Shown here: in pieces, positions 1 through 64,000 of the stretch | How the letters are laid out: each line of letters starts with the position of its first letter | Position numbering within the stretch: the stretch's first letter is position 1 | NCBI RefSeq assembly: GCF_003334255.1 | Contig: NZ_QOWU01000015.1 | Length of the DNA: 64,000 nucleotides | Strand: one strand, 5' to 3' | Source: Escherichia coli | Lineage (GTDB): Bacteria > Pseudomonadota > Gammaproteobacteria > Enterobacterales > Enterobacteriaceae | Notes under the pieces: model-generated | Told to the model about the DNA's origin: nothing | What the model saw: the letters and a program-made list of their open reading frames with translations, nothing else | Database searches by the model: none | Translations under genes and position numbers: made by a program

Positions 1-13246: not shown

Positions 13247-14437
13247 TTACAGCACCTTATGCGGGCCAAAGCATTCGTAATGAATGTTTTCCTGCTTCAC
13301 GCCCAGATCCACTAACTGTTTCGCGGTAAACTGCATGAAGCCAACCGGGCCGCAGAGATAGAACTGCATTGTCGGATCGCTGAACGCACCTTCCAGTTTG
13401 CTCAAATCCATCAGACCTTCGCTATCAAACTGACCTTTAGCGCGATCGGCTTCGCTCGGCTGACGATACCAGGTGTGCGCGGTAAAGCGCGGCAGTGACT
13501 GCCCCAGTTCCTTAACTTCATCGGCAAAGGCGTGAACATCGCCATTTTCTGCCGCATGGAACCAGTTCACTTGTGCTGTGTGGCCTGCTTTTGCCAGCGT
13601 GTCGAGCATTGCCAGCATTGGCGTTTGACCAACACCGGCAGAGATTAACGTCACTGGTGTGTCATCTGAGACAGCCATAAAGAAATCACCTGCCGGAGCG
13701 ACCAGTTTCACGACATCGCCAAAATTGGCGTGATTGTGCAACCAGTTGGATACCTGCCCACCCTCTTCGCGTTTCACCGCAATACGATAGCCTTTGCCAT
13801 CCGGTTTGCGAGTCAAAGAGTACTGACGAATTTCCTGATGCGGGAAACCTTCCGGCTTCAGCCAGACGCCGAGATATTGCCCCGGACGGTATTCTGCCAC
13901 TGCGCCACCGTCGACCGGCTCCAGTTCGAAGCTGGTGATAAGCGCGCTGCGCGGTGTTTTAGCCACAATGCGGAAATCGCGAGTACCTTCCCAACCACCG
14001 GCTTTGCTGGCGTTTTCGTTATAGATTTCCGCCTCGCGATTGATAAATACATTAGCCAGTACACCATAGGCTTTACCCCACGCGTCCAGCACTTCCTGCC
14101 CCGGGCTGAACATTTCGTCCAGCGTTGCCAACAGGTGTTCACCGACGATGTTGTACTGTTCCGGTTTGATCTGGAAGCTGGTGTGCTTCTGCGCGATTTT
14201 TTCTACCGCTGGCAGCAGCGCAGGCAGGTTTTCAATATTACTGGCGTAGGCGGCAATAGCGTTAAACAGGGCTTCACGTTGATCGCCATTACGCTGGTTA
14301 CTCATGTTAAAAATTTCTTTGAGTTCTGGGTTATGAGTAAACATACGGTCGTAGAAATGGGCGGTTAACTTTGGCCCCGTTTCCACCAGTAAAGGGATGG
14401 TGGCTTTTACTGTAGCGATGGTTTGAGCGTCAAGCAT
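13247..14437 (-). CDS. hmp: Flavohemoprotein (NO dioxygenase), 396 aa
   Basis: [17 protein letters not shown]... globin domain plus FAD/NAD-binding domain; track ORF trimmed to the ATG at 14437. Confidence 0.96.
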
Positions 14438-14463
14438 ATGGTCTTCCTTTTTTTGCATCTTAA

Positions 14464-14486
14464 TTGATGTATCTCAAATGCATCTT
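14464..14486. promoter_or_regulatory. NsrR operator in the hmp promoter
   Basis: Reverse complement is AAGATGCATTTGAGATACATCAA, an inverted repeat about 27 bp upstream of the hmp start. Confidence 0.6.
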
Positions 14487-14634
14487 ATAAAAAATAGCCC
14501 TGCAATGTAAATGGTTCTTTGGTGTTTTTCAGAAAGAATGTGATGAAGTGAAAAATTTGCATCACAAACCTGAAAAGAAATCCGTTTCCGGTTGCAAGCT
14601 CTTTATTCTCCAAAGCCTTGCGTAGCCTGAAGGT

Positions 14635-14650
14635 AATCGTTTGCGTAAAT
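14635..14650. promoter_or_regulatory. PUR-box-like half site upstream of glyA
   Basis: cgtttgcgt (ACGCAAACG on the other strand) about 115 bp upstream of glyA. Confidence 0.35.
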
Positions 14651-14764
14651 TCCTTTGTCAAGACCTGTTATCGCACAATGATTCGGTTATACTGTTCGCC
14701 GTTGTCCAACAGGACCGCCTATAAAGGCCAAAAATTTTATTGTTAGCTGAGTCAGGAGATGCGG

Positions 14765-16018
14765 ATGTTAAAGCGTGAAATGAACATTGCCGATTATGAT
14801 GCCGAACTGTGGCAGGCTATGGAGCAGGAAAAAGTACGTCAGGAAGAGCACATCGAACTGATCGCCTCCGAAAACTACACCAGCCCGCGCGTAATGCAGG
14901 CGCAGGGTTCTCAGCTGACCAACAAATATGCTGAAGGTTATCCGGGCAAACGCTACTACGGCGGTTGCGAGTATGTTGATATCGTTGAACAACTGGCGAT
15001 CGATCGTGCGAAAGAACTGTTCGGCGCTGACTACGCTAACGTCCAGCCGCACTCCGGCTCCCAGGCTAACTTTGCGGTCTACACCGCGCTGCTGGAACCA
15101 GGTGATACCGTTCTGGGTATGAACCTGGCGCATGGCGGTCACCTGACTCACGGTTCTCCGGTTAACTTCTCCGGTAAACTGTACAACATCGTTCCTTACG
15201 GTATCGATGCTACCGGTCATATCGACTACGCCGATCTGGAAAAACAAGCCAAAGAACACAAGCCGAAAATGATTATCGGTGGTTTCTCTGCATATTCCGG
15301 CGTGGTGGACTGGGCGAAAATGCGTGAAATCGCTGACAGCATCGGTGCTTACCTGTTCGTTGATATGGCGCACGTTGCGGGCCTGGTTGCTGCTGGCGTC
15401 TACCCGAACCCGGTTCCTCATGCTCACGTTGTTACTACCACCACTCACAAAACCCTGGCGGGTCCGCGCGGCGGCCTGATCCTGGCGAAAGGTGGTAGCG
15501 AAGAGCTGTACAAAAAACTGAACTCTGCCGTTTTCCCTGGTGGTCAGGGCGGTCCGTTGATGCACGTAATCGCCGGTAAAGCGGTTGCTCTGAAAGAAGC
15601 GATGGAGCCTGAGTTCAAAACTTACCAGCAGCAGGTCGCTAAAAACGCTAAAGCGATGGTAGAAGTGTTCCTCGAGCGCGGCTACAAAGTGGTTTCCGGC
15701 GGCACTGATAACCACCTGTTCCTGGTTGATCTGGTTGATAAAAACCTGACCGGTAAAGAAGCAGACGCCGCTCTGGGCCGTGCTAACATCACCGTCAACA
15801 AAAACAGCGTACCGAACGATCCGAAGAGCCCGTTTGTGACCTCCGGTATTCGTGTAGGTACTCCGGCGATTACCCGTCGCGGCTTTAAAGAAGCCGAAGC
15901 GAAAGAACTGGCTGGCTGGATGTGTGACGTGCTGGACAGCATCAATGATGAAGCCGTTATCGAGCGCATCAAAGGTAAAGTTCTCGACATCTGCGCACGT
16001 TACCCGGTTTACGCATAA
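14765..16018 (+). CDS. glyA: Serine hydroxymethyltransferase (417 aa)
   Basis: [22 protein letters not shown]...; PLP lysine motif [14 protein letters not shown]. Confidence 0.97.
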
Positions 16019-16057
16019 GCGAAACGGTGATTTGCTGTCAATGTGCTCGTTGTTCAT

Positions 16058-16155
16058 GCCGGATGCGGCGTGAACGCCTTATCCGGCCTACAAAACTTTG
16101 CAAATTCAATATATTGCAATCTCCGTGTAGGCCTGATAAGCGTAGCGCATCAGGC
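16058..16155. repeat. RIP/BIME-type element: two inverted REP palindromes flanking an A/T-rich central spacer
   Basis: gccggatgcggcgtgaacgccttatccggcctac ... gtaggcctgataagcgtagcgcatcaggc. Confidence 0.75.
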
Positions 16156-16215
16156 AATTTTTCGTTTATGATCATCAAGGCTTCCTTCGGGAAGCCTTTC
16201 TACGTTATCGCGCCA

Positions 16216-17409
16216 TCAAATCTGTCGTAACTGCGCCTCAACATACAAATAGCCAATTCCCAGCACCTGTTGTGCGCGGCTTAATTGCCCAAAGCCAATT
16301 TGCGTCGCTTTCACGCTCGGTCCTTCGTCGCGGTCGAACGGGTTAAATCCTGTCTGGCGAATAATAGTATTAAGCCAGTTCTCACCAAAGGCACAACTGC
16401 GACCGTACAACCAAATCTGATTAATATTGAGGATGTTGAGGAAGTTATACAGACTCAAACCAATGGCATTGGCAGAGCGATCAACCCAGCTGGTGATCCA
16501 CGGTTCTCCACTTTGCCAGGCAGCGATTAACTGCGCTGTAGTCAGTTTTTCAGGATCAAGTTGAGTACTAACCGGTTGTGATTTTAGCCATACCCGCGCC
16601 TGTTTTTTTAATGCGCTTAACGAGGCGACGGTTTCCAGGCAGCCATAACGTCCACAGTCGCAGACGACGCCATCCGGATTAACGATGGTGTGACCAATCT
16701 GTCCGCTACCATACAAACTGCCGCGATAAATTTGCTCGTTAATCACGAACGACGAGCCAATGCCGTAATCAACGTTGATCACGCAGAAATCCCGTTCCTG
16801 CGAATTATTTTGCCATTTCTCCGCCAGCGCCAGCATCACGCAGTCATTATCGACCATCACCCGAATGCCGAGCTTCTCTTCCAGCAGATATTTCACCTCC
16901 ACCGGCGTTGTCCACGGCGCTTGCGGCATGGTTTGCGACACGCCGGTCACAGGATCAACCTGACCGTGGATTGCCAACGCCAGGTTGATGGTATGGTCCG
17001 GCCACAATTTACGGTGGCGATGCCAGCATTTTTCGATTTCGGACAGCAGCGCCTGCGGCGTCGGTGCATCAATCTGTAAATACTCAAATTCACCTTTCGG
17101 ACTTAAACAAGCATTAGCAACCTGACACTCAATACTGGTGGGCGTCACGTTCAGGCACAGCGTCCAGTCACCTTCCGGCGCAATCAGCCATGTACCGCTA
17201 CTATGCCCGCGCGTATGGCTTTCATCGTCGATATTCACCACCCGTTTTTCGCTTTCCAGTTCCTGCAAAATATTACTGACTGCCGGAATCGAAATTTGCG
17301 CCAGTCGGGCCAGCGTTGATTTATTGGCGCGCTTTTGCCGGTACAGCAGTTCCAGAATCACGCATTTGTTATGGTGGCGGATCTGTTGATTGTTAATGCA
17401 GGCTCTCAT
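16216..17409 (-). CDS. yphH: ROK-family transcriptional regulator (397 aa)
   Basis: N-terminal HTH, ROK glucokinase-like fold with CxCGxxGC zinc motif (CDCGRYGC). Confidence 0.87.
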   Translation of the reverse strand: MRACINNQQIRHHNKCVILELLYRQKRANKSTLARLAQISIPAVSNILQELESEKRVVNIDDESHTRGHSSGTWLIAPEGDWTLCLNVTPTSIECQVANACLSPKGEFEYLQIDAPTPQALLSEIEKCWHRHRKLWPDHTINLALAIHGQVDPVTGVSQTMPQAPWTTPVEVKYLLEEKLGIRVMVDNDCVMLALAEKWQNNSQERDFCVINVDYGIGSSFVINEQIYRGSLYGSGQIGHTIVNPDGVVCDCGRYGCLETVASLSALKKQARVWLKSQPVSTQLDPEKLTTAQLIAAWQSGEPWITSWVDRSANAIGLSLYNFLNILNINQIWLYGRSCAFGENWLNTIIRQTGFNPFDRDEGPSVKATQIGFGQLSRAQQVLGIGYLYVEAQLRQI

Positions 17410-17526
17410 CTTCACTAAACCTTGTTTAGTTAATTGCGTGATTATTCCGCGAAAACATTGCCAGATTGTTCAATACACTGCCACAAATCTTTTAATTCAG
17501 TATGTCTTGTTAATATTGAGGGCACC

Positions 17527-20500
17527 ATGACTCCAGTAAAAGTGTGGCAAGAGCGCGTTGAGATCCCGACCTATGAAACCGGGCCGCAGGATATACATCC
17601 CATGTTCCTGGAAAATCGCGTTTATCAGGGATCGTCCGGCGCGGTTTATCCCTATGGCGTGACCGATACGCTGAGCGAGCAGAAAACCCTGAAATCCTGG
17701 CAGGCGGTGTGGCTGGAAAACGACTACATCAAAGTGATGATCCTGCCGGAACTGGGCGGTCGTGTGCATCGCGCATGGGATAAAGTGAAACAACGCGATT
17801 TTGTTTATCACAATGAAGTCATTAAACCTGCGCTGGTGGGGCTGCTGGGACCGTGGATCTCCGGTGGGATTGAGTTTAACTGGCCGCAACACCATCGCCC
17901 GACCACCTTTATGCCCGTTGATTTCACCCTCGAAGCCCATGAAGACGGCGCACAGACGGTGTGGGTCGGCGAAACGGAGCCGATGCATGGTTTACAGGTG
18001 ATGACAGGTTTCACCCTGCGCCCTGACCGGGCGGCGCTGGAAATCGCCAGCCGCGTCTATAACGGCAACGCCACGCCGCGTCATTTCTTGTGGTGGGCCA
18101 ACCCGGCAGTGAAAGGGGGGGAAGGGCATCAGAGCGTTTTCCCGCCGGATGTAACGGCGGTGTTTGATCACGGCAAACGGGCCGTCTCCGCTTTCCCCAT
18201 CGCCACCGGCACTTACTACAAAGTGGACTACTCCGCTGGAGTGGACATTTCTCGCTATAAAAATGTGCCCGTTCCAACCTCATATATGGCTGAAAAATCA
18301 CAGTACGATTTTGTTGGCGCGTGGTGTCACGATGAAGATGGCGGTTTGCTGCACGTTGCCAACCACCATATTGCGCCAGGTAAAAAACAGTGGAGTTGGG
18401 GACACAGTGAATTTGGCCAGGCGTGGGACAAGAGCCTGACCGACAATAACGGCCCGTATATCGAACTGATGACCGGTATTTTTGCCGATAACCAGCCTGA
18501 TTTTACCTGGCTTGATGCTTACGAAGAGAAGCGTTTCGAGCAGTATTTCCTGCCTTATCATTCTCTGGGCATGGTGCAAAATGCCTCCCGCGATGCGGTG
18601 ATAAAACTCCAGCGTAGTGAGCGGGGGATTGAGTGGGGGCTGTATGCCATCTCTCCGTTGAACGGATACCGCCTGGCGATCCGCGAAATCGGCAAATGCA
18701 ACGCGTTACTTGATGATGCCGTGGCCTTGACACCAGCGACCGCCATCCAGGGCGTGTTGCACGGTATCAATCCTGAAAGGCTGACCATTGAGCTCTCCGA
18801 TGCCGACGGCAATATTGTACTGAGTTATCAGGAACATCAGCCGCAAGAGTTGCCGTTGCCGGACGTCGCCAAAGCGCCACTGGCAGCACAAGACATTACC
18901 AGTACAGATGAAGCCTGGTTTATCGGTCAGCATCTGGAGCAATATCATCACGCCAGCCGTTCACCGTTCGATTACTACCTGCGCGGTGTGGCGCTGGATC
19001 CGCTGGATTACCGCTGTAACCTGGCGCTGGCGATGCTGGAATATAACCGCGCAGATTTCCCACAAGCGGTGGCGTATGCCACTCAGGCGCTGAAACGCGC
19101 ACATGCGCTGAACAAAAATCCGCAGTGCGGACAGGCGAGTTTGATTCGCGCCAGTGCTTACGAACGTCAGGGACAATATCAACAAGCCGAAGAGGATTTC
19201 TGGCGTGCGGTCTGGAGCGGCAACAGCAAAGCAGGCGGCTATTATGGTCTGGCACGACTGGCGGCGCGTAATGGAAACTTCGACGCGGGTCTGGATTTTT
19301 GCCAACACAGTCTTCGCACCTGCCCAACCAATCAGGAAGTGCTTTGCCTGCATAATCTGCTGCTGGTGTTAAGTGGTCGTCAGGACAACGCGCGTTTGCA
19401 GCGCGAGAAACTGCTGCGCGATTATCCGCTGAACGCCACTCTGTGGTGGCTGAACTGGTTCGATGGTCGTAGCGAATCAGCTCTCGCGCAGTGGCGCGGT
19501 CTGTGTCAGGGACGCGACGTTAACGCCCTGATGACCGCCGGGCAACTGATTAACTGGGGAATGCCCACCCTGGCGGCAGAGATGCTGAACGCACTGGACT
19601 GCCAGCGCACGCTGCCGCTTTACCTGCAAGCCAGCTTGCTGCCGAAAGCCGAACGTGGCGAACTGGTCGCAAAAGCCATTGATGTCTTCCCGCAGTTTGT
19701 CCGTTTCCCGAATACGTTGGAAGAAGTGGCGGCGCTGGAGAGTATTGAAGAGTGCTGGTTTGCTCGCCATTTACTGGCCTGCTTCTACTACAACAAACGT
19801 AGCTACAACAAAGCCATTGCCTTATGGCAACGTTGCGTAGAGATGTCGCCGGAGTTTGCCGACGGCTGGCGCGGGTTAGCGATCCATGCGTGGAATAAGC
19901 AACACGATTATGAGCTGGCCGCGCGTTATCTTGATAATGCTTATCAGCTTGCGCCGCAGGATGCACGTCTGCTTTTCGAACGGGATTTGCTTGATAAGTT
20001 AAGTGGAGCCACACCGGAGAAACGACTGGCGCGTCTGGAAAATAATCAGGAAATTGCGCTGAAACGCGACGACATGACCGCAGAACTGCTCAATTTGTGG
20101 CATCTCACGGGTCAGGCAGACAAAGCGGCGGACATTCTCGCCACGCGTAAATTCCACCCGTGGGAAGGCGGGGAAGGGAAGGTCACCAGTCAGTTTATCC
20201 TCAACCAGTTATTACGCGCCTGGCAGCATCTTGATGCCAGACAGCCGCAGCAGGCCAGCGAACTGCTTCATGCCGCGCTGCATTATCCGGAGAATTTAAG
20301 CGAAGGCCGTTTACCGGGGCAAACTGATAACGACATCTGGTTCTGGCAGGCGATATGCGCCAACGCGCAGGGCGATGAAACTGAAGCGATGCGTTGTTTA
20401 CGTCTGGCGGCGACCGGCGATCGCACCATTAACATCCACAGTTATTACAACGATCAGCCGGTTGATTATCTCTTCTGGCAAGGAATGGCGCTGCGACTGC

Positions 20501-20808
20501 TGGGTGAACAGCAAACCGCACAGCAACTGTTTAGTGAAATGAAACAGTGGGCGCAAGAGATGGCGAAAACCAGTATTGAGGCGGATTTCTTTGCTGTTTC
20601 ACAACCTGACCTGTTGTCGCTGTATGGCGATTTACAACAGCAGCATAAAGAAAAATGCCTGATGGTGGCGATGCTGGCGTCCGCGGGACTCGGGGAGGTT
20701 GCGCAATATGAATCTGCTCGCGCTGAATTGACGGCGATTAATCCGGCCTGGCCGAAAGCGGCATTATTCACCACCGTGATGCCTTTTATTTTTAACTACG
20801 TTCACTAA
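17527..20808 (+). CDS. yphG: Large uncharacterised protein (1093 aa) with TPR-like C-terminal half
   Basis: Track ORF 17434..20808 trimmed to the ATG preceded by a GAGGG Shine-Dalgarno; no signal peptide; synteny. Confidence 0.85.
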   Translation: MTPVKVWQERVEIPTYETGPQDIHPMFLENRVYQGSSGAVYPYGVTDTLSEQKTLKSWQAVWLENDYIKVMILPELGGRVHRAWDKVKQRDFVYHNEVIKPALVGLLGPWISGGIEFNWPQHHRPTTFMPVDFTLEAHEDGAQTVWVGETEPMHGLQVMTGFTLRPDRAALEIASRVYNGNATPRHFLWWANPAVKGGEGHQSVFPPDVTAVFDHGKRAVSAFPIATGTYYKVDYSAGVDISRYKNVPVPTSYMAEKSQYDFVGAWCHDEDGGLLHVANHHIAPGKKQWSWGHSEFGQAWDKSLTDNNGPYIELMTGIFADNQPDFTWLDAYEEKRFEQYFLPYHSLGMVQNASRDAVIKLQRSERGIEWGLYAISPLNGYRLAIREIGKCNALLDDAVALTPATAIQGVLHGINPERLTIELSDADGNIVLSYQEHQPQELPLPDVAKAPLAAQDITSTDEAWFIGQHLEQYHHASRSPFDYYLRGVALDPLDYRCNLALAMLEYNRADFPQAVAYATQALKRAHALNKNPQCGQASLIRASAYERQGQYQQAEEDFWRAVWSGNSKAGGYYGLARLAARNGNFDAGLDFCQHSLRTCPTNQEVLCLHNLLLVLSGRQDNARLQREKLLRDYPLNATLWWLNWFDGRSESALAQWRGLCQGRDVNALMTAGQLINWGMPTLAAEMLNALDCQRTLPLYLQASLLPKAERGELVAKAIDVFPQFVRFPNTLEEVAALESIEECWFARHLLACFYYNKRSYNKAIALWQRCVEMSPEFADGWRGLAIHAWNKQHDYELAARYLDNAYQLAPQDARLLFERDLLDKLSGATPEKRLARLENNQEIALKRDDMTAELLNLWHLTGQADKAADILATRKFHPWEGGEGKVTSQFILNQLLRAWQHLDARQPQQASELLHAALHYPENLSEGRLPGQTDNDIWFWQAICANAQGDETEAMRCLRLAATGDRTINIHSYYNDQPVDYLFWQGMALRLLGEQQTAQQLFSEMKQWAQEMAKTSIEADFFAVSQPDLLSLYGDLQQQHKEKCLMVAMLASAGLGEVAQYESARAELTAINPAWPKAALFTTVMPFIFNYVH

Positions 20809-20904
20809 ACCCTATTAACTGTAATATTTGAGCGGCATGCGCTGCCGCTCATCACAAAATAATTAGAATAAGCCGTTGTTAATAAAAACCCTACAGGAGG
20901 CACT

Positions 20905-21888
20905 ATGCCTAAAAAAATGAGAACAACCCGTAATCTATTATTAATGGCTACGCTATTAGGTAGCGCACTATTTGCCAGGGCTGCGGATAAAGAAATGACC
21001 ATTGGTGCAATATACCTTGATACCCAGGGATATTACGCTGGAGTGCGTCAGGGCGTTCAGGATGCGGCAAAAGATTCTTCAGTACAGGTACAGTTAATTG
21101 AAACTAACGCCCAGGGTGATATTTCGAAAGAAAGTACCTTTGTTGATACCCTCGTGGCGCGTAATGTCGATGCCATTATTTTATCGGCAGTGTCTGAAAA
21201 TGGCAGTAGCCGTACCGTTCGTCGCGCCAGTGAAGCGGGTATTCCGGTGATTTGCTACAACACCTGTATTAATCAAAAGGGTGTCGATAAATATGTCTCG
21301 GCGTATCTGGTCGGCGATCCACTGGAATTTGGTAAAAAACTGGGTAACGCTGCCGCCGATTATTTTATTGCCAATAAAATTGACCAGCCGAAAATTGCCG
21401 TCATCAATTGCGAAGCCTTTGAAGTTTGTGTGCAGCGACGTAAAGGATTTGAAGAAGTATTAAAATCCCGCGTTCCCGGCGCGCAAATTGTCGCTAATCA
21501 GGAAGGGACTGTTTTAGATAAAGCGATTTCCGTTGGTGAAAAACTGATTATCTCCACGCCGGATCTCAACGCCATTATGGGGGAGTCGGGCGGTGCGACA
21601 CTCGGCGCGGTAAAAGCGGTACGTAATCAAAATCAGGCCGGAAAAATTGCTGTTTTCGGTTCGGATATGACAACCGAAATTGCTCAGGAGCTGGAAAACA
21701 ATCAGGTGCTGAAAGCGGTAGTGGATATTTCCGGTAAGAAAATGGGCAATGCTGTTTTCGCGCAAACATTGAAGGTTATCAATAAACAAGCCGACGGTGA
21801 AAAAGTGATTCAGGTGCCAATCGATCTCTATACCAAAACGGAAGATGGTAAACAGTGGCTGGCAACGCACGTTGATGGTCTGCCCTAA
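20905..21888 (+). CDS. yphF: ABC transporter periplasmic sugar-binding protein
   Basis: Signal peptide, periplasmic-binding-protein type I fold; AGGAGG RBS. Confidence 0.9.
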   Translation: MPKKMRTTRNLLLMATLLGSALFARAADKEMTIGAIYLDTQGYYAGVRQGVQDAAKDSSVQVQLIETNAQGDISKESTFVDTLVARNVDAIILSAVSENGSSRTVRRASEAGIPVICYNTCINQKGVDKYVSAYLVGDPLEFGKKLGNAAADYFIANKIDQPKIAVINCEAFEVCVQRRKGFEEVLKSRVPGAQIVANQEGTVLDKAISVGEKLIISTPDLNAIMGESGGATLGAVKAVRNQNQAGKIAVFGSDMTTEIAQELENNQVLKAVVDISGKKMGNAVFAQTLKVINKQADGEKVIQVPIDLYTKTEDGKQWLATHVDGLP

Positions 21889-21910
21889 TCGCTGATTCGC
21901 AGAGGTCCCT

Positions 21911-23422
21911 ATGTTCACGGCAACAGAGGCAGTCCCGGTAGCAAAAGTGGTGGCAGGAAATAAGCGTTACCCCGGCGTCGTTGCGCTGGATAACGTTAAC
22001 TTCACGCTCAATAAAGGCGAAGTTCGTGCGCTGTTAGGTAAAAACGGCGCGGGCAAATCGACTCTCATTCGAATGCTTACCGGCAGCGAACGCCCGGATA
22101 GCGGTGATATCTGGATTGGCGAGACGCGACTGGAAGGTGACGAAGCTACGTTGACTCGCCGTGCCGCTGAACTGGGGGTTCGTGCGGTTTATCAGGAATT
22201 AAGTCTGGTGGAAGGGCTGACGGTGGCGGAAAACCTCTGCCTCGGTCAGTGGCCCCGCCGCAACGGCATGATTGATTACCTGCAAATGGCGCAGGATGCC
22301 CAACGTTGCTTACAGGCGCTGGGCGTTGACGTTAGTCCTGAACAACTTGTTTCAACGCTAAGCCCGGCGCAAAAGCAGCTGGTGGAAATTGCGCGGGTGA
22401 TGAAGGGCGAGCCGCGCGTGGTCATTCTTGATGAACCTACCAGTTCGCTTGCGAGTGCGGAAGTTGAACTGGTGATCAGCGCGGTGAAAAAGATGTCGGC
22501 ACTGGGCGTGGCGGTGATTTATGTCAGCCACCGGATGGAAGAAATTCGCCGCATTGCCTCCTGTGCCACCGTTATGCGCGATGGTCAGGTGGCGGGCGAT
22601 GTGATGCTCGAAAACACCTCCACGCATCATATTGTGTCGCTAATGCTAGGGCGTGATCACGTTGATATTGCGCCGGTAGCCCCTCAGGAAATTGTGGATC
22701 AGGCCGTACTGGAAGTCCGTGCGTTACGCCATAAGCCCAAGCTGGAGGATATCAGCTTTACGCTACGTCGTGGCGAAGTGCTTGGCATTGCTGGCCTGCT
22801 GGGGGCAGGGCGCAGTGAATTGCTGAAGGCGATTGTTGGGCTGGAGACGTATGAACAGGGCGAAATTGTTATCAACGGCGAGAAAATCATGCGCCCCGAT
22901 TACGGCGACATGCTGAAACGCGGCATTGGCTATACGCCAGAAAACCGCAAAGAAGCGGGGATCATTCCCTGGCTGGGCGTTGACGAAAATACAGTGCTGA
23001 CCAATCGGCAAAAAATCAGCACCAACGGTGTGCTGCAATGGTCCACCATCCGCCGCCTGACCGAAGAGGTGATGCAGCGGATGACGGTCAAGGCTGCCAG
23101 TAGCGAAACACCCATCGGCACGCTTTCTGGTGGCAATCAGCAAAAAGTGGTGATCGGTCGTTGGGTCTATGCCGCCAGCCAGATTTTGTTGCTCGACGAG
23201 CCAACGCGCGGCGTCGATATCGAAGCCAAACAGCAGATTTACCGTATTGTCCGTGAGCTGGCTGCCGAAGGAAAAAGCGTGGTGTTTATCTCCAGTGAAG
23301 TGGAGGAGTTGCCGCTGGTGTGCGACCGCATCCTGTTGTTACAGCACGGTACGTTCTCGCAGGAGTTTCACTCGCCGGTCAATGTGGATGAGCTGATGTC
23401 CGCCATTCTGTCTGTGCACTGA
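21911..23422 (+). CDS. yphE: ABC transporter ATP-binding protein with duplicated ABC domains (sugar type)
   Basis: Walker A GKNGAGKST, signature LSGGNQQK, second ABC domain. Confidence 0.92.
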   Translation: MFTATEAVPVAKVVAGNKRYPGVVALDNVNFTLNKGEVRALLGKNGAGKSTLIRMLTGSERPDSGDIWIGETRLEGDEATLTRRAAELGVRAVYQELSLVEGLTVAENLCLGQWPRRNGMIDYLQMAQDAQRCLQALGVDVSPEQLVSTLSPAQKQLVEIARVMKGEPRVVILDEPTSSLASAEVELVISAVKKMSALGVAVIYVSHRMEEIRRIASCATVMRDGQVAGDVMLENTSTHHIVSLMLGRDHVDIAPVAPQEIVDQAVLEVRALRHKPKLEDISFTLRRGEVLGIAGLLGAGRSELLKAIVGLETYEQGEIVINGEKIMRPDYGDMLKRGIGYTPENRKEAGIIPWLGVDENTVLTNRQKISTNGVLQWSTIRRLTEEVMQRMTVKAASSETPIGTLSGGNQQKVVIGRWVYAASQILLLDEPTRGVDIEAKQQIYRIVRELAAEGKSVVFISSEVEELPLVCDRILLLQHGTFSQEFHSPVNVDELMSAILSVH

Positions 23423-23446
23423 TGAATTTTACCGAGGAACCTGAAG

Positions 23447-24445
23447 ATGTCTGCTTCGTCATTATCATTGCCGCAGGGCAAGAGCGTCTCGCTCAAACAA
23501 TTTGTCAGTCGCCATATTAATGAGATCGGTTTGCTGGTGGTAATCGCCATTCTTTATCTGGTCTTCTCCCTGAACGCGCCTGGCTTTATCTCATTGAATA
23601 ACCAGATGAACGTGCTGCGCGATGCCGCCACCATTGGGATTGCCGCCTGGGCGATGACGCTGATTATTATCTCCGGTGAAATTGATGTCAGCGTTGGGCC
23701 GATGGTGGCTTTTGTCTCGGTGTGCCTGGCATTTTTGCTGCAATTTGAAGTTCCGTTGGCGATTGCTTGTCTGCTGGTGTTGCTGTTAGGCGCGCTGATG
23801 GGAACGCTCGCCGGGGTGCTGCGCGGCGTGTTTAACGTACCAAGTTTCGTTGCCACACTGGGGCTGTGGAGCGCCCTGCGCGGAATGGGGCTGTTTATGA
23901 CCAACGCACTGCCAGTGCCGATTGACGAAAACGAGGTGCTGGACTGGCTGGGCGGACAATTTCTCGGTGTGCCAGTATCCGCGCTGATCATGATGGTGTT
24001 GTTTGCGCTGTTTGTGTTCATTAGCCGAAAAACCGCCTTCGGGCGCTCGGTTTTTGCCGTTGGCGGTAATGCCACGGCGGCGCAGTTGTGCGGCATCAAC
24101 GTTCGTCGGGTACGCATTCTTATCTTTACCCTTTCGGGATTATTAGCGGCGGTGACCGGCATTTTGTTGGCGGCGCGCCTCGGTTCCGGTAACGCAGGTG
24201 CCGCAAACGGTCTGGAGTTTGACGTCATCGCCGCGGTCGTGGTCGGCGGTACGGCACTTTCCGGCGGTCGCGGTTCCCTGTTCGGTACATTGCTTGGTGT
24301 GCTGGTGATTACGCTAATCGGTAACGGTCTGGTGCTGCTCGGTATTAACTCCTTTTTCCAGCAGGTGGTACGCGGCGTCATCATCGTGGTGGCGGTGCTG
24401 GCGAATATCTTGCTGACCCAGCGAAGCAGTAAAGCGAAACGCTAA
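23447..24445 (+). CDS. yphD: ABC transporter permease
   Basis: Polytopic hydrophobic protein, ribose/xylose-permease-like. Confidence 0.92.
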   Translation: MSASSLSLPQGKSVSLKQFVSRHINEIGLLVVIAILYLVFSLNAPGFISLNNQMNVLRDAATIGIAAWAMTLIIISGEIDVSVGPMVAFVSVCLAFLLQFEVPLAIACLLVLLLGALMGTLAGVLRGVFNVPSFVATLGLWSALRGMGLFMTNALPVPIDENEVLDWLGGQFLGVPVSALIMMVLFALFVFISRKTAFGRSVFAVGGNATAAQLCGINVRRVRILIFTLSGLLAAVTGILLAARLGSGNAGAANGLEFDVIAAVVVGGTALSGGRGSLFGTLLGVLVITLIGNGLVLLGINSFFQQVVRGVIIVVAVLANILLTQRSSKAKR

Positions 24446-24510
24446 ACCTTAACGCCCCTGGCGCGGGTGCGGCAGGGATGAAAATTAATCGTATTGTTAA
24501 TGAGGGATTT

Positions 24511-25572
24511 ATGAAAACGATGCTGGCAGCTTATTTACCAGGAAATTCGACCGTCGATCTGCGGGAAGTTGCGGTGCCGACGCCGGGGATTAACCAGGTA
24601 CTGATCAAAATGAAATCCTCCGGGATTTGCGGAAGCGATGTCCACTATATCTATCATCAACACCGTGCCACAGCGGCGGCACCCGATAAACCGTTATACC
24701 AGGGCTTTATCAACGGTCATGAACCGTGCGGGCAGATTGTGGCGATGGGGCAAGGCTGCCGCCATTTTAAAGAGGGCGACCGCGTGCTGGTGTATCACAT
24801 TTCTGGCTGTGGTTTTTGCCCGAACTGCCGCCGCGGCTTTCCTATCTCTTGTACTGGCAAAGGAAAAGCGGCTTACGGCTGGCAGCGTGACGGCGGTCAT
24901 GCCGAATATCTGCTGGCGGAAGAAAAAGATCTGATCCTCCTGCCGGATGCGCTGAGCTACGAAGATGGTGCGTTTATCAGTTGCGGCGTTGGCACGGCCT
25001 ATGAAGGGATTTTGCGCGGCGAAGTTTCCGGCAGCGATAACGTGCTGGTGGTCGGTCTGGGGCCGGTCGGCATGATGGCGATGATGCTGGCGAAAGGTCG
25101 CGGTGCAAAACGGATCATCGGCGTTGATATGCTGCCGGAACGTCTGGCGATGGCAAAACAGTTAGGGGTGATGGATCACGGCTATTTAGCGACCACCGAA
25201 GGTCTGCCGCAGATAATTGCTGAACTTACCCACGGTGGCGCGGATGTTGCGCTCGATTGTTCCGGTAATGCCGCAGGTCGCTTGCTGGCACTGCAATCCA
25301 CTGCTGACTGGGGGCGGGTGGTTTACATTGGTGAAACCGGAAAAGTGGAATTCGAGGTCAGCGCCGATCTGATGCACCATCAACGGCGGATTATTGGCTC
25401 CTGGGTGACCAGTCTGTTCCATATGGAAAAATGCGCCCACGATTTAACGGACTGGAAACTGTGGCCGCGTAACGCCATTACCCATCGCTTCTCGCTGGAA
25501 CAGGCAGGTGATGCCTATGCGCTGATGGCGAGCGGCAAATGCGGGAAAGTTGTGATTAACTTCCCGGATTAA
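24511..25572 (+). CDS. yphC: Zn-dependent alcohol/polyol dehydrogenase (MDR family)
   Basis: GHEPCG zinc motif, GLGPVG Rossmann motif; start trimmed from 24478 to the ATG with a GAGGGA RBS. Confidence 0.87.
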   Translation: MKTMLAAYLPGNSTVDLREVAVPTPGINQVLIKMKSSGICGSDVHYIYHQHRATAAAPDKPLYQGFINGHEPCGQIVAMGQGCRHFKEGDRVLVYHISGCGFCPNCRRGFPISCTGKGKAAYGWQRDGGHAEYLLAEEKDLILLPDALSYEDGAFISCGVGTAYEGILRGEVSGSDNVLVVGLGPVGMMAMMLAKGRGAKRIIGVDMLPERLAMAKQLGVMDHGYLATTEGLPQIIAELTHGGADVALDCSGNAAGRLLALQSTADWGRVVYIGETGKVEFEVSADLMHHQRRIIGSWVTSLFHMEKCAHDLTDWKLWPRNAITHRFSLEQAGDAYALMASGKCGKVVINFPD

Positions 25573-25583
25573 GGAGTTAGCGG

Positions 25584-26456
25584 ATGACCATCTATACCTT
25601 ATCCCACGGGTCGCTAAAGCTGGACGTTTCTGACCAGGGCAGCGTAATCGAAGGCTTCTGGCGCGATACGACGCCGCTCTTACGTCCTGGTAAAAAAAGC
25701 GGTGTGGCAACCGATGCCTCCTGTTTTCCGCTGGTGCCGTTTGCAAACCGGGTGAGCGGCAACCATTTTGTCTGGCAGGGGCGTGAGTATCAATTGCAAC
25801 CGAATGTTGAATGGGATGCGCACTATCTGCACGGCGACGGCTGGCTGGGGCAGTGGCAATGTGTCTCGCGCAATGATGATAGCTTGTGTCTGGTGTATGA
25901 ACATCGCAGCGGTGTTTATCACTATCGGGTAAGTCAGGCGTTTCATTTAACGGCGGATACGCTGACGGTGACGCTCTCTGTCACCAATCAAGGAGCAGAG
26001 ACGCTGCCATTTGGTACCGGCTGGCATCCTTATTTTCCGTTGTCACCACAAACGCGGATTCAGGCGCAGGCGAGCGGTTACTGGCTGGAACGGGAGCAGT
26101 GGCTGGCGGGTGAGTTTTGCGAGCAGCTACCGCAGGAACTGGATTTTAACCAGCTCGCGCCGTTGCCGCGCCAGTGGGTGAACAATGGTTTTGCCGGATG
26201 GAATGGTCAGGCCCGCATCGAGCAGCCGCAGGAAGGTTATGCCATCATCATGGAAACGACGCCACCTGCACCGTGTTATTTCATCTTTGTTTCCGACCCT
26301 GCGTTTGATAAAGGATATGCGTTTGATTTCTTCTGTCTGGAACCGATGAGCCATGCGCCGGATGATCATCATCGCCCGGAAGGGGGTGATCTCATTGCGC
26401 TAGCACCAGGGGAATCAACAACTTCAGAGATGTCGTTGCGGGTAGAGTGGCTGTAA
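25584..26456 (+). CDS. yphB: Aldose 1-epimerase (mutarotase)-family protein
   Basis: 290-aa ORF; family assignment by synteny and size. Confidence 0.85.
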   Translation: MTIYTLSHGSLKLDVSDQGSVIEGFWRDTTPLLRPGKKSGVATDASCFPLVPFANRVSGNHFVWQGREYQLQPNVEWDAHYLHGDGWLGQWQCVSRNDDSLCLVYEHRSGVYHYRVSQAFHLTADTLTVTLSVTNQGAETLPFGTGWHPYFPLSPQTRIQAQASGYWLEREQWLAGEFCEQLPQELDFNQLAPLPRQWVNNGFAGWNGQARIEQPQEGYAIIMETTPPAPCYFIFVSDPAFDKGYAFDFFCLEPMSHAPDDHHRPEGGDLIALAPGESTTSEMSLRVEWL

Positions 26457-26466
26457 TTTATTAAAT

Positions 26467-26497
26467 GCCGGATAAGGCGTTCACGCCGCATCCGGCA
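26467..26497. repeat. Single REP palindrome
   Basis: gccggataaggcgttcacgccgcatccggc. Confidence 0.6.
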
Positions 26498-26503
26498 TCT
26501 TTC

Positions 26504-26926
26504 CTAACGCCGATCGAGAGAAATTGCCCCCGGCCCGGTAATTGCCAATAGCAAGAACGCGCCAGCGATACTGACATTCTTCCAGAAATTAATCATATTT
26601 GGCCCAACCGCATCGCCGGTCATATCCCAGTAATGGTGACCAATCACCGCCGTACCCAGCGTGTAGAAAATAAACAGCACCGCCAGCGGACGGGTGAAAA
26701 AGCCAAGCACGATTAATATCGCGGCGGGCACTTCCATAACTACCGCAATAATCGCTGCCAGCATCGGCATTGGCGCGCCCAACGAGGCCATATATTGGAC
26801 CGTACCGTCAAAGCCCATCATTTTGGGAAAACCAAAAATAATGAAAATTAAGACCACGGCGATACGGGCAATTAATAACAAAACGGGGCGGGCAGCTCCA
26901 AAATCAAAATAACGTAGTGTGTTCAT
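26504..26926 (-). CDS. yphA: DoxX-family inner membrane protein (140 aa)
   Basis: [29 protein letters not shown]...; four predicted TM helices. Confidence 0.85.
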
Positions 26927-27022
26927 AACCAATCCCTTTGCAAGATAATGTGATTTAAACGTAATACACACTCTTGCACCTCGCCACGCCCCAGGCGTTG
27001 AGATATTCGCTAATTATCCTGG

Positions 27023-28234
<1,212 letters not shown>

Positions 28235-29047
28235 TTAAAGATCCAGCCCAGCCGCTACGTGGCGAATGCCGCGAATCGCTAAACCCGCATCAGCGTTGAT
28301 CATCACACCGCTTAATGCGCGATTATTGCGCCGCGATGCCAACATCACATACGGCCCCGTAAAATCCGCCGGTTGCGGGAAAAATTGCAGCGGTAAAATG
28401 GCGGCAATTTTCTCCGGCGTCAGAGACTGCATTATCGAGGTTTCACTTTGCCCGAGCGCCTGTGGGCCGCGCAGGTCGCTGGCCATACCACACGGGCCGA
28501 CGCCATTCACCCGCACTTTCGGTGCCAGTTCATAAGCCAGTTGGCGAATAAGTCCGGTTGCGGCATGTTTACTGGCGGTGTACAGCGGGCCACCGCCGCC
28601 AGGATACCAGGCGGCATTTGACAGTGTGAAAATCATGCTGCCTTCACTGGCGATTAACGCCGGAGCGCAGGCTTTTGCGCCCAGCAGGTAACCGAGTACG
28701 TTGACGTTAAACAGCTCGTGGAAGCCGGTTTCGAGCGTCTCTGCGGGAGTATTAACCAGTGAGGCATTGTGATCCCAGATGCCTGCATTGCCGATAAAAC
28801 AATCCAGCTTGCCGGAACGAGTCAGGATCTGATCGACCGCGCGTTGATAATCGGCATAACAGGTCACGTTACCTTCCACCGCCAGAATATGTTCGCCAAA
28901 TCGCTGACGCAGACTGGCGACTTTTGCCGCCGACAGTTCCAGCGTGGCAACCTGCGCGCCTTCTTCGATAAATCGCTCGACCAGCGCCAGCCCTAATCCC
29001 GATCCGCCGCCGGTAATAAAAATGGACTCGTTATGCAGATCGCTCAT
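28235..29047 (-). CDS. hcaB: cis-dihydrodiol dehydrogenase (SDR family)
   Basis: [11 protein letters not shown] cofactor motif. Confidence 0.93.
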
Positions 29048-29363
29048 GGCTGCGCCTCCGGTAAGTCGATGAAAATGTCACCACCTTCAACGTGTACTGG
29101 ATAAGTGGTGAGCGGATCGGTGGCGGGCAGGCATAACGCTTTCCCCGTTTTCAGGCAAAAACTGGCGGCGTGTAGCGGGCACTCCACCGTGGCGTCATCT
29201 TCCAGATACCCTTCTGACATTGACGCATTACCATGGCTGCAACGATCGTTAATGGCATAAAACTCGCCGCCAACGTTGAACAGGGCGATGACGGGCGAGG
29301 TATCGATCCGGAGAGCCTCACCCTCCGGCACATCCGCAACGGGACACGCATAAATTCGATTCA

Positions 29364-29364
<1 letters not shown>
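29044..29364 (-). CDS. hcaC: Rieske [2Fe-2S] ferredoxin subunit
   Basis: CSHG...CPLH Rieske motifs. Confidence 0.93.
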
Positions 29365-31276
<1,912 letters not shown>

Positions 31277-31375
31277 CTATTTTTGTGCCATAAGGATGTT
31301 GCTGGTTGGTTGCTAATATGTGAAATAGTTAATTTCTACCAGCTGAGACGTTTTTTCGATAACAAGGGGAAGGTG

Positions 31376-32266
31376 ATGGAACTACGGCATTTACGCTATT
31401 TCGTCGCAGTGGCGCAGGCACTGAACTTTACCCGTGCGGCGGAAAAACTGCATACCTCACAGCCTTCGTTAAGCAGCCAGATCCGCGATCTTGAAAACTG
31501 TGTCGGTGTTCCGTTACTGGTGAGGGATAAGCGCAAAGTCGCGTTGACGGCGGCGGGAGAATGTTTTCTCCAGGACGCGCTGGCAATCCTCGAACAAGCG
31601 GAAAATGCCAAATTACGGGCGCGGAAAATTGTTCAGGAAGACAGACAATTAACCATTGGCTTTGTGCCATCGGCGGAAGTGAATTTATTGCCAAAAGTAT
31701 TACCGATGTTTCGTCTCAGACAGCCAGACACCTTGATTGAGCTGGTGAGTTTAATCACCACGCAACAGGAGGAAAAAATTCGCCGTGGTGAACTCGACGT
31801 CGGCTTAATGCGCCATCCTGTTTATAGCCCGGAGATTGATTATCTGGAGCTTTTTGACGAACCATTAGTGGTGGTGTTACCGGTTGATCACCCTTTAGCA
31901 CATGAAAAAGAGATCACCGCCGCGCAGCTTAATGGCGTGAATTTCGTCAGTACCGATCCGGCGTATTCCGGTTCGCTTGCGCCGATCGTTAAAGCGTGGT
32001 TTGCGCAAGAAAACAGCCAGCCAAATATCGTCCAGGTGGCAACGAATATTCTGGTGACCATGAATCTGGTGGGCATGGGGCTGGGCGTCACTTTGATACC
32101 CGGTTATATGAATAATTTTAATACCGGACAGGTTGTTTTTCGTCCCATTGCCGGAAATGTGCCTTCCATTGCTTTACTGATGGCGTGGAAGAAAGGGGAG
32201 ATGAAGCCGGCATTACGCGATTTCATCGCCATTGTGCAGGAACGTTTGGCAAGCGTAACGGCATAA
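31376..32266 (+). CDS. hcaR: LysR-type activator of the hca operon (296 aa)
   Basis: MELRHLRYFVAVAQALNFTRAAEKLHTSQPSLSSQIRDLE; divergent from hcaE. Confidence 0.9.
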   Translation: MELRHLRYFVAVAQALNFTRAAEKLHTSQPSLSSQIRDLENCVGVPLLVRDKRKVALTAAGECFLQDALAILEQAENAKLRARKIVQEDRQLTIGFVPSAEVNLLPKVLPMFRLRQPDTLIELVSLITTQQEEKIRRGELDVGLMRHPVYSPEIDYLELFDEPLVVVLPVDHPLAHEKEITAAQLNGVNFVSTDPAYSGSLAPIVKAWFAQENSQPNIVQVATNILVTMNLVGMGLGVTLIPGYMNNFNTGQVVFRPIAGNVPSIALLMAWKKGEMKPALRDFIAIVQERLASVTA

Positions 32267-32425
32267 TTACGCATTATTTTTGCAACATGCGTCGCGGATC
32301 GCAGTTTTTTAGTGCTTGTGAACTGGCGTTACAGACATCGGGAAGCAGGCTCGAATATTCTTATTTTTCAACTTGCACCAACATTCGATTAACCCCAGAC
32401 TAACGCCTCCTGACGGGAGGGACTC

Positions 32426-33565
32426 ATGGTTTTGCAATCCACGCGCTGGTTGGCGCTCGGCTATTTCACATACTTTTTTAGTTACGGCATTTTTCTACCT
32501 TTCTGGAGCGTCTGGCTTAAAGGGATTGGTTTAACGCCAGAAACCATCGGCCTGTTATTGGGGGCAGGTCTGGTTGCCCGTTTTCTCGGGAGTTTGCTCA
32601 TCGCGCCCCGCGTCAGTGATCCTTCTCGCCTGATTTCCGCCTTGCGCGTGCTGGCAATGATGACACTTCTCTTTGCTGTCGCCTTCTGGGCGGGGGCGCA
32701 CGTAGCGTGGCTGATGCTGGTGATGATTGGCTTTAACCTCTTTTTCTCACCGCTGGTACCGTTGACCGATGCACTGGCGAATACGTGGCAAAAGCAGTTC
32801 CCGCTTGATTACGGCAAAGTGCGACTGTGGGGCTCGGTGGCGTTTGTCATTGGCTCGGCGCTGACGGGCAAACTGGTCACTATGTTTGATTATCAGGTGA
32901 TCCTCGCGCTGTTGACATTGGGCGTGGCATCCATGCTGCTCGGCTTTCTCATCCGTCCGACGATTCAGCCACAAGGGGCAAGCCGCCAGCAGGAGAGCAC
33001 CGGTTGGTCAGCGTGGTTGGCGCTGGTTCGCCAGAACTGGCGCTTTCTGGCCTGCGTTTGTTTATTGCAGGGGGCACATGCGGCCTATTACGGTTTTAGC
33101 GCCATTTACTGGCAGGCAGTTGGCTACTCGGCCTCGGCGGTGGGCTATTTGTGGTCGCTGGGCGTAGTGGCGGAAGTCATTATCTTTGCGCTGAGTAATA
33201 AACTTTTCCGCCGTTGTAGTGCACGCGATATGCTGTTGATCTCGGCGATTTGCGGCGTAGTGCGCTGGGGCATTATGGGAGCAACTACGGCGTTGCCGTG
33301 GTTGATAGTGGTGCAAATTCTGCATTGCGGCACCTTCACGGTCTGCCACCTGGCCGCCATGCGTTATATTGCTGCTCGCCAGGGTAGCGAAGTCATCCGT
33401 TTACAGGCGGTTTACTCTGCCGTCGCGATGGGCGGCAGTATCGCTATCATGACCGTTTTCGCCGGTTTCCTGTATCAATATCTGGGCCACGGCGTGTTCT
33501 GGGTGATGGCGCTGGTGGCGCTTCCGGCAATGTTTTTGCGCCCGAAAGTTGTTCCCTCATGCTGA
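32426..33565 (+). CDS. hcaT: MFS transporter (probable 3-phenylpropionate uptake)
   Basis: 12-TM-like hydrophobic profile; synteny. Confidence 0.9.
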   Translation: MVLQSTRWLALGYFTYFFSYGIFLPFWSVWLKGIGLTPETIGLLLGAGLVARFLGSLLIAPRVSDPSRLISALRVLAMMTLLFAVAFWAGAHVAWLMLVMIGFNLFFSPLVPLTDALANTWQKQFPLDYGKVRLWGSVAFVIGSALTGKLVTMFDYQVILALLTLGVASMLLGFLIRPTIQPQGASRQQESTGWSAWLALVRQNWRFLACVCLLQGAHAAYYGFSAIYWQAVGYSASAVGYLWSLGVVAEVIIFALSNKLFRRCSARDMLLISAICGVVRWGIMGATTALPWLIVVQILHCGTFTVCHLAAMRYIAARQGSEVIRLQAVYSAVAMGGSIAIMTVFAGFLYQYLGHGVFWVMALVALPAMFLRPKVVPSC

Positions 33566-34837
33566 TTCGAGCATTTTGCGGATCTGCTCCTGTTGATGTG
33601 TTGTCAGTGTCAGGTCCGTATAGATCAGCGGTGGTGAAAAGAGCGGTAACGGCATGGTATAAGGAGCAATAATCAGTGCCGCGCCTCGCGGAGCGCCTGT
33701 CTGCAAAAATGCCTTTACCGACATATGCTTAATGTTGAGCGGCAGTAACGTTAGTTCGCGTAACTGCTGCTCAATCTGCGCTTCTCGCTCGCTATCATTC
33801 CCGGTCAGTAGAATAATCTGTTTTTCATGCAGATCGTTTTCCTGCATTAGCCAGGCACCGAAAATCACCGCGACCAGACCACTTTCCTCATCAGAAAGAT
33901 GGACGCCGTATTCACTTTCAAATCCGGCCAGCGCCGCGCGGGTGGTGCGCACCAGGCGTGGGTACAGTCTGGCGAACTCTTCCGGCAGGGTATTATCAAT
34001 ACCGATGGCAAACAAACTGCGATTTAACGCCTGGGCGAGGTGGGTATAAAGCTGATCGCATAACCCCTGTTCATCATAAAAACGAACATTTCCCAGCTCA
34101 CGAAAATGGTTTACCAGACGTTTGATAGACTGACGCAATTGTCTGTCTCGCTGATGCGCATCACGCAATGGATCGGGAACCCGCAACATGGAAAAAAGTA
34201 ATGCCATAAACAGTGGCTCATCAGGCGGTACAGGCTGGAGCGCCCGACGCTGCCAGTGGCGTCCAATTTCCTGCGCTACCTGAAATTCAAGGCAGGATTC
34301 CGCCCAGCGACGTTGGAGCGGATTAAACTGAGGCGTCATTCCAGCGTGGTGCTGCAGCAAACAATATTGCAGATACAGACACAGGAAATGAATATCGCGC
34401 GATTCAAAGCGTTTTTGCAGCCGTCGGGAGCAGAGATTCACTAACGCTTGTAGATTGGTATCGTCGTAAAAGTTACGCGCAATTCCGCGCCGCTTCAATT
34501 CACTCTTCAGGGCGGGGGTGAATTGGCTGGTAATAAATGACGGACACAGACGGAAACCACGTCGTAGCCAGTGAAATAAACACAAACGTTGGTTAAGCAC
34601 TGTACCTTCAACCCGGTAGCTACCGTCATAACCAGTCGTCAGTGTGAGTTGATGATAGCGCAGGATCTCCCGTCCTGTTTCGCTGATATCAAGACTGGCA
34701 ATATCATCATCCACACCATTAAGCTCGCTGAAGGTTGCCATGGTGGCGGTCAACCCCGGCTGAAAGAGCGTCAGCAAGATCTGGCAGCGGCGCTGGGGAG
34801 CCGAAAGGACAGATGGTGGAGCAAGCGTAGGCATCAT
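33557..34837 (-). CDS. csiE: Stationary-phase-inducible protein CsiE (426 aa)
   Basis: MMPTLAPPSVLSAPQRRCQ...; synteny. Confidence 0.87.
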   Translation of the reverse strand: MMPTLAPPSVLSAPQRRCQILLTLFQPGLTATMATFSELNGVDDDIASLDISETGREILRYHQLTLTTGYDGSYRVEGTVLNQRLCLFHWLRRGFRLCPSFITSQFTPALKSELKRRGIARNFYDDTNLQALVNLCSRRLQKRFESRDIHFLCLYLQYCLLQHHAGMTPQFNPLQRRWAESCLEFQVAQEIGRHWQRRALQPVPPDEPLFMALLFSMLRVPDPLRDAHQRDRQLRQSIKRLVNHFRELGNVRFYDEQGLCDQLYTHLAQALNRSLFAIGIDNTLPEEFARLYPRLVRTTRAALAGFESEYGVHLSDEESGLVAVIFGAWLMQENDLHEKQIILLTGNDSEREAQIEQQLRELTLLPLNIKHMSVKAFLQTGAPRGAALIIAPYTMPLPLFSPPLIYTDLTLTTHQQEQIRKMLESA

Positions 34838-35027
34838 CTGTAGATCTCCCATAAGCATAATTGATAAGAATAGCTAAAGTTTGCTCAAGGAAATGGCGAA
34901 GGGAATGCTAATCATCAGAAATGTTGGCAAGCGTCACAGAATTTTTCTCATCTTAAACTGTTCTGACCAGTGGATTAGCATGTCTTAAGGTGGTTTTGTG
35001 AATGATTATCGTGCTAGCGATCATGGG

Positions 35028-35882
35028 TTAGTTCTGCGGATTCAACGCGCTAAGGATAAAGTCCACCATCTGTTCGCGATAAACATCGCCGTGACGATCG
35101 GAAAAAGCATCAATGTGTTCGCCATCCGGGATTAGAATCAACCGTTTTGGCTCTTTTGCCAGGCTATACAACTTTTCGCTGTGCTGCCATGGGATAACGT
35201 GATCGGCTTTACCGTGAATGAGTAAAAGCGGGATCGGGCTGACGCTGGCGATGTAATTTTCGCCACTGTAACTCTCATCAAGTAAGTAGCCACTGCCGGG
35301 GATCATCTGGTTGGCGATGGTTGCATAAGAGGCAAATGTGGAGTCGAGGATCACCGCACGTATGCCTTCACGATCACCCTGACCAATAACAGCAAGAATA
35401 TTCGCCCCGCCAATACTCTGCCCGAACAGCACCAGCCGTTGTGGGTTTACATCACTGCGATGGCGCACCACATTGATGGCGCTTTGCGTATCGTCCAGCA
35501 ATCCGGCCTGGGACGGCGTGCCTTTTGATTTACCAAACCCGTGATAATCAAACATAAAAACGTTGAAATTACGCTCGGGTAACCAACTGACCAGCGGCCA
35601 GTGGGCGGACATATTTCCGGCATTGCCGTGAGCATGAATGATGGTTGCGATAGCGTTGTCAGCAGGGCCCGTCGAAGAAGGAATAAACCAGCCTTGCAGA
35701 CGAGTACCGTCCTTAGCCGTAAATTCGACGGATTCCGCCGACCAGGGGTCGGGACCGTAAAGTTTATCGTCAGGATAATAGAAGAAGTTGATGGCAACGC
35801 GCGGCACTAAATAAACGCAGAAGGCAACAACAAAGAGAATAAACAGAATTTTGAGAACGCGTTTGTTCACTGGCAGTGCCAT
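35028..35882 (-). CDS. yfhR: Membrane-anchored alpha/beta hydrolase of unknown function
   Basis: N-terminal TM helix; GQSIGG nucleophile elbow; start trimmed to the internal ATG. Confidence 0.85.
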   Translation of the reverse strand: MALPVNKRVLKILFILFVVAFCVYLVPRVAINFFYYPDDKLYGPDPWSAESVEFTAKDGTRLQGWFIPSSTGPADNAIATIIHAHGNAGNMSAHWPLVSWLPERNFNVFMFDYHGFGKSKGTPSQAGLLDDTQSAINVVRHRSDVNPQRLVLFGQSIGGANILAVIGQGDREGIRAVILDSTFASYATIANQMIPGSGYLLDESYSGENYIASVSPIPLLLIHGKADHVIPWQHSEKLYSLAKEPKRLILIPDGEHIDAFSDRHGDVYREQMVDFILSALNPQN

Positions 35883-36026
35883 AACCTTTCCTTGCGACTT
35901 CTTTATCATCCATTAATCGGGGAAAGATGGTGGGAGAGTGACGAAAGAAAGTAAAGCAGTGAGGAAGTATTTCGGAATAGCGCCTGAAAGGCGAGGGCGG
36001 GTGAGTGATATCACCCGCCTGAGTCA

Positions 36027-36830
36027 TTAACGCTTCAGAGCGTCGCTTAACTCGTCACGCATGTTCGCCAGCATGGCTTTAACAACGCGCGGGTTACCAG
36101 CAACGATGTTACCGGTCAGCATATAGTTATGACCACCGGTGAAGTCGCTGACGATGCCGCCCGCTTCACGAACCAGCAGCTCGCCTGCAGCGAAGTCCCA
36201 CGGGCGCAGACCGATTTCAAAGAAACCGTCAACACGACCCGCAGCGACGTAAGCCAGATCCAGCGCCGCAGAACCGGTACGACGGAAGTCTGCACATTCG
36301 TTGAATAGTTTGCCGACGATGTTGATGTAGGTAGTGGCGTACTGTTTGGCTTTGAACGGGAAGCCGGTCGCCAGAATAGTACCGTCGAGATCGCGAGCGG
36401 TGCTGCCGCGCAGACGGTAGCCGTTCAGCTGTGCGCCCTGACCGCGAGTGGCGGTGAACAGTTCGTTACGCATAGGATCGTATACCACAGCAACTTCGGT
36501 GCGGCCTTTGATACGAACAGCGATAGATACCGCGAAGTGCGGCAGACGTTTGATAAAGTTGGTAGTGCCATCCAGTGGATCGATAACCCATTGAACATCC
36601 TGATCAGTACCTTCAAGTTCACCGCTTTCTTCGGTGATGATGGTGTGCTGTGGGTAAGATTTACGAATCGTGTCGATAATCACCGCTTCGGCAGCTTTAT
36701 CTACGTTGGTCACGAAATCGTTACTGCCTTTCTGGCTCGCTTCTACAGCGTCCGGGGTTTCATAGTTTTTGGCAATTAAATTACCCGCCTTGCGCGCTGC
36801 GCGCACGGCGATGTTCAGCATCGGATGCAT
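36027..36830 (-). CDS. suhB: Inositol monophosphatase
   Basis: MHPMLNIAVRAARKAGNLIAKNY...; WVIDPLDGT motif. Confidence 0.95.
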   Translation of the reverse strand: MHPMLNIAVRAARKAGNLIAKNYETPDAVEASQKGSNDFVTNVDKAAEAVIIDTIRKSYPQHTIITEESGELEGTDQDVQWVIDPLDGTTNFIKRLPHFAVSIAVRIKGRTEVAVVYDPMRNELFTATRGQGAQLNGYRLRGSTARDLDGTILATGFPFKAKQYATTYINIVGKLFNECADFRRTGSAALDLAYVAAGRVDGFFEIGLRPWDFAAGELLVREAGGIVSDFTGGHNYMLTGNIVAGNPRVVKAMLANMRDELSDALKR

Positions 36831-36948
36831 CGGTCTCTCTCACTGGATGTTAAAGAACGGGAAAACGGCGCAGAGTATAGCAGCGAGATCGGCATCTGTC
36901 TTCGTTTTATGATAAGATGCGTGAATAATCTTTAGATGAAGAAAGACA

Positions 36949-37689
36949 ATGCTGCAAAATATTCGAATTGTGCTGGTGGAGACGTCACACACCGGCAATA
37001 TGGGTTCTGTTGCCCGTGCCATGAAAACAATGGGATTAACCAATCTGTGGCTGGTTAATCCACTGGTGAAACCCGACTCCCAGGCGATTGCCCTGGCAGC
37101 AGGGGCCAGCGATGTGATTGGTAATGCTCACATCGTCGATACGCTCGACGAAGCGTTAGCCGGTTGTAGCCTGGTGGTGGGCACCAGCGCACGTTCCCGC
37201 ACGCTGCCATGGCCGATGCTCGACCCGCGCGAATGCGGCCTGAAAAGCGTCGCTGAAGCGGCAAATACCCCGGTGGCGCTGGTGTTTGGTCGCGAGCGCG
37301 TCGGCTTGACCAATGAAGAGTTGCAGAAATGCCATTATCATGTCGCGATTGCGGCTAACCCGGAATACAGCTCGCTGAACCTGGCGATGGCGGTTCAGGT
37401 TATTGCCTATGAAGTGCGCATGGCCTGGCTGGCAACTCAGGAAAACGGCGAGCAGGTCGAGCATGAAGAGACGCCGTATCCGCTGGTCGATGATCTGGAG
37501 CGTTTTTATGGTCATCTGGAACAAACGCTGCTGGCAACCGGTTTTATCCGTGAAAACCATCCGGGGCAGGTGATGAATAAATTGCGCCGTCTGTTTACCC
37601 GTGCGCGCCCGGAAAGCCAGGAGTTGAATATCCTGCGCGGGATTCTGGCTTCTATTGAGCAGCAGAATAAAGGTAACAAGGCCGAATAA
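36949..37689 (+). CDS. trmJ: tRNA (cytidine/uridine-2'-O)-methyltransferase
   Basis: SPOUT-family sequence; synteny between suhB and iscR. Confidence 0.93.
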
Positions 37690-37690
37690 C

Positions 37691-37872
<182 letters not shown>

Positions 37873-37939
37873 AACAGGTACAAACGCCACGATAAAAAAA
37901 TGGCACTGAAGGTTAAATACCCGACTAAATCAGTCAAGT

Positions 37940-38049
37940 AAATAGTTGACCAATTTACTCGGAAATGTCAGACTTGACCCTGCTATGCAATACCCCCACT
38001 TTTACAATAAAAAACCCCGGGCAGGGGCGAGTTTGAGGTGAAGTAAGAC
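37940..38049 (+). promoter_or_regulatory. isc operon promoter/leader region (IscR-autoregulated); exact boxes not resolved
   Basis: ttgacc hexamers and AT-rich stretch upstream of iscR; position. Confidence 0.3.
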
Positions 38050-38538
38050 ATGAGACTGACATCTAAAGGGCGCTATGCCGTGACCGCAATGCTTGACGTT
38101 GCGCTCAACTCTGAAGCGGGCCCGGTACCGTTGGCTGATATTTCCGAACGTCAGGGAATTTCCCTTTCTTATCTGGAACAACTGTTTTCCCGTCTGCGTA
38201 AAAATGGTCTGGTTTCCAGCGTACGTGGACCAGGCGGTGGTTATCTGTTAGGCAAAGATGCCAGCAGCATCGCCGTTGGCGAAGTAATTAGCGCCGTTGA
38301 CGAATCTGTAGATGCCACCCGTTGTCAGGGTAAAGGCGGCTGCCAGGGCGGCGATAAATGCCTGACCCACGCGCTGTGGCGTGATTTGAGCGACCGTCTC
38401 ACCGGTTTTCTCAACAACATTACTTTAGGCGAACTGGTTAATAACCAGGAAGTGCTGGATGTGTCTGGTCGTCAGCATACTCACGACGCGCCACGCACCC
38501 GCACACAAGACGCGATCGACGTTAAGTTACGCGCTTAA
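38050..38538 (+). CDS. iscR: Fe-S cluster regulator IscR
   Basis: [46 protein letters not shown]... Confidence 0.95.
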
Positions 38539-38649
38539 TAAAAAGAATTCAGAATCAGGCCGGAGTGCTAAATACTCCGTAAACACGGTCGTACATCCAG
38601 CCGGTAGCCTGATTCCTTGCATTGAGTGATGTACGGAGTTTATAGAGCA

Positions 38650-39864
38650 ATGAAATTACCGATTTATCTCGACTACTCCGCAACCACGCCGGTGGACCCG
38701 CGTGTTGCCGAGAAAATGATGCAGTTCATGACGATGGACGGAACCTTTGGTAACCCGGCCTCTCGTTCTCACCGTTTCGGCTGGCAGGCTGAAGAAGCGG
38801 TAGATATCGCCCGTAATCAGATTGCCGATCTGGTCGGCGCTGATCCGCGTGAAATCGTCTTTACCTCTGGTGCAACCGAATCTGACAACCTGGCGATCAA
38901 AGGTGCAGCCAACTTTTATCAGAAAAAAGGCAAGCACATCATCACCAGCAAAACCGAACACAAAGCGGTACTGGATACCTGCCGTCAGCTGGAGCGCGAA
39001 GGTTTTGAAGTCACCTACCTGGCACCGCAGCGTAACGGCATTATCGACCTGAAAGAACTTGAAGCAGCGATGCGTGACGACACCATCCTTGTTTCCATCA
39101 TGCACGTAAATAACGAAATCGGCGTGGTGCAGGATATCGCGGCTATCGGCGAAATGTGCCGTGCTCGTGGCATTATCTATCACGTTGATGCAACCCAGAG
39201 CGTGGGCAAACTGCCTATCGACCTGAGCCAGTTGAAAGTTGACCTGATGTCTTTCTCCGGTCACAAAATCTATGGCCCGAAAGGTATCGGTGCGCTGTAT
39301 GTACGTCGTAAACCGCGCGTACGCATCGAAGCGCAAATGCACGGCGGCGGTCACGAGCGCGGTATGCGTTCCGGCACTCTGCCTGTTCACCAGATCGTCG
39401 GAATGGGCGAGGCCTATCGCATCGCAAAAGAAGAGATGGCGACCGAGATGGAACGTCTGCGCGGCCTGCGTAACCGTCTGTGGAACGGCATCAAAGATAT
39501 CGAAGAAGTTTACCTGAACGGTGACCTGGAACACGGTGCGCCGAACATTCTCAACGTCAGCTTCAACTACGTTGAAGGTGAGTCGCTGATTATGGCGCTG
39601 AAAGACCTCGCAGTTTCTTCAGGTTCCGCCTGTACGTCAGCAAGCCTCGAACCGTCCTACGTGCTGCGCGCGCTGGGGCTGAACGACGAGCTGGCACATA
39701 GCTCTATCCGTTTCTCTTTAGGTCGTTTTACTACTGAAGAAGAGATCGACTACACCATCGAGTTAGTTCGTAAATCCATCGGTCGTCTGCGTGACCTTTC
39801 TCCGCTGTGGGAAATGTACAAGCAGGGCGTGGATCTGAACAGCATCGAATGGGCTCATCATTAA
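38650..39864 (+). CDS. iscS: Cysteine desulfurase IscS (404 aa)
   Basis: [26 protein letters not shown]...; [15 protein letters not shown]-lysine and SSGSACTS active-site motifs. Confidence 0.96.
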
Positions 39865-39891
39865 TCGGTATCGGAATCAGGAGAATTTATA

Positions 39892-40278
39892 ATGGCTTAC
39901 AGCGAAAAAGTTATCGACCATTACGAGAATCCGCGTAACGTGGGTTCCTTTGACAACAACGACGAGAACGTCGGCAGCGGCATGGTGGGGGCACCGGCCT
40001 GTGGCGACGTGATGAAGTTGCAGATTAAAGTCAACGATGAAGGTATCATTGAAGACGCGCGTTTTAAAACTTACGGCTGCGGTTCTGCTATCGCTTCCAG
40101 CTCCCTGGTCACCGAATGGGTGAAAGGGAAGTCTCTCGACGAAGCGCAGGCGATCAAAAATACCGATATTGCTGAAGAACTTGAACTGCCGCCGGTGAAA
40201 ATTCACTGTTCTATTCTGGCAGAAGACGCGATCAAAGCCGCCATTGCGGACTATAAAAGCAAACGTGAAGCAAAATAA
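39892..40278 (+). CDS. iscU: Fe-S scaffold IscU
   Basis: MAYSEKVIDHYENPRNVGSF...GAPACGDVMKLQ. Confidence 0.97.
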   Translation: MAYSEKVIDHYENPRNVGSFDNNDENVGSGMVGAPACGDVMKLQIKVNDEGIIEDARFKTYGCGSAIASSSLVTEWVKGKSLDEAQAIKNTDIAEELELPPVKIHCSILAEDAIKAAIADYKSKREAK

Positions 40279-40294
40279 GAGTTGAGGTTTGGTT

Positions 40295-40618
40295 ATGTCG
40301 ATTACACTGAGCGACAGTGCAGCAGCGCGAGTAAATACCTTTCTGGCTAACCGCGGCAAAGGGTTTGGCCTGCGTCTGGGCGTGAGAACCTCCGGATGTT
40401 CAGGTATGGCTTATGTACTGGAATTTGTTGACGAACCGACGCCGGAAGACATCGTGTTTGAAGACAAAGGCGTGAAAGTCGTGGTCGATGGCAAAAGCCT
40501 GCAATTTCTGGACGGTACGCAGCTGGACTTCGTAAAAGAAGGCCTGAACGAAGGGTTTAAATTCACCAACCCGAACGTCAAAGATGAGTGTGGTTGCGGC
40601 GAAAGCTTCCACGTTTGA
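40295..40618 (+). CDS. iscA: Fe-S carrier IscA (107 aa)
   Basis: [17 protein letters not shown]...CGCGESFHV. Confidence 0.95.
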
Positions 40619-40713
40619 TGCGCATACCGATAACCCCACCGTGGTCGCCTGCGCGTGGGGTTTGTTTTACCTGATTCGCCGTTATCGCGGCGGATCGCAG
40701 CCCTGAGAATGTT

Positions 40714-41229
40714 ATGGATTACTTCACCCTCTTTGGCTTGCCTGCCCGTTATCAACTCGATACCCAGGCGCTGAGCCTGCGTTTTCAGGATCTACAACGT
40801 CAGTATCATCCTGATAAATTCGCCAGCGGAAGCCAGGCGGAACAACTCGCCGCCGTACAGCAATCTGCAACCATTAACCAGGCCTGGCAAACGCTGCGTC
40901 ATCCGTTAATGCGCGCGGAATATTTGCTTTCTTTGCACGGCTTTGATCTCGCCAGCGAGCAGCATACTGTGCGCGACACCGCGTTCCTGATGGAACAGTT
41001 GGAGCTGCGCGAAGAGCTGGACGAGATCGAACAGGCGAAAGATGAAGCGCGGCTGGAAAGCTTTATCAAACGTGTGAAAAAGATGTTTGATACCCGCCAT
41101 CAGTTGATGGTTGAACAGTTAGACAACGAGACGTGGGACGCGGCGGCGGATACCGTGCGTAAGCTGCGTTTTCTCGATAAACTGCGAAGCAGTGCCGAAC
41201 AACTCGAAGAAAAACTGCTCGATTTTTAA
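40714..41229 (+). CDS. hscB: J-domain co-chaperone HscB
   Basis: [16 protein letters not shown]...HPD motif. Confidence 0.95.
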
Positions 41230-41245
41230 TTTCTGGAAGCTAAAC

Positions 41246-43096
41246 ATGGCCTTATTACAAATTAGTGAACCTGGTTTGAGTGCTGCGCCGCATCAGCGTC
41301 GTCTGGCGGCCGGTATTGACCTGGGCACAACCAACTCGCTGGTGGCGACAGTGCGCAGCGGTCAGGCCGAAACGTTAGCCGATCATGAAGGCCGTCACCT
41401 GCTGCCATCTGTTGTTCACTATCAACAGCAAGGGCATTCGGTGGGTTATGACGCGCGTACTAATGCAGCGCTCGATACCGCCAACACAATTAGTTCTGTT
41501 AAACGCCTGATGGGACGCTCGCTGGCTGATATCCAGCAACGCTATCCGCATCTGCCTTATCAATTCCAGGCCAGCGAAAACGGCCTGCCGATGATTGAAA
41601 CGGCGGCGGGGCTGCTGAACCCGGTGCGCGTTTCTGCGGACATCCTCAAAGCACTGGCGGCGCGGGCAACTGAAGCCCTGGCAGGCGAGCTGGATGGTGT
41701 AGTTATCACCGTTCCGGCGTACTTTGACGATGCCCAGCGTCAGGGCACCAAAGACGCGGCGCGTCTGGCGGGCCTTCACGTCCTGCGCTTACTTAACGAA
41801 CCGACCGCTGCGGCTATCGCCTACGGGCTGGATTCCGGTCAGGAAGGCGTGATCGCCGTTTATGACCTCGGTGGCGGGACGTTTGATATTTCCATTCTGC
41901 GCTTAAGTCGCGGCGTGTTTGAAGTGCTGGCAACCGGCGGTGATTCCGCGCTCGGCGGCGATGATTTCGACCATCTGCTGGCGGATTACATTCGCGAGCA
42001 GGCGGGCATTCCTGATCGTAGCGATAACCGCGTTCAGCGTGAACTGCTGGATGCCGCCATTGCAGCCAAAATCGCGCTGAGCGATGCGGACTCCGTGACC
42101 GTTAACGTTGCGGGCTGGCAGGGCGAAATCAGCCGTGAACAATTCAATGAACTGATCGCGCCACTGGTAAAACGAACCTTACTGGCTTGTCGTCGCGCGC
42201 TGAAAGACGCGGGTGTAGAAGCTGATGAAGTGCTGGAAGTGGTGATGGTGGGCGGTTCTACTCGCGTGCCGCTGGTGCGTGAACGGGTAGGCGAATTTTT
42301 CGGTCGTCCACCGCTGACTTCCATCGACCCGGATAAAGTCGTCGCTATTGGCGCGGCGATTCAGGCGGATATTCTGGTGGGTAACAAGCCAGACAGCGAA
42401 ATGCTGTTGCTTGATGTGATCCCACTGTCGCTGGGCCTCGAAACGATGGGCGGCCTGGTGGAGAAAGTGATTCCGCGTAATACCACTATTCCGGTGGCCC
42501 GCGCTCAGGATTTCACCACCTTTAAAGATGGTCAGACGGCGATGTCTATCCATGTAATGCAGGGTGAGCGCGAACTGGTGCAGGACTGCCGCTCACTGGC
42601 GCGTTTTGCGCTGCGTGGTATTCCGGCGCTACCGGCTGGCGGTGCGCATATTCGCGTGACGTTCCAGGTCGATGCCGACGGTCTTTTGAGCGTGACGGCG
42701 ATGGAGAAATCCACCGGCGTTGAGGCGTCTATTCAGGTCAAACCGTCTTACGGTCTGACCGATAGCGAAATCGCTTCGATGATCAAAGACTCAATGAGCT
42801 ATGCCGAGCAGGACGTAAAAGCCCGAATGCTGGCAGAACAAAAAGTAGAAGCGGCGCGTGTGCTGGAAAGTCTGCACGGCGCGCTGGCTGCTGATGCCGC
42901 GCTGTTAAGCGCCGCAGAACGTCAGGTCATTGACGATGCTGCCGCTCACCTGAGTGAAGTGGCGCAGGGCGATGATGTTGACGCCATCGAACAAGCGATT
43001 AAAAACGTAGACAAACAAACCCAGGATTTCGCCGCTCGCCGCATGGACCAGTCGGTTCGTCGTGCGCTGAAAGGCCATTCCGTGGACGAGGTTTAA
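41246..43096 (+). CDS. hscA: Hsp70-type chaperone HscA (616 aa)
   Basis: [11 protein letters not shown]...[12 protein letters not shown]; track ORF trimmed. Confidence 0.95.
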
Positions 43097-43097
43097 T

Positions 43098-43433
43098 ATG
43101 CCAAAGATTGTTATTTTGCCTCATCAGGATCTCTGCCCTGATGGCGCTGTTCTGGAAGCTAATAGCGGTGAAACCATTCTCGACGCAGCTCTGCGTAACG
43201 GTATCGAGATTGAACACGCCTGTGAAAAATCCTGTGCTTGCACCACCTGCCACTGCATCGTTCGTGAAGGTTTTGACTCACTGCCGGAAAGCTCAGAGCA
43301 GGAAGACGACATGCTGGACAAAGCCTGGGGACTGGAGCCGGAAAGCCGTTTAAGCTGCCAGGCGCGCGTTACCGACGAAGATTTAGTAGTCGAAATCCCG
43401 CGTTACACTATCAACCATGCGCGTGAGCATTAA
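43098..43433 (+). CDS. fdx: [2Fe-2S] ferredoxin Fdx
   Basis: [21 protein letters not shown]... Confidence 0.96.
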
Positions 43434-43444
43434 CAGAGGTTAGT

Positions 43445-43645
43445 ATGGGACTTAAGTGGACCGATAGCCGCGAAATTGGCGAAGCACTGTACGATGCGTA
43501 TCCCGATCTTGATCCGAAAACGGTTCGATTCACCGATATGCATCAGTGGATTTGCGATCTGGAAGATTTCGACGACGACCCGCAGGCATCCAACGAGAAA
43601 ATCCTCGAAGCGATTTTGTTAGTCTGGCTGGACGAGGCCGAATAA
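43445..43645 (+). CDS. iscX: IscX (YfhJ), 66 aa
   Basis: [36 protein letters not shown]... Confidence 0.93.
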
Positions 43646-43822
43646 TTTCCGCGTCATGCTTCACGCCGCAGATGCGTTGGCTGCGCTCGTTCACCCCAGT
43701 CACATAGTTATCTATGCTCCTGGGGCTTCACTCACTTGCCGCCTTCCTGCAACGCGAATCATTTAGCGGAAAAATCCTGGGGCTGCCAACTGGCGGCCCT
43801 TTTACAAAGAAGGATAACTAAA

Positions 43823-45106
43823 ATGACAGAAGCGATGAAGATTACCCTCTCTACCCAACCTGCCGACGCGCGCTGGGGAGAAAAAGCAACTTACAGCATT
43901 AATAATGACGGCATTACCCTGCATTTGAACGGGGCAGACGATCTGGGGCTGATCCAGCGTGCGGCGCGCAAGATTGACGGTCTGGGCATCAAGCATGTTC
44001 AGTTAAGCGGTGAAGGCTGGGATGCGGATCGCTGCTGGGCATTCTGGCAAGGTTACAAAGCCCCGAAAGGCACGCGTAAAGTGGTGTGGCCGGATCTGGA
44101 CGATGCCCAGCGCCAGGAACTGGATAACCGCCTGATGATCATCGACTGGGTGCGTGACACCATCAACGCACCGGCAGAAGAATTGGGACCATCGCAACTG
44201 GCACAGCGTGCTGTTGATCTGATCAGCAACGTCGCGGGCGATCGTGTGACTTATCGGATCACCAAAGGCGAAGATCTGCGTGAGCAAGGTTATATGGGGC
44301 TGCACACAGTCGGACGCGGTTCAGAACGTTCTCCGGTATTGCTGGCGCTGGATTACAACCCAACTGGCGATAAAGAAGCGCCAGTGTACGCGTGCCTGGT
44401 AGGTAAAGGTATCACTTTTGACTCCGGCGGCTACAGCATCAAACAGACTGCGTTTATGGACTCGATGAAGTCGGACATGGGCGGCGCGGCAACGGTTACC
44501 GGGGCGCTGGCATTTGCCATTACGCGCGGACTGAACAAGCGCGTGAAGCTGTTCCTCTGCTGTGCGGATAACCTGATTAGCGGCAATGCGTTCAAGCTGG
44601 GCGATATCATCACCTATCGCAACGGTAAAAAAGTTGAAGTGATGAACACTGATGCCGAAGGGCGTCTGGTGCTTGCCGATGGTCTGATTGATGCCAGTGC
44701 GCAGAAACCGGAAATGATCATTGATGCGGCGACCCTCACCGGGGCGGCGAAAACTGCGCTGGGTAATGATTATCACGCGCTGTTCAGTTTTGACGATGCG
44801 CTGGCCGGTCGCTTGCTGGCGAGTGCCGCGCAGGAGAACGAACCGTTCTGGCGTCTGCCGCTGGCGGAGTTCCACCGCAGCCAGCTGCCGTCTAACTTTG
44901 CCGAACTGAACAATACCGGAAGCGCGGCGTATCCGGCAGGCGCGAGCACGGCGGCGGGCTTCCTGTCGCACTTTGTTGAGAACTATCAGCAAGGCTGGCT
45001 GCATATCGACTGCTCGGCGACTTACCGTAAAGCGCCGGTTGAACAGTGGTCTGCGGGCGCTACGGGACTTGGTGTGCGCACGATAGCTAATCTGTTAACG
45101 GCGTAA
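43823..45106 (+). CDS. pepB: Peptidase B (M17 aminopeptidase, 427 aa)
   Basis: [18 protein letters not shown]...; NTDAEGRL M17 motif. Confidence 0.92.
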
Positions 45107-45114
45107 ACTAATAT

Positions 45115-45211
<97 letters not shown>

Positions 45212-45247
45212 ATTTGCGCCCCGAACGTTGAATGAATTGTGGTTCTT

Positions 45248-46024
45248 ATGTCCGAAACAAAAAACGAACTTGAAGACCTGCTGGAAAAAGCAGCAACTGA
45301 ACCGGCGCACCGCCCGGCCTTTTTCCGTACTCTACTGGAATCCACCGTCTGGGTGCCTGGTACGGCGGCGCAGGGCGAGGCTGTGGTTGAAGATAGCGCG
45401 CTTGATTTACAGCACTGGGAAAAAGAAGACGGCACCAGCGTCATTCCTTTTTTCACCTCGTTAGAAGCACTTCAACAGGCGGTTGAAGACGAACAGGCAT
45501 TTGTCGTAATGCCCGTTCGCACGCTGTTTGAGATGACACTTGGCGAAACGCTCTTCCTTAATGCCAAACTGCCAACCGGTAAAGAATTTATGTCGCGTGA
45601 AATCAGTTTGTTGATTGGTGAAGAGGGAAATCCGCTGAGCAGCCAGGAAATCCTGGAAGGCGGTGAATCGCTGATATTATCGGAAGTCGCAGAGCCGCCA
45701 GCACAAATGATTGATTCACTCACCACCTTATTTAAAACCATTAAGCCGGTGAAGCGTGCTTTTATTTGTTCAATTAAAGAGAACGAAGAGGCACAGCCTA
45801 ATTTACTTATTGGCATTGAAGCCGATGGTGATATCGAAGAAATTATTCAGGCGACGGGAAGTGTAGCGACCGATACATTACCTGGCGATGAACCAATCGA
45901 TATTTGTCAGGTGAAAAAAGGGGAAAAAGGAATTAGCCACTTTATTACCGAACATATTGCGCCATTCTATGAACGTCGCTGGGGTGGTTTTTTGCGTGAC
46001 TTTAAACAGAATCGGATAATCTAA
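45248..46024 (+). CDS. sseB: SseB, enhancer of serine sensitivity (start alternatives: GTG 45239 or ATG 45248)
   Basis: MSETKNELEDLLEKAATEPAHRPAFF...; synteny with sseA. Confidence 0.85.
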   Translation: MSETKNELEDLLEKAATEPAHRPAFFRTLLESTVWVPGTAAQGEAVVEDSALDLQHWEKEDGTSVIPFFTSLEALQQAVEDEQAFVVMPVRTLFEMTLGETLFLNAKLPTGKEFMSREISLLIGEEGNPLSSQEILEGGESLILSEVAEPPAQMIDSLTTLFKTIKPVKRAFICSIKENEEAQPNLLIGIEADGDIEEIIQATGSVATDTLPGDEPIDICQVKKGEKGISHFITEHIAPFYERRWGGFLRDFKQNRII

Positions 46025-46028
46025 AATA

Positions 46029-46047
46029 TGCCGCCCAAAGGGCGGCA
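46029..46047. terminator. Short GC hairpin between the sseB stop and the small ORF stop; possible bidirectional terminator
   Basis: tgccgccc-aaa-gggcggca; U-rich sequence follows on the minus strand. Confidence 0.4.
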
Positions 46048-46054
46048 TTCGGGC

Positions 46055-46180
46055 TTACTTGCTGCTCTGAAGGTTGTTAACCACCAGTAAATTGTCGCCG
46101 GAGAGACTCCGGTTATTATTTACCTCGGTTAACAGCGCACCAGAAACAATAAGTACGATACAAAAGCACCGTATCTTCAT
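46055..46180 (-). CDS. Candidate 41-aa small hydrophobic protein (type I toxin-like; possibly the ryfA/timP class)
   Basis: ATG...TAA ORF translating MKIRCFCIVLIVSGALLTEVNNNRSLSGDNLLVVNNLQSSK; hydrophobic N-terminal 17 residues; not in the supplied ORF track (below its size cut-off). Confidence 0.4.
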   Translation of the reverse strand: MKIRCFCIVLIVSGALLTEVNNNRSLSGDNLLVVNNLQSSK

Positions 46181-46310
46181 TGTGCGGTCCATGCGAAGAC
46201 CGCATCACGACAGCACCACTGGCGATATTGCCGCGATAGCAAGCGCTGTGAAACACCTGCATTTACGGCCACGGAACATCCTTTCCTAAAGCCAGCGCCC
46301 GTTTGCGAGA

Positions 46311-46507
46311 CGGCGGAAAGGGCCGCAGTGGATAATACACTAACAGAACAATAATAACTCTCTTTTGCTTGACAAAAAGAGAGTTACTGGCGAGTATTGT
46401 CTCCGCTGAGACGCGCTTGCATTACTACGGTAATACAACCTGCTGGAAAGGCCGCGAACCGGACCAGCAACAAAAAACCGCCTGATTTTGGCGGTTTTTT
46501 GTTTTTT
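46311..46507 (+). repeat. Direct repeat copy 1 of an sRNA-like module
   Basis: Begins cggcggaaagggccg; contains perfect 9-bp-stem hairpin ctctctttt-gcttgaca-aaaagagag with TTGACA in the loop; ends ccgcc..ggcgg plus T-run. Confidence 0.7.
46404..46507 (+). ncRNA. Candidate ~100-nt sRNA 1 (antitoxin-like); predicted, not verified
   Basis: TTGACA (46369..46374), 17-bp spacer, gagtat (46392..46397); Rho-independent terminator at 46478..46507. Confidence 0.3.
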
Positions 46508-46632
46508 AAAGGAAAGTGAATTTACATGTTTAAGTAATATCTTTTACCGGTTAGAATTTTTAATTTTGAGCAGGATTTGTTTATATTTGTCTGAATTCAG
46601 ACTAATAAGCCAGGTTATTTTATTACCGAACA

Positions 46633-46826
46633 CGGCGGAAAGGGCCGGTGTCGATAATACGCTAAATAAACAATAATTACTCTCTTTTGCTTGACAAAAA
46701 GAGAGTTACTGGTGAGTATTGTTTTGCTGTGAAGCACCTGCGTTGCTCATGTAACACAAGTCAACCTGCTGGAAAGGCCGCGAACCAGACTAGCAATAAA
46801 AAACCGCCAAATTCGGCGGTTTTTTA
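46633..46826 (+). repeat. Direct repeat copy 2 of the same module
   Basis: Same start box, same 9-bp hairpin (46680..46705), same gctggaaaggccgcgaacc box, same terminator type; about 322-bp period. Confidence 0.7.
46726..46826 (+). ncRNA. Candidate ~100-nt sRNA 2 (sibling of sRNA 1); predicted, not verified
   Basis: TTGACA (46691..46696), 17-bp spacer, gagtat (46714..46719); terminator at 46804..46825, which also lies just downstream of sseA on the other strand. Confidence 0.3.
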
Positions 46827-46841
46827 TTGCCTGTAAAATAC

Positions 46842-47687
46842 TTATTTCACTGGCTCAACCGGTAAATCTGCCCGCGCGCCCCATTCACTCCATGCGCCGT
46901 CGTACAGTTTCACGTTTGGCACATCCAGCGTCGCGAGTGCTAACAAAACCACGGCTGCCGTTACACCAGAGCCGCAGCTGACGATAATTGGTTTGTCGTA
47001 GCTGACGCCGCGACCAAAAAATATCGCATCCAGTTCATCGGTCGTTTTTAGTTCGCCTTCGCGCACCAGTTCCGTCCACGGAACATTCAGTGCTCCGGGA
47101 ATATGTCCGCGACGTAAACCTGGGCGAGGTTCATCAACTTCTGCGTTAAAACGTGCAGCCGGGCGGGCATCAATAATTTGCGCCGTATTTTCATGGCTTG
47201 CCAATAATACATCGGTTACTTTCACCACGGCTTCAGGATTAAACGCGGCGTTAAACTCTCCTTCCGGCAGCTCTACTGCACCTTCTTCTAACAGCAGATC
47301 ATCGCGCTGCCAGCCTGCAAGTCCACCCCCCAGAATCGACACTTTCTCTACACCAAAGGTGCGCAGCATCCACCATGCTCGTGGGGCTGAGAAAAGATTA
47401 CCTTCGTCATAGACAATCAGGTGCTTATCCTGGTTAACGCCTAATTCACGCATCGCCACGGCGAACGTTTCCGGGCGCGGCAGCATGTGCGGAAGCGGGG
47501 AAGTGTGATCAGAAAGCGCTTCGATATCAAAAAACACTGCGCCGGGAATATGTCCATTCAGATACTCCTGAGCAACGTTACGATCCTCCTGTCCAGGCGA
47601 CGCCATGCGGGCATCGATAATCTGAATTTCCGGGTCATCAATATGTTCGGCGAGCCAGTCGGCTCCTACAAACCATGTCGTGGACAT
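46842..47687 (-). CDS. sseA: 3-mercaptopyruvate sulfurtransferase (281 aa)
   Basis: MSTTWFVGADWLAEHIDDPEIQIIDARM...; rhodanese catalytic CGSGVTA; track ORF trimmed to the ATG at 47687. Confidence 0.93.
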   Translation of the reverse strand: MSTTWFVGADWLAEHIDDPEIQIIDARMASPGQEDRNVAQEYLNGHIPGAVFFDIEALSDHTSPLPHMLPRPETFAVAMRELGVNQDKHLIVYDEGNLFSAPRAWWMLRTFGVEKVSILGGGLAGWQRDDLLLEEGAVELPEGEFNAAFNPEAVVKVTDVLLASHENTAQIIDARPAARFNAEVDEPRPGLRRGHIPGALNVPWTELVREGELKTTDELDAIFFGRGVSYDKPIIVSCGSGVTAAVVLLALATLDVPNVKLYDGAWSEWGARADLPVEPVK

Positions 47688-47893
47688 AGGCATCTCCATT
47701 TTTGCCGGGGTTAGGCTAAATTGTCGGATGTTTAGTGAAAAGCGACAAGCAAAAGAGGCTGATTTGGCTGTCTGAGCCACAATTCTCACTAAAATTCGGA
47801 TTGTATGGGCGTGATACTGAATTACATAACGTAAATTCTCACGCATAATAATTATTCGACGTTGCTAACGGGCCATTGTGGCAGGGATGAAAA

Positions 47894-50800
47894 ATGAAAA
47901 AGTTACGCGTAGCCGCCTGCATGCTAATGCTGGCGCTGGCAGGGTGCGACAACAACGATAACGCGCCAACAGCGGTGAAAAAAGATGCGCCTTCTGAAGT
48001 TACTAAAGCGGCCTCTTCAGAAAACGCGAGTTCAGCAAAACTCTCCGTGCCGGAGAGACAAAAACTGGCCCAACAGAGTGCCGGTAAGGTGCTGACATTG
48101 CTGGATCTCTCTGAAGTCCAACTTGATGGTGCAGCCACGCTGGTGCTGACGTTCTCCATCCCTCTCGACCCGGATCAGGATTTCTCACGCGTTATTCATG
48201 TCGTCGATAAAAAAAGCGGCAAAGTGGATGGTGCCTGGGAGCTGTCAGATAATCTTAAAGAGTTACGTTTACGCCACCTCGAACCGAAACGTGATTTGAT
48301 CGTTACTATTGGCAAGGAGGTCAAAGCACTCAACAACGCAACCTTCAGTAAAGATTACGAAAAAACTATAACTACCCGCGACATCCAACCCAGCGTCGGT
48401 TTTGCCAGCCGTGGTTCGCTGCTGCCTGGCAAAGTCGTTGAAGGGCTGCCGGTAATGGCGCTCAACGTTAATAATGTCGATGTTAACTTCTTCCGCGTTA
48501 AGCCAGAATCTCTGCCAGCATTCATTAGCCAATGGGAATACCGCAATTCGCTGGCGAACTGGCAGTCAGACAAACTGCTGCAGATGGCGGATCTGGTCTA
48601 CACCGGACGGTTTGATCTCAATCCTGCGCGTAACACCCGTGAAAAATTATTGCTGCCGCTGGGCGATATCAAACCGCTTCAGCAGGCGGGCGTGTATCTG
48701 GCTGTGATGAATCAGGCTGGACGTTACGATTACAGTAATCCCGCGACGCTGTTTACGTTAAGTGATATCGGCGTTTCAGCTCACCGTTATCACAATCGTC
48801 TGGATATCTTTACCCAAAGTCTGGAAAACGGCGCGGCCCAGCAAGGAATTGAAGTCTCTTTATTAAATGAGAAAGGGCAGACTCTGACTCAGGCAACCAG
48901 TGACGCTCAGGGGCATGTGCAGCTGGAAAATGATAAAAACGCGGCATTACTGTTGGCGCGTAAAGACGGTCAGACAACGCTACTCGATTTAAAACTTCCG
49001 GCGCTGGACTTAGCAGAATTTAACATTGCTGGCGCGCCAGGCTATAGCAAACAGTTTTTCATGTTTGGCCCACGCGATCTTTATCGCCCAGGTGAAACGG
49101 TAATCCTCAATGGTTTGCTGCGTGATGCAGACGGTAAAGCGTTGCCCAATCAACCCATCAAGTTAGACGTGATTAAACCCGATGGGCAGGTACTCAGGAG
49201 CGTCGTTAGTCAGCCGGAGAATGGCCTCTACCACTTTACCTGGCCACTCGATAGCAATGCGGCAACCGGTATGTGGCATATTCGCGCTAACACGGGCGAT
49301 AATCAGTATCGGATGTGGGATTTCCACGTCGAAGATTTTATGCCAGAGCGCATGGCGCTGAATCTGACCGGTGAGAAAACCCCGCTAACGCCGAAAGATG
49401 AAGTGAAATTCTCCGTGGTGGGGTACTACCTGTATGGTGCACCTGCTAATGGTAATACTTTGCAAGGGCAACTTTTCCTGCGCCCACTGCGTGAAGCTGT
49501 GTCAGCCTTACCTGGTTTTGAATTCGGCGATATAGCTGCCGAAAATCTTTCCCGCACGCTGGATGAAGTTCAGTTGACGCTGGATGATAAAGGGCGCGGC
49601 GAAGTTTCTACAGAAAGCCAGTGGAAGGAAACGCATTCCCCATTACAGGTTATTTTCCAGGGTAGTTTGCTGGAATCGGGCGGTCGCCCGGTGACGCGCC
49701 GCGCTGAGCAGGCTATCTGGCCTGCCGATGCATTGCCGGGGATCCGTCCGCAGTTCGCCTCGAAATCGGTTTACGATTATCGTACTGACAGCACGGTGAA
49801 ACAGCCCATTGTTGATGAAGGCAGTAACGCCGCTTTTGACATCGTTTATAGCGATGCGCAAGGCGTGAAAAAAGCCGTGTCGGGCTTGCAGGTGCGCCTG
49901 ATTCGCGAACGCCGCGATTACTACTGGAACTGGTCAGAAGATGAAGGCTGGCAGTCACAGTTTGATCAAAAAGATCTGATCGAAAATGAACAAACTCTGG
50001 ATCTGAAAGCGGACGAAACCGGCAAGGTCAGTTTTCCGGTAGAGTGGGGCGCTTATCGTCTGGAAGTCAAAGCGCCGAATGAAGCGGTCAGTAGTGTTCG
50101 TTTCTGGGCTGGCTATAGCTGGCAGGACAACAGCGACGGTAGCGGCGCAGTGCGACCCGACCGTGTCACGCTGAAACTGGATAAAGCCAGTTATCGCCCT
50201 GGCGACACCATTAAGTTGCATATCGCCGCGCCAACGGCGGGTAAAGGTTATGCGATGGTCGAGTCCAGTGAAGGGCCGCTGTGGTGGCAAGAGATTGATG
50301 TTCGGGCTCAAGGGCTGGATCTGACGATTCCGGTCGATAAAACCTGGAATCGTCATGATCTGTATTTAAGTACGCTGGTGGTACGTCCTGGCGATAAATC
50401 TCGCTCCGCGACGCCAAAACGCGCGGTTGGTGTGTTGCATCTGCCGCTTGGCGATGAAAACCGTCGCCTCGATCTGGCGCTGGAAACACCAGCAAAAATG
50501 CGTCCCAATCAACCATTAACCGTGAAAATTAAAGCCAGCACTAAAAATGGCGAGAAGCCTAAACAGGTGAATGTGCTGGTGTCTGCCGTTGATAGTGGTG
50601 TGCTGAATATTACTGACTACGTCACGCCAGATCCGTGGCAGGCGTTCTTTGGTCAGAAACGCTATGGCGCAGACATTTACGATATTTACGGTCAGGTTAT
50701 TGAAGGTCAGGGGCGTCTGGCAGCTCTGCGTTTCGGTGGCGATGGTGATGAGCTGAAACGTGGTGGTAAACCGCCGGTCAATCACGTCAATATTGTCGTG

Positions 50801-52855
50801 CAGCAGGCGCTGCCGGTAACGCTCAACGAACAGGGCGAAGGCTCGGTTACACTGCCGATTGGCGATTTTAACGGTGAATTGCGCGTCATGGCGCAAGCCT
50901 GGACGGCAGATGACTTCGGTAGCAACGAAAGTAAAGTGATAGTTGCCGCACCGGTGATTGCTGAACTGAACATGCCGCGCTTTATGGCGAGTGGCGATAC
51001 CTCGCGTCTGACGCTGGATATCACTAATCTTACCGATAAACCGCAAAAACTGAACGTTGCCCTGACCGCCAGTGGTTTGCTTGAACTGGTCAGCGATTCA
51101 CCCGCAGCCGTTGAATTAGCGCCAGGTGTGCGTACTACGCTGTTTATCCCGGTGCGAGCATTGCCGGGTTATGGCGATGGAGAAATTCAGGCCACCATTA
51201 GCGGGTTAGCGTTACCGGGTGAAACCGTTGCCGATCAGCATAAGCAGTGGAAAATCGGCGTCCGTCCGGCGTTCCCGGCACAAACGGTTAATTACGGTAC
51301 GGCGTTACAGCCTGGTGAGACATGGGCGATTCCGGCGGATGGATTGCAAAACTTCTCGCCTGTTACGCTGGAAGGGCAATTGTTGTTGAGCGGCAAACCA
51401 CCGCTGAACATCGCACGTTATATCAAAGAGTTAAAAGCGTATCCGTACGGCTGTCTTGAGCAAACCGCCAGCGGCCTGTTTCCGTCACTTTATACCAACG
51501 CAGCCCAACTGCAGGCGTTGGGCATCAAAGGCGACAGTGATGAGAAACGCCGTGCATCGGTCGATATCGGCATTTCCCGTTTGCTGCAAATGCAACGTGA
51601 TAACGGCGGCTTTGCGCTGTGGGATAAAAACGGTGACGAAGAGTACTGGCTGACGGCTTACGTGATGGATTTCCTGGTCCGCGCAGGCGAACAGGGTTAC
51701 AGCGTGCCGACAGACGCCATTAACCGGGGTAATGAGCGTCTGCTGCGCTATTTACAAGATCCGGGCATGATGTCGATCCCGTACGCGGATAATCTCAAAG
51801 CCAGTAAATTCGCCGTACAGTCTTACGCTGCGCTGGTGTTGGCCCGTCAGCAAAAGGCTCCGCTGGGTGCGCTGCGTGAAATCTGGGAGCATCGTGCAGA
51901 TGCCGCTTCTGGTTTACCGCTGCTGCAACTTGGCGTTGCGCTGAAAACCATGGGTGATGCGACGCGTGGTGAAGAAGCGATTGCGCTGGCGCTGAAAACG
52001 CCGCGTAATAGTGATGAGCGGATATGGCTGGGTGATTACGGTAGTTCACTGCGCGACAACGCGTTAATGCTCTCCTTGCTGGAAGAAAATAAACTGCTAC
52101 CCGATGAGCAGTACACTTTGCTGAACACACTTTCGCAGCAGGCGTTTGGTGAACGCTGGCTATCGACGCAGGAAAGTAACGCGTTGTTCCTGGCTGCCCG
52201 TACGATTCAGGATTTACCCGGTAAATGGCAGGCGCAAACCTCTTTCTCAGCTGAGCAGCTGACAGGCGAGAAAGCGCAAAACAGCAATCTGAATAGCGAT
52301 CAACTTGTCACCTTGCAGGTGAGCAACAGTGGCGATCAGCCGTTATGGTTGTGTATGGATGCCAGCGGTTATCCGCAATCCGCACCTTTACCGGCGAACA
52401 ATGTGCTGCAAATCGAGCGTCATATTCTTGGTACTGATGGTAAGAGCAAATCGCTGGACTCGTTACGTAGCGGCGATCTGGTGCTGGTGTGGTTGCAGGT
52501 AAAAGCCAGTAACAGCGTGCCGGATGCGTTAGTCGTGGATCTGCTGCCTGCGGGTCTGGAACTGGAAAACCAGAATCTGGCGAACGGTAGCGCCAGCCTG
52601 GAGCAAAGTGGTGGCGAAGTGCAGAACTTACTGAACCAGATGCAGCAGGCGAGCATTAAGCACATTGAGTTCCGTGACGATCGCTTTGTGGCGGCGGTTG
52701 CCGTTGATGAATACCAACCGGTAACGCTGGTGTATCTGGCGCGGGCGGTGACGCCGGGAACGTATCAGGTACCGCAACCGATGGTGGAATCAATGTATGT
52801 TCCCCAATGGCGGGCGACCGGCGCGGCTGAAGATCTGCTGATTGTCAGACCGTAA
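47894..52855 (+). CDS. yfhM: Alpha-2-macroglobulin-family lipoprotein (1653 aa)
   Basis: Lipobox LAGC in the signal peptide; thioester motif CLEQ (YGCLEQTASG). Confidence 0.95.
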   Translation: MKKLRVAACMLMLALAGCDNNDNAPTAVKKDAPSEVTKAASSENASSAKLSVPERQKLAQQSAGKVLTLLDLSEVQLDGAATLVLTFSIPLDPDQDFSRVIHVVDKKSGKVDGAWELSDNLKELRLRHLEPKRDLIVTIGKEVKALNNATFSKDYEKTITTRDIQPSVGFASRGSLLPGKVVEGLPVMALNVNNVDVNFFRVKPESLPAFISQWEYRNSLANWQSDKLLQMADLVYTGRFDLNPARNTREKLLLPLGDIKPLQQAGVYLAVMNQAGRYDYSNPATLFTLSDIGVSAHRYHNRLDIFTQSLENGAAQQGIEVSLLNEKGQTLTQATSDAQGHVQLENDKNAALLLARKDGQTTLLDLKLPALDLAEFNIAGAPGYSKQFFMFGPRDLYRPGETVILNGLLRDADGKALPNQPIKLDVIKPDGQVLRSVVSQPENGLYHFTWPLDSNAATGMWHIRANTGDNQYRMWDFHVEDFMPERMALNLTGEKTPLTPKDEVKFSVVGYYLYGAPANGNTLQGQLFLRPLREAVSALPGFEFGDIAAENLSRTLDEVQLTLDDKGRGEVSTESQWKETHSPLQVIFQGSLLESGGRPVTRRAEQAIWPADALPGIRPQFASKSVYDYRTDSTVKQPIVDEGSNAAFDIVYSDAQGVKKAVSGLQVRLIRERRDYYWNWSEDEGWQSQFDQKDLIENEQTLDLKADETGKVSFPVEWGAYRLEVKAPNEAVSSVRFWAGYSWQDNSDGSGAVRPDRVTLKLDKASYRPGDTIKLHIAAPTAGKGYAMVESSEGPLWWQEIDVRAQGLDLTIPVDKTWNRHDLYLSTLVVRPGDKSRSATPKRAVGVLHLPLGDENRRLDLALETPAKMRPNQPLTVKIKASTKNGEKPKQVNVLVSAVDSGVLNITDYVTPDPWQAFFGQKRYGADIYDIYGQVIEGQGRLAALRFGGDGDELKRGGKPPVNHVNIVVQQALPVTLNEQGEGSVTLPIGDFNGELRVMAQAWTADDFGSNESKVIVAAPVIAELNMPRFMASGDTSRLTLDITNLTDKPQKLNVALTASGLLELVSDSPAAVELAPGVRTTLFIPVRALPGYGDGEIQATISGLALPGETVADQHKQWKIGVRPAFPAQTVNYGTALQPGETWAIPADGLQNFSPVTLEGQLLLSGKPPLNIARYIKELKAYPYGCLEQTASGLFPSLYTNAAQLQALGIKGDSDEKRRASVDIGISRLLQMQRDNGGFALWDKNGDEEYWLTAYVMDFLVRAGEQGYSVPTDAINRGNERLLRYLQDPGMMSIPYADNLKASKFAVQSYAALVLARQQKAPLGALREIWEHRADAASGLPLLQLGVALKTMGDATRGEEAIALALKTPRNSDERIWLGDYGSSLRDNALMLSLLEENKLLPDEQYTLLNTLSQQAFGERWLSTQESNALFLAARTIQDLPGKWQAQTSFSAEQLTGEKAQNSNLNSDQLVTLQVSNSGDQPLWLCMDASGYPQSAPLPANNVLQIERHILGTDGKSKSLDSLRSGDLVLVWLQVKASNSVPDALVVDLLPAGLELENQNLANGSASLEQSGGEVQNLLNQMQQASIKHIEFRDDRFVAAVAVDEYQPVTLVYLARAVTPGTYQVPQPMVESMYVPQWRATGAAEDLLIVRP

Positions 52856-55168
52856 ATGCCTCGCTTGTTAACCAAACGCGGCTGCTGGATAACGTTGGCA
52901 GCCGCGCCCTTTCTCCTTTTTCTTGCAGCGTGGGGAGCAGATAAACTCTGGCCTCTACCGCTGCATGAAGTCAATCCCGCACGAGTGGTCGTGGCGCAGG
53001 ATGGTACGCCGCTCTGGCGCTTCGCCGATGCTGACGGCATCTGGCGTTATCCGGTAACAATCGAAGATGTTTCTCCACGTTACCTTGAAGCGCTGATCAA
53101 TTATGAAGATCGCTGGTTCTGGAAGCATCCGGGGGTGAATCCATTCTCGGTGGCGCGCGCAGCATGGCAAGATCTCACTTCGGGACGGGTTATTTCCGGT
53201 GGCAGCACGCTCACTATGCAGGTTGCTCGTCTGCTTGATCCTCACCCCAAAACATTTGGCGGCAAAATTCGCCAGCTCTGGCGCGCGTTGCAACTGGAAT
53301 GGCATCTGTCTAAGCGTGAAATTCTGACCTTGTATCTTAACCGCGCTCCGTTTGGCGGTACGTTGCAGGGGATCGGTGCGGCAAGTTGGGCTTATCTCGG
53401 AAAATCGCCTGCGAATTTAAGCTATTCCGAGGCGGCAATGCTGGCGGTTTTGCCGCAAGCGCCCAGCCGTCTTCGCCCGGATCGTTGGCCGGAGCGTGCC
53501 GAAGCCGCGCGTAATAAAGTGCTCGAACGGATGGCCGTGCAAGGTGTGTGGTCCCGTGAGCAGGTAAAAGAGTCAAGGGAAGAACCCATCTGGCTGGCCC
53601 CCCGACAAATGCCGCAACTGGCACCGCTGTTTTCGCGCATGATGCTCGGTAAAAGCAAAAGCGACAAAATCACTACTACGTTGGATGCCGGTCTTCAACG
53701 ACGTCTGGAAGAACTGGCGCAAAACTGGAAAGGGCGGTTGCCACCGCGCAGCTCACTGGCGATGATCGTGGTTGATCATACCGATATGCGTGTTCGCGGC
53801 TGGGTGGGATCGGTTGATCTCAACGATGATTCACGCTTTGGTCATGTTGATATGGTCAATTCGATCCGATCGCCAGGATCAGTGCTCAAACCGTTTGTTT
53901 ATGGTCTGGCGCTGGATGAAGGCTTGATCCACCCGGCATCACTGCTGCAAGACGTCCCCCGGCGCACCGGTGATTATCGACCAGGTAACTTTGATAGCGG
54001 TTTTCATGGCCCGATCAGCATGAGCGAGGCGCTGGTGCGCTCGCTGAACTTACCTGCTGTGCAGGTGCTGGAAGCCTATGGACCGAAACGGTTTGCGGCA
54101 AAGTTACGCAATGTTGGATTGCCGTTATATTTGCCCAACGGTGCTGCGCCGAATCTTTCACTCATTCTCGGCGGCGCTGGTGCAAAACTGGAAGATATGG
54201 CGGCAGCGTATACCGCGTTTGCTCGCCACGGCAAGGCAGGCAAATTGCGCTTACAGCCTGACGATCCGCTGCTTGAACGGCCTTTAATGTCGTCGGGGGC
54301 GGCGTGGATCATTCGCCGGATTATGGCTGATGAAGCGCAACCCTTGCCGGATAGTGCCTTGCCGCGCGTCGCCCCACTGGCATGGAAAACGGGCACCAGC
54401 TATGGCTATCGTGACGCCTGGGCGATTGGGGTTAACGCTCGCTATGTCATTGGGATCTGGACTGGCAGACCGGACGGCACGCCCGTTGTTGGTCAGTTTG
54501 GCTTTGCCAGTGCCGTACCATTGTTGAATCAGGTCAATAATATCTTACTGTCGCGCAGTGCGAATCTGCCGGAAGACCCGCGCCCGAACTCAGTCACTCG
54601 TGGCGTTATCTGCTGGCCGGGCGGACAGTCTTTGCCGGAAGGTGACGGTAACTGTCGCCGCCGCCTGGCAACCTGGCTGCTGGACGGGAGTCAGCCGCCA
54701 ACTCTATTACTGCCGGAGCAGGAAGGCATTAATGGCATTCGTTTCCCCATCTGGCTGGATGAAAATGGCAAACGTGTTGCCGCTGATTGCCCGCAAGCGC
54801 GACAAGAAATGATAAATGTCTGGCCGCTACCGCTGGAACCCTGGCTGCCCGCATCAGAACGTCGCGCTGTGCGCTTACCACCGGCCTCGACAAGTTGCCC
54901 GCCATACGGTCACGATGCCCAGCTCCCGCTGCAGCTGACAGGCGTTCGCGATGGCGCGATTATTAAACGTTTACCGGGCGCAGCGGAAGCGACTTTGCCG
55001 TTGCAATCAAGTGGAGGGGCAGGTGAACGCTGGTGGTTTCTGAATGGCGAACCGTTAACTGAACGCGGGCGCAACGTGACCCTGCATTTGACGGATAAAG
55101 GTGATTATCAATTGCTGGTGATGGATGACGTGGGGCAAATCGCGACAGTGAAATTTGTCATGCAATAG
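52856..55168 (+). CDS. pbpC: Penicillin-binding protein 1C
   Basis: Glycosyltransferase and transpeptidase domains; ATG immediately follows the yfhM TAA. Confidence 0.95.
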   Translation: MPRLLTKRGCWITLAAAPFLLFLAAWGADKLWPLPLHEVNPARVVVAQDGTPLWRFADADGIWRYPVTIEDVSPRYLEALINYEDRWFWKHPGVNPFSVARAAWQDLTSGRVISGGSTLTMQVARLLDPHPKTFGGKIRQLWRALQLEWHLSKREILTLYLNRAPFGGTLQGIGAASWAYLGKSPANLSYSEAAMLAVLPQAPSRLRPDRWPERAEAARNKVLERMAVQGVWSREQVKESREEPIWLAPRQMPQLAPLFSRMMLGKSKSDKITTTLDAGLQRRLEELAQNWKGRLPPRSSLAMIVVDHTDMRVRGWVGSVDLNDDSRFGHVDMVNSIRSPGSVLKPFVYGLALDEGLIHPASLLQDVPRRTGDYRPGNFDSGFHGPISMSEALVRSLNLPAVQVLEAYGPKRFAAKLRNVGLPLYLPNGAAPNLSLILGGAGAKLEDMAAAYTAFARHGKAGKLRLQPDDPLLERPLMSSGAAWIIRRIMADEAQPLPDSALPRVAPLAWKTGTSYGYRDAWAIGVNARYVIGIWTGRPDGTPVVGQFGFASAVPLLNQVNNILLSRSANLPEDPRPNSVTRGVICWPGGQSLPEGDGNCRRRLATWLLDGSQPPTLLLPEQEGINGIRFPIWLDENGKRVAADCPQARQEMINVWPLPLEPWLPASERRAVRLPPASTSCPPYGHDAQLPLQLTGVRDGAIIKRLPGAAEATLPLQSSGGAGERWWFLNGEPLTERGRNVTLHLTDKGDYQLLVMDDVGQIATVKFVMQ

Positions 55169-55231
55169 TCTGTTTTGTCCCTGATTGTTGCTAAAACTCA
55201 TTTTATTTTAAAAAAATGTTACCTTCATCAA

Positions 55232-55260
55232 TAGTCAACGGCCCTGTTGCTCATTATAAT
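55232..55260 (+). promoter_or_regulatory. Putative sigma70 promoter of ndk
   Basis: tagtca (-35-like), 17-bp spacer, tataat. Confidence 0.35.
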
Positions 55261-55316
55261 CCGCGCCATCTCGTACGCTGGTACAGACAACAACAGAACA
55301 ATTTACAGAGGTAAAA

Positions 55317-55748
55317 ATGGCTATTGAACGTACTTTTTCCATCATCAAACCGAACGCGGTAGCAAAAAACGTCATTGGTAATATCTTTGCGCGCTTTGAA
55401 GCTGCAGGGTTCAAAATTGTTGGCACCAAAATGCTGCACCTGACCGTTGAACAGGCACGTGGCTTTTATGCTGAACACGATGGAAAACCGTTCTTTGATG
55501 GTCTGGTTGAATTCATGACCTCTGGCCCGATCGTGGTTTCCGTGCTGGAAGGTGAAAACGCCGTTCAGCGTCACCGCGATCTGCTGGGCGCGACCAATCC
55601 GGCAAACGCACTGGCTGGTACTCTGCGCGCTGATTACGCTGACAGCCTGACCGAAAACGGTACCCACGGTTCTGATTCCGTCGAATCTGCCGCTCGCGAA
55701 ATCGCTTATTTCTTTGGCGAAGGCGAAGTGTGCCCGCGCACCCGTTAA
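55317..55748 (+). CDS. ndk: Nucleoside diphosphate kinase
   Basis: [36 protein letters not shown]...NGTHGSDS. Confidence 0.97.
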
Positions 55749-55807
55749 TAATTTCGTAAATGCCGCGTGCAAACGTGGCATCCGTGCGCCAGAATTTGTA
55801 CAATGCA

Positions 55808-55850
55808 GCGCCCCCGGACGAGCAGCCGCTCACCGGGGCGTTTCTTTTTT
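55808..55850 (+). terminator. Rho-independent terminator after ndk
   Basis: gcccccgg...ccggggcg hairpin followed by tttctttttt. Confidence 0.5.
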
Positions 55851-55897
55851 CAACCCTCCAGGGGCCATAACGTGTAATAACGAGGCCGGAATAGCAT

Positions 55898-57052
55898 ATG
55901 TCTGAACAATTAGTCACACCTGAAAACGTCACCACGAAAGATGGAAAAATCAACCTGCTGGATCTCAACCGTCAGCAGATGCGGGAGTTTTTTAAAGATT
56001 TAGGTGAAAAACCCTTCCGCGCCGATCAGGTGATGAAGTGGATGTATCACTATTGCTGCGACAACTTTGATGAGATGACCGACATCAACAAAGTGTTGCG
56101 CGGCAAACTGAAAGAGGTGGCGGAAATCCGCGCACCGGAAGTGGTTGAAGAACAGCGTTCATCTGACGGCACCATTAAATGGGCGATCGCCGTTGGCGAT
56201 CAGCGCGTCGAAACGGTGTATATCCCGGAAGACGACCGTGCCACGCTCTGCGTCTCTTCGCAGGTGGGGTGTGCGCTGGAGTGTAAATTCTGTTCCACCG
56301 CCCAGCAGGGCTTTAACCGCAACCTGCGGGTGTCGGAAATTATCGGCCAGGTGTGGCGTGCGGCGAAAATCGTCGGCGCAGCAAAAGTCACCGGTCAGCG
56401 TCCGATCACTAACGTAGTGATGATGGGCATGGGCGAGCCGCTGCTCAACCTGAACAACGTCGTTCCGGCGATGGAAATCATGCTTGATGATTTCGGTTTT
56501 GGCCTGTCTAAACGTCGCGTCACGCTTTCCACTTCCGGTGTAGTTCCGGCGCTGGATAAACTGGGCGATATGATCGACGTTGCACTGGCAATTTCCCTGC
56601 ACGCGCCGAACGACGAAATTCGTGACGAAATTGTGCCGATCAACAAAAAGTACAATATCGAAACGTTCCTTGCTGCGGTGCGCCGTTATCTGGAGAAATC
56701 CAACGCCAATCAGGGCCGAGTCACTATTGAATACGTGATGCTTGACCACGTTAACGACGGCACTGAACACGCGCACCAACTGGCGGAACTGCTGAAAGAT
56801 ACGCCGTGTAAGATCAACCTGATCCCGTGGAACCCGTTCCCGGGTGCGCCGTATGGACGCAGCTCGAACAGCCGTATCGACCGTTTCTCAAAAGTGCTGA
56901 TGAGCTACGGTTTCACCACTATTGTGCGTAAAACTCGTGGTGATGATATCGATGCTGCCTGTGGTCAGTTGGCGGGCGATGTTATCGACCGTACGAAACG
57001 TACCCTGCGTAAACGGATGCAGGGTGAAGCCATCGACATTAAAGCGGTCTGA
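55898..57052 (+). CDS. rlmN: Radical-SAM rRNA/tRNA adenine-C2 methyltransferase
   Basis: CALECKFC radical SAM motif. Confidence 0.96.
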
Positions 57053-57056
57053 TAGC

Positions 57057-57100
57057 CATTACGCCACGGTTACTTTATGTACCGTGGCGTAATGTTTTAT
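57057..57100 (+). terminator. Strong Rho-independent terminator after rlmN
   Basis: 15-bp perfect stem cattacgccacggta / taccgtggcgtaatg followed by ttttat. Confidence 0.65.
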
Positions 57101-57336
57101 GAATGAAGTATTAAGTTGCAATTGTCTGGTCAATATTAACGGTGCGTTTTTGCTGACTTTAAGGCAGTATGTAACGATGCAACAGTAAGTTAGCCTTAGT
57201 GAATGTGGGCTTTGTCACGAGCACACAGACGGTCTTATACTGTATGATAACGGTTAACTTAACGGATGTTTCGCGGTGTGGGTGAGCATGATGGTTCACC
57301 GGCATCTCAATTCTCATTTAAACGTACCTGCAGCGA

Positions 57337-58350
57337 ATGAATACTGAAGCCACGCACGACCAAAATGAAGCACTTACTACCGGCGCTCGCCTGCGTAATG
57401 CTCGCGAACAACTAGGACTTAGTCAGCAGGCCGTTGCCGAGCGACTTTGCCTGAAGGTTTCCACGGTACGCGACATTGAAGAAGATAAGGCACCCGCCGA
57501 TCTTGCTTCAACATTCCTGCGCGGATATATCCGCTCTTATGCGCGTCTGGTACATATTCCAGAAGAAGAACTGCTGCCAGGGCTGGAAAAGCAGGCTCCA
57601 CTTCGGGCTGCAAAAGTTGCGCCGATGCAGAGTTTTTCCCTCGGTAAACGCCGCAAAAAACGCGACGGCTGGCTGATGACCTTCACTTGGCTGGTGTTGT
57701 TTGTGGTTATCGGCCTGAGCGGTGCCTGGTGGTGGCAAGACCACAAAGCTCAGCAGGAAGAGATCACCACTATGGCCGATCAATCTTCGGCGGAACTGAG
57801 CAGTAATAGCGAGCAGGGGCAGAGTGTTCCATTAAATACGTCGACAACTACAGACCCGGCTACAACGTCCACGCCGCCAGCGTCTGTGGATACTACCGCA
57901 ACCAACACGCAAACACCTGCCGTAACTGCGCCAGCACCAGTTGTTGATCCGCAACAGAATGCGGTTGTTTCGCCTTCGCAGGCAAATGTTGATACCGCCG
58001 CGACCCCGGCACCAACGGCAGCAACAACGCCAGATGGTGCTGCGCCGTTGCCAACCGATCAGGCTGGCGTGACCACGCCGGTGGCTGATCCGAATGCGCT
58101 GGTGATGAACTTTACTGCCGATTGCTGGCTGGAGGTCACTGATGCTACCGGTAAAAAATTGTTTAGCGGTATGCAGCGTAAAGACGGTAATTTGAACTTA
58201 ACCGGCCAGGCACCGTACAAACTGAAAATTGGTGCGCCAGCCGCAGTACAGATCCAGTATCAAGGGAAACCTGTCGATCTGAGTCGTTTTATCAGAACTA
58301 ACCAGGTTGCGCGTCTGACCCTCAATGCCGAACAATCACCGGCGCAGTAA
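57337..58350 (+). CDS. rodZ: Cytoskeleton protein RodZ
   Basis: N-terminal HTH, TM segment, Pro/Thr/Ala-rich linker, conserved C-terminal domain. Confidence 0.94.
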
Positions 58351-58376
58351 CAGACGGGTAACGCGGGAGATTTTTC

Positions 58377-59495
58377 ATGCATAACCAGGCTCCAATTCAA
58401 CGTAGAAAATCAACACGTATTTACGTTGGGAATGTGCCGATTGGCGATGGTGCTCCCATCGCCGTACAGTCCATGACCAATACGCGTACGACAGACGTCG
58501 AAGCAACGGTCAATCAAATCAAGGCGCTGGAACGCGTTGGCGCTGATATCGTCCGTGTATCCGTACCGACGATGGACGCGGCAGAAGCGTTCAAACTCAT
58601 CAAACAGCAGGTTAACGTGCCGCTGGTGGCTGACATCCACTTCGACTATCGCATTGCGCTGAAAGTAGCGGAATACGGCGTCGATTGTCTGCGTATTAAC
58701 CCTGGCAATATCGGTAATGAAGAGCGTATTCGCATGGTGGTTGACTGTGCGCGCGATAAAAACATTCCGATCCGTATTGGCGTTAACGCCGGATCGCTGG
58801 AAAAAGATCTGCAAGAAAAGTATGGCGAACCGACGCCGCAGGCGTTGCTGGAATCTGCCATGCGTCATGTTGATCATCTCGATCGCCTGAACTTCGATCA
58901 GTTCAAAGTCAGCGTGAAAGCGTCTGACGTCTTCCTCGCTGTTGAGTCTTATCGTTTGCTGGCAAAACAGATCGATCAGCCGTTGCATCTGGGGATCACC
59001 GAAGCCGGTGGTGCGCGCAGCGGGGCAGTAAAATCCGCCATTGGTTTAGGTCTGCTGCTGTCTGAAGGCATCGGCGACACGCTGCGCGTATCGCTGGCGG
59101 CCGATCCGGTCGAAGAGATCAAAGTCGGTTTCGATATTTTGAAATCGCTGCGTATCCGTTCGCGAGGGATCAACTTCATCGCCTGCCCGACCTGTTCGCG
59201 TCAGGAATTTGATGTTATCGGTACGGTTAACGCGCTGGAGCAACGCCTGGAAGATATCATCACTCCGATGGACGTTTCGATTATCGGCTGCGTGGTGAAT
59301 GGCCCAGGTGAGGCGCTGGTTTCTACACTCGGCGTCACCGGCGGCAACAAGAAAAGCGGCCTCTATGAAGATGGCGTGCGCAAAGACCGTCTGGACAACA
59401 ACGATATGATCGACCAGCTGGAAGCACGCATTCGTGCGAAAGCCAGTCAGCTGGACGAAGCGCGTCGAATTGACGTTCAGCAGGTTGAAAAATAA
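58377..59495 (+). CDS. ispG: HMBPP synthase (IspG/GcpE)
   Basis: [36 protein letters not shown]... Confidence 0.96.
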
Positions 59496-59605
59496 TAACG
59501 TGATGGGAAGCGCCTCGCTTCCCGTGTATGATTGAACCCGCATGGCTCCCGAAACATTGAGGGAAGCGTTGAGGGTTCATTTTTATATTCAGAAAGAGAA
59601 TAAAC

Positions 59606-60880
59606 GTGGCAAAAAACATTCAAGCCATTCGCGGCATGAACGATTACCTGCCTGGCGAAACGGCCATCTGGCAGCGCATTGAAGGCACACTGAAAAACGT
59701 GCTCGGCAGCTACGGTTACAGTGAAATCCGCTTGCCGATTGTAGAGCAGACCCCGCTATTCAAACGTGCGATTGGTGAAGTCACCGACGTGGTTGAAAAA
59801 GAGATGTACACCTTTGAGGATCGCAATGGCGACAGCCTGACTCTGCGCCCTGAAGGGACGGCGGGCTGTGTACGCGCCGGCATCGAGCATGGTCTTCTGT
59901 ACAATCAGGAACAGCGTCTGTGGTATATCGGGCCGATGTTCCGTCACGAGCGTCCGCAGAAAGGGCGTTATCGTCAGTTCCATCAGTTGGGCTGCGAAGT
60001 TTTCGGTCTGCAAGGTCCGGATATCGACGCTGAACTGATTATGCTCACTGCCCGCTGGTGGCGCGCGCTGGGTATTTCCGAGCACGTAACTCTTGAGCTG
60101 AACTCTATCGGTTCGCTGGAAGCACGCGCCAATTACCGCGATGCGCTGGTGGCATTCCTTGAGCAGCATAAAGAAAAGCTGGACGAAGACTGCAAACGCC
60201 GCATGTACACTAACCCGCTGCGCGTGCTGGATTCAAAAAATCCGGAAGTGCAGGCGCTTCTCAACGACGCTCCGGCATTAGGTGACTATCTGGACGAGGA
60301 ATCTCGTGAGCATTTTGCCGGTCTGTGCAAACTGCTGGAGAGCGCGGGGATCGCTTACACCGTAAACCAGCGTCTGGTGCGTGGTCTGGATTACTACAAC
60401 CGTACCGTTTTCGAGTGGGTGACTAACAGTCTCGGCTCCCAGGGCACCGTGTGTGCAGGCGGTCGTTATGACGGTCTTGTGGAACAACTGGGCGGTCGTG
60501 CAACACCGGCTGTCGGTTTTGCGATGGGCCTCGAACGTCTTGTATTGTTAGTACAGGCCGTTAATCCGGAATTTAAAGCCGATCCTGTTGTCGATATATA
60601 CCTGGTGGCTTCAGGTGCTGATACACAATCTGCGGCTATGGCATTAGCTGAGCGTCTGCGTGATGAATTACCGGGCGTGAAATTGATGACCAACCACGGC
60701 GGCGGCAACTTTAAGAAACAGTTTGCCCGTGCTGATAAATGGGGTGCCCGCGTTGCTGTGGTGCTGGGTGAGTCTGAAGTGGCTAACGGCACAGCAGTAG
60801 TGAAGGATTTGCGCTCTGGTGAGCAAACGGCAGTTGCGCAGGATAGCGTAGCCGCGCATTTGCGCACGTTACTGGGTTAA
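59606..60880 (+). CDS. hisS: Histidyl-tRNA synthetase, GTG start
   Basis: [26 protein letters not shown]... Confidence 0.96.
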
Positions 60881-60897
60881 GGAAGGAGAAGGACAGC

Positions 60898-61518
60898 GTG
60901 GAAATTTACGAGAACGAAAACGACCAGGTAGAAGCGGTTAAACGCTTTTTTGCTGAAAATGGCAAAGCACTGGCTGTTGGGGTGATTTTGGGCGTTGGCG
61001 CACTGATTGGCTGGCGCTACTGGAACAGCCATCAGGTTGATTCTGCACGCTCCGCTTCTCTTGCCTATCAAAATGCGGTTACCGCAGTGAGCGAAGGCAA
61101 ACCGGATAGCATCCCGGCGGCGGAAAAATTTGCTGCTGAAAATAAAAATACTTATGGTGCGCTGGCTTCTTTGGAACTTGCGCAGCAATTTGTTGACAAA
61201 AATGAACTAGAGAAAGCTGCCGCCCAGTTACAACAGGGGCTGGCAGACACGAGCGATGAAAATCTCAAAGCCGTGATAAATCTGCGTCTTGCTCGCGTTC
61301 AGGTACAGCTCAAGCAGGCTGATGCCGCGCTGAAAACCCTTGATACCATCAAAGGTGAAGGGTGGGCTGCCATTGTTGCCGACCTGCGTGGTGAAGCATT
61401 GCTGAGCAAAGGTGATAAGCAAGGTGCGCGTAGTGCATGGGAAGCAGGCGTGAAAAGCGATGTTACTCCGGCACTGAGCGAAATGATGCAGATGAAAATT
61501 AATAATTTGTCCATCTGA
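60898..61518 (+). CDS. yfgM: YfgM, membrane-anchored TPR-like protein, GTG start
   Basis: 206-aa ORF with one N-terminal TM segment; synteny hisS-yfgM-bamB-der. Confidence 0.9.
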   Translation: MEIYENENDQVEAVKRFFAENGKALAVGVILGVGALIGWRYWNSHQVDSARSASLAYQNAVTAVSEGKPDSIPAAEKFAAENKNTYGALASLELAQQFVDKNELEKAAAQLQQGLADTSDENLKAVINLRLARVQVQLKQADAALKTLDTIKGEGWAAIVADLRGEALLSKGDKQGARSAWEAGVKSDVTPALSEMMQMKINNLSI

Positions 61519-61528
61519 GAGGGACCCG

Positions 61529-62707
61529 ATGCAATTGCGTAAATTACTGCTGCCAGGACTGCTTTCCGTTACCCTTTTAAGCGGCTGTTCGCTGTTTAAC
61601 AGCGAAGAAGATGTGGTAAAGATGTCCCCATTGCCAACCGTTGAAAACCAGTTTACGCCGACCACGGCGTGGAGCACTTCCGTTGGTAGCGGCATTGGCA
61701 ACTTCTATTCCAATCTTCATCCGGCACTGGCGGACAACGTTGTCTATGCAGCGGACCGCGCTGGTTTAGTAAAAGCGCTGAATGCGGATGATGGCAAAGA
61801 AATCTGGTCTGTCAGCCTGGCCGAGAAAGATGGCTGGTTCTCTAAAGAGCCTGCATTACTTTCTGGCGGTGTGACCGTGTCTGGTGGGCATGTCTACATT
61901 GGCAGCGAAAAGGCGCAGGTTTACGCGCTGAATACCAGCGATGGTACTGTGGCATGGCAAACTAAAGTCGCGGGTGAAGCACTTTCGCGCCCGGTGGTCA
62001 GCGACGGTCTGGTGTTAATCCACACCAGTAACGGTCAGTTACAAGCGCTGAACGAAGCTGACGGCGCTGTCAAATGGACAGTTAACCTCGATATGCCTTC
62101 GCTCTCTTTGCGTGGCGAGTCTGCGCCGGCAACGGCTTTTGGTGCGGCCGTCGTGGGGGGCGATAATGGTCGCGTCAGCGCAGTGCTGATGGAACAGGGC
62201 CAGATGATTTGGCAGCAGCGTATTTCCCAGGCGACCGGTTCTACCGAAATTGACCGTCTGAGCGATGTTGACACGACTCCCGTCGTTGTTAACGGCGTTG
62301 TTTTCGCGCTGGCCTATAATGGTAACCTGACGGCGCTTGATCTGCGCAGTGGTCAGATTATGTGGAAACGCGAACTGGGTTCGGTGAATGATTTCATCGT
62401 CGACGGCAATCGCATCTATCTGGTCGATCAAAATGACCGGGTGATGGCGTTGACCATTGATGGCGGCGTTACGCTGTGGACACAAAGCGATCTGCTGCAT
62501 CGCCTGCTGACTTCTCCGGTGCTGTATAATGGCAACCTGGTGGTCGGTGACAGTGAAGGTTATCTGCACTGGATTAACGTCGAAGATGGTCGTTTCGTTG
62601 CCCAGCAAAAAGTTGATAGTTCCGGTTTCCAGACTGAACCGGTTGCCGCTGACGGCAAACTGCTGATCCAGGCAAAAGACGGAACCGTGTACTCTATTAC
62701 ACGTTAA
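61529..62707 (+). CDS. bamB: Outer membrane protein assembly factor BamB (lipoprotein)
   Basis: Lipobox LSGC; repeated PQQ-like beta-propeller blades. Confidence 0.95.
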   Translation: MQLRKLLLPGLLSVTLLSGCSLFNSEEDVVKMSPLPTVENQFTPTTAWSTSVGSGIGNFYSNLHPALADNVVYAADRAGLVKALNADDGKEIWSVSLAEKDGWFSKEPALLSGGVTVSGGHVYIGSEKAQVYALNTSDGTVAWQTKVAGEALSRPVVSDGLVLIHTSNGQLQALNEADGAVKWTVNLDMPSLSLRGESAPATAFGAAVVGGDNGRVSAVLMEQGQMIWQQRISQATGSTEIDRLSDVDTTPVVVNGVVFALAYNGNLTALDLRSGQIMWKRELGSVNDFIVDGNRIYLVDQNDRVMALTIDGGVTLWTQSDLLHRLLTSPVLYNGNLVVGDSEGYLHWINVEDGRFVAQQKVDSSGFQTEPVAADGKLLIQAKDGTVYSITR

Positions 62708-62727
62708 TCGTCTCTGTCGTTCACTTT

Positions 62728-62765
62728 GAAAACGGCTCCTGGACAGGGGCCGTTTTCCTGTTTTT
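62728..62765 (+). terminator. Rho-independent terminator after bamB
   Basis: gaaaacggc...gccgtttt hairpin then cctgttttt. Confidence 0.55.
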
Positions 62766-62824
62766 AACAACGACGCGAATATAGCGTGCGTTGTCTGATG
62801 ATTTATAAAAATGAGGCTTTAAAC

Positions 62825-64000
62825 ATGGTACCTGTGGTCGCGCTTGTCGGGCGCCCTAACGTAGGAAAATCCACGTTATTTAACCGTCTAACTCGCACCC
62901 GAGATGCGCTGGTTGCGGATTTCCCGGGTCTGACTCGTGACCGTAAGTACGGTCGTGCGGAAATTGAAGGCCGTGAGTTTATCTGTATTGATACCGGCGG
63001 GATTGATGGCACAGAAGACGGTGTAGAAACCCGCATGGCGGAACAGTCGCTGCTGGCGATTGAAGAAGCGGACGTCGTACTGTTTATGGTGGATGCGCGC
63101 GCGGGCCTGATGCCGGCAGATGAAGCGATTGCCAAACATCTGCGCTCCCGTGAAAAACCGACCTTCCTGGTGGCAAACAAAACTGACGGTCTGGATCCCG
63201 ATCAGGCAGTGGTTGATTTCTACTCGCTTGGTTTAGGTGAAATCTACCCGATCGCCGCGTCTCACGGTCGTGGCGTATTAAGTCTGCTGGAGCATGTGCT
63301 GCTGCCGTGGATGGAAGATCTCGCACCGCAAGAGGAAGTCGACGAAGACGCTGAATACTGGGCGCAATTTGAAGCGGAAGAGAACGGCGAAGAAGAAGAG
63401 GAAGACGACTTCGACCCGCAAAGTCTGCCGATCAAACTGGCGATTGTGGGTCGTCCGAACGTAGGTAAGTCTACACTCACTAACCGTATTCTTGGTGAAG
63501 AGCGCGTTGTTGTTTACGACATGCCTGGCACGACGCGTGACAGCATCTACATCCCAATGGAACGCGATGGACGTGAGTATGTGCTCATTGACACCGCTGG
63601 CGTACGTAAACGCGGCAAAATCACCGATGCTGTAGAGAAATTCTCCGTAATCAAAACGTTGCAGGCCATTGAAGACGCCAACGTGGTGATGTTAGTGATT
63701 GATGCGCGCGAAGGTATTTCCGATCAGGATCTCTCGCTGCTGGGCTTTATTCTCAATAGTGGGCGCTCACTTGTCATTGTGGTGAATAAGTGGGATGGCC
63801 TGAGTCAGGAAGTGAAAGAGCAGGTGAAAGAAACGCTGGACTTCCGTCTGGGCTTTATCGATTTTGCTCGTGTGCACTTTATCTCTGCCTTGCACGGCAG
63901 TGGTGTTGGTAACTTGTTTGAATCAGTACGTGAAGCGTATGACAGCTCCACCCGTCGTGTGGGGACCTCTATGCTGACGCGCATCATGACGATGGCTGTT
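62825..64000 (+). CDS. der: GTPase Der/EngA, 3'-truncated by the window end
   Basis: [22 protein letters not shown]...; second G domain [13 protein letters not shown]; no stop before 64000. Confidence 0.93.

Follow-up and report, generated by a model that had tools for sequence, protein, structure and literature searches.

The window, a 64-kb stretch of the Escherichia coli chromosome, carries at its hmp-glyA locus two divergent genes and a compact region between them. On the minus strand, hmp (also hmpA; 13247..14437) encodes the NO-inducible flavohaemoglobin, and on the plus strand glyA (14765..16018) encodes serine hydroxymethyltransferase; both were identified from the list of open reading frames and from an identical E. 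coli stretch annotated in RefSeq, in which the flanking genes are labelled hmpA and glyA. The gap between them (14438..14764) spans 327 bp with 39% G+C, and the original prediction of a divergent hmp-glyA region of this length is borne out by reading-frame starts at 14437 (minus strand) and 14765 (plus strand), together with the RefSeq names. In enteric bacteria, Hmp is the principal enzyme for the aerobic detoxification of NO and contributes to survival inside macrophages and in the urinary tract, which makes its control region important. Control of the hmp-glyA pair has been studied since the 1990s, with work on FNR in 1996 and 2002, on MetR in 1998, on NsrR in 2005 and 2006, and on PurR at glyA in 1990.

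The whole gap was found once in each of the 5426 complete E. coli genomes (5426/5426, at least 95% identity), and a 32-bp stretch with the NsrR operator was matched in 5221 of the 5426, with an identity of at least 99% in 5220. No Rfam family was matched in the gap. For comparison across Enterobacteriaceae, a scan of species-representative genomes for the Hmp protein gave 80 loci, which together with the window yielded 79 unique hmp-glyA gaps of 272-346 bp, with divergent gene order in all. The protein contacts described below are drawn from secondary citations and from sequence identity with published site lists.

A consensus promoter scan places the hmp -35 hexamer TTTACA at 14506..14511 and the -10 hexamer TAAGAT at 14482..14487, both on the minus strand and separated by an 18-bp spacer; the -35 hexamer is invariant in 79/79 species. 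The transcription start, marked as experimentally mapped in Fig. S3 of PMC1274295, is the A of TTGAG at 14474 on the same strand, 7 nt past the -10 hexamer and in agreement with the scanned promoter. The resulting 5' UTR is 37 nt long and includes a putative ribosome-binding region, AAGGAAG in the hmp sense (14444..14450, minus strand), which was read from the sequence and in which AAAGG or AAGG is retained by most of the 79 species.

Lying over this promoter is the NsrR operator, an 11-1-11 imperfect inverted repeat, AAGATGCATTT-G-AGATACATCAA, at 14464..14486 on the minus strand (-12 to +11 of the hmp promoter), which reads TTGATGTATCTCAAATGCATCTT in the window sense and AAGATGCATTTGAGATACATCAA in the hmp sense. 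The 23-mer is identical, letter for letter, to the hmp NsrR site TTGATGTATCTCAAATGCATCTT in Table 4 of PMC5320621, an NsrR ChIP-seq study of strain CFT073, and Rodionov et al. 2005 (PMC1274295) had already identified its core as the predicted NsrR site of hmp. When compared with AAGATGCATTT-N-AAATGCATCTT, the upstream arm is perfect and the other arm matches at 7/11 positions, and the two arms are self-complementary at 7/11 pairs. The 23-bp NsrR palindrome that had been claimed for this region is therefore an exact match to the published site, but a loose palindrome. Its location, given as immediately upstream of hmp, was right, but the operator is not merely upstream: it overlies the start site and the -10 hexamer, and its first five bases also belong to that hexamer.

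An exact-seed search of the gap reported no inverted repeat because the palindrome is too imperfect, and a search with the ideal NsrR palindrome and up to 3 mismatches gave no match at the hmp site because that site has 4 arm mismatches; matrix scoring was therefore used, with a leave-one-out palindromic matrix built from the 25 other published sites and with hmp left out. The operator is the top match of this matrix in the 64-kb window, at 17.2 bits, a score that lies within the range of the published sites (12-32 bits) and under their median. Since 17.2 bits was equalled anywhere in 5 of 100 random 64-kb sequences, chance would be most unlikely to produce such a match inside a single promoter region of 327 bp. 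As for occupancy in cells, an NsrR ChIP-seq peak in CFT073 has been assigned to glyA/hmp with 3.8-fold enrichment (PMC5320621). The summit of that peak falls within hmp, some 34 bp from its start and about 70 bp away from the centre of the operator, and is thus consistent with NsrR occupancy of the region while falling short of base-pair mapping. In K-12, hmp is also an NsrR target by ChIP-chip, and it is described as derepressed in nsrR mutants.

The operator is universal in the family. All of the Enterobacteriaceae gaps (79/79) carry an NsrR site, with scores from 17.2 to 31.7 bits (median 27.2), and its distance to the hmp ATG is mostly 26-28 nt (range 18-39). The run ATAAGATGCATTT, which comprises the -10 hexamer plus the upstream NsrR arm, and the downstream ATACATC are almost invariant in the 79 gaps, and the Klebsiella and Enterobacter operator reads AAGATGCATTTAAAATACATCAT. 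We considered whether the 23-mer could be a plain core promoter, made up of the -10 hexamer, the discriminator and the initial transcribed sequence, with only an incidental likeness to NsrR sites. The best-conserved arm, AAGATGCATTT, does have five bases in common with the -10 hexamer TAAGAT, as such a reading would have it. Conservation nevertheless runs on through +3 to +9 (ATACATC), a mirror of the upstream arm that promoter function does not need; the 23-mer is, moreover, the published NsrR site beneath a ChIP-seq peak, and the same motif occurs upstream of hmp in distant taxa (Rodionov et al. 2005). We regard an incidental likeness as highly improbable, and retain the 23-mer as an NsrR operator.

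The site in the window is the known E. coli hmp NsrR operator (Rodionov 2005; Bodenmiller & Spiro 2006; Partridge 2009; Mehta 2015, PMC5320621): its 23 bp, its two flanking genes and its spacing to the hmp start codon are all those described, and it shows no difference. The E. coli ytfE NsrR operator (AAGATGCATTTAAAATGCATCTT) is likewise of the 11-1-11 type, and its upstream arm AAGATGCATTT is identical to that at hmp. However, the ytfE operator is a perfect palindrome, whereas the downstream arm at hmp departs from it at 4/11 positions. As a separate observation, the hmp promoter of a Buttiauxella metagenome-assembled genome (L066) has a duplicated upstream NsrR arm (AAGATGCATTAAAAGATGCATATTAAATGCATCAT), which amounts to a 12-bp insertion and an extra tandem half-site.

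Downstream of the operator, at 14451..14461 on the minus strand (+14 to +24 of the hmp transcript), lies an extra single 11-bp NsrR-like motif, AAGATGCAAAA. Table 2 of PMC5320621 gives this motif as 'hmp (19) AAGATGCAAAA' with a PatSer score of 5.00, centred 19 bp before the ATG, a distance that agrees with its centre at 14456 in the window. Among the 79 species, the 11-mer was found in Escherichia only. A 4-bp CAUC/GAUG hairpin can be drawn in this part of the transcript, and one could thus suppose that the transcribed half of the palindrome and AAGATGCAAAA fold into a regulatory hairpin within the 5' UTR of hmp. Folding of the 5' UTR gave no significant structure, however (MFE -3.4 kcal/mol, z = +0.87, with 167 of 200 shuffles at least as stable), and an RNA element is further opposed by the lack of an Rfam match in the gap. 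The weak folding and the restriction of AAGATGCAAAA to Escherichia effectively refute an RNA hairpin here, to which we attach next to no probability.

A second recognition element is nested in the NsrR operator. The FNR box TTGAGatacATCAA (14464..14477, minus strand; -3 to +11 of hmp) lies wholly within it, and TTGATgtatCTCAA at these positions agrees with TTGAT-N4-ATCAA at 9/10 bases, with a single mismatch (TTGAG-ATAC-ATCAA). The FNR-box-like TTGAT-N4-CTCAA that had been noticed inside the NsrR site is thus present, and it coincides with the published FNR box. The accompanying remark that overlapping control is already known for hmp was also right. An FNR site is attributed to the hmp promoter by Rodionov et al. 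2005 and by Myers et al. 2013. Repression of hmp by FNR is described in the literature, and Cruz-Ramos 2002, as cited in other work, reported FNR binding and regulation at hmp. As a member of the class of start-site-overlapping FNR repression sites (TTGAT-N4-ATCAA), the 9/10 box at -3 to +11 is placed such that a bound dimer would block initiation. It differs from that class in having no reported in vivo occupancy by ChIP-seq, in being lineage-restricted and in being nested in the operator of another repressor.

These differences raise the possibility that the FNR-like box does not work in the cell, that NsrR alone controls hmp from this place and that FNR effects are indirect or seen in vitro only. 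Myers et al. 2013 reported a predicted FNR site and FNR-dependent expression at hmp, yet found no FNR ChIP-seq peak there. Boxes with one mismatch are not rare, with 6 seen in the 64-kb window and 2.25 (about two) expected by chance. The box is also poorly conserved: in contrast to the universal NsrR site, an FNR box with one mismatch at most was found in 11/79 gaps only, all from Escherichia or some Citrobacter, and the other gaps have 2-7 mismatches in the FNR register; the FNR site is not conserved across orthologous promoters. Rodionov et al. 2005 likewise found the FNR site at hmp to be poorly conserved. Against these points stands the observation that an FNR box with up to one mismatch occurs only at hmp among the 26 published NsrR sites. 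Because the ideal NsrR palindrome itself has 4 mismatches in the FNR register, and hmp alone of the 26 sites has 1, the box probably does not arise simply from the NsrR motif. In addition, the box is perfect in one Escherichia species among the 79, and hmp was the sole peakless FNR-dependent operon with a predicted site in the data of Myers et al., who cite earlier work as supporting FNR binding to hmp. The missing peak would equally result if bound NsrR masked the FNR site. Taken together, we think it unlikely that the box is inactive in the cell.

The departures of the hmp operator from a ytfE-type palindrome at positions 12, 22 and 23 are those that create the FNR half-sites. At the same time, the E. 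coli NsrR match is the weakest of the 79. Its low score is mainly due to a G at operator position 14, with lesser costs from G12 and A23. We examined the idea of a trade-off, in which E. coli would have weakened its NsrR site to gain an FNR site, and found partial support only. NsrR score and FNR mismatches are correlated across the gaps (Spearman 0.47, uncorrected for phylogeny), but G14, the largest E. coli penalty, fits neither the NsrR nor the FNR consensus and so favours neither protein.

Another proposal is that an old NsrR operator, common to the whole family, has recently been overlaid by the FNR box in Escherichia and Citrobacter, and that NsrR normally masks FNR in vivo; the overlay would have arisen through changes in the spacer and in the two outermost bases of the downstream arm. 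We consider this possible, though we would not yet favour it. If it were true, masking by NsrR would account for the lack of an FNR ChIP-seq signal at this 'silent' site, and two NO-sensitive Fe-S repressors would compete for one hmp operator, with a balance tuned by lineage.

Farther from hmp, the middle of the gap contains a strongly conserved block at 14548..14584 that includes two TGAA units 22 bp apart. Two MetR sites have been reported in the literature for the hmp-glyA intergenic region, and we assign candidates to both. Candidate site 1, GTGAAAAATTTGCAT (14548..14562, plus strand), rests on the consensus ATGAA-N5-TTCAT and on conservation; the shorter pattern TGAA-N5-TTCA matches it with one mismatch at 14549..14561. 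Candidate site 2, CTGAAAAGAAATCCG (14570..14584, plus strand), is a weaker match with its centre 22 bp from that of site 1, and its putative assignment follows from the two-site layout of LysR-type regulators and from the literature report. The TGAA and TGCAT of site 1 are conserved across the family, as is, strongly, CTGAAAAGAAATCC of site 2. The 13-mer pattern is not enriched in the 64-kb window (30 matches, 27 expected), and the candidate coordinates were therefore inferred from conservation. As a candidate placement based on sequence, 14548..14584 fits both reported MetR sites, for which the original prediction had given no coordinates. A further, partly conserved block (TTTATTC...CAAAGCCTTGCG, 14601..14621) is situated between these MetR candidates and the PurR box.

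On the glyA side, the gap contains a PurR operator, or PUR box, AGGTAATCGTTTGCGT, at 14631..14646 on the plus strand. The original prediction had placed a PUR-box half site here; an element is indeed present, but it is a complete 16-bp operator. The PurR ChIP-chip study of Cho et al. 2011 lists AGGTAATCGTTTGCGT as the glyA site in its Table 1, with MG1655 coordinates that convert exactly to 14631..14646, and RegulonDB grades the glyA PurR site as 'confirmed'. Scored by matrix against ACGCAAACGTTTGCGT, the operator reaches 21.7 bits in a leave-one-out test, which exceeds the training-site median; 1 of 200 random 64-kb sequences attained this score. Its right half, CGTTTGCGT, is consensus and its left half, AGGTAAT, is degenerate. 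A PurR box was found in 79/79 gaps, mostly about 117-119 nt from the glyA ATG. Published NsrR and PurR sites thus coincide exactly with the positions at which the two operators are placed here, rather than mapping elsewhere in the region.

The glyA box resembles the PurR operators of the pur regulon (ACGCAAACGTTTGCGT) in its 16-bp length, its right half, its ChIP-chip signal and its above-median score. It differs from them in its degenerate left half and in its position, since in E. coli it lies about 119 bp upstream of the glyA start codon and upstream of the candidate core promoter elements, not over them. A promoter scan of the plus strand gave TTGTCA at 14655..14660 as a candidate -35, which is 98% conserved, and AATGAT at 14677..14682, at a spacing of 16 bp, as a candidate -10, which is 71% conserved. 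An alternative -10 is the -10-like hexamer TATACT at 14688..14693, which is invariant across the family or reads TACACT. TATACT and TTGTCA do not form one promoter because they are 27 bp apart, and at the right distance from TATACT only the weak -35 CTGTTA is found. The glyA core promoter is therefore ambiguous between TTGTCA/AATGAT and TATACT, and the invariant run TGTCAAGACCTGTTATC may contain more than a -35.

Just past the invariant TATACTG, the glyA leader contains a small stem-loop, GUCC-AACA-GGAC (14704..14715, plus strand). When sequences were folded one by one, it formed in nearly all of 68 unique enterobacterial leaders. In several genera, compensatory changes convert the GUCC/GGAC stem to GCCC/GGGC, and in two the stem is deleted. 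RNAalifold, run on the aligned glyA leaders, did not detect it. Should glyA be transcribed from near 14700, the stem-loop may be a 5'-terminal stabilising hairpin. The glyA ribosome-binding site, AGGAG at 14754..14758 on the plus strand, was read from the sequence and lies in the invariant block GTTAGCTGAGTCAGGAGATGCGG.

We conclude with high confidence that the gap is a shared hmp/glyA control region, consisting of an NsrR operator over the hmp promoter with a nested FNR box, a candidate MetR block, and a PurR operator for glyA. The sigma-70 hmp promoter TTTACA-18-TAAGAT, with its start at 14474, is overlaid from -12 to +11 by the NsrR operator. In the simplest mechanism, which is established in the literature, NsrR, an Rrf2-family Fe-S repressor, would when bound cover the -10 hexamer and the start and exclude RNA polymerase. 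According to the literature, nitric oxide damages the NsrR cluster, upon which NsrR would leave and hmp would be derepressed. FNR, which is active anaerobically, could repress hmp from the same place through the box at -3 to +11, and NsrR and FNR would have to compete rather than co-bind because their sites overlap completely. The MetR sites in the middle of the gap would couple hmp and glyA to homocysteine through this LysR-type regulator, and the PurR operator would confer purine repression on glyA.

The central content of this region is already known, as all of it is in the literature. What our analysis contributes is only comparative and mildly new: NsrR and PurR sites occur throughout the family, FNR boxes are lineage-restricted, and E. 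coli has the poorest NsrR match, observations that sharpen the question of competition between NsrR and FNR. The raw sequence alone sufficed to recognise real operators, and no new biology was added.

Several observations were made elsewhere in the window. The PurR matrix identified a strong PUR box, ACGAAACCGTTTGCGT, at 4637..4652 (23.2 bits; scored on the minus strand). It lies upstream of purL (CDS from 4711) at a distance of 59 bp, is the known purL PurR operator and was included in the training list. A weaker PUR-like box, TTGAAATCGTTTGCAT (12781..12796, minus strand; 11.5 bits), falls within the 3'-terminal part of glrR, with glnB some 70 bp downstream of the box; glnB has been reported as a PurR target but was not detected by PurR ChIP-chip (Cho et al. 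2011). The second-best match of the NsrR matrix, TCATTTTATTTTAAAAAAATGTT at 55198..55220 (15.8 bits), is located at the ndk stop codon and the ndk-rlmN gap; it is AT-rich, falls inside the range of random maxima and is probably due to chance. Rfam matches at gathering score comprise GlmY (8932..9079), naRNA4 (37751..37822), the iscRS stability element (38539..38648), ryfA (46023..46326), IS128 (46458..46666) and sroE (59495..59586), all of which are expected in this part of the E. coli chromosome. Finally, yfhR (34894..35729 in the window) is annotated as frameshifted in the reference strain NZ_CP025916.1.

Follow-up and report, generated by a model that had tools for sequence, protein, structure and literature searches.

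What does the yph locus of Escherichia coli import, and which of its products carries out the chemistry? Within the window, by which we mean the whole 64-kb stretch of DNA analysed, positions 16216-26926 correspond to the E. coli yphH / yphGFEDCB / yphA locus; all 10,711 bases are 100% identical by megablast to E. coli G1/2, where RefSeq lists the identical eight gene names and products. The locus is matched in 5,426 of 5,426 complete E. coli genomes, with at least 80% query coverage and 95-100% identity in 5,371 of them, and in one strain IS1A lies within yphE. This is a long-catalogued orphan locus, encoding a regulated sugar importer and cytoplasmic sugar-handling proteins. The searchable literature yields no substrate assignment for it, and none of its genes reaches an NCBIfam equivalog cut-off, in keeping with the first-pass annotation, which had treated the cluster as one without an assigned role. 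That annotation's open reading frames and gene content agree with RefSeq, and its family assignments are borne out (YphH, ROK; YphFED, ABC; YphC, Zn-dependent medium-chain dehydrogenase; YphB, aldose-1-epimerase family; YphA, DoxX), as is its picture of a sugar-uptake module with a divergent ROK regulator. The features of the region are as follows.

16216-17409, minus strand: yphH, ROK-family transcription regulator (RefSeq "ROK family protein"), probable repressor of the cluster
17410-17526, no strand: divergent yphH-yphG control region, with a palindrome in a conserved block
17415-17429: perfect palindrome CTAAACCTTGTTTAG, candidate YphH operator
17527-20808, plus strand: yphG, cytoplasmic protein of 1,093 aa with DUF5107 and TPR repeats
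20829-20851, plus strand: hairpin TGAGCGGCA-TGCGC-TGCCGCTCA, perfect 9-bp stem, in the 96-bp yphG-yphF gap
20905-21888, plus strand: yphF, periplasmic binding component of a CUT2-type sugar ABC importer
21911-23422, plus strand: yphE, fused double ABC ATPase, 503 aa
23447-24445, plus strand: yphD, the importer's single membrane permease, 332 aa
24478-25572, plus strand: yphC, Zn-dependent medium-chain (polyol-type) dehydrogenase, accessory component
25584-26456, plus strand: yphB, aldose-1-epimerase-family protein, 290 aa
26465-26498, no strand: REP-type palindrome ATGCCGGATAAGGCGTTCACGCCGCATCCGGCAT between the convergent yphB and yphA
26504-26926, minus strand: yphA, DoxX-family inner-membrane protein (RefSeq)

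Regulator, importer and accessory proteins

YphH, which PMC4288165 counts as a third ROK repressor in E. coli and calls uncharacterised, combines an N-terminal HTH, a ROK sugar-kinase-like domain and the ROK zinc motif CDCGRYGCLE (pattern CxCGxxGCxE), the features expected of a ROK repressor. Its best NCBIfam matches are NagC (111.5 bits, cut-off 650) and Mlc (106.1 bits, cut-off 530), and residues 9-334 align with the Mlc model, HTH region included. In the intergenic space upstream, the palindrome CTAAACCTTGTTTAG sits in a conserved block at about 17411-17445 (...ACTAAACCnnGTTnAnTnnATTGCGTGAT), the inverted repeat itself spanning 17411-17433, and this block is shared by E. coli, Klebsiella, Serratia and Aeromonas (alignment A1). 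The exact palindrome occurs once in the window, and the motif lies 5' of yphG homologues in 13 of 15 regions of Enterobacterales, Aeromonas and Photobacterium (14 fetched loci and the window). It is a candidate operator to which YphH may bind. Since the same control block precedes yphG whether the accompanying transporter is of the ABC or the MFS type, the same inducer is implied for both. A consensus scan of the control region detected no promoter-like site, a point against the explanation preferred below.

The plus-strand genes from yphG through yphB are separated, in order, by 96, 22, 24, 32 and 11 bp, a spacing compatible with a single operon. The perfect hairpin in the first gap, where folding of 20800-20910 gives -24.5 kcal/mol (z = -2.65 relative to shuffled sequences), may act as an mRNA-stability or attenuating element. 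No T-run follows it in the sequence, and it is not a classic terminator.

YphFED shows hallmarks of CUT2 importers: a substrate-binding protein in the Peripla_BP (RbsB/MglB) class that carries a signal for export, a tandem ATPase of about 500 aa and a BPD_transp_2 permease. The YphF translation begins with a Sec-type signal peptide, MPKKMRTTRNLLLMATLLGSALFARA/AD. Its NCBIfam matches are led by AlsB (64 bits, cut-off 335), followed by MglB, LsrB, the rhizopine-binding protein and RbsB, with YtfQ also represented, all far below their cut-offs; the nearest solved binding protein is 5hsg (91 bits), and ribose, galactose and allose binding proteins are among the PDB matches. YphE aligns end to end with AraG (454.8 bits, cut-off 689), XylG, AlsA and RbsA, MglA also being among its best matches, and YphD is closest to RbsC (227 bits) and AraH (221 bits), again under the cut-offs. 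With every score below its curated threshold, YphFED does not qualify as an equivalog of any system of known substrate. That YphF is not specifically MglB-like, its best match being AlsB, weighs against the galactose-centred explanation preferred below. The protein is made: YphF has been detected at levels 3.0-4.6-fold higher on levoglucosan than on fructose (PMC8753852), and in uropathogenic E. coli a yphF mutant was among those picked for fitness or in vitro defects (PMC11032443).

The YphC translation contains motifs for catalytic Zn (ICGSDVH, GHEPCG), a Cys cluster for structural Zn (CGFCPNCRRGFPISC) and the GxGxxG nucleotide fold (GLGPVG), as in Zn-dependent medium-chain dehydrogenases generally. 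Only the ATG at 24511 has a Shine-Dalgarno sequence ahead of it, and the Klebsiella orthologue has 353 aa; the real start is probably this one, giving a protein of that same length. Relatives are abundant, with 22 medium-chain dehydrogenase families among the NCBIfam matches and 108 PDB entries at E <= 1e-20. The best family scores, Tdh (171.6 bits, cut-off 380) and scyllo-inosose 3-dehydrogenase IolM (169.1 bits, cut-off 450), fall short of equivalence to an enzyme of known substrate, and in the PDB its closest relatives are alcohol, xylitol and threonine dehydrogenases.

YphB is near-identical over residues 1-290 to PDB 3nre, "aldose 1-epimerase b2544" (684 bits). Both the fold and the His/His/Asp/Glu set of aldose-1-epimerases are present, H83, H148, D187 and E253 being invariant among YphB and its orthologues from both cluster variants (alignment A2); by analogy with GalM, we take these to be the catalytic residues. 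The literature searched contains no report of its mutarotase activity or substrate.

Beyond yphB, the REP-type palindrome overlaps a sub-threshold Rfam match to the REP-derived naRNA4 (26466-26535; 39 bits, gathering score 59.5). YphA has a single weak NCBIfam match, to the HvfX family (40.9 bits, cut-off 80). Its gene is linked to the cluster only in Enterobacteriaceae, and there in differing positions: Klebsiella and Enterobacter sp. Ag1 have it adjoining the ROK gene. The clusters of Serratia and Aeromonas lack it. The convergent DoxX gene had been counted as part of the cluster; its position and family stand, and its product is probably a neighbour outside the pathway.

YphG and the company it keeps

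YphG had been described as TPR-like, which is correct as far as it goes and incomplete. The AF2 model (pLDDT 95.1) comprises an aldose-1-epimerase-fold beta-sandwich domain at about residues 1-345 (Pfam DUF5107), a second beta-sandwich at about 346-440, and a TPR-like solenoid from 460 to 1093. The solenoid is a TPR structure by Pfam (TPR_16, E 2.7e-6 and 4.4e-4), by its roughly 30 helices across residues 460-1092, and by Foldseek matches to the TPR superhelices of OGT, Ski3 and Ctr9, and it holds conserved non-helical loops (F876-PWEGGEG-884 and P921-NLGEG). In the epimerase-fold domain about 60 positions, many of them polar, are conserved at 90% or more across the family, including an invariant E313 and 99% conserved H122/H123. 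In a co-linear profile alignment these match YphB's catalytic Glu and first His, although the hhalign probability for the YphG N-domain against the YphB/GalM profile is 1.2%; in the same low-confidence alignment the second catalytic His falls on R185/H186, which the family does not conserve. Pfam finds only DUF5107 and TPR families in YphG, with no Aldose_epim match, and the protein has no similarity to known CAZy catalytic domains of glycoside hydrolases or polysaccharide lyases. Because an epimerase fold is here combined with a dense set of conserved polar residues, YphG is probably the key enzyme of the cluster. The 630-residue solenoid with its conserved loops is left unaccounted for by the explanation we prefer, and counts against it, as do the low alignment probability and the variable position matched to the second His.

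Comparison of genomes points to the same protein. Sister clusters in Enterobacter sp. Ag1, Serratia, Aeromonas, Citrobacter, Cedecea and Photobacterium consist of a ROK gene and YphG, an MFS sugar porter and a mutarotase-like protein, with no dehydrogenase; the porter is XylE-like (359-366 bits, sugar-porter subfamily cut-off 237.8). YphC accompanies only the ABC variant; E. coli, Klebsiella, Enterobacter BIGb0383 and Budvicia retain it. A metagenomic homologue of YphG (34% identity) retains the CUT2 ABC genes and Aldose_epim with an AraC regulator. The conserved core, as judged from gene content, is thus YphG with a monosaccharide-type transporter (CUT2 ABC or XylE-like MFS) and a small mutarotase, and not YphC.

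Bacteroidota, Bacillota and Bifidobacterium have full-length cytoplasmic homologues (about 40% identity), whose usual neighbours are GH2/GH35 beta-galactosidases, an AraC-type regulator and the same sugar porter. Among 68 distant loci, all outside Enterobacterales, Aeromonas and Photobacterium, the AraC-type regulator is found in 43, the porter in 36 and a monosaccharide-type transporter of either kind in 42; YphC is missing from most. A GH2 (BT4151/BT4156-like) or GH35 beta-galactosidase lies no more than four genes away in 32, and some galacto-enzyme in 40 when GalM, a beta-L-arabinopyranosidase-like gene and GH97 alpha-galactosidase are added. The YphG-adjacent porters are about 52% identical across phyla. 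In these loci YphG never carries a signal peptide, and GH2 carries one in Bacteroidota and lacks it in Bacillota or Bifidobacterium; this places YphG in the cytoplasm, downstream of the galactosidase product. Across the wider family, predicted signal peptides mark a subgroup of 21 of 89 representatives, and a fusion to CBM9 also occurs, features that argue for carbohydrate chemistry needing neither ATP nor NAD; GDSL esterases, like alpha- and beta-galactosidases, are often found nearby. From these contexts, the YphG family is a widespread, uncharacterised one that stands beside sugar transporters and beta-galactosidases in many bacterial phyla. The link to galactose is one of guilt by association, through homologues that share only about 40% identity with the E. 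coli protein, and this too tells against our preferred explanation.

Proposed function and its alternatives

The explanation we favor, at what we judge to be evenly balanced chances, is that yph forms a module, induced by its substrate, for a neutral carbohydrate of monosaccharide size, most probably galactose-configured, which is processed at its anomeric centre. YphH would repress from the conserved yphH-yphG palindrome and be released when the sugar is present; YphF, YphE and YphD, CUT2-type by sequence, would import it. YphG and YphB, both of aldose-1-epimerase fold, would then act on its anomeric or ring form, the former through an epimerase-type pocket capped by the TPR solenoid, the latter as a small canonical mutarotase. 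Their product could feed into a central pathway that the cell already has, the Leloir pathway for example, without the cluster having to supply another enzyme. YphC, an NAD-type Zn dehydrogenase, would be accessory, probably linking in that sugar in a polyol or oxidised form. A glycoside, which the first-pass annotation had allowed, is a less likely cargo than a free monosaccharide because both transporter types linked to YphG are monosaccharide types.

Should that explanation hold, our best guess is that YphG is a cofactor-independent anomerase or ring-form isomerase, a suggestion we nonetheless regard as somewhat doubtful. Against galactose as the cargo, E. coli already has the galactose systems MglBAC, GalP and GalM. 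With a second mutarotase at hand, YphB in the operon and GalM in six Bacteroidota loci, a plain mutarotase role for YphG looks redundant. More speculatively, and in our estimation rather unlikely, YphG may found a new class of cofactor-independent carbohydrate-active enzyme, its epimerase-fold pocket completed by loops of the solenoid, and the pairing of monosaccharide transporter and YphG may be a widespread, unrecognised galactose-type step. If so, the unit would serve galactose-type sugars from plant and algal galactans, in E. coli, gut Bacteroidota, Lachnospiraceae and bifidobacteria alike. The locus itself being already catalogued, what is new here is comparative and structural.

The accompanying mutarotase can also be read differently. 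In the classic logic of lacZ and galM, an enzyme that releases an anomer is followed by a canonical mutarotase, and the presence of YphB or GalM with YphG would fit a new glycoside-cleaving enzyme (hydrolase, lyase or phosphorylase-like) acting on a small imported galactoside, such as a galactosyl-polyol (glyceryl-galactoside or galactinol, for instance), with YphB mutarotating the aldose and YphC oxidising the polyol aglycone. The polyol-type relatives of YphC (IolM, xylitol and sorbitol dehydrogenases) suit such a role, the signal-peptide members and the CBM9 fusion suggest glycans as targets, and the neighbouring GDSL esterases and galactosidases also speak for it; we consider this proposal unlikely.

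The first-pass annotation read the gene content as import and oxidation of a sugar; spelled out as a pathway, this would make YphC the committed enzyme, YphB a helper mutarotase and YphG a non-catalytic TPR scaffold. YphC has intact Zn and nucleotide motifs and is retained in E. coli, Klebsiella, Enterobacter BIGb0383 and Budvicia, and a yphC knockout grew below wild type on myo-inositol, where wild-type growth was itself marginal (OD 0.017; PMC3423039). The gene is nevertheless dispensed with in the MFS-type clusters and most distant loci, where YphG is the transporter's constant partner; the conserved polar residues of YphG are unlike those of a scaffold, and the cluster encodes no lactonase, dehydratase or kinase for an oxidised product, so that oxidation as the theme does not survive well and this account appears quite improbable.

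Very improbable, in turn, is a YphG that serves as a cytoplasmic sugar sensor, a pseudo-enzyme binding sugar in its epimerase-like pocket and controlling a regulator, transporter or central enzyme through the solenoid. TPR solenoids usually serve protein-protein contacts, the position matched to the mutarotases' second catalytic His varies in the family, and Mlc, a ROK relative of YphH, is controlled by protein sequestration. Against this, the regulator (ROK in Enterobacterales, AraC-type elsewhere) and transporter (ABC or MFS) change family while YphG stays, so that no constant partner is evident; some relatives have predicted signal peptides, and the Glu that corresponds to the catalytic base never varies. 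That yph survives in E. coli only as a cryptic remnant, decaying and without current function, as the want of a promoter-like site, the lack of any known growth phenotype and the one IS1A insertion might suggest, can hardly be maintained given near-universal intactness, a detected and regulated YphF, and a control block kept across genera.

Relation to known systems

YphH shares with Mlc and NagC the zinc motif, the HTH region (by the Mlc alignment) and divergence from a presumed target operon, yet scores only 106-111 bits where their cut-offs are 530-650. Its linker motif is unlike the GR motif of those two repressors (PMC4288165), and the candidate operator CTAAAC-N3-GTTTAG is not a site of NagC/Mlc type.

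The transporter matches the architecture of the E. coli CUT2 operons (rbsDACBKR, alsRBACEK, xylFGHR, araFGH, mglBAC, ytfQRT-yjfF), namely a fused double ATPase of about 500 aa, one or more BPD_transp_2 permeases and a binding protein of Peripla_BP type that bears a signal peptide, and rbs resembles yph further in encoding a ring-form or anomer-converting protein, RbsD, with its transporter. Unlike these operons, yph has no kinase or isomerase, has a ROK regulator rather than one of the LacI, RpiR or AraC families, and includes the 1,093-aa YphG, which has no counterpart there.

Set beside the aldose-1-epimerase family (GalM, the hexose-6-phosphate mutarotase YeaD, the sulfoquinovose mutarotase YihR), the YphG domain is recognised by DUF5107 and not Aldose_epim, appears to lack a conserved second His, has additional conserved Lys, Arg, His and Asp residues, and is fused to a second beta-sandwich and the solenoid. 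PDB 5cd6 (BDI_1685 of Parabacteroides distasonis, a structural-genomics "TPR-domain containing protein" of 575-580 aa) is half the length of YphG and, its function being unknown, gives no guide to mechanism. Closest in genomic setting are the Bacteroides pectic-galactan and RG-I loci and the gal/lac logic of beta-galactosidase, GalM and GalK. For the loci in which YphG homologues lie beside BT4151/BT4156-like GH2, GH35, GalM, GH97, SusC/D and a sugar porter, the literature searched holds no description of a role for YphG; the E. coli cluster has no glycosidase of its own.

Identity and conservation of the yph locus

The yph cluster (window 16216-26926) is identical to the DNA of E. coli strain G1/2 over its full length (100%), and the eight ORFs placed here by the first-pass annotation were exactly matched in position, with the following RefSeq products.

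RefSeq assignments of the yph genes in E. coli strain G1/2
yphH, - strand: ROK family protein
yphG, + strand: DUF5107 domain-containing protein
yphF, + strand: substrate-binding protein
yphE, + strand: sugar ABC ATPase
yphD, + strand: permease
yphC, + strand: zinc-dependent alcohol dehydrogenase family
yphB, + strand: aldose 1-epimerase
yphA, - strand: DoxX family

Flanked by glyA at one end and the hca operon at the other, the cluster has a match in every one of 5,426 complete E. coli genomes; in 5,371 of them (99%) that match spans 80% or more of the query, nearly all at 95-100% identity. The locus is thus long catalogued and represents no new sequence feature. Interrupted or shortened sequences are on record: in E. 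coli WP7-S17-ESBL-04 (NZ_AP022177.1, 5896-8184 of the fetched locus) an IS1A in yphE has left two annotated pseudogene fragments, and several large clusters of shortened E. coli YphG sequences (P0009, P0033, P0002, P0028 and P0038, with sizes including 900 aa in 1,109 members and 692 aa in 1,402 members) are either contig-edge fragments or real truncated alleles.

The first-pass annotation had described the block as one of unassigned function, and this description stands: no substrate is assigned to the cluster in the literature searched, from whose scope most subscription journals fell, and searches with DUF5107/PF17128/5CD6 and with mutarotase-like, tetratricopeptide and galactosidase terms gave no functional assignment. 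None of the eight Yph proteins reached an NCBIfam equivalog cut-off. One paper counts YphH as a third ROK repressor of E. coli, as yet uncharacterized (PMC4288165); the crystal structure of YphB, 3nre, has served purely as a structural reference (PMC5902678); and a yphF mutant was among those taken further for fitness defects in uropathogenic E. coli (PMC11032443). YphF protein rose 3.0-4.6-fold on levoglucosan versus fructose, alongside XylF, MalE, MglA and UgpB, in a study with knockouts limited to xylF and kgtP that pointed to XylF (PMC8753852); we rejected levoglucosan as the yph substrate, this joint rise looking like general derepression. Also set aside was myo-inositol, on which a yphC knockout grew slightly more poorly in an experiment where the wild type reached just OD 0.017, an effect too weak for use (PMC3423039).

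Individual products carry family signatures, including the ROK zinc motif CDCGRYGCLE in YphH, a Sec signal peptide in YphF, both Zn motifs and the GLGPVG fold in YphC, and in YphB a His/His/Asp/Glu set (H83, H148, D187, E253) kept in all aligned orthologues. The annotated start of yphC is probably 11 codons too far upstream: the RefSeq ATG at 24478 (364 aa) has no Shine-Dalgarno sequence, and an in-frame ATG at 24511 has GAGGGA ahead of it and yields a 353-aa product, as long as the Klebsiella orthologue.

Constant core and control region

YphG homologues with 55-60% identity occur in Enterobacter sp. Ag1, Serratia, Aeromonas, Citrobacter, Cedecea and Photobacterium, in a sister cluster where a ROK regulator is divergent from YphG, an MFS sugar porter and a mutarotase-like protein. 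The porter is XylE-like and lies above the sugar-porter subfamily cut-off. The E. coli-type arrangement recurs in Klebsiella, Enterobacter BIGb0383 and Budvicia. Because the sister clusters dispense with both the ABC system and the dehydrogenase and keep the other components, the constant core is a regulator, YphG, a monosaccharide-type transporter and a small mutarotase, YphC being an accessory of the ABC variant. yphA adjoins the cluster only in Enterobacteriaceae and is missing from the Serratia and Aeromonas clusters; Klebsiella and Enterobacter sp. Ag1 have it immediately downstream of the ROK gene, E. coli at the opposite cluster end, which implies local rearrangement.

The surroundings of these clusters vary. 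In Enterobacter sp. Ag1 (L002, 977-7754) glyA and the yph-like cluster are separated by another CUT2 ABC system, which has two permeases, together with an FGGY kinase and a SIS-domain protein; this set is missing from E. coli at the same position. In Klebsiella, Enterobacter sp. Ag1, Citrobacter and Cedecea the mutarotase gene is followed by a LacY-type symporter and a PRD-domain regulator in convergent orientation, where E. coli has the hca operon. The module of Aeromonas enteropelogenes is at an island boundary, with a phage-type integrase, AlpA and further mobile-element genes directly next to the ROK gene (L004/L005, 7079-8431) and an aga-type N-acetylgalactosamine PTS cluster at its other side.

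Gaps of 96, 22, 24, 32 and 11 bp separate the + strand genes, a spacing compatible with a single operon. The yphH-yphG control region spans 117 bp, within which no good sigma-70 consensus was found; a promoter/terminator scan gave counts no higher than in shuffled sequence. A perfect palindrome, CTAAACCTTGTTTAG (17415-17429), occurs once in the 64-kb window and lies in a conserved block of 35 bp, ACTAAACC..GTT.A.T..ATTGCGTGA (17411-17445), common to Klebsiella, Enterobacter, Citrobacter, Cedecea, Budvicia, Serratia and Aeromonas and found in 13 of the 15 regions examined (14 fetched loci from Enterobacterales, Aeromonas and Photobacterium, plus the window). It is the obvious candidate for the YphH operator. 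Since the upstream block is common to both, the ABC and MFS variants presumably respond to the same sugar. A reading of the conserved GCGTGA block as a CRP site was set aside, just one half-site matching. Elsewhere, a hairpin with a perfect 9-bp stem and no T-tract (20829-20851, fold z = -2.65) occupies the yphG-yphF gap and might set the yphG/transporter mRNA ratio or shield the 3' end of the yphG transcript. REP-type palindromes lie on both sides, between the convergent yphB and yphA (26465-26498) and between glyA and yphH (16052-16134), and an Rfam scan returned nothing but sub-threshold REP-type matches (naRNA4/ES036).

YphG family across phyla and its predicted structure

An exhaustive search of 1.84 billion representatives recovered 5,698 relatives of YphG, 1,159 of them at E <= 1e-30, and at that threshold the family holds over 1,100 clusters of 50% identity; many relatives align end to end (28-45% identity, 1,050-1,150 aa). 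Scanning of species-representative genomes yielded loci from four groups: Bacteroidota (Mucilaginibacter, Pedobacter, Flavobacterium, Chitinophaga, Prevotella, Muribaculaceae and marine Flavobacteriia), Bacillota (Paenibacillus, Lachnospiraceae, Butyrivibrio, Hungatella and Bacillus), Bifidobacterium and Gammaproteobacteria. ORFs were called, four neighbours per side were clustered by BLASTP, and the clusters were named with NCBIfam and Pfam.

Genes within four genes of YphG at 68 loci outside Enterobacterales, Aeromonas and Photobacterium
AraC-type regulator: 43/68
Sugar porter, mostly directly upstream on the same strand: 36/68
Monosaccharide-type transporter of either kind: 42/68
GH2 (BT4151/BT4156-like) or GH35 beta-galactosidase: 32/68
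Any galacto-enzyme (adding GalM, GH97 alpha-galactosidase and a beta-L-arabinopyranosidase-like gene): 40/68

The YphG-adjacent porters are about 52% identical between Enterobacterales and other phyla, which argues that YphG and its transporter travel together. Signal or lipoprotein peptides are found on the GH2 neighbours at all Bacteroidota loci and at none in Bacillota or Bifidobacterium, and YphG has a signal peptide at none of these neighbourhood loci. This pattern of exported or cytoplasmic GH2 beside a YphG that stays within argues that YphG works in the cytoplasm, after exo-galactosidase action. Its substrate would then be a free galactose-type monosaccharide, imported in Bacteroidota and E. 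coli or released intracellularly in Gram-positives. Among 89 full-length representatives of the wider family, 21 are extended at the N-terminus by a segment with a hydrophobic stretch (predicted signal peptide). Two family members with predicted signal peptides bear an additional C-terminal domain, P0258 a CBM9_1 (E 4.8e-8) and P0201 an endonuclease/exonuclease/phosphatase (EEP) domain (E 4.6e-19). As the 21 are apparently exported, the chemistry of the family cannot generally depend on ATP or NAD; a kinase or phosphorylase role, considered in view of the many conserved Lys/Arg, is disfavoured with no general ATP cosubstrate at hand. A role as the regulator's partner is disfavoured too, the regulator family differing between phyla.

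With 29 close homologues AlphaFold left the DUF5107 part at pLDDT <50; with 67 diverse sequences the AF2 model of YphG reached pLDDT 95.1 and pTM 0.93.

Features of YphG in the AF2 model (residues)
1-345: beta-sandwich
About 346-440: second beta-sandwich
460-1093: TPR-like solenoid of ~30 helices
F876-PWEGGEG and P921-NLGEG: conserved non-helical loops interrupting the solenoid

The label "TPR-like", which the first-pass annotation had applied to the whole protein, suits residues 460-1093, and residues 1-345 instead form a beta-sandwich of epimerase fold. In this N-terminal part about 60 positions show conservation of 90% or more across the family. Conserved polar or charged residues of YphG are R31, Q34, E64, N65, D85, K86, K100, E116, N118, R124, N179, N192, D208, H215, N246, S252, H276, K286, K287, D306, N322, Q323, D325 and K335, and, in the solenoid, R782, E818, R847, D848, D849 and E880. 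Candidate catalytic residues are E313 and E333, both invariant, together with H122 and H123. Local, not global, hhalign gave a co-linear match to YphB, of low probability, that pairs E313 with the catalytic Glu and H122/H123 with the first His, the second His finding no conserved counterpart in YphG. A GH15/65/94-like architecture (beta-sandwich plus alpha/alpha barrel) was rejected, as the helical part matches open TPR superhelices. An AFDB50 fold search with YphG returned nothing but unnamed DUF5107 and TPR proteins, and we found no description of an enzyme joining an epimerase fold to a TPR architecture.

Proposed role and relation to known systems

With families, folds, synteny and a conserved control site established, a provisional scheme can be drawn. 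YphH would repress from the palindrome; YphFED would import a neutral sugar of monosaccharide size, most probably with galacto configuration; YphG and YphB would act at its anomeric centre or ring form; and the product could join an existing pathway with no further cluster-encoded enzymes needed, YphC probably linking a polyol or oxidised form of the sugar. Our chosen reading of YphG itself, though less probable than not, is a cofactor-independent anomerase or ring-form isomerase. That the same operons also encode a canonical mutarotase, and that the solenoid is unexplained, argue for a function beyond plain mutarotation.

We judge it unlikely that YphG is a new type of glycoside-cleaving enzyme that splits a small galactoside into two products, one dealt with by YphB and the other by YphC. 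The oxidation-centred pathway of the first-pass annotation, with YphG as a scaffold, has become improbable: it accommodates YphC in the ABC variant and loses its central enzyme in the MFS-type sister clusters, where this dehydrogenase is missing. We give slightly less credence still to YphG as a non-catalytic sugar sensor, and a cryptic remnant is very improbable.

The yph cluster is one of the larger E. coli gene blocks lacking evidence of function, and the comparison recasts it from the problem of an orphan ABC transporter to that of an orphan enzyme family, members of which, in bacteria that degrade polysaccharides in gut and soil, have beta-galactosidases and a conserved sugar porter as neighbours. 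The YphG reaction, once found, would annotate thousands of genes and could expose an overlooked step in galactose or plant-glycan metabolism. New here are the structural assignment of YphG and a connection, across phyla, to beta-galactosidase loci; the locus itself was already catalogued. Its transporter is an ordinary member of the CUT2 ABC importers and YphH an ordinary ROK repressor; among known sugar operons the locus is of a familiar type, set apart by YphG, a member of a large family without a characterised relative.

Follow-up and report, generated by a model that had tools for sequence, protein, structure and literature searches.

The Escherichia coli orphan gene yphG encodes a DUF5107-TPR protein that may act on galactose-type sugars

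The yph locus in Escherichia coli

The window analyzed here, a stretch of 64,000 nucleotides from E. coli, contains on its plus strand an intact open reading frame of 1093 codons (17527-20808), which starts with the ATG at 17527 and ends with the TAA at 20806-20808. This is the already annotated E. coli gene yphG, and the gene itself is not new. Its product is 100% identical to the RefSeq protein WP_001544029.1, for which the product name is "DUF5107 domain-containing protein", and the gene is carried by 5423 of the 5426 complete E. coli genomes. At present, yphG is a known orphan gene that is near-universal in the species, and not a discovery. A literature search for yphG and DUF5107 recovered PCR-marker applications, gene lists and descriptions of YphH as uncharacterized, but no functional study and no expression or phenotype data for yphG. 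The features of the locus are:

16216..17409, minus strand: yphH, ROK-family (NagC/Mlc-like) regulator, divergent from yphG (RefSeq)
17414..17430, no strand: perfect 7-bp inverted repeat ACTAAAC-ctt-GTTTAGT beside the yphH start codon (from the sequence)
17518..17522, plus strand: Shine-Dalgarno sequence GAGGG of yphG, 4 nt ahead of the ATG
17527..20808, plus strand: yphG coding sequence, 1093 aa, predicted cytoplasmic
20829..20851, plus strand: GC-rich 9-bp hairpin, TGAGCGGCA tgcgc TGCCGCTCA, in the yphG-yphF gap, no U-tract after it
20905..24445, plus strand: yphF, yphE and yphD, substrate-binding protein, ATPase and permease of a monosaccharide-type ABC importer (RefSeq)
24478..25572, plus strand: yphC, Zn-dependent polyol-type dehydrogenase, which moves with the ABC block (RefSeq)
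25584..26456, plus strand: yphB, aldose-1-epimerase family protein, PDB 3NRE (RefSeq, NCBIfam)

An earlier note on this DNA had described a protein of 1093 residues with a GAGGG Shine-Dalgarno sequence and no N-terminal signal sequence, encoded by the first and largest gene of a putative operon, and each of these points is borne out. The start at 17527 is supported by homologues and RefSeq, and the Shine-Dalgarno region ahead of it reads TTGAGGG in loci of Escherichia, Enterobacter and Budvicia alike; an alternative in-frame TTG start at 17434 would add 31 residues that are not signal-like. Since residues 1-25 are hydrophilic (mean Kyte-Doolittle value -0.81) and the top-scoring 19-residue hydropathy window in the whole protein reaches only 1.22, neither a signal peptide nor a membrane helix is expected. 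Signal peptides were absent from YphG and from all 83 of its closest homologues.

The six co-directional genes, yphGFEDCB, are separated by gaps of 97, 22, 24, 32 and 11 nt, of which the longest, between yphG and yphF, holds the stable hairpin (minimum free energy of the gap -24.5 kcal/mol, z -2.6). The hairpin is not on the list of terminator-like structures, which demands a T-run past the stem. With one strand in common and four gaps of 11-32 nt, the six genes may be co-transcribed. Promoter-like sites were no more numerous in the region than in shuffled sequence, and none was found in the yphH-yphG gap. Base composition gave no signature of a foreign island, an Rfam scan of 15500-27500 returned no RNA family, and a PADLOC search for anti-phage defence systems with TPR proteins matched 0 families at E <= 0.01.

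YphH has been described as the third, uncharacterized ROK repressor of E. coli (PMC4288165), and its NCBIfam matches to NagC and Mlc fall under the curated cut-offs. It is a probable repressor of the yphG module, and the inverted repeat, which lies in the control region that the two divergent genes share, is a putative YphH operator. In Enterobacterales and Aeromonas, 14 intergenic regions between ROK and YphG genes have a conserved block, CACTAAAC..GTT.A.T..ATTGCGTGA. The best NCBIfam matches of yphFED are to allose, galactose, ribose, arabinose and xylose systems, none of which reaches the cut-off, and ribose-, galactofuranose- and galactose-binding proteins are the relatives in the PDB. When the PDB was searched with YphF and YphC, no close relative with a bound ligand emerged that could point to the sugar.

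Fold and conserved residues of YphG

The AlphaFold model of YphG (pLDDT 95) consists of an aldose-1-epimerase-fold domain, a small beta-sandwich and a TPR solenoid of about 630 residues:

17539..18561, plus strand: aldose-1-epimerase-fold (DUF5107) domain, residues 5-345
18595..18831, plus strand: small second beta-sandwich module, residues 357-435 (AlphaFold strands)
18904..20802, plus strand: TPR solenoid of about 36 helices, residues 460-1092

Pfam DUF5107 (PF17128) matches residues 39-324 with an E-value of 3.1e-55, and TPR_16 matches residues 499-560 and 754-813. The earlier note had cited FYYNKRSYNKAIALWQRCVEMSPEF as an example of TPR-like helices in the C-terminal half. This segment (residues 752-776) lies within the second TPR_16 match and resembles consensus TPR proteins, and the predicted helices, which run from residue 460 to 1092, agree with that description. 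YphG shows the arrangement of DUF5107 followed by TPR and is collinear with its family over the full length: among the 150 best representatives of clusters at 50% identity, most are about 1100 aa long and match it end to end. Relatives in the AlphaFold database superimpose with TM scores of 0.90-0.95 at 31-33% identity, and a Foldseek search of AFDB50 recovered only DUF5107 or TPR proteins without names. The note had also proposed a structural-homology search and a search for glycoside hydrolase or lyase folds; the former reveals the epimerase-fold domain, while no known GH or PL catalytic domain was found in YphG by either sequence or fold.

The nearest solved structure is the orphan 5CD6, followed by mutarotases that include YphB of the same operon, and 5CD6 was the sole match of the N-domain profile in a PDB sequence search. 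5CD6 is BDI_1685 from Parabacteroides distasonis, a structural-genomics entry of the DUF5107 family named "TPR-domain containing protein". With 580 aa it is about half as long as YphG, has a much shorter TPR part and lacks the H122, R124 and DNQPD motif of YphG. Because no literature on the function of 5CD6 or DUF5107 was found, it gives no functional transfer.

Conservation was analyzed in 76 sequences with 27-58% identity, in which N65, N179, E313 and R782 are invariant and E64, D85, K86, E116, H122, H123, R124, N192, H215, K287, D306, N322, Q323, D325, Q472, D491, E818 and E880 are conserved in at least 90%. The epimerase-fold domain, and not the TPR part, is the most strongly conserved, with E116, H122, H123, R124, N192, H215, K287, E313, N322, Q323 and D325 as the polar residues that characterize the family; the distant 5CD6 also retains E116, H123, W190, N192, H215, K287 and E313. 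Residues 357-435 are poorly conserved in sequence. Conserved polar positions in the solenoid are Q472, D491, R782, E818 and the loop F876-PWEGGEG. Candidate catalytic residues are E313, H123, H215, K287 and E116.

We compared YphG to aldose 1-epimerases of solved structure, which were GalM from Lactococcus lactis (1L7J), the Bacillus subtilis protein (3MWX/4BZE), E. coli YphB (3NRE) and the hexose-6-phosphate mutarotases 2CIQ and 2HTA. YphG shares the mutarotase beta-sandwich fold and differs from these enzymes in having the second beta module and the solenoid. Pfam Aldose_epim (PF01263) did not match YphG even at E <= 10, and hhalign comparisons of the N-domain with the GalM/YphB alignments (a set of 37 epimerases), both local and global, gave probabilities below 1% and no usable residue mapping. 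R56, H83, H148 and E253 of YphB are invariant across the 37 epimerases. To place these residues, the secondary-structure strings of the YphG and YphB AlphaFold models were aligned with four parameter sets. The resulting mapping is stable over the N-terminal half, with the catalytic Glu placed ambiguously. The second catalytic His, H148, falls at N192 or A191 in three of the four sets, and H83 at P125 or V131; the sugar-binding R56 is unmatched in three sets and falls on an unconserved Glu in the fourth. Depending on the parameters, E253 is placed at K287 or at M315, which lies two residues from E313.

Gene neighbourhoods and secreted relatives

Gene neighbourhoods of YphG were compared at 83 loci from Enterobacterales, Aeromonas, Photobacterium, Bacteroidota, Clostridia, Bacilli and Bifidobacterium, representing about 80 other species. 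Sugar genes recur near YphG across several phyla, at 52-58 of the 83 loci per category. A XylE-like MFS sugar porter was found at 47 loci, and at 33 of these it directly neighbours YphG on the same strand (median gap 27 nt); monosaccharide-type ABC or MelB-type transporters replace it in some lineages. A regulator gene directly adjoins YphG at 39 loci and lies within three genes at 58, and the regulators include AraC (46 loci) and ROK (16 loci) proteins. A relative of the BT4151-like GH2 exo-beta-galactosidase occurs at 32 loci, and GH35, GH97 alpha-galactosidase and GH36-like enzymes are also recurrent. GalM was found at 11 loci and YphB at 15, of which 14 are from Enterobacterales, Aeromonas and Photobacterium. 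The GH2 neighbour has a signal peptide in Bacteroidota and none in Firmicutes. Since it is exported in Bacteroidota while the YphG homologues have no signal peptide, YphG would act after the transport step.

Enterobacterales, Aeromonas and Photobacterium contribute 17 loci, and at most of these a yphH-type ROK gene is divergent from YphG. Only the loci of Escherichia, Enterobacter and Budvicia diplopodorum carry the genes for the substrate-binding protein, ATPase, permease and Zn-dependent dehydrogenase between YphG and YphB. The ABC importer block is a lineage-specific insertion, and ROK-YphG-MFS porter-YphB is the ancestral module in Enterobacterales and Aeromonas, to which YphB and YphG both belong. 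The E. coli ABC/YphC block is putatively linked to YphG, by synteny alone. An ABC-plus-dehydrogenase block at one Firmicutes locus was considered as independent support for a link between YphG and YphC and was set aside, since HipA-like and GntR genes lie in between, which suggests a separate operon. At several Enterobacterales loci the genes past YphB are unrelated (hcaT, csiE, dusA, pspG), and no dedicated kinase or aldolase follows YphB there.

The YphG family comprises 5698 clusters at 50% identity (E < 1e-3), and in a collection with one genome per species relatives were confirmed for 596 of the 600 matched stretches listed. The family recurs in sugar-utilization loci of gut and marine polysaccharide degraders, and more distant full-length relatives have signal peptides. 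Contigs were read for six of these secreted relatives, three of which adjoin SusC/SusD, GH16 or GH36 genes: two lie in SusC/SusD loci next to GH16, one of them also beside sulfatases, and one adjoins GH36, a mutarotase and an MFS porter. Among the distant relatives, P0139 carries a fused CBM9-like domain, and the gene that directly follows P0109 is CBM9-like. This pattern is typical of carbohydrate-active enzymes and does not sit easily with a role that depends on partners in the cytoplasm.

Possible functions of YphG

Because of its fold, its conserved residues and its gene neighbours in other species, we consider YphG to be a candidate for an uncharacterized enzyme of galactose-type sugars. 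We give an even chance to the reading that it is a carbohydrate-active enzyme which needs no cofactor and acts on a galacto-configured sugar or a small galactoside. The earlier interpretation as a glycoside-processing enzyme or regulatory scaffold is, as a whole, partly supported. YphG would be the cytoplasmic catalytic part of a small module that also contains a regulator, a monosaccharide-type transporter and a mutarotase. The epimerase-fold domain would hold the sugar in a putative pocket lined by E116, H122-H123-R124, N192, H215, K287, E313 and N322-Q323-D325, and the solenoid may pack on this domain so that R782, E818 and the loop F876-PWEGGEG complete the site. An acid/base reaction at or beside the anomeric carbon could follow, most likely hydrolysis of a small galactoside and alternatively a ring-opening isomerization or epimerization. 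The freed common sugar would be anomerized by YphB (GalM in other phyla) and enter central pathways with no further dedicated genes. In E. coli, uptake would proceed through the YphFED ABC system in place of the ancestral MFS porter, with YphH as the likely repressor. A phosphorylase was ranked low by reasoning only, as the secreted members offer no rationale for phosphorolysis.

The lac (LacI-LacZ-LacY, with GalM acting on the product) and mel (MelR-MelA-MelB) operons combine a permease, a cytoplasmic glycosidase and a regulator. The YphG module is built in a similar way: a single regulator and a single transporter accompany one large cytoplasmic protein and a mutarotase, and genes for a dedicated downstream pathway are absent. 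At Photobacterium loci a MelB equivalog stands in for the MFS porter. Unlike the lac and mel enzymes, YphG has no GH1, GH2, GH4, GH36 or GH42 catalytic domain and its activity is only proposed; the transporters of its module (sugar porter, monosaccharide-type ABC) are typical for monosaccharides and not for disaccharides. GH15, GH65, GH94 and PL8 are multi-domain enzymes with a mutarotase-like super-sandwich and an alpha-helical repeat domain. Like the YphG family, they join a beta-sandwich of the same superfamily to a helical repeat and have both cytoplasmic and secreted forms.

We regard as possible, though rather doubtful, the more specific proposal that DUF5107-TPR proteins are a new enzyme family, in which the TPR-closed epimerase-fold domain is itself catalytic and cleaves or rearranges a galacto-configured glycoside. 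If so, cytoplasmic members such as YphG would complete galactoside or galactan salvage and supply a missing step in it, secreted members would act in polysaccharide utilization loci, the mutarotase fold would be used for the first time for chemistry beyond anomerization, and a function would be assigned to one of the larger genes of E. coli K-12 that have none so far. A blank annotation thereby becomes a testable proposal with a substrate class, candidate residues, a candidate repressor and operator, and comparison systems in Bacteroidota and Clostridia.

Several observations stand against the enzyme reading. We know of no glycosidase, lyase or isomerase activity of the aldose-1-epimerase fold beyond mutarotation, TPR solenoids usually serve protein-protein binding, and at the sequence level YphG matches neither a GH or PL family nor Aldose_epim. 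Transporters of the sugar-porter and monosaccharide-type ABC families chiefly move monosaccharides, which makes a glycoside cargo not obvious; with plain galactose as the cargo, there is no evident gap in the pathway for an enzyme to fill.

In an unlikely alternative, YphG is a non-catalytic sugar sensor or adaptor, which would be an unusual TPR protein; its epimerase-fold domain would only bind the imported sugar, and its solenoid would signal to the divergently encoded AraC or ROK regulator or to the transporter on its cytoplasmic side. TPR repeats are well known for binding proteins, regulator genes are frequent neighbours (39 loci adjoining, 58 within three genes), and the canonical mutarotase residues are not clearly kept in a fold with no known catalysis besides mutarotation. 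However, the regulator family switches between AraC, ROK and LacI while YphG stays conserved, and AraC and ROK regulators have ligand-binding domains of their own. The relatives with signal peptides near SusC/SusD, GH16 and sulfatase genes lack such cytoplasmic partners and yet retain the same invariant residues, a CBM9-like domain is fused to one relative, and a simple binding site does not usually need as many as about 20 conserved polar residues.

It is improbable that YphG is a specialized mutarotase or pyranase, which would interconvert the anomers or ring forms of one sugar and use the solenoid only for stability or oligomerization. All of the best characterized structural matches are mutarotases, and the invariant E313 in the C-terminal part of the domain and the conserved His residues would suit such a role, but a dedicated mutarotase (YphB or GalM) is already next door at many loci, the second catalytic His and the sugar-binding Arg of YphB have no clear counterparts in the alignments, and the Aldose_epim profile does not match. 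A size of 1100 residues and secreted relatives in polysaccharide utilization loci would also be hard to justify. Least probable is a generic TPR scaffold or chaperone outside sugar metabolism, with a coincidental neighbourhood and yphG possibly a cryptic passenger in E. coli: the empty literature search for phenotype or expression data and a number of promoter-like sites no higher than in shuffled sequence would fit it, but the sugar-gene context spans several phyla, the sugar-enzyme-fold domain and not the TPR part is the most conserved, and yphG is kept in nearly all E. coli genomes.

The yphG gene and the predicted fold of its product

The yphG gene (17527-20808, + strand) is an intact open reading frame of 1093 codons with a TAA stop, and GAGGG is located 4 nt upstream of its ATG. 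The N-terminus of the protein is hydrophilic and its highest 19-residue hydropathy is 1.22, so neither a signal peptide nor a transmembrane helix is expected. An in-frame TTG start at 17434 (+31 residues) was rejected; the extension is not signal-like and is unsupported by homologues and RefSeq. The gene order is purL...glyA, yphH (divergent), yphG-F-E-D-C-B, yphA and the hca genes. What the earlier note had observed on YphG, including the ORF, GAGGG, the lack of an N-terminal signal sequence, the TPR-like repeats and its place as first and largest gene of the putative operon, was right in every detail.

This is an E. coli gene annotated long since: its DNA matches yphG from several E. coli strains with 100% identity, "DUF5107 domain-containing protein" being the product name there, and a copy was found in 5423 of the 5426 complete E. 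coli genomes. YphG is already known, since the gene, the Pfam family and the crystal structure of a relative (BDI_1685 of Parabacteroides distasonis, 5CD6) are all public, and it is not surprising in itself. In the literature searched, no function was found assigned to YphG, DUF5107 or 5CD6, and the ROK regulator YphH is called uncharacterised (PMC4288165). As a target for function assignment, YphG is both credible and cheap, and what is new here is its predicted mutarotase-superfamily fold, its galactoside-centred neighbourhood and the recognition of the ABC block as an insertion.

Pfam identified DUF5107 with E 3e-55 at residues 39-324, and TPR repeats in two places, residues 499-560 and 754-813. 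An AlphaFold2 model built from an alignment of 76 full-length relatives (27-58% identity, including signal-peptide-bearing ones) was very confident (pLDDT 95.3, pTM 0.93) and contains:

Residues 5-345, large beta domain
Residues 357-435, small beta-sandwich
Residues 460-1092, about 36 helices

The HMM search and structure prediction that the earlier note had proposed did not detect a glycoside hydrolase or lyase catalytic fold. We place the modelled fold in the mutarotase superfamily, with a predicted structural relation to the operon partner YphB.

Gene neighbourhoods and the ABC block

When a collection with a single genome for each species was scanned, at least 600 stretches matched, and 596 of those listed encode a YphG relative. 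Signal peptides were absent from all of the 83 closest homologues among the matches listed (identity at least 39%). For 83 loci, 80 fetched from the scan and 3 from other searches, ORFs were called and neighbouring genes clustered.

The conserved neighbourhood centres on galactosides. A XylE-like MFS sugar porter was identified in 47 of the 83 loci, in 33 of them immediately adjacent and co-directional (median gap 27 nt), and a GH2 protein akin to the Bacteroides exo-beta-1,4-galactosidase BT4151 in 32 (1164 bits, below the 1500 cut-off). Other recurrent neighbours are a GH35 beta-galactosidase, a GH97 alpha-galactosidase and a GH36-like alpha-galactosidase or beta-L-arabinopyranosidase, along with regulators (AraC 46, ROK 16) and epimerases (GalM 11, YphB-type 15). 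The MFS porter is replaced by a monosaccharide-type ABC system in Clostridia, and in Photobacterium by a protein that passes the cut-off for MelB (564 vs 456 bits), the cluster of which also has members in one Citrobacter and one Clostridium locus. Bacteroidota versions of the neighbouring GH2 carry a signal peptide, those of Firmicutes lack one, and the predicted cytoplasmic YphG would therefore act downstream of galactosidases and transport. In several Enterobacterales, the island consists only of ROK-YphG-MFS-YphB, followed by the unrelated hcaT, csiE, dusA and pspG; no dedicated kinase or aldolase follows it in these loci, a layout known from operons that combine a permease, a glycosidase and a regulator.

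The window was compared with homologue loci L005-L019. The ABC importer and Zn-dehydrogenase genes yphF-E-D-C (20905-25572) are located between yphG and yphB in E. coli, E. albertii, some Enterobacter and Budvicia diplopodorum; the MFS porter is lost in the first two, while Enterobacter sp. and B. diplopodorum have both porter and block. Judged by gene order, the comparison shows the block as an insertion into an older ROK-YphG-MFS porter-YphB module. Since the insertion is confined to certain lineages, the position of yphG at the head of an ABC operon, as described in the earlier note, holds for the gene order in E. coli but is derived and not a general trait.

Three further arrangements were observed. 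In three loci of Lachnospiraceae-type gut Clostridia (L035:4013-4426, L065:5142-5558, L069:5233-5646), the gene immediately after that of the YphG homologue encodes a 137-aa, weakly ureidoglycolate-lyase-like protein. Five loci (L027:6335-8563, L063:7783-9969, L070:13398-15554, L072:6320-8575, L018:490-3414) encode, beside YphG or the MFS porter, a conserved protein of cluster c23 that is secreted and about 740 aa long; it has no match in NCBIfam, nor in PDB by sequence, and is a further unannotated family. In six marine Flavobacteriia loci (L022, L039, L048, L057, L071, L080), the order MFS porter, SGNH/GDSL-like esterase (240 aa, with signal peptide), GH2 and YphG is fixed, usually with a sulfatase gene in front and often with more sulfatases and a second GH2 behind, which suggests that the source is a galactoside or galactan bearing sulfate and/or acyl groups.

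Secreted relatives, conserved residues and possible activity

Full-length relatives with at most 33% identity often have clear signal peptides. Signal-peptide-bearing DUF5107-TPR relatives amid SusC/SusD, GH16 and sulfatase genes are:

L084:10001-13303
L087:6547-9876

The contigs of six distant relatives were read. Two relatives are in polysaccharide utilisation loci, flanked by SusC/SusD and GH16, one also with sulfatases and beta-helix proteins. The others adjoin GH36, mutarotase, AraC and MFS porter genes (one), a CBM9-like gene directly downstream (P0109), xylose-isomerase-like TIM-barrel and Gfo/Idh/MocA oxidoreductase genes (one), or uninformative neighbours on a 5-kb contig (one). Two more relatives have extra C-terminal domains, a CBM9-like fusion in P0139 and an Exo_endo_phos fusion in P0082.

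N65, N179, E313 and R782 are invariant in all 76 sequences. Conservation reaches 90% or more at E64, D85, K86, E116, H122, H123, R124, W190, N192, H215, N246, K287, D306, N322, Q323, D325 and E333, and in the helical part Q472, D491, E818 and the loop F876-PWEGGEG. The remote 5cd6 shares E116, H123, W190, N192, H215, K287 and E313. These polar residues, dense in the domain with the predicted sugar-enzyme fold, would fit an active site better than a docking surface. The canonical mutarotase residues R56, H83, H148 and E253 (YphB numbering) are invariant across 37 epimerases, and profile-profile alignment of YphG with epimerases gave no significant match. When the AlphaFold models of YphG and YphB were aligned with secondary structure as the guide, H148 corresponded to N192 of YphG or its neighbour, R56 had no convincing counterpart, and E253 fell, depending on parameters, on K287 or within 2 residues of E313.

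We give about even weight to YphG being a cytoplasmic, cofactor-independent carbohydrate-active enzyme, with a chemistry that we infer. Its substrate would be a galacto-configured sugar or a small galactoside that the cell has imported. The epimerase-fold domain would contain the active site, the TPR solenoid would complete it, and the neighbouring mutarotase would receive the product before it enters central metabolism. The family occurs in both compartments with the same invariant residues, which argues for an intrinsic carbohydrate activity that needs no cofactor. Small-glycoside hydrolysis would be the best fit to the logic of the operon and to the secreted relatives, and ring-opening isomerisation or epimerisation would better fit the monosaccharide-type transporters. 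There is a realistic, if smaller, chance that DUF5107-TPR proteins define a new enzyme family.

A sugar-sensing adaptor without catalysis is rather unlikely: secreted relatives keep the same invariant residues, against a role that needs cytoplasmic regulators. That YphG is a specialised mutarotase is improbable. An unrelated TPR scaffold is the least credible reading, with very little probability, and the small probability left over is assigned to no reading.

Intergenic elements

Two elements were observed in the gaps flanking yphG:

17414-17430, perfect inverted repeat ACTAAAC-ctt-GTTTAGT beside the yphH start
20829-20851, stable GC-rich 9-bp hairpin with no U-tract after it

The repeat, in the yphH-yphG gap (17410-17526), is a candidate operator of the putative repressor YphH. 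Fourteen intergenic regions between ROK and YphG genes (Enterobacterales, Aeromonas) share the conserved block CACTAAAC..GTT.A.T..ATTGCGTGA and the boxes ACACTGCC and TTCAGTATG/TTCACTGT. The hairpin is located inside the 97-nt yphG-yphF gap (gap MFE -24.5 kcal/mol, z -2.6); it may act in mRNA processing or stability, or attenuate transcription in part between yphG and the ABC genes.

Follow-up and report, generated by a model that had tools for sequence, protein, structure and literature searches.

The product of yfhR, a member of the 'y-ome' of Escherichia coli, carries only the annotation 'alpha/beta hydrolase' or 'putative peptidase' (the latter in K-12), which raises the question of what kind of molecule this enzyme cleaves and on which side of the inner membrane it does so. 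The gene was analysed here within a window, i.e. the whole stretch of 64,000 nucleotides of E. coli DNA under study (assembly GCF_003334255.1, contig NZ_QOWU01000015.1). The ORF at the locus is the already annotated yfhR, intact, with the RefSeq label at exactly the same coordinates and a product 98% identical to that of K-12 b2534. The first-pass annotation, made from the letters alone, had described a membrane-anchored serine hydrolase encoded between csiE and suhB; this is the standard reading of the gene, correct but ordinary, and both neighbours lie on the same strand at the expected places (Table 1). Literature searches for a functional study of yfhR (b2534, JW2518, P77538), including its biochemistry or topology, found none, the sole match to P77538 being a plasmid catalogue number. 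What is added here is a kinship with the eukaryotic ABHD13 and ABHD12 proteins, a probable lipoprotein ancestry, a probable periplasmic facing, an acyltransferase operon in a sister clade and an R114H allele. The reading that we prefer, and to which we give about an even chance, is that YfhR is a periplasm-facing, signal-anchored Ser156-Asp227-His256 hydrolase, derived from a lipoprotein, which hydrolyses a carboxylic ester in some amphipathic molecule of the envelope.

The longest form of the ORF starts at 35909 and would encode 293 amino acids, against 284 from the ATG at 35882. The shorter form is favoured because a Shine-Dalgarno-like sequence lies just upstream of its start; the first Met in E. 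fergusonii and other homologues is equivalent to the same ATG. A hairpin in the gap between suhB and yfhR is at most a partial terminator since it lacks a U-tract, and the consensus scan did not score a terminator there; the sole terminator-like site in the scan of 34800-36100 lies inside the CDS and is probably due to chance. The consensus scan detected no sigma-70 promoter in the same interval, Rfam gave no RNA family in or beside yfhR, and PADLOC gave no match that would suggest a defence role. Lack of expression had been named beforehand as a finding that would tell against the first-pass annotation; indirect signs of expression come from EHEC RNA-seq and from the inclusion of yfhR in an OxICAT-derived set of deletion strains. 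The yfhR stretch of the window has a match in every one of the 5426 complete E. coli genomes, in 5424 of them over 80% or more of its length; representative homologues number 26,894 at E<=1e-3, and dN/dS is 0.05-0.12. The ORF is therefore far beyond chance, and yfhR, a core gene conserved universally, is under purifying selection. Horizontal transfer was considered and set aside, the GC content of windows overlapping the gene (0.45-0.53) being ordinary for the region.

Table 1. Positions of yfhR, its neighbours and the sequence elements discussed in the text
Feature	Coordinates	Strand	Remarks
csiE	33557..34837	minus	neighbour of yfhR
yfhR CDS	35028..35882	minus	284 codons and stop; ORF call, RefSeq coordinates identical
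His256 codon, predicted catalytic base in DGEHID	35115..35117	minus	His in 111/113 homologues
Asp227 codon, predicted catalytic acid in HGKADHVIP	35202..35204	minus	Asp in 111/113 homologues
Putative small cap/lid insertion, residues about 186-214	35241..35327	minus	three short helices after strand beta6, AF2 model
Nucleophile elbow G154-Q-S156-I-G-G159	35406..35423	minus	Ser in 108/113 homologues
Ser156 codon	35415..35417	minus	within GQSIGG
Codon 114 CAC (His), family motif D-Y-R-G	35541..35543	minus	Arg in K-12 and in 96% of homologues (108/113)
Oxyanion-hole 'HG' motif H85-G86-N87	35622..35630	minus	H in 98%, G in 96%, N in 91% of 113 homologues
Juxtamembrane motif FFYYPD, residues 33-38	35769..35786	minus	starts directly after the anchor; Pro37 in 96% of homologues
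N-terminal hydrophobic helix, residues 7-32	35787..35864	minus	AF2 helix; Kyte-Doolittle
Shine-Dalgarno-like AAGGAAAGG	35885..35893	minus	read directly; just 5' of the annotated ATG (35882)
Stable 9-bp GC-rich hairpin	35996..36019	minus	just after the suhB stop, upstream of yfhR; -24.1 kcal/mol, z = -4.7
suhB	36027..36830	minus	neighbour of yfhR

Residue conservation was scored over 113 diverse homologues. The GQSIGG elbow and the C-terminal His motif that had been picked out in the first pass are both present, and the hallmarks of the alpha/beta hydrolases, namely G-x-S-x-G, the acid and the His in conserved order and the HG motif, are held in 91-98% of the homologues; the triad, whose Ser and His should have been lost on alignment if that annotation were wrong, is intact (96-98%). 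Pfam matches were obtained to Hydrolase_4 (4.5e-12), Abhydrolase_1 (3.6e-10), Peptidase_S9 (1.8e-7) and Abhydrolase_6. The hydrolase fold after the N-terminal helix, also proposed earlier, is borne out by these matches and by an AF2 model in which the helix is followed by a canonical alpha/beta domain (pLDDT 96.8); the model was calculated from a 123-sequence alignment, the AlphaFold run on the single sequence being unusable at pLDDT 39.7. Residues of about 186-214 probably form a lid in this model. On the strength of the alignment and the model, yfhR is predicted to encode a functional Ser156-Asp227-His256 alpha/beta hydrolase.

A Foldseek search of the PDB with the model gave 1782 matches at E<=1e-3, the top 50 of which are all alpha/beta hydrolases. 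The solved folds nearest to the model belong to carboxylesterases, feruloyl esterases, a monoacylglycerol-binding lipase and acetyl esterases, and esterases rank above peptidases in the sequence and the fold searches alike. The best solved-structure neighbours are minimal-cap esterases and lipases (Pf2001 esterase 5g59, TTL lipase 7q4h, GthFAE 7wwh and GrgF 6lzh; Foldseek E 1e-14 to 1e-18, TM 0.64-0.70), which share the core fold and the small lid but are soluble, only 18-22% identical to YfhR, and devoid of the membrane anchor and the FYYP motif. The absence of a substrate assignment in the first-pass annotation stands, as no NCBIfam equivalog came close to its cutoff and the literature searches yielded no functional paper on yfhR.

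Two human proteins, whose identities were confirmed by exact sequence look-up, are homologous to YfhR. By BLAST, human ABHD13 shares 29% identity with YfhR in a 265-aa alignment (E 1e-27) that opens at the juxtamembrane motif and reaches the C-terminus; for human ABHD12 the figure is 31% over 181 aa of the catalytic core (E 1e-16). ABHD13 (Q7L211) and the Bem46 group of membrane-anchored alpha/beta hydrolases have the same layout from end to end, with an N-terminal membrane helix followed immediately by [FY][FY]xP, HGNAGN, DYRG[YF]GKS.G, G.S.GG, Asp and His, the ABHD13 equivalents being LLYFPE for FFYYPD, HGNAGN for HGN, GRSLGG for GQSIGG and PDGTHND for DGEHID. Unlike ABHD13, YfhR is a bacterial protein, and its N-terminal part is about 50 residues shorter; most of its relatives are lipoproteins, not helix-anchored proteins, and the allele in the window has a His in the DYRG motif. 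ABHD12, a lysophosphatidylserine/monoacylglycerol lipase (the name was confirmed by look-up), shares the HGNAG, FDYRGWG.S.G and G.S.G motifs (GHSLG for GQSIGG) and the Asp; it differs in its length of 398 aa with extra insertions, and its alignment with YfhR omits the N-terminal and His regions. ABHD12 is a single-pass membrane-anchored enzyme, and for ABHD13 we know of no firmly established substrate. Judged by sequence, YfhR appears to correspond in bacteria to the eukaryotic ABHD13/ABHD12/Bem46 'serine esterase' group. In a plant study, ABHD13/17 are treated as de-S-acylases (PMC13116537), and a search for literature tying ABHD13 to bacterial lipoproteins found nothing relevant.

A parallel is offered by the phospholipase A1 PlaF (PA2949), which resides in the inner membrane of Pseudomonas aeruginosa; it has a single-pass N-terminal helix and a periplasmic alpha/beta-hydrolase domain, and acts on membrane glycerophospholipids (PMC9132575). 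Its likeness to YfhR is one of general design, as an analogue and not as a family member. PlaF, whose structure we take to be PDB 6i8w, was absent from the 25 PDB sequence matches (E<=1e-3) and from the top 50 Foldseek matches.

The membrane anchor proposed in the first pass was recovered as the sole hydrophobic segment of YfhR (residues 9-27, 19-residue Kyte-Doolittle mean 2.69), within the AF2 helix. Positive charges lie N-terminal of the helix (K7, R8, K11) and also in the flank just past it (R28, K40), so that the positive-inside bias is modest. Both the sequence and the model are devoid of a linker between the helix and the catalytic fold. Among the distant homologues with complete N-termini, 77 of 110 (about 70%) place a [GAS]-Cys 5-12 residues ahead of the conserved Pro, and the median Cys-to-Pro spacing is 7 under a stricter PROSITE-like lipobox rule (58 sequences), which argues that members of the family are exported by Sec and held by a lipid anchor through a very short tether. 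E. coli YfhR itself departs from the lipobox [LVI][ASTVI][GAS]-C, reading VAF-C22 with Phe at -1, and has PRV where relatives have TGC; in the closest relative with a lipobox the sequence is CVYLLTGC|AHSLFYYPDN, and in E. coli CVYLVPRVAINFFYYPDD. YfhR thus seems to descend from a lipoprotein ancestor, its lipobox lost in the Enterobacteriaceae and replaced by a signal anchor, and its helix is best understood as an uncleaved anchor oriented N-in, C-out. Because the distant homologues are mostly lipoproteins and the enterobacterial clade has exchanged the lipobox for an anchor, the catalytic domain probably faces the periplasm, held against the inner membrane. Cys22, within the helix, is the sole Cys of YfhR, and a delta-yfhR strain belongs to a set picked from proteins with Cys oxidised by OxICAT, suggesting that the anchor with Cys22 is retained; since the Cys22 peptide is absent from the supplementary tables of the OxICAT paper that were examined, we infer its detection from the strain set.

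The genomic neighbourhoods of relatives were examined with a 20-sequence alignment as the query, and the best 80 loci all belong to diderm lineages. A sister clade shows an operon of conserved order, in which DUF3015 is followed by an Lnb_N (permuted NlpC/P60 acyltransferase) protein and the hydrolase, with gaps of -35 to +70 bp. Lnb_N has been described as a lipid-targeting permuted NlpC/P60 domain (PMC12994826; bioRxiv 10.1101/2024.05.31.596883). On a rough NJ tree, 26 of the 28 Lnb_N-associated loci fall in a clade other than that of E. coli; no Lnb_N (PF13387) neighbour was found in the E. coli-containing clade, the neighbours in the window being suhB and csiE, and no recurring partner of the E. 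coli-clade hydrolase was seen outside the Enterobacteriaceae in the neighbourhoods examined. A literature search on DUF3015, DUF7840 and PF13387 found nothing relevant. A PLD-family gene precedes one 48%-identical homologue by 35 bp. Two sets of apparent fusions were set aside: the hydrolase ORFs of about 600 aa in Variovorax are artefacts of longest-ORF calling in high-GC DNA, and five long representatives (P0126, P0152, P0219, P0266 and P0229) are uninformative tandem duplications of the hydrolase.

In the preferred reading, the fold would be held directly against the periplasmic face of the inner membrane, and an amphipathic envelope ester is proposed as the substrate because of this position at the membrane surface; candidates would be lysophospholipids and monoacyl-lipids, or lipoproteins and other lipids from which an acyl chain is removed. 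The interfacial reaction would pass through the usual acyl-Ser156 intermediate, with the oxyanion hole formed by HGN and the Ile157 backbone. The choice of an ester hydrolase over a peptidase follows from the nearest folds, which are esterases and lipases, and from the want of a beta-propeller or large cap. Several points speak against the preferred reading: the Lnb_N operon belongs to a sister clade and the E. coli clade is without a conserved lipid-related neighbour, which weighs on the lipid-linked part; the Peptidase_S9 match and the K-12 label weigh on the esterase part; and the modest positive-inside bias and the want of a firmly established ABHD13 substrate count on the same side. E. 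coli already possesses TesA, PldB and LplT-Aas as routes for lysophospholipids, and a lysophospholipase role of YfhR would therefore be redundant. The periplasmic placement, the tie to ABHD13/ABHD12, the lipoprotein ancestry and the sister operon together narrow the targets to lyso-lipids or acylated molecules at the inner-membrane surface. If this is true, envelope lipid homeostasis would gain a hydrolase so far missing from it, and the poorly understood ABHD13 could be studied through a tractable model in bacteria.

A broader and decidedly speculative proposal, which we consider unlikely in its entirety, is that the ABHD13/ABHD12 lipid hydrolases have their bacterial root in this family, which would act as the deacylating partner in envelope acyl transfer. 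Together with the secreted Lnb_N acyltransferase and DUF3015, it would constitute an undescribed three-gene module for envelope lipid or lipoprotein remodelling in many diderms, and the orphaned, helix-anchored YfhR of E. coli would clear lyso-lipids or trim lipoprotein acyl chains in the periplasmic leaflet of the inner membrane.

Among the alternatives, the one that survives best, though it too is rather unlikely, makes YfhR an esterase of the periplasm or the membrane surface that acts on small non-lipid esters (O-acetyl, feruloyl-type, xenobiotic or lactones), the anchor serving only to keep the enzyme in the envelope. The small cap agrees with it, as do feruloyl and chlorogenic esterases, acetyl-xylan esterases, a PETase-like enzyme and the Pf2001 esterase among the top fold neighbours, and the best NCBIfam match, a partial one to the UilS acyl-homoserine lactonase family (NF047920, residues 76-189 only). 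These fold matches, however, are of only about 20% identity, and the UilS score of 61.3 bits against a cutoff of 400 places YfhR outside that family, while a substrate embedded in the membrane is indicated by the conserved 7-residue lipid tether, the ABHD12/13 kinship and the sister-clade acyltransferase operon.

That YfhR is instead a serine peptidase of the S9/S33 type, trimming peptides or the remnants of lipoproteins and signal peptides at the membrane, is improbable. Such a role is suggested by the Peptidase_S9 match, by the description of Hydrolase_4 as 'serine aminopeptidase S33', by weak NCBIfam matches to proline iminopeptidases and by the S9 carboxypeptidase and DPP4 catalytic domains among the fold matches. 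The Peptidase_S9 match, however, spans the catalytic domain only, and the N-terminal beta-propeller of S9 prolyl oligopeptidases is absent from YfhR, whose 284 aa are modelled as a helix and one alpha/beta domain, with no large cap. The S33 proline iminopeptidase families (TIGR01250, NF045945 and NF045948) score 25-30 bits against cutoffs of 167-500, leaving YfhR outside them, and the ranking of the PDB searches, as well as the lipase activity of the verified homologue ABHD12, favours an esterase.

A cytoplasmic catalytic domain (N-out, C-in, or peripheral), acting on lipids of the cytoplasmic leaflet or on acyl-thioesters, would fit the modest charge bias around the helix and an N-terminal tail of only about 8 residues, but is improbable: in most homologues this position is taken by the signal peptide of a lipoprotein, for which export is needed, K7, R8 and K11 precede the helix, and the domain of the similarly built PlaF lies in the periplasm (PMC9132575).

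The source strain carries an R114H allele of yfhR. The family motif F-D-Y-R-G-[YFW]-G-x-S-x-G reads FDYHGFGKSKG in the window, and His114 is a minority allele at a 96%-conserved Arg: a 55-mer with the His allele matches 297 of the 5426 E. coli genomes, and one with the Arg allele 5077. The Arg of DYRG is non-catalytic in alpha/beta hydrolases. A correspondence of R114 with a known disease mutation site of ABHD12 was rejected, the DYRG Arg of ABHD12 being counted as residue 206 and not 186. The R114H change may lower the activity of YfhR in the source strain; that it leaves the enzyme weakened or inactive there, as the near-invariance of Arg114 in diverse homologues and in K-12 and the rarity of His might suggest, is the least probable of the alternatives, since Arg to His is semi-conservative, the residue is not among the catalytic ones of YfhR, and the allele is settled in hundreds of genomes with the ORF and the triad otherwise intact.

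YfhR would be best explained as an enzyme of the ABHD13/ABHD12 type that uses a Ser-Asp-His triad to hydrolyse carboxyl esters. Tethered to the inner membrane and facing the periplasm, it would have as its substrate an amphipathic lipid or acylated molecule of the envelope. The full reading is given about an even chance, with high confidence in the enzyme class, fairly high confidence in the orientation and moderate confidence in the substrate class.

The window derives from the E. coli chromosome, as its segment 34900-36030 is identical (100%) to several complete genomes and finds a match in all 5426 of the 5426 complete E. coli genomes, every time chromosomal. The RefSeq CDS coincides exactly with the ORF of the first-pass annotation and lies, as stated there, between csiE and suhB, with all three on the same strand (see table), with trmJ-iscRSU past suhB and hcaT/hcaR past csiE. 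The suhB-yfhR-csiE order is kept within the Enterobacteriaceae, and the K-12 MG1655 equivalent is b2534; yfhR is a core E. coli gene that has already been annotated. The longest ORF starts at an upstream ATG (35909) and encodes 293 aa, while AAGGAAAGG precedes the 284-aa start and close homologues start at the matching point. The base composition of the gene is nothing unusual for the region. Between suhB and yfhR, directly past the suhB stop codon, lies a GC-rich hairpin of high stability (-24 kcal/mol, z = -4.7) with a second small hairpin and no U-tract; the promoter scan around yfhR found no consensus promoter and the Rfam scan no RNA family within or beside the gene.

Coordinates of the features discussed, in the window or in the respective homologue locus
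Feature	Sequence	Coordinates	Strand	Remark
yfhR	window	35028..35882	minus	RefSeq CDS, 'alpha/beta hydrolase'
suhB	window	36027..36830	minus	RefSeq
csiE	window	33557..34837	minus	RefSeq
GC-rich hairpin	window	35981-36019	minus	
yfhR codon 114	window	35541-35543		R114H
yfhR codon 22	window	35817-35819		C22
hcaR	window	31283-32266		
GlmY	window	8932-9079		Rfam
naRNA4 (CssrE)	window	37751-37822		Rfam
iscRS stability element	window	38539-38648		Rfam
ryfA	window	46023-46326		Rfam
IS128	window	46458-46666		Rfam
sroE	window	59495-59586		Rfam
Three-gene cluster	L079	3617-4081, 4157-6022, 5992-6858		Marinobacter confluentis; example among loci L025-L087
PLDc_2 gene	L005	3398-4966		
YfhR homologue	L005	5001-5891		48% identical

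The alpha/beta-hydrolase fold is borne out by Pfam matches (Hydrolase_4, 4.5e-12; Abhydrolase_1, 3.6e-10; Peptidase_S9 catalytic domain, 1.8e-7) and by a confident AlphaFold model built from the homologue alignment (mean pLDDT 96.8, pTM 0.92), in which a long helix (residues 7-32) is followed without a linker by the canonical fold, interrupted at about residues 186-214 by a small insertion of helices. With a cutoff of E<=1e-3 the family is very large, at 26,894 representative proteins, of which 373 remain at E<=1e-30. Conservation was assessed over 113 full-length ones, most of them 30-50% identical, and 123 sequences gave the same result. The catalytic Ser and His, whose loss the first-pass annotation had named as counter-evidence, are retained (Ser156 in 108 and His256 in 111 of the 113 homologues), as are Asp227 (111), His85 (111), Gly86 (109) and Asn87 (103), and the block D112-Y113-R114-G115-x-G117-x-S119 is almost invariant. 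The other elements it had described were also recovered: the GQSIGG nucleophile elbow at residues 154-159, the C-terminal His motif as His256 within DGEHID, and one N-terminal TM helix as a single strongly hydrophobic segment (residues 9-27, Kyte-Doolittle mean 2.69). Purifying selection is indicated by dN/dS, which is 0.12 in the comparison with K-12, 0.09 with Pseudocitrobacter and 0.05 with a divergent Escherichia. The observation is confirmed and its interpretation supported; this reading is correct and of use to y-ome work, yet unsurprising.

Variants of the domain organisation were also observed. In five metagenomic representatives (P0126, P0152, P0219, P0229 and P0266) the whole hydrolase domain is tandemly duplicated within one polypeptide of 480-610 aa, and locus L028 carries two paralogues side by side. 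The homologue P0146 (544 aa) has, N-terminal to its YfhR-like domain in the same ORF, a membrane domain of several helices (about 260 aa), which we take to be ceramidase-like in appearance; the YfhR-like domain comes with a signal peptide and a lipobox (MLCGC) of its own, and the ORF may be a gene-call read-through across two adjacent genes.

The description of the substrate as unknown is accurate, because all NCBIfam matches fall far short of the curated cutoffs and no functional study was found in the full-text literature for yfhR and its identifiers. The highest-scoring of these matches, to the UilS lactonase family, is partial and reaches 61 bits where the cutoff is 400; PADLOC gave no match. 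Two-fold induction of yfhR is reported for EHEC growing in ground beef in the presence of the beef microbiota (PMC5543532). The PDB sequence search gave weak best matches (E 1e-10 to 1e-6) to uncharacterised or promiscuous esterases, GrgF, PA2218, an MHETase-like enzyme, a thermophilic lipase and a monoacylglycerol lipase, and the AFDB50 fold search returned only bacterial homologues without names. The best fold matches (18-22% identity) include GrgF, a Chloroflexus hydrolase, PET46, the Pf2001 esterase, feruloyl esterases, the TTL lipase with a monoacylglycerol intermediate and acetyl esterases.

Human ABHD13 and ABHD12, with the queries confirmed by exact match to ABHDD_HUMAN and ABD12_HUMAN ('lysophosphatidylserine lipase ABHD12'), were also aligned with YfhR. 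ABHD13 shares 29% identity over 265 residues (E 1e-27), beginning at the juxtamembrane motif (FFYYPD in YfhR, LLYFPE in ABHD13) and spanning HGNAGN, DYRGYGKSEG, GRSLGG, the Asp and the His up to the C-terminus, while ABHD12 matches the catalytic core (31% over 181 aa, E 1e-16). On these alignments YfhR is the bacterial counterpart of the ABHD13/ABHD12/Bem46 membrane-anchored hydrolases, whose members of known activity hydrolyse lipid esters. With these relatives set beside the esterases among the structural matches, a small-ester esterase is considered rather unlikely. A peptidase is the K-12 annotation ('putative peptidase') and has the Peptidase_S9 match on its side; proline iminopeptidase models reach 25-30 bits against cutoffs of 167-500, S9 catalytic domains fall below esterases in the fold ranking, and this assignment is judged quite improbable.

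The orientation of the preferred lipid-ester hydrolase was examined through its homologues. Of the homologues, 110 have a complete N-terminus, and in 77 of these a [GAS]-Cys pair stands 5-12 residues before Pro37, the conserved Pro of the juxtamembrane motif. A strict lipobox rule of the PROSITE kind is passed by 58, in which Cys and Pro lie a median of 7 residues apart (for example LLSGC|ISKPFYFP and LTGC|VDQLFYYP). This prevalence suggests that the family was ancestrally, or at least is predominantly, a lipoprotein one, exported by Sec and lipid-anchored on a very short tether. In the enterobacterial clade (E. coli, E. fergusonii, Salmonella, Klebsiella, Citrobacter) the sequence reads ...CVYL(V/L)PRVAIN-FYYPD against ...CVYLLTGC|AHSLFYYPDN in the nearest outgroup, so that the lipobox Gly-Cys is replaced and the hydrophobic helix remains without an LspA site; a helix replaces the lipid anchor on other branches also. 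Taken together with K7, R8 and K11 on the N-terminal side of the helix and the diderm lineages of all the best 80 genomic loci, these features make an N-in/C-out signal anchor, holding the catalytic domain tightly on the periplasmic face of the membrane, the favoured arrangement; a cytoplasmic orientation seems quite improbable. PlaF of P. aeruginosa exemplifies such a helix-anchored periplasmic design acting on membrane phospholipids (PMC9132575), with no detectable kinship to YfhR among the PDB sequence matches at E<=1e-3 or the top 50 fold matches.

The sole Cys of YfhR, C22, lies within the hydrophobic helix. The yfhR deletion was among 59 mutants picked for Cys oxidation of their proteins by OxICAT (PMC6351232), and the C22 peptide was not seen in the supplementary tables searched; its detection would imply that YfhR is made and retains its N-terminal segment with a free thiol. 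A single helix Cys is common to all the enterobacterial homologues examined (P0011, P0067, P0071, P0080, P0082, P0089, P0095, P0106), preceded by F, V, I or Y and thus not fitting a lipobox, and in P0107 this Cys coexists with a true lipobox, LTGC, placed 7 residues beyond it.

Five residues differ between this YfhR and that of K-12, among them R114H, which changes the Arg that 108 of the 113 homologues share in the nearly invariant motif D-Y-R-G. With a 55-mer centred on the SNP, such that a central mismatch blocks megablast seeding, about 297 of the 5426 complete genomes matched His and about 5077 Arg. The substitution may be neutral or mildly hypomorphic, and loss of function in this strain is the least probable of the alternatives weighed.

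The most novel by-product of the analysis is an operon in a sister clade, found by calling ORFs and clustering their products at 80 loci from one scan of species-representative genomes. In 28 of these, from several diderm phyla, the hydrolase gene adjoins that of a secreted protein of about 640 aa with the domains DUF7843, Lnb_N (PF13387, formerly DUF4105; 3.7e-56), DUF7842 and DUF7840. In most cases this partner gene lies directly upstream in the same orientation, at a distance of -35 to +70 bp, and in 17 of the 28 a DUF3015 secreted protein (2.1e-49) is encoded ahead of it. The hydrolase of the cluster is a YfhR-like lipoprotein, and the genes often overlap. Lnb_N is a permuted NlpC/P60 His/Cys acyltransferase domain, represented by the Bacteroides lipoprotein N-acyltransferase and akin to lipid-targeting T6SS toxins (bioRxiv 10.1101/2024.05.31.596883; PMC12994826). 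Most Lnb_N proteins of the loci keep the His/Cys motifs GH[TS]xLR and ENC[AS]. No description of the three-gene cluster was found in the searchable literature. A rough NJ tree places 26 of the 28 Lnb_N-associated hydrolases in one clade, sister to that of E. coli YfhR, whose members have neither an Lnb_N neighbour nor any other neighbour in common; the operon thus lends weight to an envelope acyl-lipid theme in the family, but only indirectly in the case of E. coli. As a single anecdote pointing the same way, a phospholipase D/cardiolipin synthase-like gene in locus L005 is followed, 35 bp further on and on the same strand, by the YfhR homologue. The loci L024 ('Alistipes senegalensis' MAG) and L028 ('Oxalobacter formigenes' MAG), labelled as different phyla, are near neighbours in the tree and have two flanking ORFs (484 and 592 aa) with identical N-termini; one of the contigs is likely mis-binned.

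Elsewhere in the window, the Rfam matches at the gathering threshold (see table) are all expected for this E. coli region, and in the equivalent region of K-12 the small protein IroK (b4706) is annotated as overlapping the 3' end of hcaR.

Follow-up and report, generated by a model that had tools for sequence, protein, structure and literature searches.

The 41-codon hydrophobic reading frame between sseB and sseA of Escherichia coli as timP, toxin gene of a type I toxin-antitoxin locus

Does a short hydrophobic reading frame lying beside repeat modules in the chromosome of E. coli encode a membrane toxin, and if so, is it a new one? The question was raised by a reading of the window (the whole 64,000-nucleotide stretch of contig NZ_QOWU01000015.1 analysed here), which had only the letters and a list of their open reading frames to go by. 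That reading called attention to a 41-codon frame on the minus strand, running from ATG to TAA, and took it for an unannotated type I toxin. The frame and the peptide quoted for it are exact in the sequence (Table 1), the translation being MKIRCFCIVLIVSGALLTEVNNNRSLSGDNLLVVNNLQSSK. The frame is indeed missing from the track of open reading frames with which that reading was supplied, but in RefSeq it is annotated, as timP, at identical coordinates. The peptide also has the hydrophobic N-terminus and polar tail that had been described for it: mean Kyte-Doolittle values, which speak to hydropathy only, are 2.61 over residues 5-18 and -0.68 over the tail. A stretch of 14 residues as hydrophobic as that of TimP occurs in 2 of the 220 ATG-started ORFs of 30-60 amino acids in the window.

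The ORF is very probably (we would put the probability at about 0.9) timP, which encodes the toxin of timPR, a type I toxin-antitoxin locus of enterobacteria, and the RNA called RyfA is the timP mRNA. This identification is made because of the match to the RefSeq coding sequence, membership in the protein family NF040796, the Rfam match to ryfA, synteny with sseA and sseB, and the conserved regulatory RNA elements considered below. Against the NCBIfam profile NF040796 (toxic_TimP), its sole NCBIfam match, the peptide scores 86.8 bits where the cut-off is 45, with residues 1-40 aligned to positions 1-40 of a profile of 40. The surrounding transcript, read from 46326 to 46023, matches the whole of the Rfam model RF00126 (ryfA, positions 1-296) with 314.9 bits and places the timP ATG at +147. 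The ncRNA gene ryfA of K-12 (b4440) maps onto the same interval, and in the genome of K-12 MG1655 timP (b4812) lies within ryfA, with timR (b4811) alongside.

Over ryfA and timR, the window shows 100% identity with K-12, and a 1-kb query around the timP ORF finds 100% identity in several E. coli chromosomes. The locus sits between sseB and sseA, and the gene order pepB-sseB-timP-timR-sseA-yfhM is shared by the window, K-12, and other E. coli genomes. Between pepB and sseB there is also a REP-like palindrome (45101-45190) with weak matches to naRNA4 (CssrE) and ES036, an ordinary intergenic repeat of E. coli. All 5426 complete E. coli genomes (5426/5426) give a ryfA match, with coverage of at least 80% in 5404. 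Homologues that carry the name TimP come from Escherichia and Shigella, and a protein homologue search based on an index of 5-residue words reached only these two genera and mislabelled Klebsiella entries. timP is thus a gene already annotated and published, which the sequence-only reading rediscovered. Its identification of a small membrane toxin of type I is supported, the ORF being the orthologue of Salmonella TimP, published between 2020 and 2026 for Salmonella; a genuine type I toxin had been recognised from the sequence alone.

Table 1. Features of the timPR locus in the window, with RNA positions counted from the 5' end of the timP mRNA
Feature	Coordinates	Strand	Basis or partner
Intrinsic terminator hairpin of the timP mRNA	46028..46048	-	Terminator scan; 9 bp, 7 of them G-C, loop of 3 nt
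timP mRNA (old name RyfA sRNA), 304 nt: 146-nt 5'UTR, ORF, terminator	46023..46326	-	Rfam; mapping from K-12
timP coding sequence	46055..46180	-	Base-for-base equal to RefSeq CDS timP WP_001380605.1; K-12 b4812
Stem-loop SL4, sequestering GGA	46184..46203 (RNA +124..+143)	-	MFE fold
Site 4, the 5' arm of SL4	46198..46203 (RNA +124..+129)	-	Pairs with site 2
Pseudoknot site 3, GCCAGUG, in the loop of SL3	46217..46223 (RNA +104..+110)	-	Pairs with site 1
Predicted TimR-binding site in SL2, including variable region TGTTT	46244..46263 (RNA +64..+83)	-	20-bp helix with distal TimR
Site 2, GGCCGU	46265..46270 (RNA +57..+62)	-	Pairs with site 4, or with site 1 when inactive
Pseudoknot site 1, CGCUGGC, in upper SL1	46291..46297 (RNA +30..+36)	-	Pairs with site 3
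Second TimR paralogue, non-cognate, proximal module	46405..46499	+	Direct repeats D1-D3
Putative deletion scar left by a second timP copy (Rfam IS128)	46458..46666	-	RF00125, 260.3 bits; repeats D1, D4
timR, cognate antitoxin sRNA, distal module; terminator palindrome 46793..46830	46726..46825	+	K-12 timR b4811

The 5'UTR of the transcript is highly structured. The minimum free energy (MFE) of the timP mRNA is -129.4 kcal/mol (z = -5.4 relative to shuffled sequences), and its fold contains SL2 at +67..88, SL3 at +90..123, and SL4 at +124..143 (for RNA position p, the window coordinate is 46327-p). The sole element resembling a Shine-Dalgarno sequence is GGA, at 46190..46188, 7 nt 5' of the timP ATG. 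It had been noted earlier as a weak Shine-Dalgarno; it is not merely weak, however, but base-paired, since in the fold it lies within the 3' arm of SL4. In an alignment of 17 sequences, 93.8% of the positions concerned in SL1-SL4 are paired, versus 38-48% in slid controls. All six pairs of SL4 are invariant and formed in 17/17 sequences. The pseudoknot between +30..36 and +104..110 likewise has 7/7 pairs formed in 17/17 sequences, with compensatory changes at three of the pairs, and the pairing of site 2 with site 4 is 100% preserved in the 17 sequences. The inhibitory pairing of site 1 with site 2 appears in the full-length MFE structure, joining 34-37 with 57-60. Once an offset of 2 nt at the 5' end is allowed for, the mutants made in Salmonella (G33/C34, G102/C103, C57-G59, and G125/C138, M2/M2' included) align with these elements. 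To judge by its sequence, then, the window carries every published control element of timP.

The transcript has a fitting end. The GC-rich hairpin with a U-rich tail that had been pointed out just past the stop codon is found as an intrinsic terminator, read from 46048 to 46028, with the tail AUAUUUUAGAUU, the hairpin being followed in the RNA by AUAUUUU. Mutations in the terminator stem cause loss of function in Salmonella timP (PMC13000454). At the other end, a scan for sigma-70 promoters found, on the ryfA strand of both modules, the match TTGTCA-16-TATTGT; since the -10 element stops 22 nt short of the annotated 5' end of ryfA, no promoter was assigned.

Conservation of the frame accompanied by synonymous change had been named beforehand as a test of the claim that the ORF is a gene. 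To find homologues, one genome per species was scanned with the SL4 pattern GCGGTCNNNGCANNGACCGCAC, which gave at least 120 loci, mostly chance matches in GC-rich genomes. Eighteen enterobacterial loci were retained, all confirmed as ryfA by Rfam, 14 with a complete copy; Salmonella is not among the loci listed by the scan. To the 14 complete copies were added the window's own and three divergent alleles of E. coli, for a conservation set of 18 transcripts, drawn from seven genera: Escherichia, Citrobacter, Superficieibacter, Yersinia, Pantoea, Erwinia, and Rahnella. An ATG-started ORF of 38-41 codons, beginning at +132..+149, is kept in all of them (18/18). The dN/dS ratio of timP is 0.08-0.09 within Yersinia, 0.14 within Rahnella, and 0.20 between Pantoea and Erwinia, and comparison of the window with Yersinia, Pantoea, Erwinia, and Rahnella gives 0.17-0.31, so that the test comes out in favor of the gene, with ratios of 0.08-0.31 overall. 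Within Escherichia the ratio is 0.6-1.5, a value based on only 0-3 synonymous changes and hence uninformative. At informative distances, the timP frame is under purifying selection. What is conserved across genera is the core CI(V/F)(L/I)(I/V)VSGA, while the tail is variable.

Some natural copies are damaged. In E. coli P276M (NZ_CP044293.1), ryfA matches over its first 168 nt only, timP is unannotated, and the gene appears disrupted. Several database entries labelled TimP (P0001, P0054, and P0068) are chimeric at the C-terminus or truncated; this suggests that the toxin gene is now and then inactivated in natural isolates.

Perhaps the E. coli transcript has no role but that of the regulatory RNA RyfA, and the ORF, untranslated or irrelevant, is kept open by the structure of the RNA. 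Several reports could be read in this way. In UPEC CFT073, ryfA alleles in which the ORF is destroyed still complement the phenotypes of a ryfA deletion; deletion of timR in APEC has minimal effects (PMC13188913); reporter fusions to RyfA1 of Shigella dysenteriae yielded no protein (PMC5333039); and RyfA reportedly binds ProQ and affects virulence phenotypes (PMC10664665). Both the UPEC and the APEC studies ascribe the phenotypes of ryfA to the RNA (for APEC, PMC13188913), and the toxicity of E. coli TimP is explicitly left open (PMC13188913). A dN/dS near 1 within Escherichia, calculated from very few changes, points in the same direction. Such a role for RNA does not, however, account for a frame whose start and stop are maintained in 18/18 sequences from seven genera, with dN/dS of 0.08-0.3, despite pS values as high as 0.7. 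Nor does it account for the conserved and covarying set of elements that control translation (SL4, the pseudoknot, the pairing of site 2 with site 4, and TimR), which would be purposeless in a non-coding RNA. The phenotypes seen at the level of RNA fit a dual-function RNA and are compatible with a toxin. A transcript that is regulatory RNA and nothing else is, in our estimation, improbable. The UPEC, APEC, and Shigella results would fit a tightly repressed toxin encoded on a dual-function RNA. Our search of the literature found no direct experiment on the E. coli TimP peptide, and for ribosome profiling or tagging of TimP in E. coli it found nothing.

If timP is translated, where does the peptide begin? 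Four codons 5' of the timP ATG, at 46192..46190, a second ATG lies in frame within the loop of SL4, and initiation there would give 45 amino acids (MDRTMKIRC...). The UPEC study assumed this start, describing an ORF at +135..+270 that encodes 45 aa, and some database entries open with MDRT (e.g., P0005). The upstream ATG overlaps the only GGA, however, and so would have no Shine-Dalgarno of its own. Furthermore, Rahnella, Erwinia, and Y. similis lack it, while the ATG at +147 is invariant, and in Salmonella the loop of SL4, as given by a primer sequence, reads GCAAGG rather than GCATGG. Since the upstream ATG is missing in these four, the 41-aa form is the conserved one. It is also the form adopted by RefSeq and NCBIfam, and in Salmonella it is the downstream ATG whose change to AAG abolishes TimP. 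A start at 46192 is accordingly a very slight prospect.

A different frame runs through the same region. A uORF of 31 codons (46177-46272, minus strand) begins with GTG at +55, preceded by AAGGA, and spans SL2-SL4; its stop codon, UGA, shares bases with the timP start codon (AUGA). O157, SCPM, E1V33, and Superficieibacter have ATG in place of the GTG, and UTI89/AR_0006 have lost the start. In one E. albertii entry (P0031), the uORF frame is fused to timP. Salmonella has a shorter timP uORF, which was shown to be dispensable.

The least tenable alternative is a chance ORF in an intergenic region of structured RNA. The window contains 261 ORFs of at least 41 aa that start with ATG, close to the ~239 of shuffled sequence, so that the length of the timP ORF alone is not beyond chance, and two further ORFs, of 31 and 48 codons, overlap timP in other frames. 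Those two, however, lose their start codon or change length outside Escherichia, whereas timP has its conservation, its purifying selection, its match to a family HMM, and an experimentally characterised orthologue (PMC7667032), and the conservation data already refute the idea. The ORF is taken as real because of its conservation and family membership, not because of its length.

How, then, might timP work? The gene identity, the purifying selection on the ORF, and the presence and covariation of the RNA elements were computed here; for the remainder one may turn to Salmonella, where three detailed papers already cover the control of timP (PMC7667032, PMC11228461, and PMC13000454). There, ryfA is the mRNA for TimP, a 38-aa toxin of the inner membrane (Andresen 2020, PMC7667032). 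Changing the timP ATG to AAG abolishes both protein and toxicity, TimP fractionates with the inner membrane, and its overexpression induces cpxP and lets propidium iodide into the cells (PMC7667032). TimR, a divergently transcribed sRNA, blocks translation by pairing with the 5'UTR, as established by compensatory mutants and in vitro translation; native TimP is visible only when timR is deleted, and then there is no growth defect (PMC7667032). The Shine-Dalgarno is locked in SL4, the mRNA is not processed, and a 7-bp pseudoknot between SL1 and SL3, disrupted by TimR, is essential for translation (Eleftheraki & Holmqvist 2024, PMC11228461). To this were added the activating pairing of site 2 with site 4 and the inhibitory one between sites 1 and 2 (Eleftheraki 2026, PMC13000454). 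Salmonella timP is toxic when expressed from the E. coli chromosome (PMC13000454).

If the E. coli locus behaves in the same way, the 41-aa peptide, with a hydrophobic N-terminus resembling a Sec signal, would insert into the inner membrane and, in excess, make it leaky. By default, the synthesis of TimP would be blocked after transcription, with GGA paired in SL4 and the 5'UTR held inactive by the pairing of site 1 with site 2. Activation would be a structural switch: formation of the SL1-SL3 pseudoknot (sites 1 and 3) together with the pairing of site 2 to the 5' arm of SL4 would expose the Shine-Dalgarno. TimR, divergent and about 100 nt in length, would pair with SL2 of the active fold, destabilise the pseudoknot, and stop initiation. 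The translation, membrane targeting, toxicity, and repression by TimR proposed here for E. coli are thus modelled on the experiments in Salmonella.

The antitoxin is to be sought within the repeat modules, mentioned only in passing by the sequence-only reading. These are two direct-repeat modules, 46310-46500 and 46632-46825, upstream of timP, and both hold the promoter and 5' end of ryfA and a divergent TimR-type gene with its terminator. Whole-RNA RNAduplex runs gave meaningless zippers and were replaced by comparison of the SL2 region with the 5' end of TimR; the duplex energies so obtained discriminate poorly, and the length of the uninterrupted helix was used instead. By this measure, the TimR gene of the distal module is the cognate one: its 5' end forms an uninterrupted helix of 20 bp, 3 of them G-U, with timP +64..+83. 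It is 100% identical to that of K-12 and agrees with Salmonella TimR, as reconstructed from primers, at 77/104 aligned positions. It is not adjacent to timP but lies about 400 nt away. The proximal TimR agrees with the same reconstruction at 75/100 positions, and its seed pairs at 17/17 positions with the timP allele of UTI89/AR_0006, as against 11 bp (3 G-U) with timP of the window. Of the 18 loci, 15 have a TimR-type complement that extends over at least 16 bp. The cognate complement in other genera is 63-99 nt away from the start of transcription, i.e., in the proximal position. The proximal TimR of the window appears, therefore, to be an orphan, a non-cognate antitoxin gene in the canonical adjacent place.

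PGAP annotates neither copy of TimR in ordinary RefSeq genomes of E. coli; timR is annotated only in K-12 MG1655. No TimR-specific Rfam family matches the copies. They do give sub-threshold Rfam matches (46747-46828 on the plus strand and 46469-46544 on the minus) to AgrB, OhsC, and OrzO-P, and TimR of Pantoea latae (L100, 1439-1519) reaches the AgrB gathering score, with 40.7 vs 40. Matches to AgrB, OhsC, and OrzO may reflect shared terminator architecture only.

The variable region of timP is TGTTT in the window, CGCGT in UTI89, and CACCC or CCCCC in O157-like strains. Such alleles of ryfA have been described, as has the dependence of the specificity of RyfB on that region (Fris 2017, PMC5333039). 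Of the 5426 genomes, 4546 have the U-type TimR 5' region, 2021 have K-type TimR, and 1971 have the K-type SL2 of timP; by these counts, the arrangement in K-12 is common.

How did the cognate antitoxin come to be the distant one? Strain EC476 (L006) carries two complete cognate timP/TimR pairs in tandem, with a duplicated sseB fragment of 87 nt between them. The window is collinear with this array except for a deletion of about 357 bp, and what would be the second timP is gone from +18 onwards. The region that Rfam calls IS128 combines the ryfA promoter and the first ~17 nt of ryfA with the last ~14 nt of the sseB 3' fragment that was duplicated, a spacer rich in A and T, and the rear part of the terminator of the proximal TimR, with a junction at 46632. 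Given the collinearity with EC476, IS128 would therefore be by origin the scar of a deletion and not an independent sRNA gene. The intact ryfA, moreover, is a mosaic (46300-46503, compared with UTI89, L005, and EC476): U-type in TimR and the promoter up to about +20 and K-type in SL2. Such a mosaic implies that tandem copies of timPR exchanged sequence by recombination or gene conversion. Perhaps the K-12-type timPR is the rearranged remnant of a tandem array of two systems, with the distal, cognate TimR derived from the deleted copy and the proximal one left an orphan, a proposal that we advance tentatively and with more doubt than belief. This swapped or orphan architecture may be new; the arrangement was not found described in the papers on timPR that were consulted.

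If the remnant hypothesis is true and the orphan TimR is expressed, it could give immunity to incoming U-type alleles of timP or bring about partial cross-repression, and the looser, G-U-rich pairing of the cognate antitoxin could ease the derepression of K-12-type TimP. The pairing classes of timP and TimR, together with the orphan, would offer a possible natural system for studying how the specificity of an RNA antitoxin diversifies.

The closest known system is timP/TimR of Salmonella enterica serovar Typhimurium, an orthologous locus beside sseB and of the same ryfA family. The ORF has the same place once the offset of 2 nt at the 5' end is taken into account (+147 here, +145 in Salmonella), and the N-terminus conforms to MK(I/V)RCFC(I/V)VL(I/L)VSG. 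Also in common are the Shine-Dalgarno within SL4, the 7-bp pseudoknot, the pairings of site 2 with sites 4 and 1, and a divergent TimR that pairs with SL2. TimP of the window differs in being 41 rather than 38 aa in length and in its polar tail, which is without the LHA-DR motif. Relative to Salmonella TimP, whose sequence was partly reconstructed from published primers, the peptide has 12 of the first 22 residues in common, with a tail that in detail bears no relation. Also unlike Salmonella, the window has its cognate TimR about 400 nt away, joined to timP by a helix with 3 G-U pairs and with a non-cognate TimR in between, and it lacks a gene like STM2534.

The genes called RyfA1/RyfB1 and RyfA2/RyfB2 in Shigella dysenteriae and Escherichia are the same genes under older names, with RyfB corresponding to TimR (Fris 2017, PMC5333039). 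timP of the window carries the variable region of RyfA2, TGTTT, and the rule given for RyfB specificity agrees with the matrix of pairings obtained here. Both S. dysenteriae and EC476 have two full pairs in tandem; the window has one toxin gene, two genes of antitoxin type, and the putative deletion scar.

More distantly, timPR resembles shoB-ohsC, zorO-orzO, dinQ-agrB, and tisB-istR1, all of which combine a small hydrophobic toxin, encoded behind a long structured 5'UTR with a sequestered ribosome binding site, with a divergent antitoxin of about 100 nt and limited complementarity. TimP has no relation by protein family to the toxins of these systems. The names RyfB and RyfC of K-12 we take to be old names of shoB and ohsC, a different locus, and so not the RyfB of Shigella that is TimR. 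A growth defect attributed to RyfB (PMC4606813) was for this reason set aside as evidence on timPR. There is one difference of mechanism: the mRNAs of shoB, zorO, dinQ, and tisB require nucleolytic processing, whereas the timP mRNA relies on a purely structural switch (PMC11228461, PMC13000454).

Follow-up and report, generated by a model that had tools for sequence, protein, structure and literature searches.

A probable type I timP (ryfA)/TimR locus, partly duplicated and with two sibling TimR-family sRNAs, between sseB and sseA of Escherichia coli

Overview

The gap between sseB and sseA in the window (the whole 64,000-nucleotide stretch of Escherichia coli DNA analysed here, from contig NZ_QOWU01000015.1 of assembly GCF_003334255.1) is very probably a type I timP(ryfA)/TimR locus which has been partly duplicated and which carries two sibling TimR-family sRNAs of about 100 nt. 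The system and its family assignment are already known from the literature and from the annotation of MG1655, and the known picture of the TimR/timP system is unchanged. The observations made here are the repeat in the gap, the family membership of both sRNAs by architecture, the complementarity and co-variation of seed and site, the mosaic make-up of the locus, and the counts in the E. coli population. They lead to small additions, namely two TimR genes in K-12-type strains, the identity of ECS011, the scar behind IS128, and the co-variation of alleles within E. coli.

The mechanism of TimR has been shown by others in Salmonella, where TimR represses TimP and relieves its toxicity (PMC7667032, PMC11228461), and the effect of RyfB1 of Shigella was measured as the level of RyfA1 RNA (PMC5333039). 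Repression of TimP by either sRNA in the source strain would be expected by analogy with these systems. In avian pathogenic E. coli (APEC), deletion of timR had little phenotype, and production of the TimP peptide in E. coli has been questioned (PMC13188913). Deleting the single ‘timR’ of a K-12-type strain, or constructing a ryfA-timR double mutant, leaves one TimR copy behind, which could confound phenotypes. The locus is also a tidy example of how the specificity of type I antitoxins diversifies.

Layout of the sseB-sseA gap

Between the end of sseB (46024) and that of the minus-strand sseA (46842) lie 817 bp (46025-46841), with the following features:

46023..46326, minus strand: ryfA RNA, the timP toxin mRNA (304 nt); Rfam RF00126, equivalent to MG1655 b4440
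46055..46180, minus strand: timP coding sequence (41 aa, MKIRCFCIVLIVSGALLTEV...); open reading frame annotated as TimP, b4812 in MG1655
46245..46263, minus strand: predicted TimR-binding site on ryfA nt 64-82 in the 5′ UTR, including the hypervariable specificity core; from duplexes and co-variation
46327..46402: divergent promoter region 1; from sequence and inverted repeat, the sRNA promoter agreeing with the ECS011 5′ end
46337..46332, minus strand: ryfA -10 TATTAT, conserved in position across genera
46355-46386: palindrome of promoter region 1 (12-bp arms); from an inverted-repeat search
46403..46500 (end approximate), plus strand: module 1 sRNA, a TimR paralogue with an ‘a-type’ seed, identical to ECS011/IS129
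46501..46618: AT-rich spacer, core of Rfam ‘IS128’ (RF00125), with a palindrome at 46584-46607
46619..46632, plus strand: sseB 3′-end remnant of 14 nt (TTTATTACCGAACA), an exact copy of 45941-45954 in sseB
46633..46725: ryfA 5′ stub (about 16 nt) and promoter region 2; from the D1 repeat
46648..46633, minus strand: the ryfA 5′ stub in module 2 (about 16 nt)
46659..46654, minus strand: intact ryfA-type -10 in promoter region 2
46679-46706: palindrome of promoter region 2, with TTGACA at 46691-46696
46726..46826, plus strand: module 2 sRNA, annotated timR (b4811), with a ‘b-type’ seed matching the resident ryfA; from the MG1655 annotation

A sequence-only reading of this DNA had already pointed to the 817-bp gap and a direct repeat within it; gene ends and a repeat search show that both are real, the repeat consisting of two blocks. 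That reading had described two copies of about 195 bp with a period of about 322 bp, which holds for the repeat and its spacing but not for a uniform copy, as two conserved blocks flank a diverged core. Block D1 (46310-46400 versus 46632-46722) is 91 nt long with 90% identity at a spacing of 322, and block D2 (46436-46499 versus 46762-46825) is 64 nt long with 84% identity at a spacing of 326, while the core between them (46401-46435 versus 46723-46761) measures 35-39 nt. Matches of the length of D1 and D2 do not arise by chance within 1 kb.

The proposed hairpin with TTGACA in its loop is present in each module and is perfect, its stem being longer than the 9 bp originally given: the arms are 12 nt in module 1 (46355-46366 and 46375-46386) and 10 nt in module 2 (46679-46688 and 46697-46706), both enclosing the same 8-nt loop GCTTGACA with TTGACA at 46369-46374 and 46691-46696. 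The idea that this hairpin is part of the sRNAs had to be given up: transcription of both RNAs starts downstream of it, and neither contains it, which leaves it as a feature of the DNA in the divergent promoter region. A role of the palindrome as an RNA hairpin or terminator was rejected on the same ground and because it is missing from c-type and d-type promoters and from other genera. The terminator scan picks it up on the minus strand.

The -10-like GAGTAT had been placed 17 bp downstream of TTGACA, and this spacing is exact in both modules (46392-46397 and 46714-46719). As the hexamer matches TATAAT at 3 of 6 positions only, the promoter is missing from the promoter-scan list. In module 1 the sequenced ECS011 begins 6 nt downstream of the hexamer (46403) and in module 2 the annotated timR 7 nt downstream of it (46726), and the earlier promoter and terminator calls thus fit the ends of these RNAs. 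The terminators at 46469-46503 and 46793-46830 have a symmetric build of A-run, GC stem and T-run, in keeping with the bidirectional Rho-independent terminators proposed before, even though the plus-strand terminator scan picked up neither; their assignment rests on sequence and predicted folds. On the minus strand, a promoter-like site TTGTCA-16-TATTGT was considered and discarded. Its hexamers are not conserved in other genera, unlike the -10 at 46337..46332, and the annotated ryfA start was therefore kept.

Two further elements had been noted. The box gctggaaaggccgcgaacc (also GCTGGAAAGGCCGCGAACC) common to both modules is found at 46442-46460 and 46768-46786. The 5′ box cggcggaaagggccg occurs at 46311-46325 and 46633-46647, and its description as a near copy of the internal box ggaaaggccgcg applies to GGAAAGG plus CCG and to nothing beyond those letters.

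The toxin gene

The sequence-only reading had named ryfA/timP with divergent TimR/RyfB-type sRNAs as a possible identity of the locus and an Rfam search as a way to check it. The search places ryfA at 46023-46326 (-) with 315 bits (RF00126, 314.9 bits, E 2.7e-88, full model, against a gathering score of 80), the timR of MG1655 lies on module 2, and the published ECS011 is module 1. For timP, a small open reading frame with a signal-like N-terminus is expected, and ryfA holds one of 41 aa that is annotated as TimP. The gap is 100% identical to that of E. coli G1/2 and 99.8% identical to that of K-12 strains, and a related region is present in all 5426 complete E. coli genomes; the locus is the E. 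coli K-12-type timP/ryfA locus. The predicted site at ryfA nt 64-82 corresponds to the TimR site on SL2 of Salmonella (PMC11228461, PMC13000454).

Two sRNAs of one family

Comparison with the annotated genes of MG1655 puts timR exactly on module 2: timR of NC_000913.3 (2653356..2653455, minus strand) maps to 46726-46825 (+) here. The predicted RNA has 100-101 nt, a length taken from the annotation, and ends in a GC stem and U-run. Its terminator lies directly 3′ of the convergent sseA (stop at 46842), and the gene faces away from the remaining promoter and 5′ stub of a ryfA, the intact ryfA beginning about 400 nt away.

Module 1 bears no annotation in either of the two records compared, one of them NC_000913.3, in which one timR only is annotated. 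ECS011, which starts CCGCUGAGACGCG (CCGCUGAGACGCGCUUGCAUUACUACGG), maps base for base to 46403-46473 (+) within module 1. It was detected in K-12 by a strand-specific Northern blot as bands of about 95 and 100 nt, with a probe on the diverged core, and was equated by the authors with IS129 of an earlier screen (PMC3175480). Expression of module 1 in K-12 has thus been shown by published work, and the unannotated sRNA adjoining timP in K-12-type strains is ECS011, a second TimR gene. A literature search found no link of ECS011 to TimR or ryfA. Module 1 starts at 46403, at a distance of 77 nt from the start of the oppositely oriented ryfA (46326). The predicted RNA has 98 nt with a GC stem and U-run, and in its fold an unpaired 5′ seed is followed by SL1, by the conserved hairpin at 46441-46469 and by the terminator.

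The supplementary tables of the 2011 K-12 deep-sequencing study hold an entry for ECS011 and none at module 2. The evidence of expression is thus weaker for the copy that bears the timR annotation. The C0614 interval, which overlaps module 2, has very few reads in the same data, and a literature search returned no transcript record for module 2. A speculative reading of the missing reads is that the better-matched copy is consumed by abundant timP mRNA.

The two modules had been taken for siblings from the outset, and their common fold (z-scores -3.4 and -3.6) and their alignment with TimR homologues bear this out. In both, a TTGACA-17-GAGTAT promoter is followed by an unpaired 5′ seed, a small stem-loop, a second hairpin and a terminator. 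The second hairpin reads UGCUGG-AAAGGCCGCGAACC.GA-C.AGCA in both RNAs, folding as UGCUGG...C(C/U)AGCA. Both modules align with sRNAs of six genera (a 15-sequence alignment from Escherichia, Citrobacter, Superficieibacter, Erwinia, Rahnella and Yersinia), and in every genus aligned the region upstream of ryfA holds a divergent sRNA of the same layout. RNAalifold gives a single consensus structure for these 15 sRNAs, with GC/AU covariation in SL1 and a nearly invariant second hairpin including its loop (AAAGGCCGC..ACC.GA); from Yersinia to Escherichia, the hairpin GCUGG.A.GGCCGC..ACC.GACCAG is nearly unchanged. The conserved fold and alignment identify the box shared by the modules as the 5′ arm and loop of this structural hairpin. 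The homologues came from a degenerate genome-wide pattern scan with 120 hits, most of them chance matches in GC-rich genomes; it yielded 16 enterobacterial loci, of which 10 were aligned and 9 entered the tabulated analyses (one Yersinia locus was left out).

Set against the known properties of TimR/RyfB, both modules are encoded upstream of timP/ryfA in divergent orientation and do not overlap it, each corresponds to a transcript of about 100 nt ending at an intrinsic terminator (for module 2 with the annotated length), their 5′ ends are complementary to the SL2 region with seed and site co-varying, and the hairpin and overall fold are homologous to those of enterobacterial TimR. An Rfam search of the gap gave no family hit above threshold over the module sRNAs.

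The TimR stem GCUGG/CCAGC consists of the same letters as the helix between site 1 and site 3 of the pseudoknot in E. coli ryfA (site positions inferred from the mutations in PMC13000454), which raised the idea of the hairpin as a mimic of the timP pseudoknot. This was rejected, as the sites in ryfA of Yersinia and Rahnella are AUCGG/CCGAU and CCGG/CCGG while the TimR stem is unchanged, and the resemblance is treated as a coincidence.

Seed, site and specificity

In Salmonella, the 5′ end of TimR pairs with the timP 5′ UTR at SL2, 50-60 nt upstream of the ribosome-binding site (PMC7667032, PMC11228461, PMC13000454). The 5′ 40 nt of both sRNAs choose the same target on the resident ryfA, nt ~45-84, with -35.2 kcal/mol for module 1 and -45.2 kcal/mol for module 2. 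Shuffled seeds reach a mean of -26.7 +/- 3.4 kcal/mol, and the observed value was attained by 4 of 300 shuffles for module 1 and by 0 of 300 for module 2. A duplex between the sRNAs and the minus-strand leader, as foreseen in the sequence-only reading, is therefore predicted above the shuffled background for the 5′ core against ryfA nt ~59-84, and not for the boxes. In detail, the seeds pair as follows:

Module 2 seed nt 1-19 with resident (b-type) ryfA nt 82-64: 17 Watson-Crick and 2 G-U pairs, no mismatch (19 bp)
Module 1 seed with resident (b-type) ryfA in the same register: 14 Watson-Crick and 3 G-U pairs, 2 internal mismatches
Module 1 seed with a-type ryfA of other E. coli strains: 17 contiguous Watson-Crick pairs

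The diverged core between the repeat blocks is the seed of each sRNA, and the siblings differ almost only there. Across species and alleles, a hypervariable core of about 8-10 nt in the ryfA site changes jointly with the sRNA seed, the co-varying regions being the diverged 5′ core of each sRNA and ryfA nt ~59-84. In a matrix of 19 seeds against 16 ryfA sequences, the best partner of every seed is the allele with the matching site core, which is the ryfA of its own locus with the exception of orphan copies. This co-variation supports the published TimR-timP pairing by an independent, natural route.

Transferred to this locus, the mechanism would run as follows. The minus-strand ryfA encodes the 41-aa membrane toxin TimP. 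The seed of a TimR would pair with SL2 of the timP 5′ UTR, some 60 nt ahead of the ribosome-binding site as derived from Salmonella, and would thereby block the pseudoknot conformation needed for translation of timP, so that no TimP is made. By sequence, the module 2 seed fits the resident ryfA, and that of module 1 fits the a-type perfectly and the resident one imperfectly.

E. coli seeds and sites fall into alleles labelled a, b, c and d, which occur in several arrangements. Among the 5426 complete E. coli genomes, the counts are:

a-type sRNA seed: 4538 genomes
b-type sRNA seed: 2030 genomes
b-type ryfA site: 1975 genomes
K-12-type spacer and stub junction (at least 80% coverage): 1775 genomes

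Module 1 therefore carries the commonest seed in E. coli, and about one genome in three keeps an a-type sRNA next to a toxin gene of the b-type. The ryfA body has 5598 matches in the 5426 genomes, about 172 above one per genome.

These data bear on the role of module 1 within the duplicated locus. Module 2 might be the sole working antitoxin, with module 1 an expressed but non-cognate orphan of recombination that has no role or a different one; this is a plausible reading, if short of an even chance. The 2 internal mismatches of module 1 against the core of the resident ryfA, set beside its 17 contiguous Watson-Crick pairs with the a-type allele, speak for it, as does S. dysenteriae, in which RyfB1 lowered RyfA1 and not RyfA2, the two differing in a 5-nt variable region of the pairing site (PMC5333039). 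The near-equal genome numbers of b-type seed and b-type site (2030 versus 1975) mean that the two travel together, which points the same way. On the other hand, the full predicted duplexes with the resident ryfA are -38.9 kcal/mol for module 1, well above background, and -42.5 kcal/mol for module 2. A difference of 3.6 kcal/mol only makes the labels cognate and non-cognate soft, and module 1 may also repress. Module 1 is moreover the copy with direct expression evidence in K-12, and the arrangement has been kept in about a third of the complete E. coli genomes.

Alternatively, in the third of E. coli genomes that have this arrangement, module 1 may be a working second TimR of other specificity, be it a back-up, a cross-reacting copy or an orphan ‘immunity’ against a-type timP. 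The a-d alleles may then be compatibility groups reshuffled by recombination at the direct repeats of the locus (5′ box, conserved hairpin, seed versus site). We offer this tentatively and regard it as doubtful in this form.

Origin of the duplication and the IS128 family

The partly duplicated timP/TimR locus can be compared with other arrangements in E. coli:

Strain 442/2: single cognate unit, a/a
O157:H7: single cognate unit, c/c
Strains ST2747 and PKF11: unit plus an extra distal sRNA
Strain 2824: full tandem sseB-timP(b)-TimR(b)-spacer-87-nt sseB fragment-timP(c)-TimR(c)-sseA

Single units are also found in Escherichia sp. E1V33, in E. coli SCPM-O-B-8794 and in Citrobacter, which makes the arrays the derived state. 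Beyond what the sequence-only reading had described, the promoter and 5′ stub of a ryfA are present in module 2. It follows that toxin and antitoxin genes were duplicated in tandem as one unit and that the duplication has since decayed. Strain 2824 has an 87-nt sseB fragment at the position of the 14-nt remnant, followed by a full second timP; since the remnant here directly precedes the ryfA stub and promoter in the same way, the second ryfA of the tandem array was deleted. The spacer is kept in other multi-module E. coli loci.

Difference maps show the locus to be a mosaic. The ryfA body is b-type and does not differ from copy 1 of strain 2824 over 46111-46325. The sequence turns a-type at about ryfA nt 1-24 and stays so through the promoter and module 1, matching 442/2 at every position over 46303-46460; this places the breakpoint between 46302 and 46326. 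Module 2 and the stub are b-type again, 46632-46707 being identical to the promoter region beside the intact b-type ryfA of strain 2824. The pair probably comes from a tandem array of whole sseB′-ryfA-timR units in which the second ryfA was lost.

This history also bears on IS128. The covariance match to RF00125 (46458..46666, minus strand) scores 260.3 bits against a gathering score of 80, and the real gene could accordingly be a long minus-strand RNA (46666..46458) of which the repeats are only the flanks. The intact ryfA-type -10 and 5′ stub of module 2 could start such an RNA, the symmetric terminator of module 1 could end it, and IS128 was differentially expressed in one RNA-seq study. 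However, the match of 260 bits is one to a described sequence and is no evidence of a gene. A strand-specific Northern blot for IS128 was negative, the earlier signal having come from a double-stranded probe, and the authors considered it an artefact or condition-specific (PMC3175480). The family looks like a cover of the duplication scar, made up of the spacer, the sseB remnant and the ryfA stub, and it is missing from most E. coli lineages. A long minus-strand gene is for these reasons quite unlikely.

The contact proposed in the sequence-only reading, in which the internal box GGAAAGGCCGCG of the sRNAs pairs with the 5′ box CGGCCCUUUCCGCCG of minus-strand RNAs (ryfA or IS128-type), fares worst and is highly improbable: the two boxes can form 7 + 4 bp around a single bulge, at predicted energies of -10 to -20 kcal/mol, a 7-nt AAAGGCC/GGCCUUU match exists in Yersinia and Rahnella bruchi, and the loop of the hairpin varies far less than a purely structural role would call for, but in E. 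coli 71 of 300 shuffles for the box, and 90 of 200 and 29 of 200 for the loops at two loci, do as well, half of the box is tied up in the stem of a stable hairpin, the partner position in ryfA varies between C, U and A among species with no compensating change in TimR, the ryfA 5′ box is already paired within ryfA with GGAAAGG at nt 40-46 (Rfam consensus), and mutations in Salmonella place the contact between the 5′ end of TimR and the 5′ UTR of timP (PMC7667032).

Comparison with known systems

The closest counterpart of the duplicated timP/TimR locus is TimR (STnc2070)/timP of Salmonella Typhimurium, which occupies the same sseB-sseA locus, belongs to the ryfA family, has the small timP open reading frame (Andresen 2020, PMC7667032; PMC11228461; PMC13000454) and, as here, an sRNA of about 100 nt divergent from the toxin gene. 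The E. coli locus differs in having two TimR genes for one timP, of which the copy adjoining timP is the less well matched, the matched copy lying about 400 bp from the ryfA 5′ end behind the decayed second unit.

Among the K-12 candidates of earlier screens (Chen 2002, Tjaden 2002, Shinhara 2011, PMC3175480), IS128 is the minus strand of the region between the modules, and C0614 (46643-46729) overlaps the module 2 promoter. Together with ECS011/IS129 they are treated in the papers surveyed as unrelated candidates of unknown function (PMC3175480).

The divergent type I systems dinQ-agrA/agrB, tisB-istR, shoB-ohsC and zorO-orzO of E. coli likewise have an antitoxin sRNA which adjoins the toxin gene without overlap. 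Two repeated sRNA genes flank dinQ, agrB alone being known as an effective antitoxin. The Rfam search found no homology above thresholds to any of the four systems; weak sub-threshold matches to AgrB, OhsC and OrzO-P lie mostly over the module terminators. In contrast to these systems, the timP mRNA is reported to need no processing for activation (PMC11228461).

Shigella dysenteriae carries tandem sibling units, RyfA1/RyfB1 and RyfA2/RyfB2, at the same locus, with differing divergent sRNAs of about 100 nt and a complementarity which overlaps a short variable region that confers specificity, as it appears to here (Fris 2017, PMC5333039). Compared by published description, Shigella keeps both full RyfA, whereas in the present locus the second ryfA is reduced to a stub of about 16 nt and one sRNA stands without an adjacent toxin.

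Promoter regions and transcription signals

Both modules of the sseB-sseA gap, module 2 being the annotated timR, are preceded by a palindrome whose loop carries two overlapping -35-like hexamers in opposite orientations.

Signals and transcript features of the sseB-sseA gap
46028-46048, ryfA terminator, ATGCCGCCCTTTGGGCGGCAT
46355-46386, palindrome, promoter region 1
46369-46374, plus strand, -35-like TTGACA within the palindrome loop
46375..46370, minus strand, -35-like TTGTCA within the palindrome loop
46441-46469, TimR hairpin, module 1
46643-46729, plus strand, C0614, an old microarray candidate (K-12 U00096.2 2651474-2651560)
46679-46706, palindrome, promoter region 2
46767-46795, TimR hairpin, module 2

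Together with TATTGT, the minus-strand TTGTCA gives a 9/12 promoter match. The palindrome is carried by the a-type and b-type promoters alone; c-type and d-type promoters lack it, as do the other genera. A role as an operator, or as a place where promoters compete, is conceivable. C0614 spans the promoter of module 2, reaching 3 nt into timR, and is probably module 2 transcription that was detected at a displaced position; very few reads fall in its interval in the 2011 data set.

Between the modules, in a stretch that overlaps the minus-strand match to the Rfam family IS128, the 161 nt at 46540-46700 share 100% identity with strain 88-3493, 99.4% with BL21 and 98.8% with MG1655. The window strain differs from MG1655, and one base separates the published IS128 probe from the window.

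The terminator of ryfA, the timP toxin mRNA, is symmetric and begins 4 nt past the sseB stop codon, and probably also stops sseB transcription arriving from the opposite side. Its stem at 46034 is one C shorter in the window and K-12 than in most other E. coli strains.

Seed, target and locus rearrangement

In E. coli, the letters of the TimR hairpin stem (GCUGG/CCAGC) are those of the ryfA pseudoknot helix, which is formed by nt ~30-36 (site 1, CGCUGGC) and ~104-110 (site 3, GCCAGUG). Yersinia and Rahnella do not show this resemblance: their ryfA sites co-vary, but the TimR stem does not follow.

On DNA, the TimR seed and its ryfA target are a direct repeat of ~20 bp, so the pair can serve as a deletion substrate. 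In E. coli 06-00048 (L006, locus ~1750-3280) a c-type TimR body is joined straight to ryfA at this site/seed repeat, so that both promoters are lost along with the 5' end of ryfA; an IS3-family element interrupts the terminator.

A fourth seed type, d (GACGAGAUACACUUGCA), occurs in E. coli GPEC874 (L008) and in ST2747 and PKF11 (L003/L004). The d-type sRNA lacks the first stem-loop, and the sequence upstream of its promoter is different and without the ryfA stub. The GPEC874 locus, which has an IS200/IS605 transposase gene at the expected sseA position, combines a d-type ryfA site with an adjoining b-like sRNA and a distal d-type sRNA; as in K-12, the sRNA that matches ryfA is the distal copy.

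Follow-up and report, generated by a model that had tools for sequence, protein, structure and literature searches.

The locus is the Escherichia coli yfhM-pbpC gene pair, which is ordinary, well studied and already known, and the whole is very probably best explained as an inner-membrane alpha-2-macroglobulin (A2M) protease trap with a likely co-expressed penicillin-binding protein 1C (PBP1C). The window is the complete 64,000-nt stretch of DNA analysed. Its 7.8-kb yfhM-pbpC region (47600-55400 compared) is the same as that of E. coli K-12 except for one base. Nothing in the pair itself is new: it occurs in every E. coli genome (5,426 of 5,426 complete genomes, with the RefSeq labels yfhM and pbpC and YfhM given as 'alpha2-macroglobulin'), several crystal and EM structures of the E. 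coli alpha-2-macroglobulin (ECAM) are available, and trap plus repair has been proposed since 2004. The locus is convenient for testing whether the two genes form a functional unit, which proteases ECAM traps in vivo and what role PBP1C plays. In addition, a conserved Glu-to-Gln change bears on the polymerase activity of PBP1C, which may be full, attenuated or conditional.

The thioester protein YfhM

The features of the first gene are as follows.

47894..52855, + strand: yfhM coding sequence, 1653 aa, ECAM; bacterial A2M of type I, with thioester
47894..47950, + strand: signal peptide and lipobox L-A-G-C, read from the translation; Cys18 at 47945-47947, Asp19 at position +2
50660..50719, + strand: bait region core, Arg923-Leu942 (RYGADIYDIYGQVIEGQGRL), residue range from PMC4498604
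51452..51463, + strand: thioester motif C1187-L-E-Q1190 in YPYGCLEQT, inside the Pfam TED domain
52352..52354, + strand: codon 1487, TGC (Cys) here and CGC (Arg) in K-12, CUB domain; the sole K-12 difference in 47600-55400
52673..52798, + strand: MG10 'lock' motifs RDDR (1594-1597) and ESMY (1632-1635), role from PMC4498604

The identities proposed for both genes in the original prediction hold, since YfhM matches crystallised ECAM (PDB 4RTD, 4ZIQ and 5A42) at E = 0 and PbpC lies above curated equivalog cut-offs; YfhM aligns to ECAM and PbpC to the PbpC family, and the alignment failure that would speak against these identities did not occur. The YfhM open reading frame is no chance feature, because it spans 4.96 kb and matches solved structures at E = 0. 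Its Pfam domains follow the order bMG1, A2M_bMG2, bMG3, MG2, bMG5, bMG6, A2M_BRD (residues 759-905), A2M, TED_complement, CUB_A2MG and bMG10.

A lipoprotein of 1653 aa had been predicted, and both the reading frame and the LAGC lipobox agree with it. The N-terminus MKKLRVAACMLMLALAGC carries the lipobox Cys18 in the form MKKLRVAACMLMLALAG-C18, directly followed by Asp19. Asp at position +2 is an inner-membrane retention signal in Lol sorting. ECAM has been described as a lipoprotein anchored in the inner membrane (PMC3328433; PMC4498604). The predicted CLEQ motif was likewise recovered by alignment: residues 1187-1190, the sole CxEQ in YfhM, fall on the thioester site of crystallised ECAM within TED, and the thioester pair has been named as Cys1187 and Gln1190 (PMC4498604). 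Judged by the presence of both Cys18 and CLEQ and by the adjoining pbpC, YfhM is a type I bacterial A2M. Y-P-Y-G-C-x-E-Q is invariant in all 81 aligned A2Ms, a set that was itself selected by that motif. Among the same 81 proteins, R/D/D/R of the lock is conserved in 66-70 and M-Y in 81. In the native protein RDDR and ESMY contact TED, in the activated protein they contact the cleaved bait, and the Arg923-Leu942 stretch is disordered in PDB 4RTD after elastase cleavage (PMC4498604). Column 1487 is variable across A2Ms (T/S/R/V/Q/N). R1487C is a rare YfhM allele, carried by 3 of 5,426 complete E. coli genomes.

YfhM would be exported, lipidated at Cys18 and anchored in the inner membrane as a monomeric A2M facing the periplasm. 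A protease entering the periplasm would cut the bait region where it is exposed, at about residues 923-942, and this cut would free the lock between MG10 (RDDR, ExMY) and the thioester domain. YfhM would then change shape, and the buried Cys1187-Gln1190 thioester would react with a lysine of the protease, leaving it covalently tethered ('snap-trap'). These steps are taken from the literature on ECAM itself (PMC4498604; PMC3328433; PMC5764988; PMC12939704), and sequence identity together with the intact motifs supports the same mechanism for YfhM of the present locus. Thioester formation and covalent protease trapping have been reported for the K-12 protein (PMC4498604; PMC3328433), from which YfhM here differs by R1487C alone. 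Both the thioester chemistry and its targets had been called incompletely defined. As to the chemistry this was too cautious, given activation by methylamine and proteases, covalent capture and crystal structures; as to the targets it stands.

The targets could be bacterial proteases, not those of a host; candidates are toxins of competitors or periplasmic proteases of the cell itself that are out of control. Many bacteria that live free in the environment have thioester A2Ms linked to PBP1C (Hymenobacter, Mesorhizobium, Accumulibacter, Pseudoalteromonas and sediment MAGs), and inter-bacterial competition has been raised as an alternative (PMC3328433; PMC5764988). Nevertheless, broad-spectrum proteases of host type, elastase among them, cleave ECAM in vitro (PMC4498604). 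We regard targets of bacterial rather than host origin as possible, though somewhat unlikely.

PBP1C and its third glycosyltransferase motif

The second gene carries the following features.

52856..55168, + strand: pbpC coding sequence, 770 aa, penicillin-binding protein 1C, a class A PBP (RefSeq annotation)
53105..53134, + strand: GT51 motif 1 (EDxxFxxHxG), E84-D-R-W-F-W-K-H-P-G, catalytic base Glu84
53261..53275, + strand: GT51 motif 3 variant G136-K-I-R-Q140, placed by alignment to four PBP1A structures
53879..54394, + strand: transpeptidase motifs S342-V-L-K345 (SxxK), S396-L-N398 (SxN) and K511-T-G513 (KTG)

PbpC reaches 1568.6 bits against the NCBIfam PbpC equivalog NF008414 (cut-off 1121) and 919.9 bits against TIGR02073 PBP_1c (cut-off 494.2), and it scores well under the PBP1A and PBP1B equivalog cut-offs. 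Pfam places Transgly (PF00912) at 61-226, Transpeptidase (PF00905) at 306-519 and BiPBP_C (PF06832) at 687-767. PBP1C is a class A PBP combining a GT51 glycosyltransferase, a transpeptidase and a family-specific C-terminal domain. E84, D85, H91 and G93 are conserved in at least 141 of 151 family representatives, and SxxK, SxN and KTG each in at least 139 of 151 PBP1C family representatives.

Motif 3 departs from the canonical RKxxE. G136-K-I-R-Q140 aligns to RKIKE, RKINE, RKITE and RKARE of the four PBP1A structures, and Q140 occupies the site of the second catalytic Glu of GT51. Here the approximately 47 closest family representatives of PBP1C conserve Gln, which is also found in 14 of 34 A2M-linked PBP1Cs, namely 13 from Proteobacteria and one from an Oligoflexia MAG. 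Glutamate is kept in PBP1Cs of other phyla and in all PBP1A-type structures compared. The pattern GKxxQ is seen in proteobacterial PBP1Cs, E. coli included, and RKxxE in other GT51 enzymes.

With Gln in place of the second catalytic Glu, the glycosyltransferase of PBP1C may be attenuated or altered. A wider proposal, that catalysis with GKxxQ is altered, attenuated or conditional, for instance on a partner or on the state of the envelope, is tentative and we give it a low probability. If true, altered GT51 catalysis could explain why no loss-of-function phenotype of PBP1C was found in the literature, and the change would offer a concrete, testable handle for the 'repair enzyme' hypothesis. PBP1C is reportedly unable to replace PBP1A or PBP1B. 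The one PBP1C phenotype found in the literature needed overproduction (PMC6131605). No mention of the Glu-to-Gln change was found in the searchable literature, which is incomplete, and specialists may know of it.

Linkage of the two genes and their junction

A diverse genome sample gave 58 assessable thioester-A2M loci, in which distances were taken by homology offset. A PBP1C gene lies downstream on the same strand in 34 of them; by that offset, 31 of these 34 genes are within 200 nt of the A2M gene (median about 38 nt), and about ten linked loci have overlapping start candidates at -4 or -1. The remaining 24 of 58 have no downstream PBP1C. Starting from PBP1C, an A2M with YPYGCxEQ was found directly upstream in four of eight diverse representatives (junctions of -17, -1, +19 and +19 nt), and at least two of the eight (P0137 and P0169) have no upstream A2M. 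A2M-PBP1C linkage is frequent, not universal.

For the joint role, the A2M would neutralise invading proteases and PBP1C would add glycan-strand synthesis for wall repair. The basis of this published hypothesis is the conserved linkage of the genes; where PMC4498604, PMC3328433 and PMC5764988 cite Budd 2004 for it, they present the pairing as a hypothesis from gene juxtaposition. Hence the original prediction of a known protease-trap plus wall-repair module was right about a published idea and went too far in suggesting a demonstrated partnership. The linkage could be merely a matter of co-inheritance or transfer, with ECAM acting as a stand-alone periplasmic trap and PBP1C as a spare, functionally independent glycan polymerase. 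The incomplete linkage on both sides fits such independence, and the literature on ECAM and PBP1C yielded no report of a phenotype linking both proteins or of a physical interaction. However, the same tandem order and a tight junction are found again in Bacteroidota, Verrucomicrobiota, Myxococcota, Synergistota and Alpha-, Beta- and Gammaproteobacteria, and without selection for co-expression it is hard to see why the arrangement should have persisted in such distant phyla. We consider functional independence rather unlikely.

For co-expression of the pair, three further features are relevant.

47688..47893, + strand: divergent sseA-yfhM intergenic region, 206 nt, from annotation; presumed yfhM-pbpC promoter region
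52853..52858, + strand: TAAATG, yfhM stop (TAA, 52853-52855) and pbpC start (ATG, 52856-52858), 0-nt spacer
55169..55316, + strand: pbpC-ndk spacer, 148 nt, directly 3' of pbpC

The predicted zero spacing is exact, as 52853-52858 reads TAAATG. The phrase 'fused in operon' was loose: the stop and start codons are adjacent, and the two genes are separate reading frames, not a fusion. The pair has operon geometry, with one strand, a 0-nt spacer and a junction around which the + strand has no terminator-like site, and co-transcription of yfhM and pbpC is implied by this arrangement. The literature also speaks of a yfhM-pbpC operon because the genes are juxtaposed (PMC4498604; PMC5764988). No Shine-Dalgarno-like purine run was found in the 25 nt upstream of the pbpC ATG. 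Because its start abuts the yfhM stop and it lacks its own ribosome-binding site, pbpC is most likely co-transcribed with and translationally coupled to yfhM.

The sseA-yfhM region has one weak sigma-70-like match at 47821-47849 (ATTACA-17-CATAAT, 9/12), no CpxR box at up to two mismatches and, upstream of the yfhM ATG, no sigma-E-like motif. The sigma-70-like scan gave 7 matches against 6.3 expected in the region, which is chance level and lends no statistical support. The best such match of the region, TAGTCA-17-TATAAT at 55232-55260, stands just ahead of ndk; the + strand of the pbpC-ndk spacer has no intrinsic-terminator-like hairpin.

It is improbable that pbpC is driven mainly by its own promoter in the 3' part of yfhM, so that zero spacing would not mean tight co-expression: sigma-70-like matches do occur within the pair, and a gSELEX study mapped a binding peak of the RpoE holoenzyme to the interior of yfhM (PMC5493296), but the + strand examples at 53738-53766 and 54935-54963 are downstream of the pbpC start, shuffled sequence gives no fewer matches, and the missing Shine-Dalgarno favours reinitiation by ribosomes finishing yfhM. 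Since promoter-like matches are at chance level, an internal pbpC promoter keeps some small probability. Going by K-12 coordinates, the RpoE peak is presumably near the 5' end of yfhM, and this, if so, also speaks against a promoter for pbpC.

Comparison with known systems

ECAM (PDB 4RTD, 4ZIQ, 5A42, 4ZIU, 4ZJG and 4ZJH) is the same protein as YfhM here, aligned over its full length and sharing lipobox, bait, CLEQ 1187-1190 and RDDR/ExMY; the one substitution from the K-12 form, R1487C, falls at a family-variable position of the CUB domain. The Salmonella enterica type I A2M (SaA2M, PDB 4U48/4U4J/4U59) is an orthologue at 3034 bits that belongs to the same length class and has its domains in the same order. 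Like YfhM, it is a thioester-bearing lipoprotein whose gene adjoins pbpC (PMC5764988). It differs in species and in its diverged sequence, and its structure represents the native locked state whereas 4RTD is cleaved.

The type II A2Ms, such as E. coli YfaS and Pseudomonas aeruginosa MagD, share with YfhM a periplasmic multi-MG macroglobulin fold and a bait region; unlike YfhM, they lack the CxEQ thioester and belong to a six-gene mag-type operon that pbpC does not adjoin (PMC5764988; PMC3735191). MagD also has no lipobox cysteine (PMC3735191). Human alpha-2-macroglobulin, complement C3 and CD109 resemble YfhM in their thioester motif and in an architecture of MG, TED and CUB domains, and their sequence matches to it are weak but significant (E = 1e-6 to 5e-4), at a sequence identity of about 12% (PMC4498604). 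These eukaryotic proteins are secreted and human A2M is a tetrameric 'Venus-flytrap', whereas ECAM is a monomeric membrane-anchored 'snap-trap' (PMC12939704).

PBP1A and PBP1B (e.g. PDB 4OON, 3UDF and 3VMA) resemble PBP1C as bifunctional GT51 and transpeptidase enzymes with an N-terminal membrane anchor, motif 1 EDxxFxxHxG and the SxxK, SxN and KTG motifs. Unlike both, PBP1C has an extra BiPBP_C domain, and its motif 3 reads GKIRQ, not RKxxE.

The yfhM-pbpC pair and its R1487C allele

The alpha-2-macroglobulin (A2M) gene yfhM and the penicillin-binding protein 1C (PBP1C) gene pbpC lie on the same strand, and their junction reads ...AGACCG TAA ATG CCT..., leaving a spacer of 0 nt.

Features of the yfhM-pbpC locus
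47894-52855, + strand: yfhM ORF, 1653 codons
52856-55168, + strand: pbpC ORF, 770 codons, directly after yfhM
52352, + strand: R1487C SNP in YfhM codon 1487 (CUB domain), C-to-T relative to K-12
53261-53275, + strand: GT51 motif 3 variant GKIRQ, PbpC residues 136-140 (canonical RKxxE)

YfhM, the E. coli A2M also called ECAM, starts with a lipobox-bearing signal peptide (MKKLRVAACMLMLALAG-C18-D19); Asp directly after the lipobox Cys (position +2) is consistent with Lol sorting that retains the protein in the inner membrane. The single CxEQ motif is CLEQ at residues 1187-1190, in the context YPYGCLEQT, and Pfam recovered the full bacterial A2M series (bMG1, A2M_bMG2, bMG3, MG2, bMG5, bMG6, bait-region domain, A2M, TED, CUB and bMG10). 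An NCBIfam scan returned no family for YfhM; since the Pfam and PDB assignments are unambiguous, this blank is regarded as a library gap and not as counter-evidence. PbpC exceeded the cut-offs of both NF008414, the PbpC equivalog (1568.6 bits; cut-off 1121), and TIGR02073 (919.9 bits; cut-off 494). Its NCBIfam scores for PBP1A and PBP1B are well under both cut-offs. PbpC contains the Transgly, Transpeptidase and BiPBP_C domains and a hydrophobic N-terminal anchor (residues 11-27), and motif 1 (EDRWFWKHPG), S342xxK, S396xN and K511TG are intact. These data confirm the original prediction of a 1653-aa lipoprotein with the thioester motif CLEQ, followed with zero spacing (TAA-ATG) by penicillin-binding protein 1C.

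All 5,426 complete E. coli genomes have a megablast match to 47600-55400, and 5,424 of these matches cover 80% or more of the query; annotated beneath the match are sseA, yfhM (alpha2-macroglobulin), pbpC (peptidoglycan glycosyltransferase PbpC) and ndk. Compared with K-12 MG1655, the only difference in 7,801 bases is at 52352 (T in the window, C in K-12), and PbpC is identical. Using a 55-nt probe centred on this SNP, with which megablast seeds only when the allele is present, R1487C was detected in three of the 5,426 genomes, namely G1/2 (source recorded as faeces from a healthy person in Germany), G6/7 and G8. A hit on a conserved residue was considered and rejected: the column varies across 81 A2Ms (T/S/R/V/Q/N), so that R1487C is probably neutral. 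Mature YfhM otherwise has just two cysteines, Cys18 of the lipid anchor and Cys1187 of the thioester; the substitution provides a third, an extra free cysteine in a periplasmic protein. With 99.98% identity to G1/2 across 50 kb and 99.96% to K-12 across 13.8 kb, the window stems from a K-12-like strain.

Junction, transcription and surrounding elements

No terminator-like hairpin was found on the + strand near the yfhM/pbpC junction, nor any Shine-Dalgarno-like run in the 25 nt ahead of the pbpC ATG. On the most economical reading, yfhM and pbpC would be co-transcribed and pbpC translated by termination-reinitiation coupling. Seven sigma-70-like matches occur in 47000-56000 against 6.3 expected from shuffled sequence; being at the shuffled level, they neither place the promoter of the pair nor rule out an internal one. 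The best match of the region (TAGTCA-17-TATAAT, 10/12) lies at 55232-55260, just ahead of ndk. The 148-nt pbpC-ndk spacer (55169-55316) contains no intrinsic-terminator-like hairpin, so transcription could run on from pbpC into ndk.

An in-silico study (PMC12291844) places a CpxR box some 82 nt ahead of yfhM-pbpC. This claim was not reproduced, as no GTAAA-N5-GTAAA with at most two mismatches was found in the divergent sseA-yfhM intergenic region (47688-47893). A genomic SELEX study lists an RpoE-holoenzyme peak inside yfhM (PMC5493296). In a simple consensus search, no sigma-E-type motif was found upstream of yfhM, and the one loose match, at 48364, is within the gene. The RpoE peak is presumably located in the 5' part of yfhM, 47894-48400. 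E. coli HL15 carries an IS5-family transposase insertion between sseA and yfhM (735-1703 of the HL15 locus). The transposase CDS ends 157 nt before the yfhM start codon, and the native yfhM-pbpC promoter may have been replaced or altered there. For E. coli SF10, the blast listing likewise shows a match in two pieces with an IS5 annotation, suggesting the same insertion.

Besides the pair, the window contains several RNA elements.

Other elements in the window (Rfam)
8932-9079: GlmY, above gathering threshold
37751-37822: naRNA4, above gathering threshold
38539-38648: iscRS stability element, above gathering threshold
46023-46326, - strand: ryfA RNA, 315 bits, between sseB and sseA
46458-46666, - strand: IS128 sRNA, 260 bits, between sseB and sseA
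59495-59586: sroE, above gathering threshold

In the K-12 and G1/2 records, TimP, a small toxic inner-membrane protein, is annotated in sequence that overlaps the ryfA region. In addition, the trmJ-iscR intergenic region (about 37690-37873) has one more copy of a roughly 91-nt repeat than G1/2, two blast segments overlapping the same subject stretch, and the extra copy sits in the naRNA4/REP-type repeat region.

PBP1C motif 3 and the A2M-PBP1C linkage

Residues G136-K-I-R-Q140 of E. coli PBP1C align to RKIKE, RKINE, RKITE and RKARE in four PBP1A structures. The Glu of this column would correspond to E290 in E. coli PBP1b and to E140 in Aquifex PBP1a, the second of the two catalytic glutamates of GT51 enzymes. 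A homologue search with PBP1C yielded close relatives only (one 99%-identical cluster, one hit at 95% and Citrobacter-type hits at about 86%) and was replaced by 150 representatives at 50% identity, which together with E. coli PBP1C gave 151 aligned sequences, 79 with Q and 59 with E in the motif 3 column. Q is present in every one of the roughly 47 best-scoring PBP1C representatives (mostly 765-815 aa), in nearly all cases within GKxxQ; a more distant, shorter subgroup has [AS]KxxE. Conservation of the Gln argues for a GT51 active site that is maintained, possibly in altered form, rather than decaying. No report of the GKxxQ substitution was found in the searchable literature, the coverage of which is incomplete, so that this is weak evidence of novelty.

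How often PBP1C follows an A2M gene was assessed in two samples. The first covered eight diverse members of the PBP1C family, each viewed on its contig and sharing 34-51% identity with the E. coli protein. A large A2M gene with YPYGCxEQ lies directly upstream in four of the eight (junctions of -17, -1, +19 and +19 nt), two clearly have no upstream A2M, and the remaining two contigs begin too near the PBP1C gene to inform. The second, a sample and not a census, took one genome per species through a DNA pattern encoding Y-P-Y-G-C-x-E-Q and gave at least 120 loci. Among the loci listed, tblastn confirmed an A2M at the motif for 105, and 58 were assessable, with the A2M stop and at least 1.5 kb downstream; a PBP1C-like gene follows on the same strand in 34 of these 58. 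By homology offset, an estimate independent of start codons, the distance is below 200 nt in 31 of the 34 linked loci listed (median about 38 nt). About eight linked loci listed have candidate ATGA- or GTGA-type 4-nt overlaps and two have 1-nt overlaps, although PBP1C start codons are ambiguous in foreign loci and the nearest-start-to-stop measure is biased to small gaps. Hosts among the matches listed include Bacteroidota, Verrucomicrobiota, Myxococcota, Synergistota, Aminicenantes, Hydrogenedentota and Alpha-, Beta- and Gammaproteobacteria.

Taken together, the two samples indicate that the A2M-PBP1C linkage and its tightness are widespread but not universal, which agrees with the literature, where the pairing is said to occur "frequently" or "in a number of bacteria". 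In two Hymenobacter loci (L023, L026) and in Pseudomonas entomophila (L048), the PBP1C gene does not abut but lies about 480-740 nt past the A2M stop, a gap that could accommodate a small gene or a regulatory region. The 34 A2M-linked PBP1Cs from named genomes among the matches listed have E in 19, Q in 14 and D in one; Q is found only in Proteobacteria and one Oligoflexia MAG, whereas the other phyla keep E. An association of motif 3 type with A2M linkage was rejected: both states occur beside A2M genes, so the substitution tracks lineage rather than linkage.

The protease trap and its proposed partnership with PBP1C

ECAM is a periplasmic lipoprotein anchored in the inner membrane. Once a protease has cut its disordered bait region, the freed bait competes with the contacts between TED and MG10 by which the thioester is shielded, and the protein changes conformation. 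The Cys1187-Gln1190 thioester is thereby exposed and forms covalent bonds with lysines of the protease (PMC4498604, PMC3328433, PMC12939704). Since YfhM is the ECAM of the literature save for R1487C, the trap mechanism is taken as valid here and may be regarded as established through the literature and sequence identity. A joint role, in which A2M blocks invading proteases and PBP1C repairs peptidoglycan, is credited to Budd et al. 2004, as a hypothesis from gene juxtaposition, in later articles (PMC4498604, PMC3328433, PMC5764988). Hence, of the protease-trap plus wall-repair module originally described as known, the trap stands on the ECAM literature, whereas the pairing with repair is a published hypothesis. 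In a delta-mrcB strain, overproduced PBP1C brought back NADA labelling that depends on LdtD (PMC6131605); no other PBP1C phenotype was found in the literature searched. As to targets, the role of PBP1C and regulation, the motif 3 lead is the sole handle offered by sequence alone.

The pair is already known and has been structurally characterised in depth, and the earlier interpretation is supported. YfhM matches the ECAM structures 4RTD, 4ZIQ and 5A42, all at E = 0, with its CLEQ falling at the thioester site of crystallised ECAM. In addition, YfhM has RDDR (1594) and ESMY (1632), the C-terminal lock motifs described for ECAM and its Salmonella orthologue SaA2M (PMC4498604). SaA2M (4U48) matches YfhM at 3034 bits, whereas human A2M, C3 and CD109 are more distant matches.
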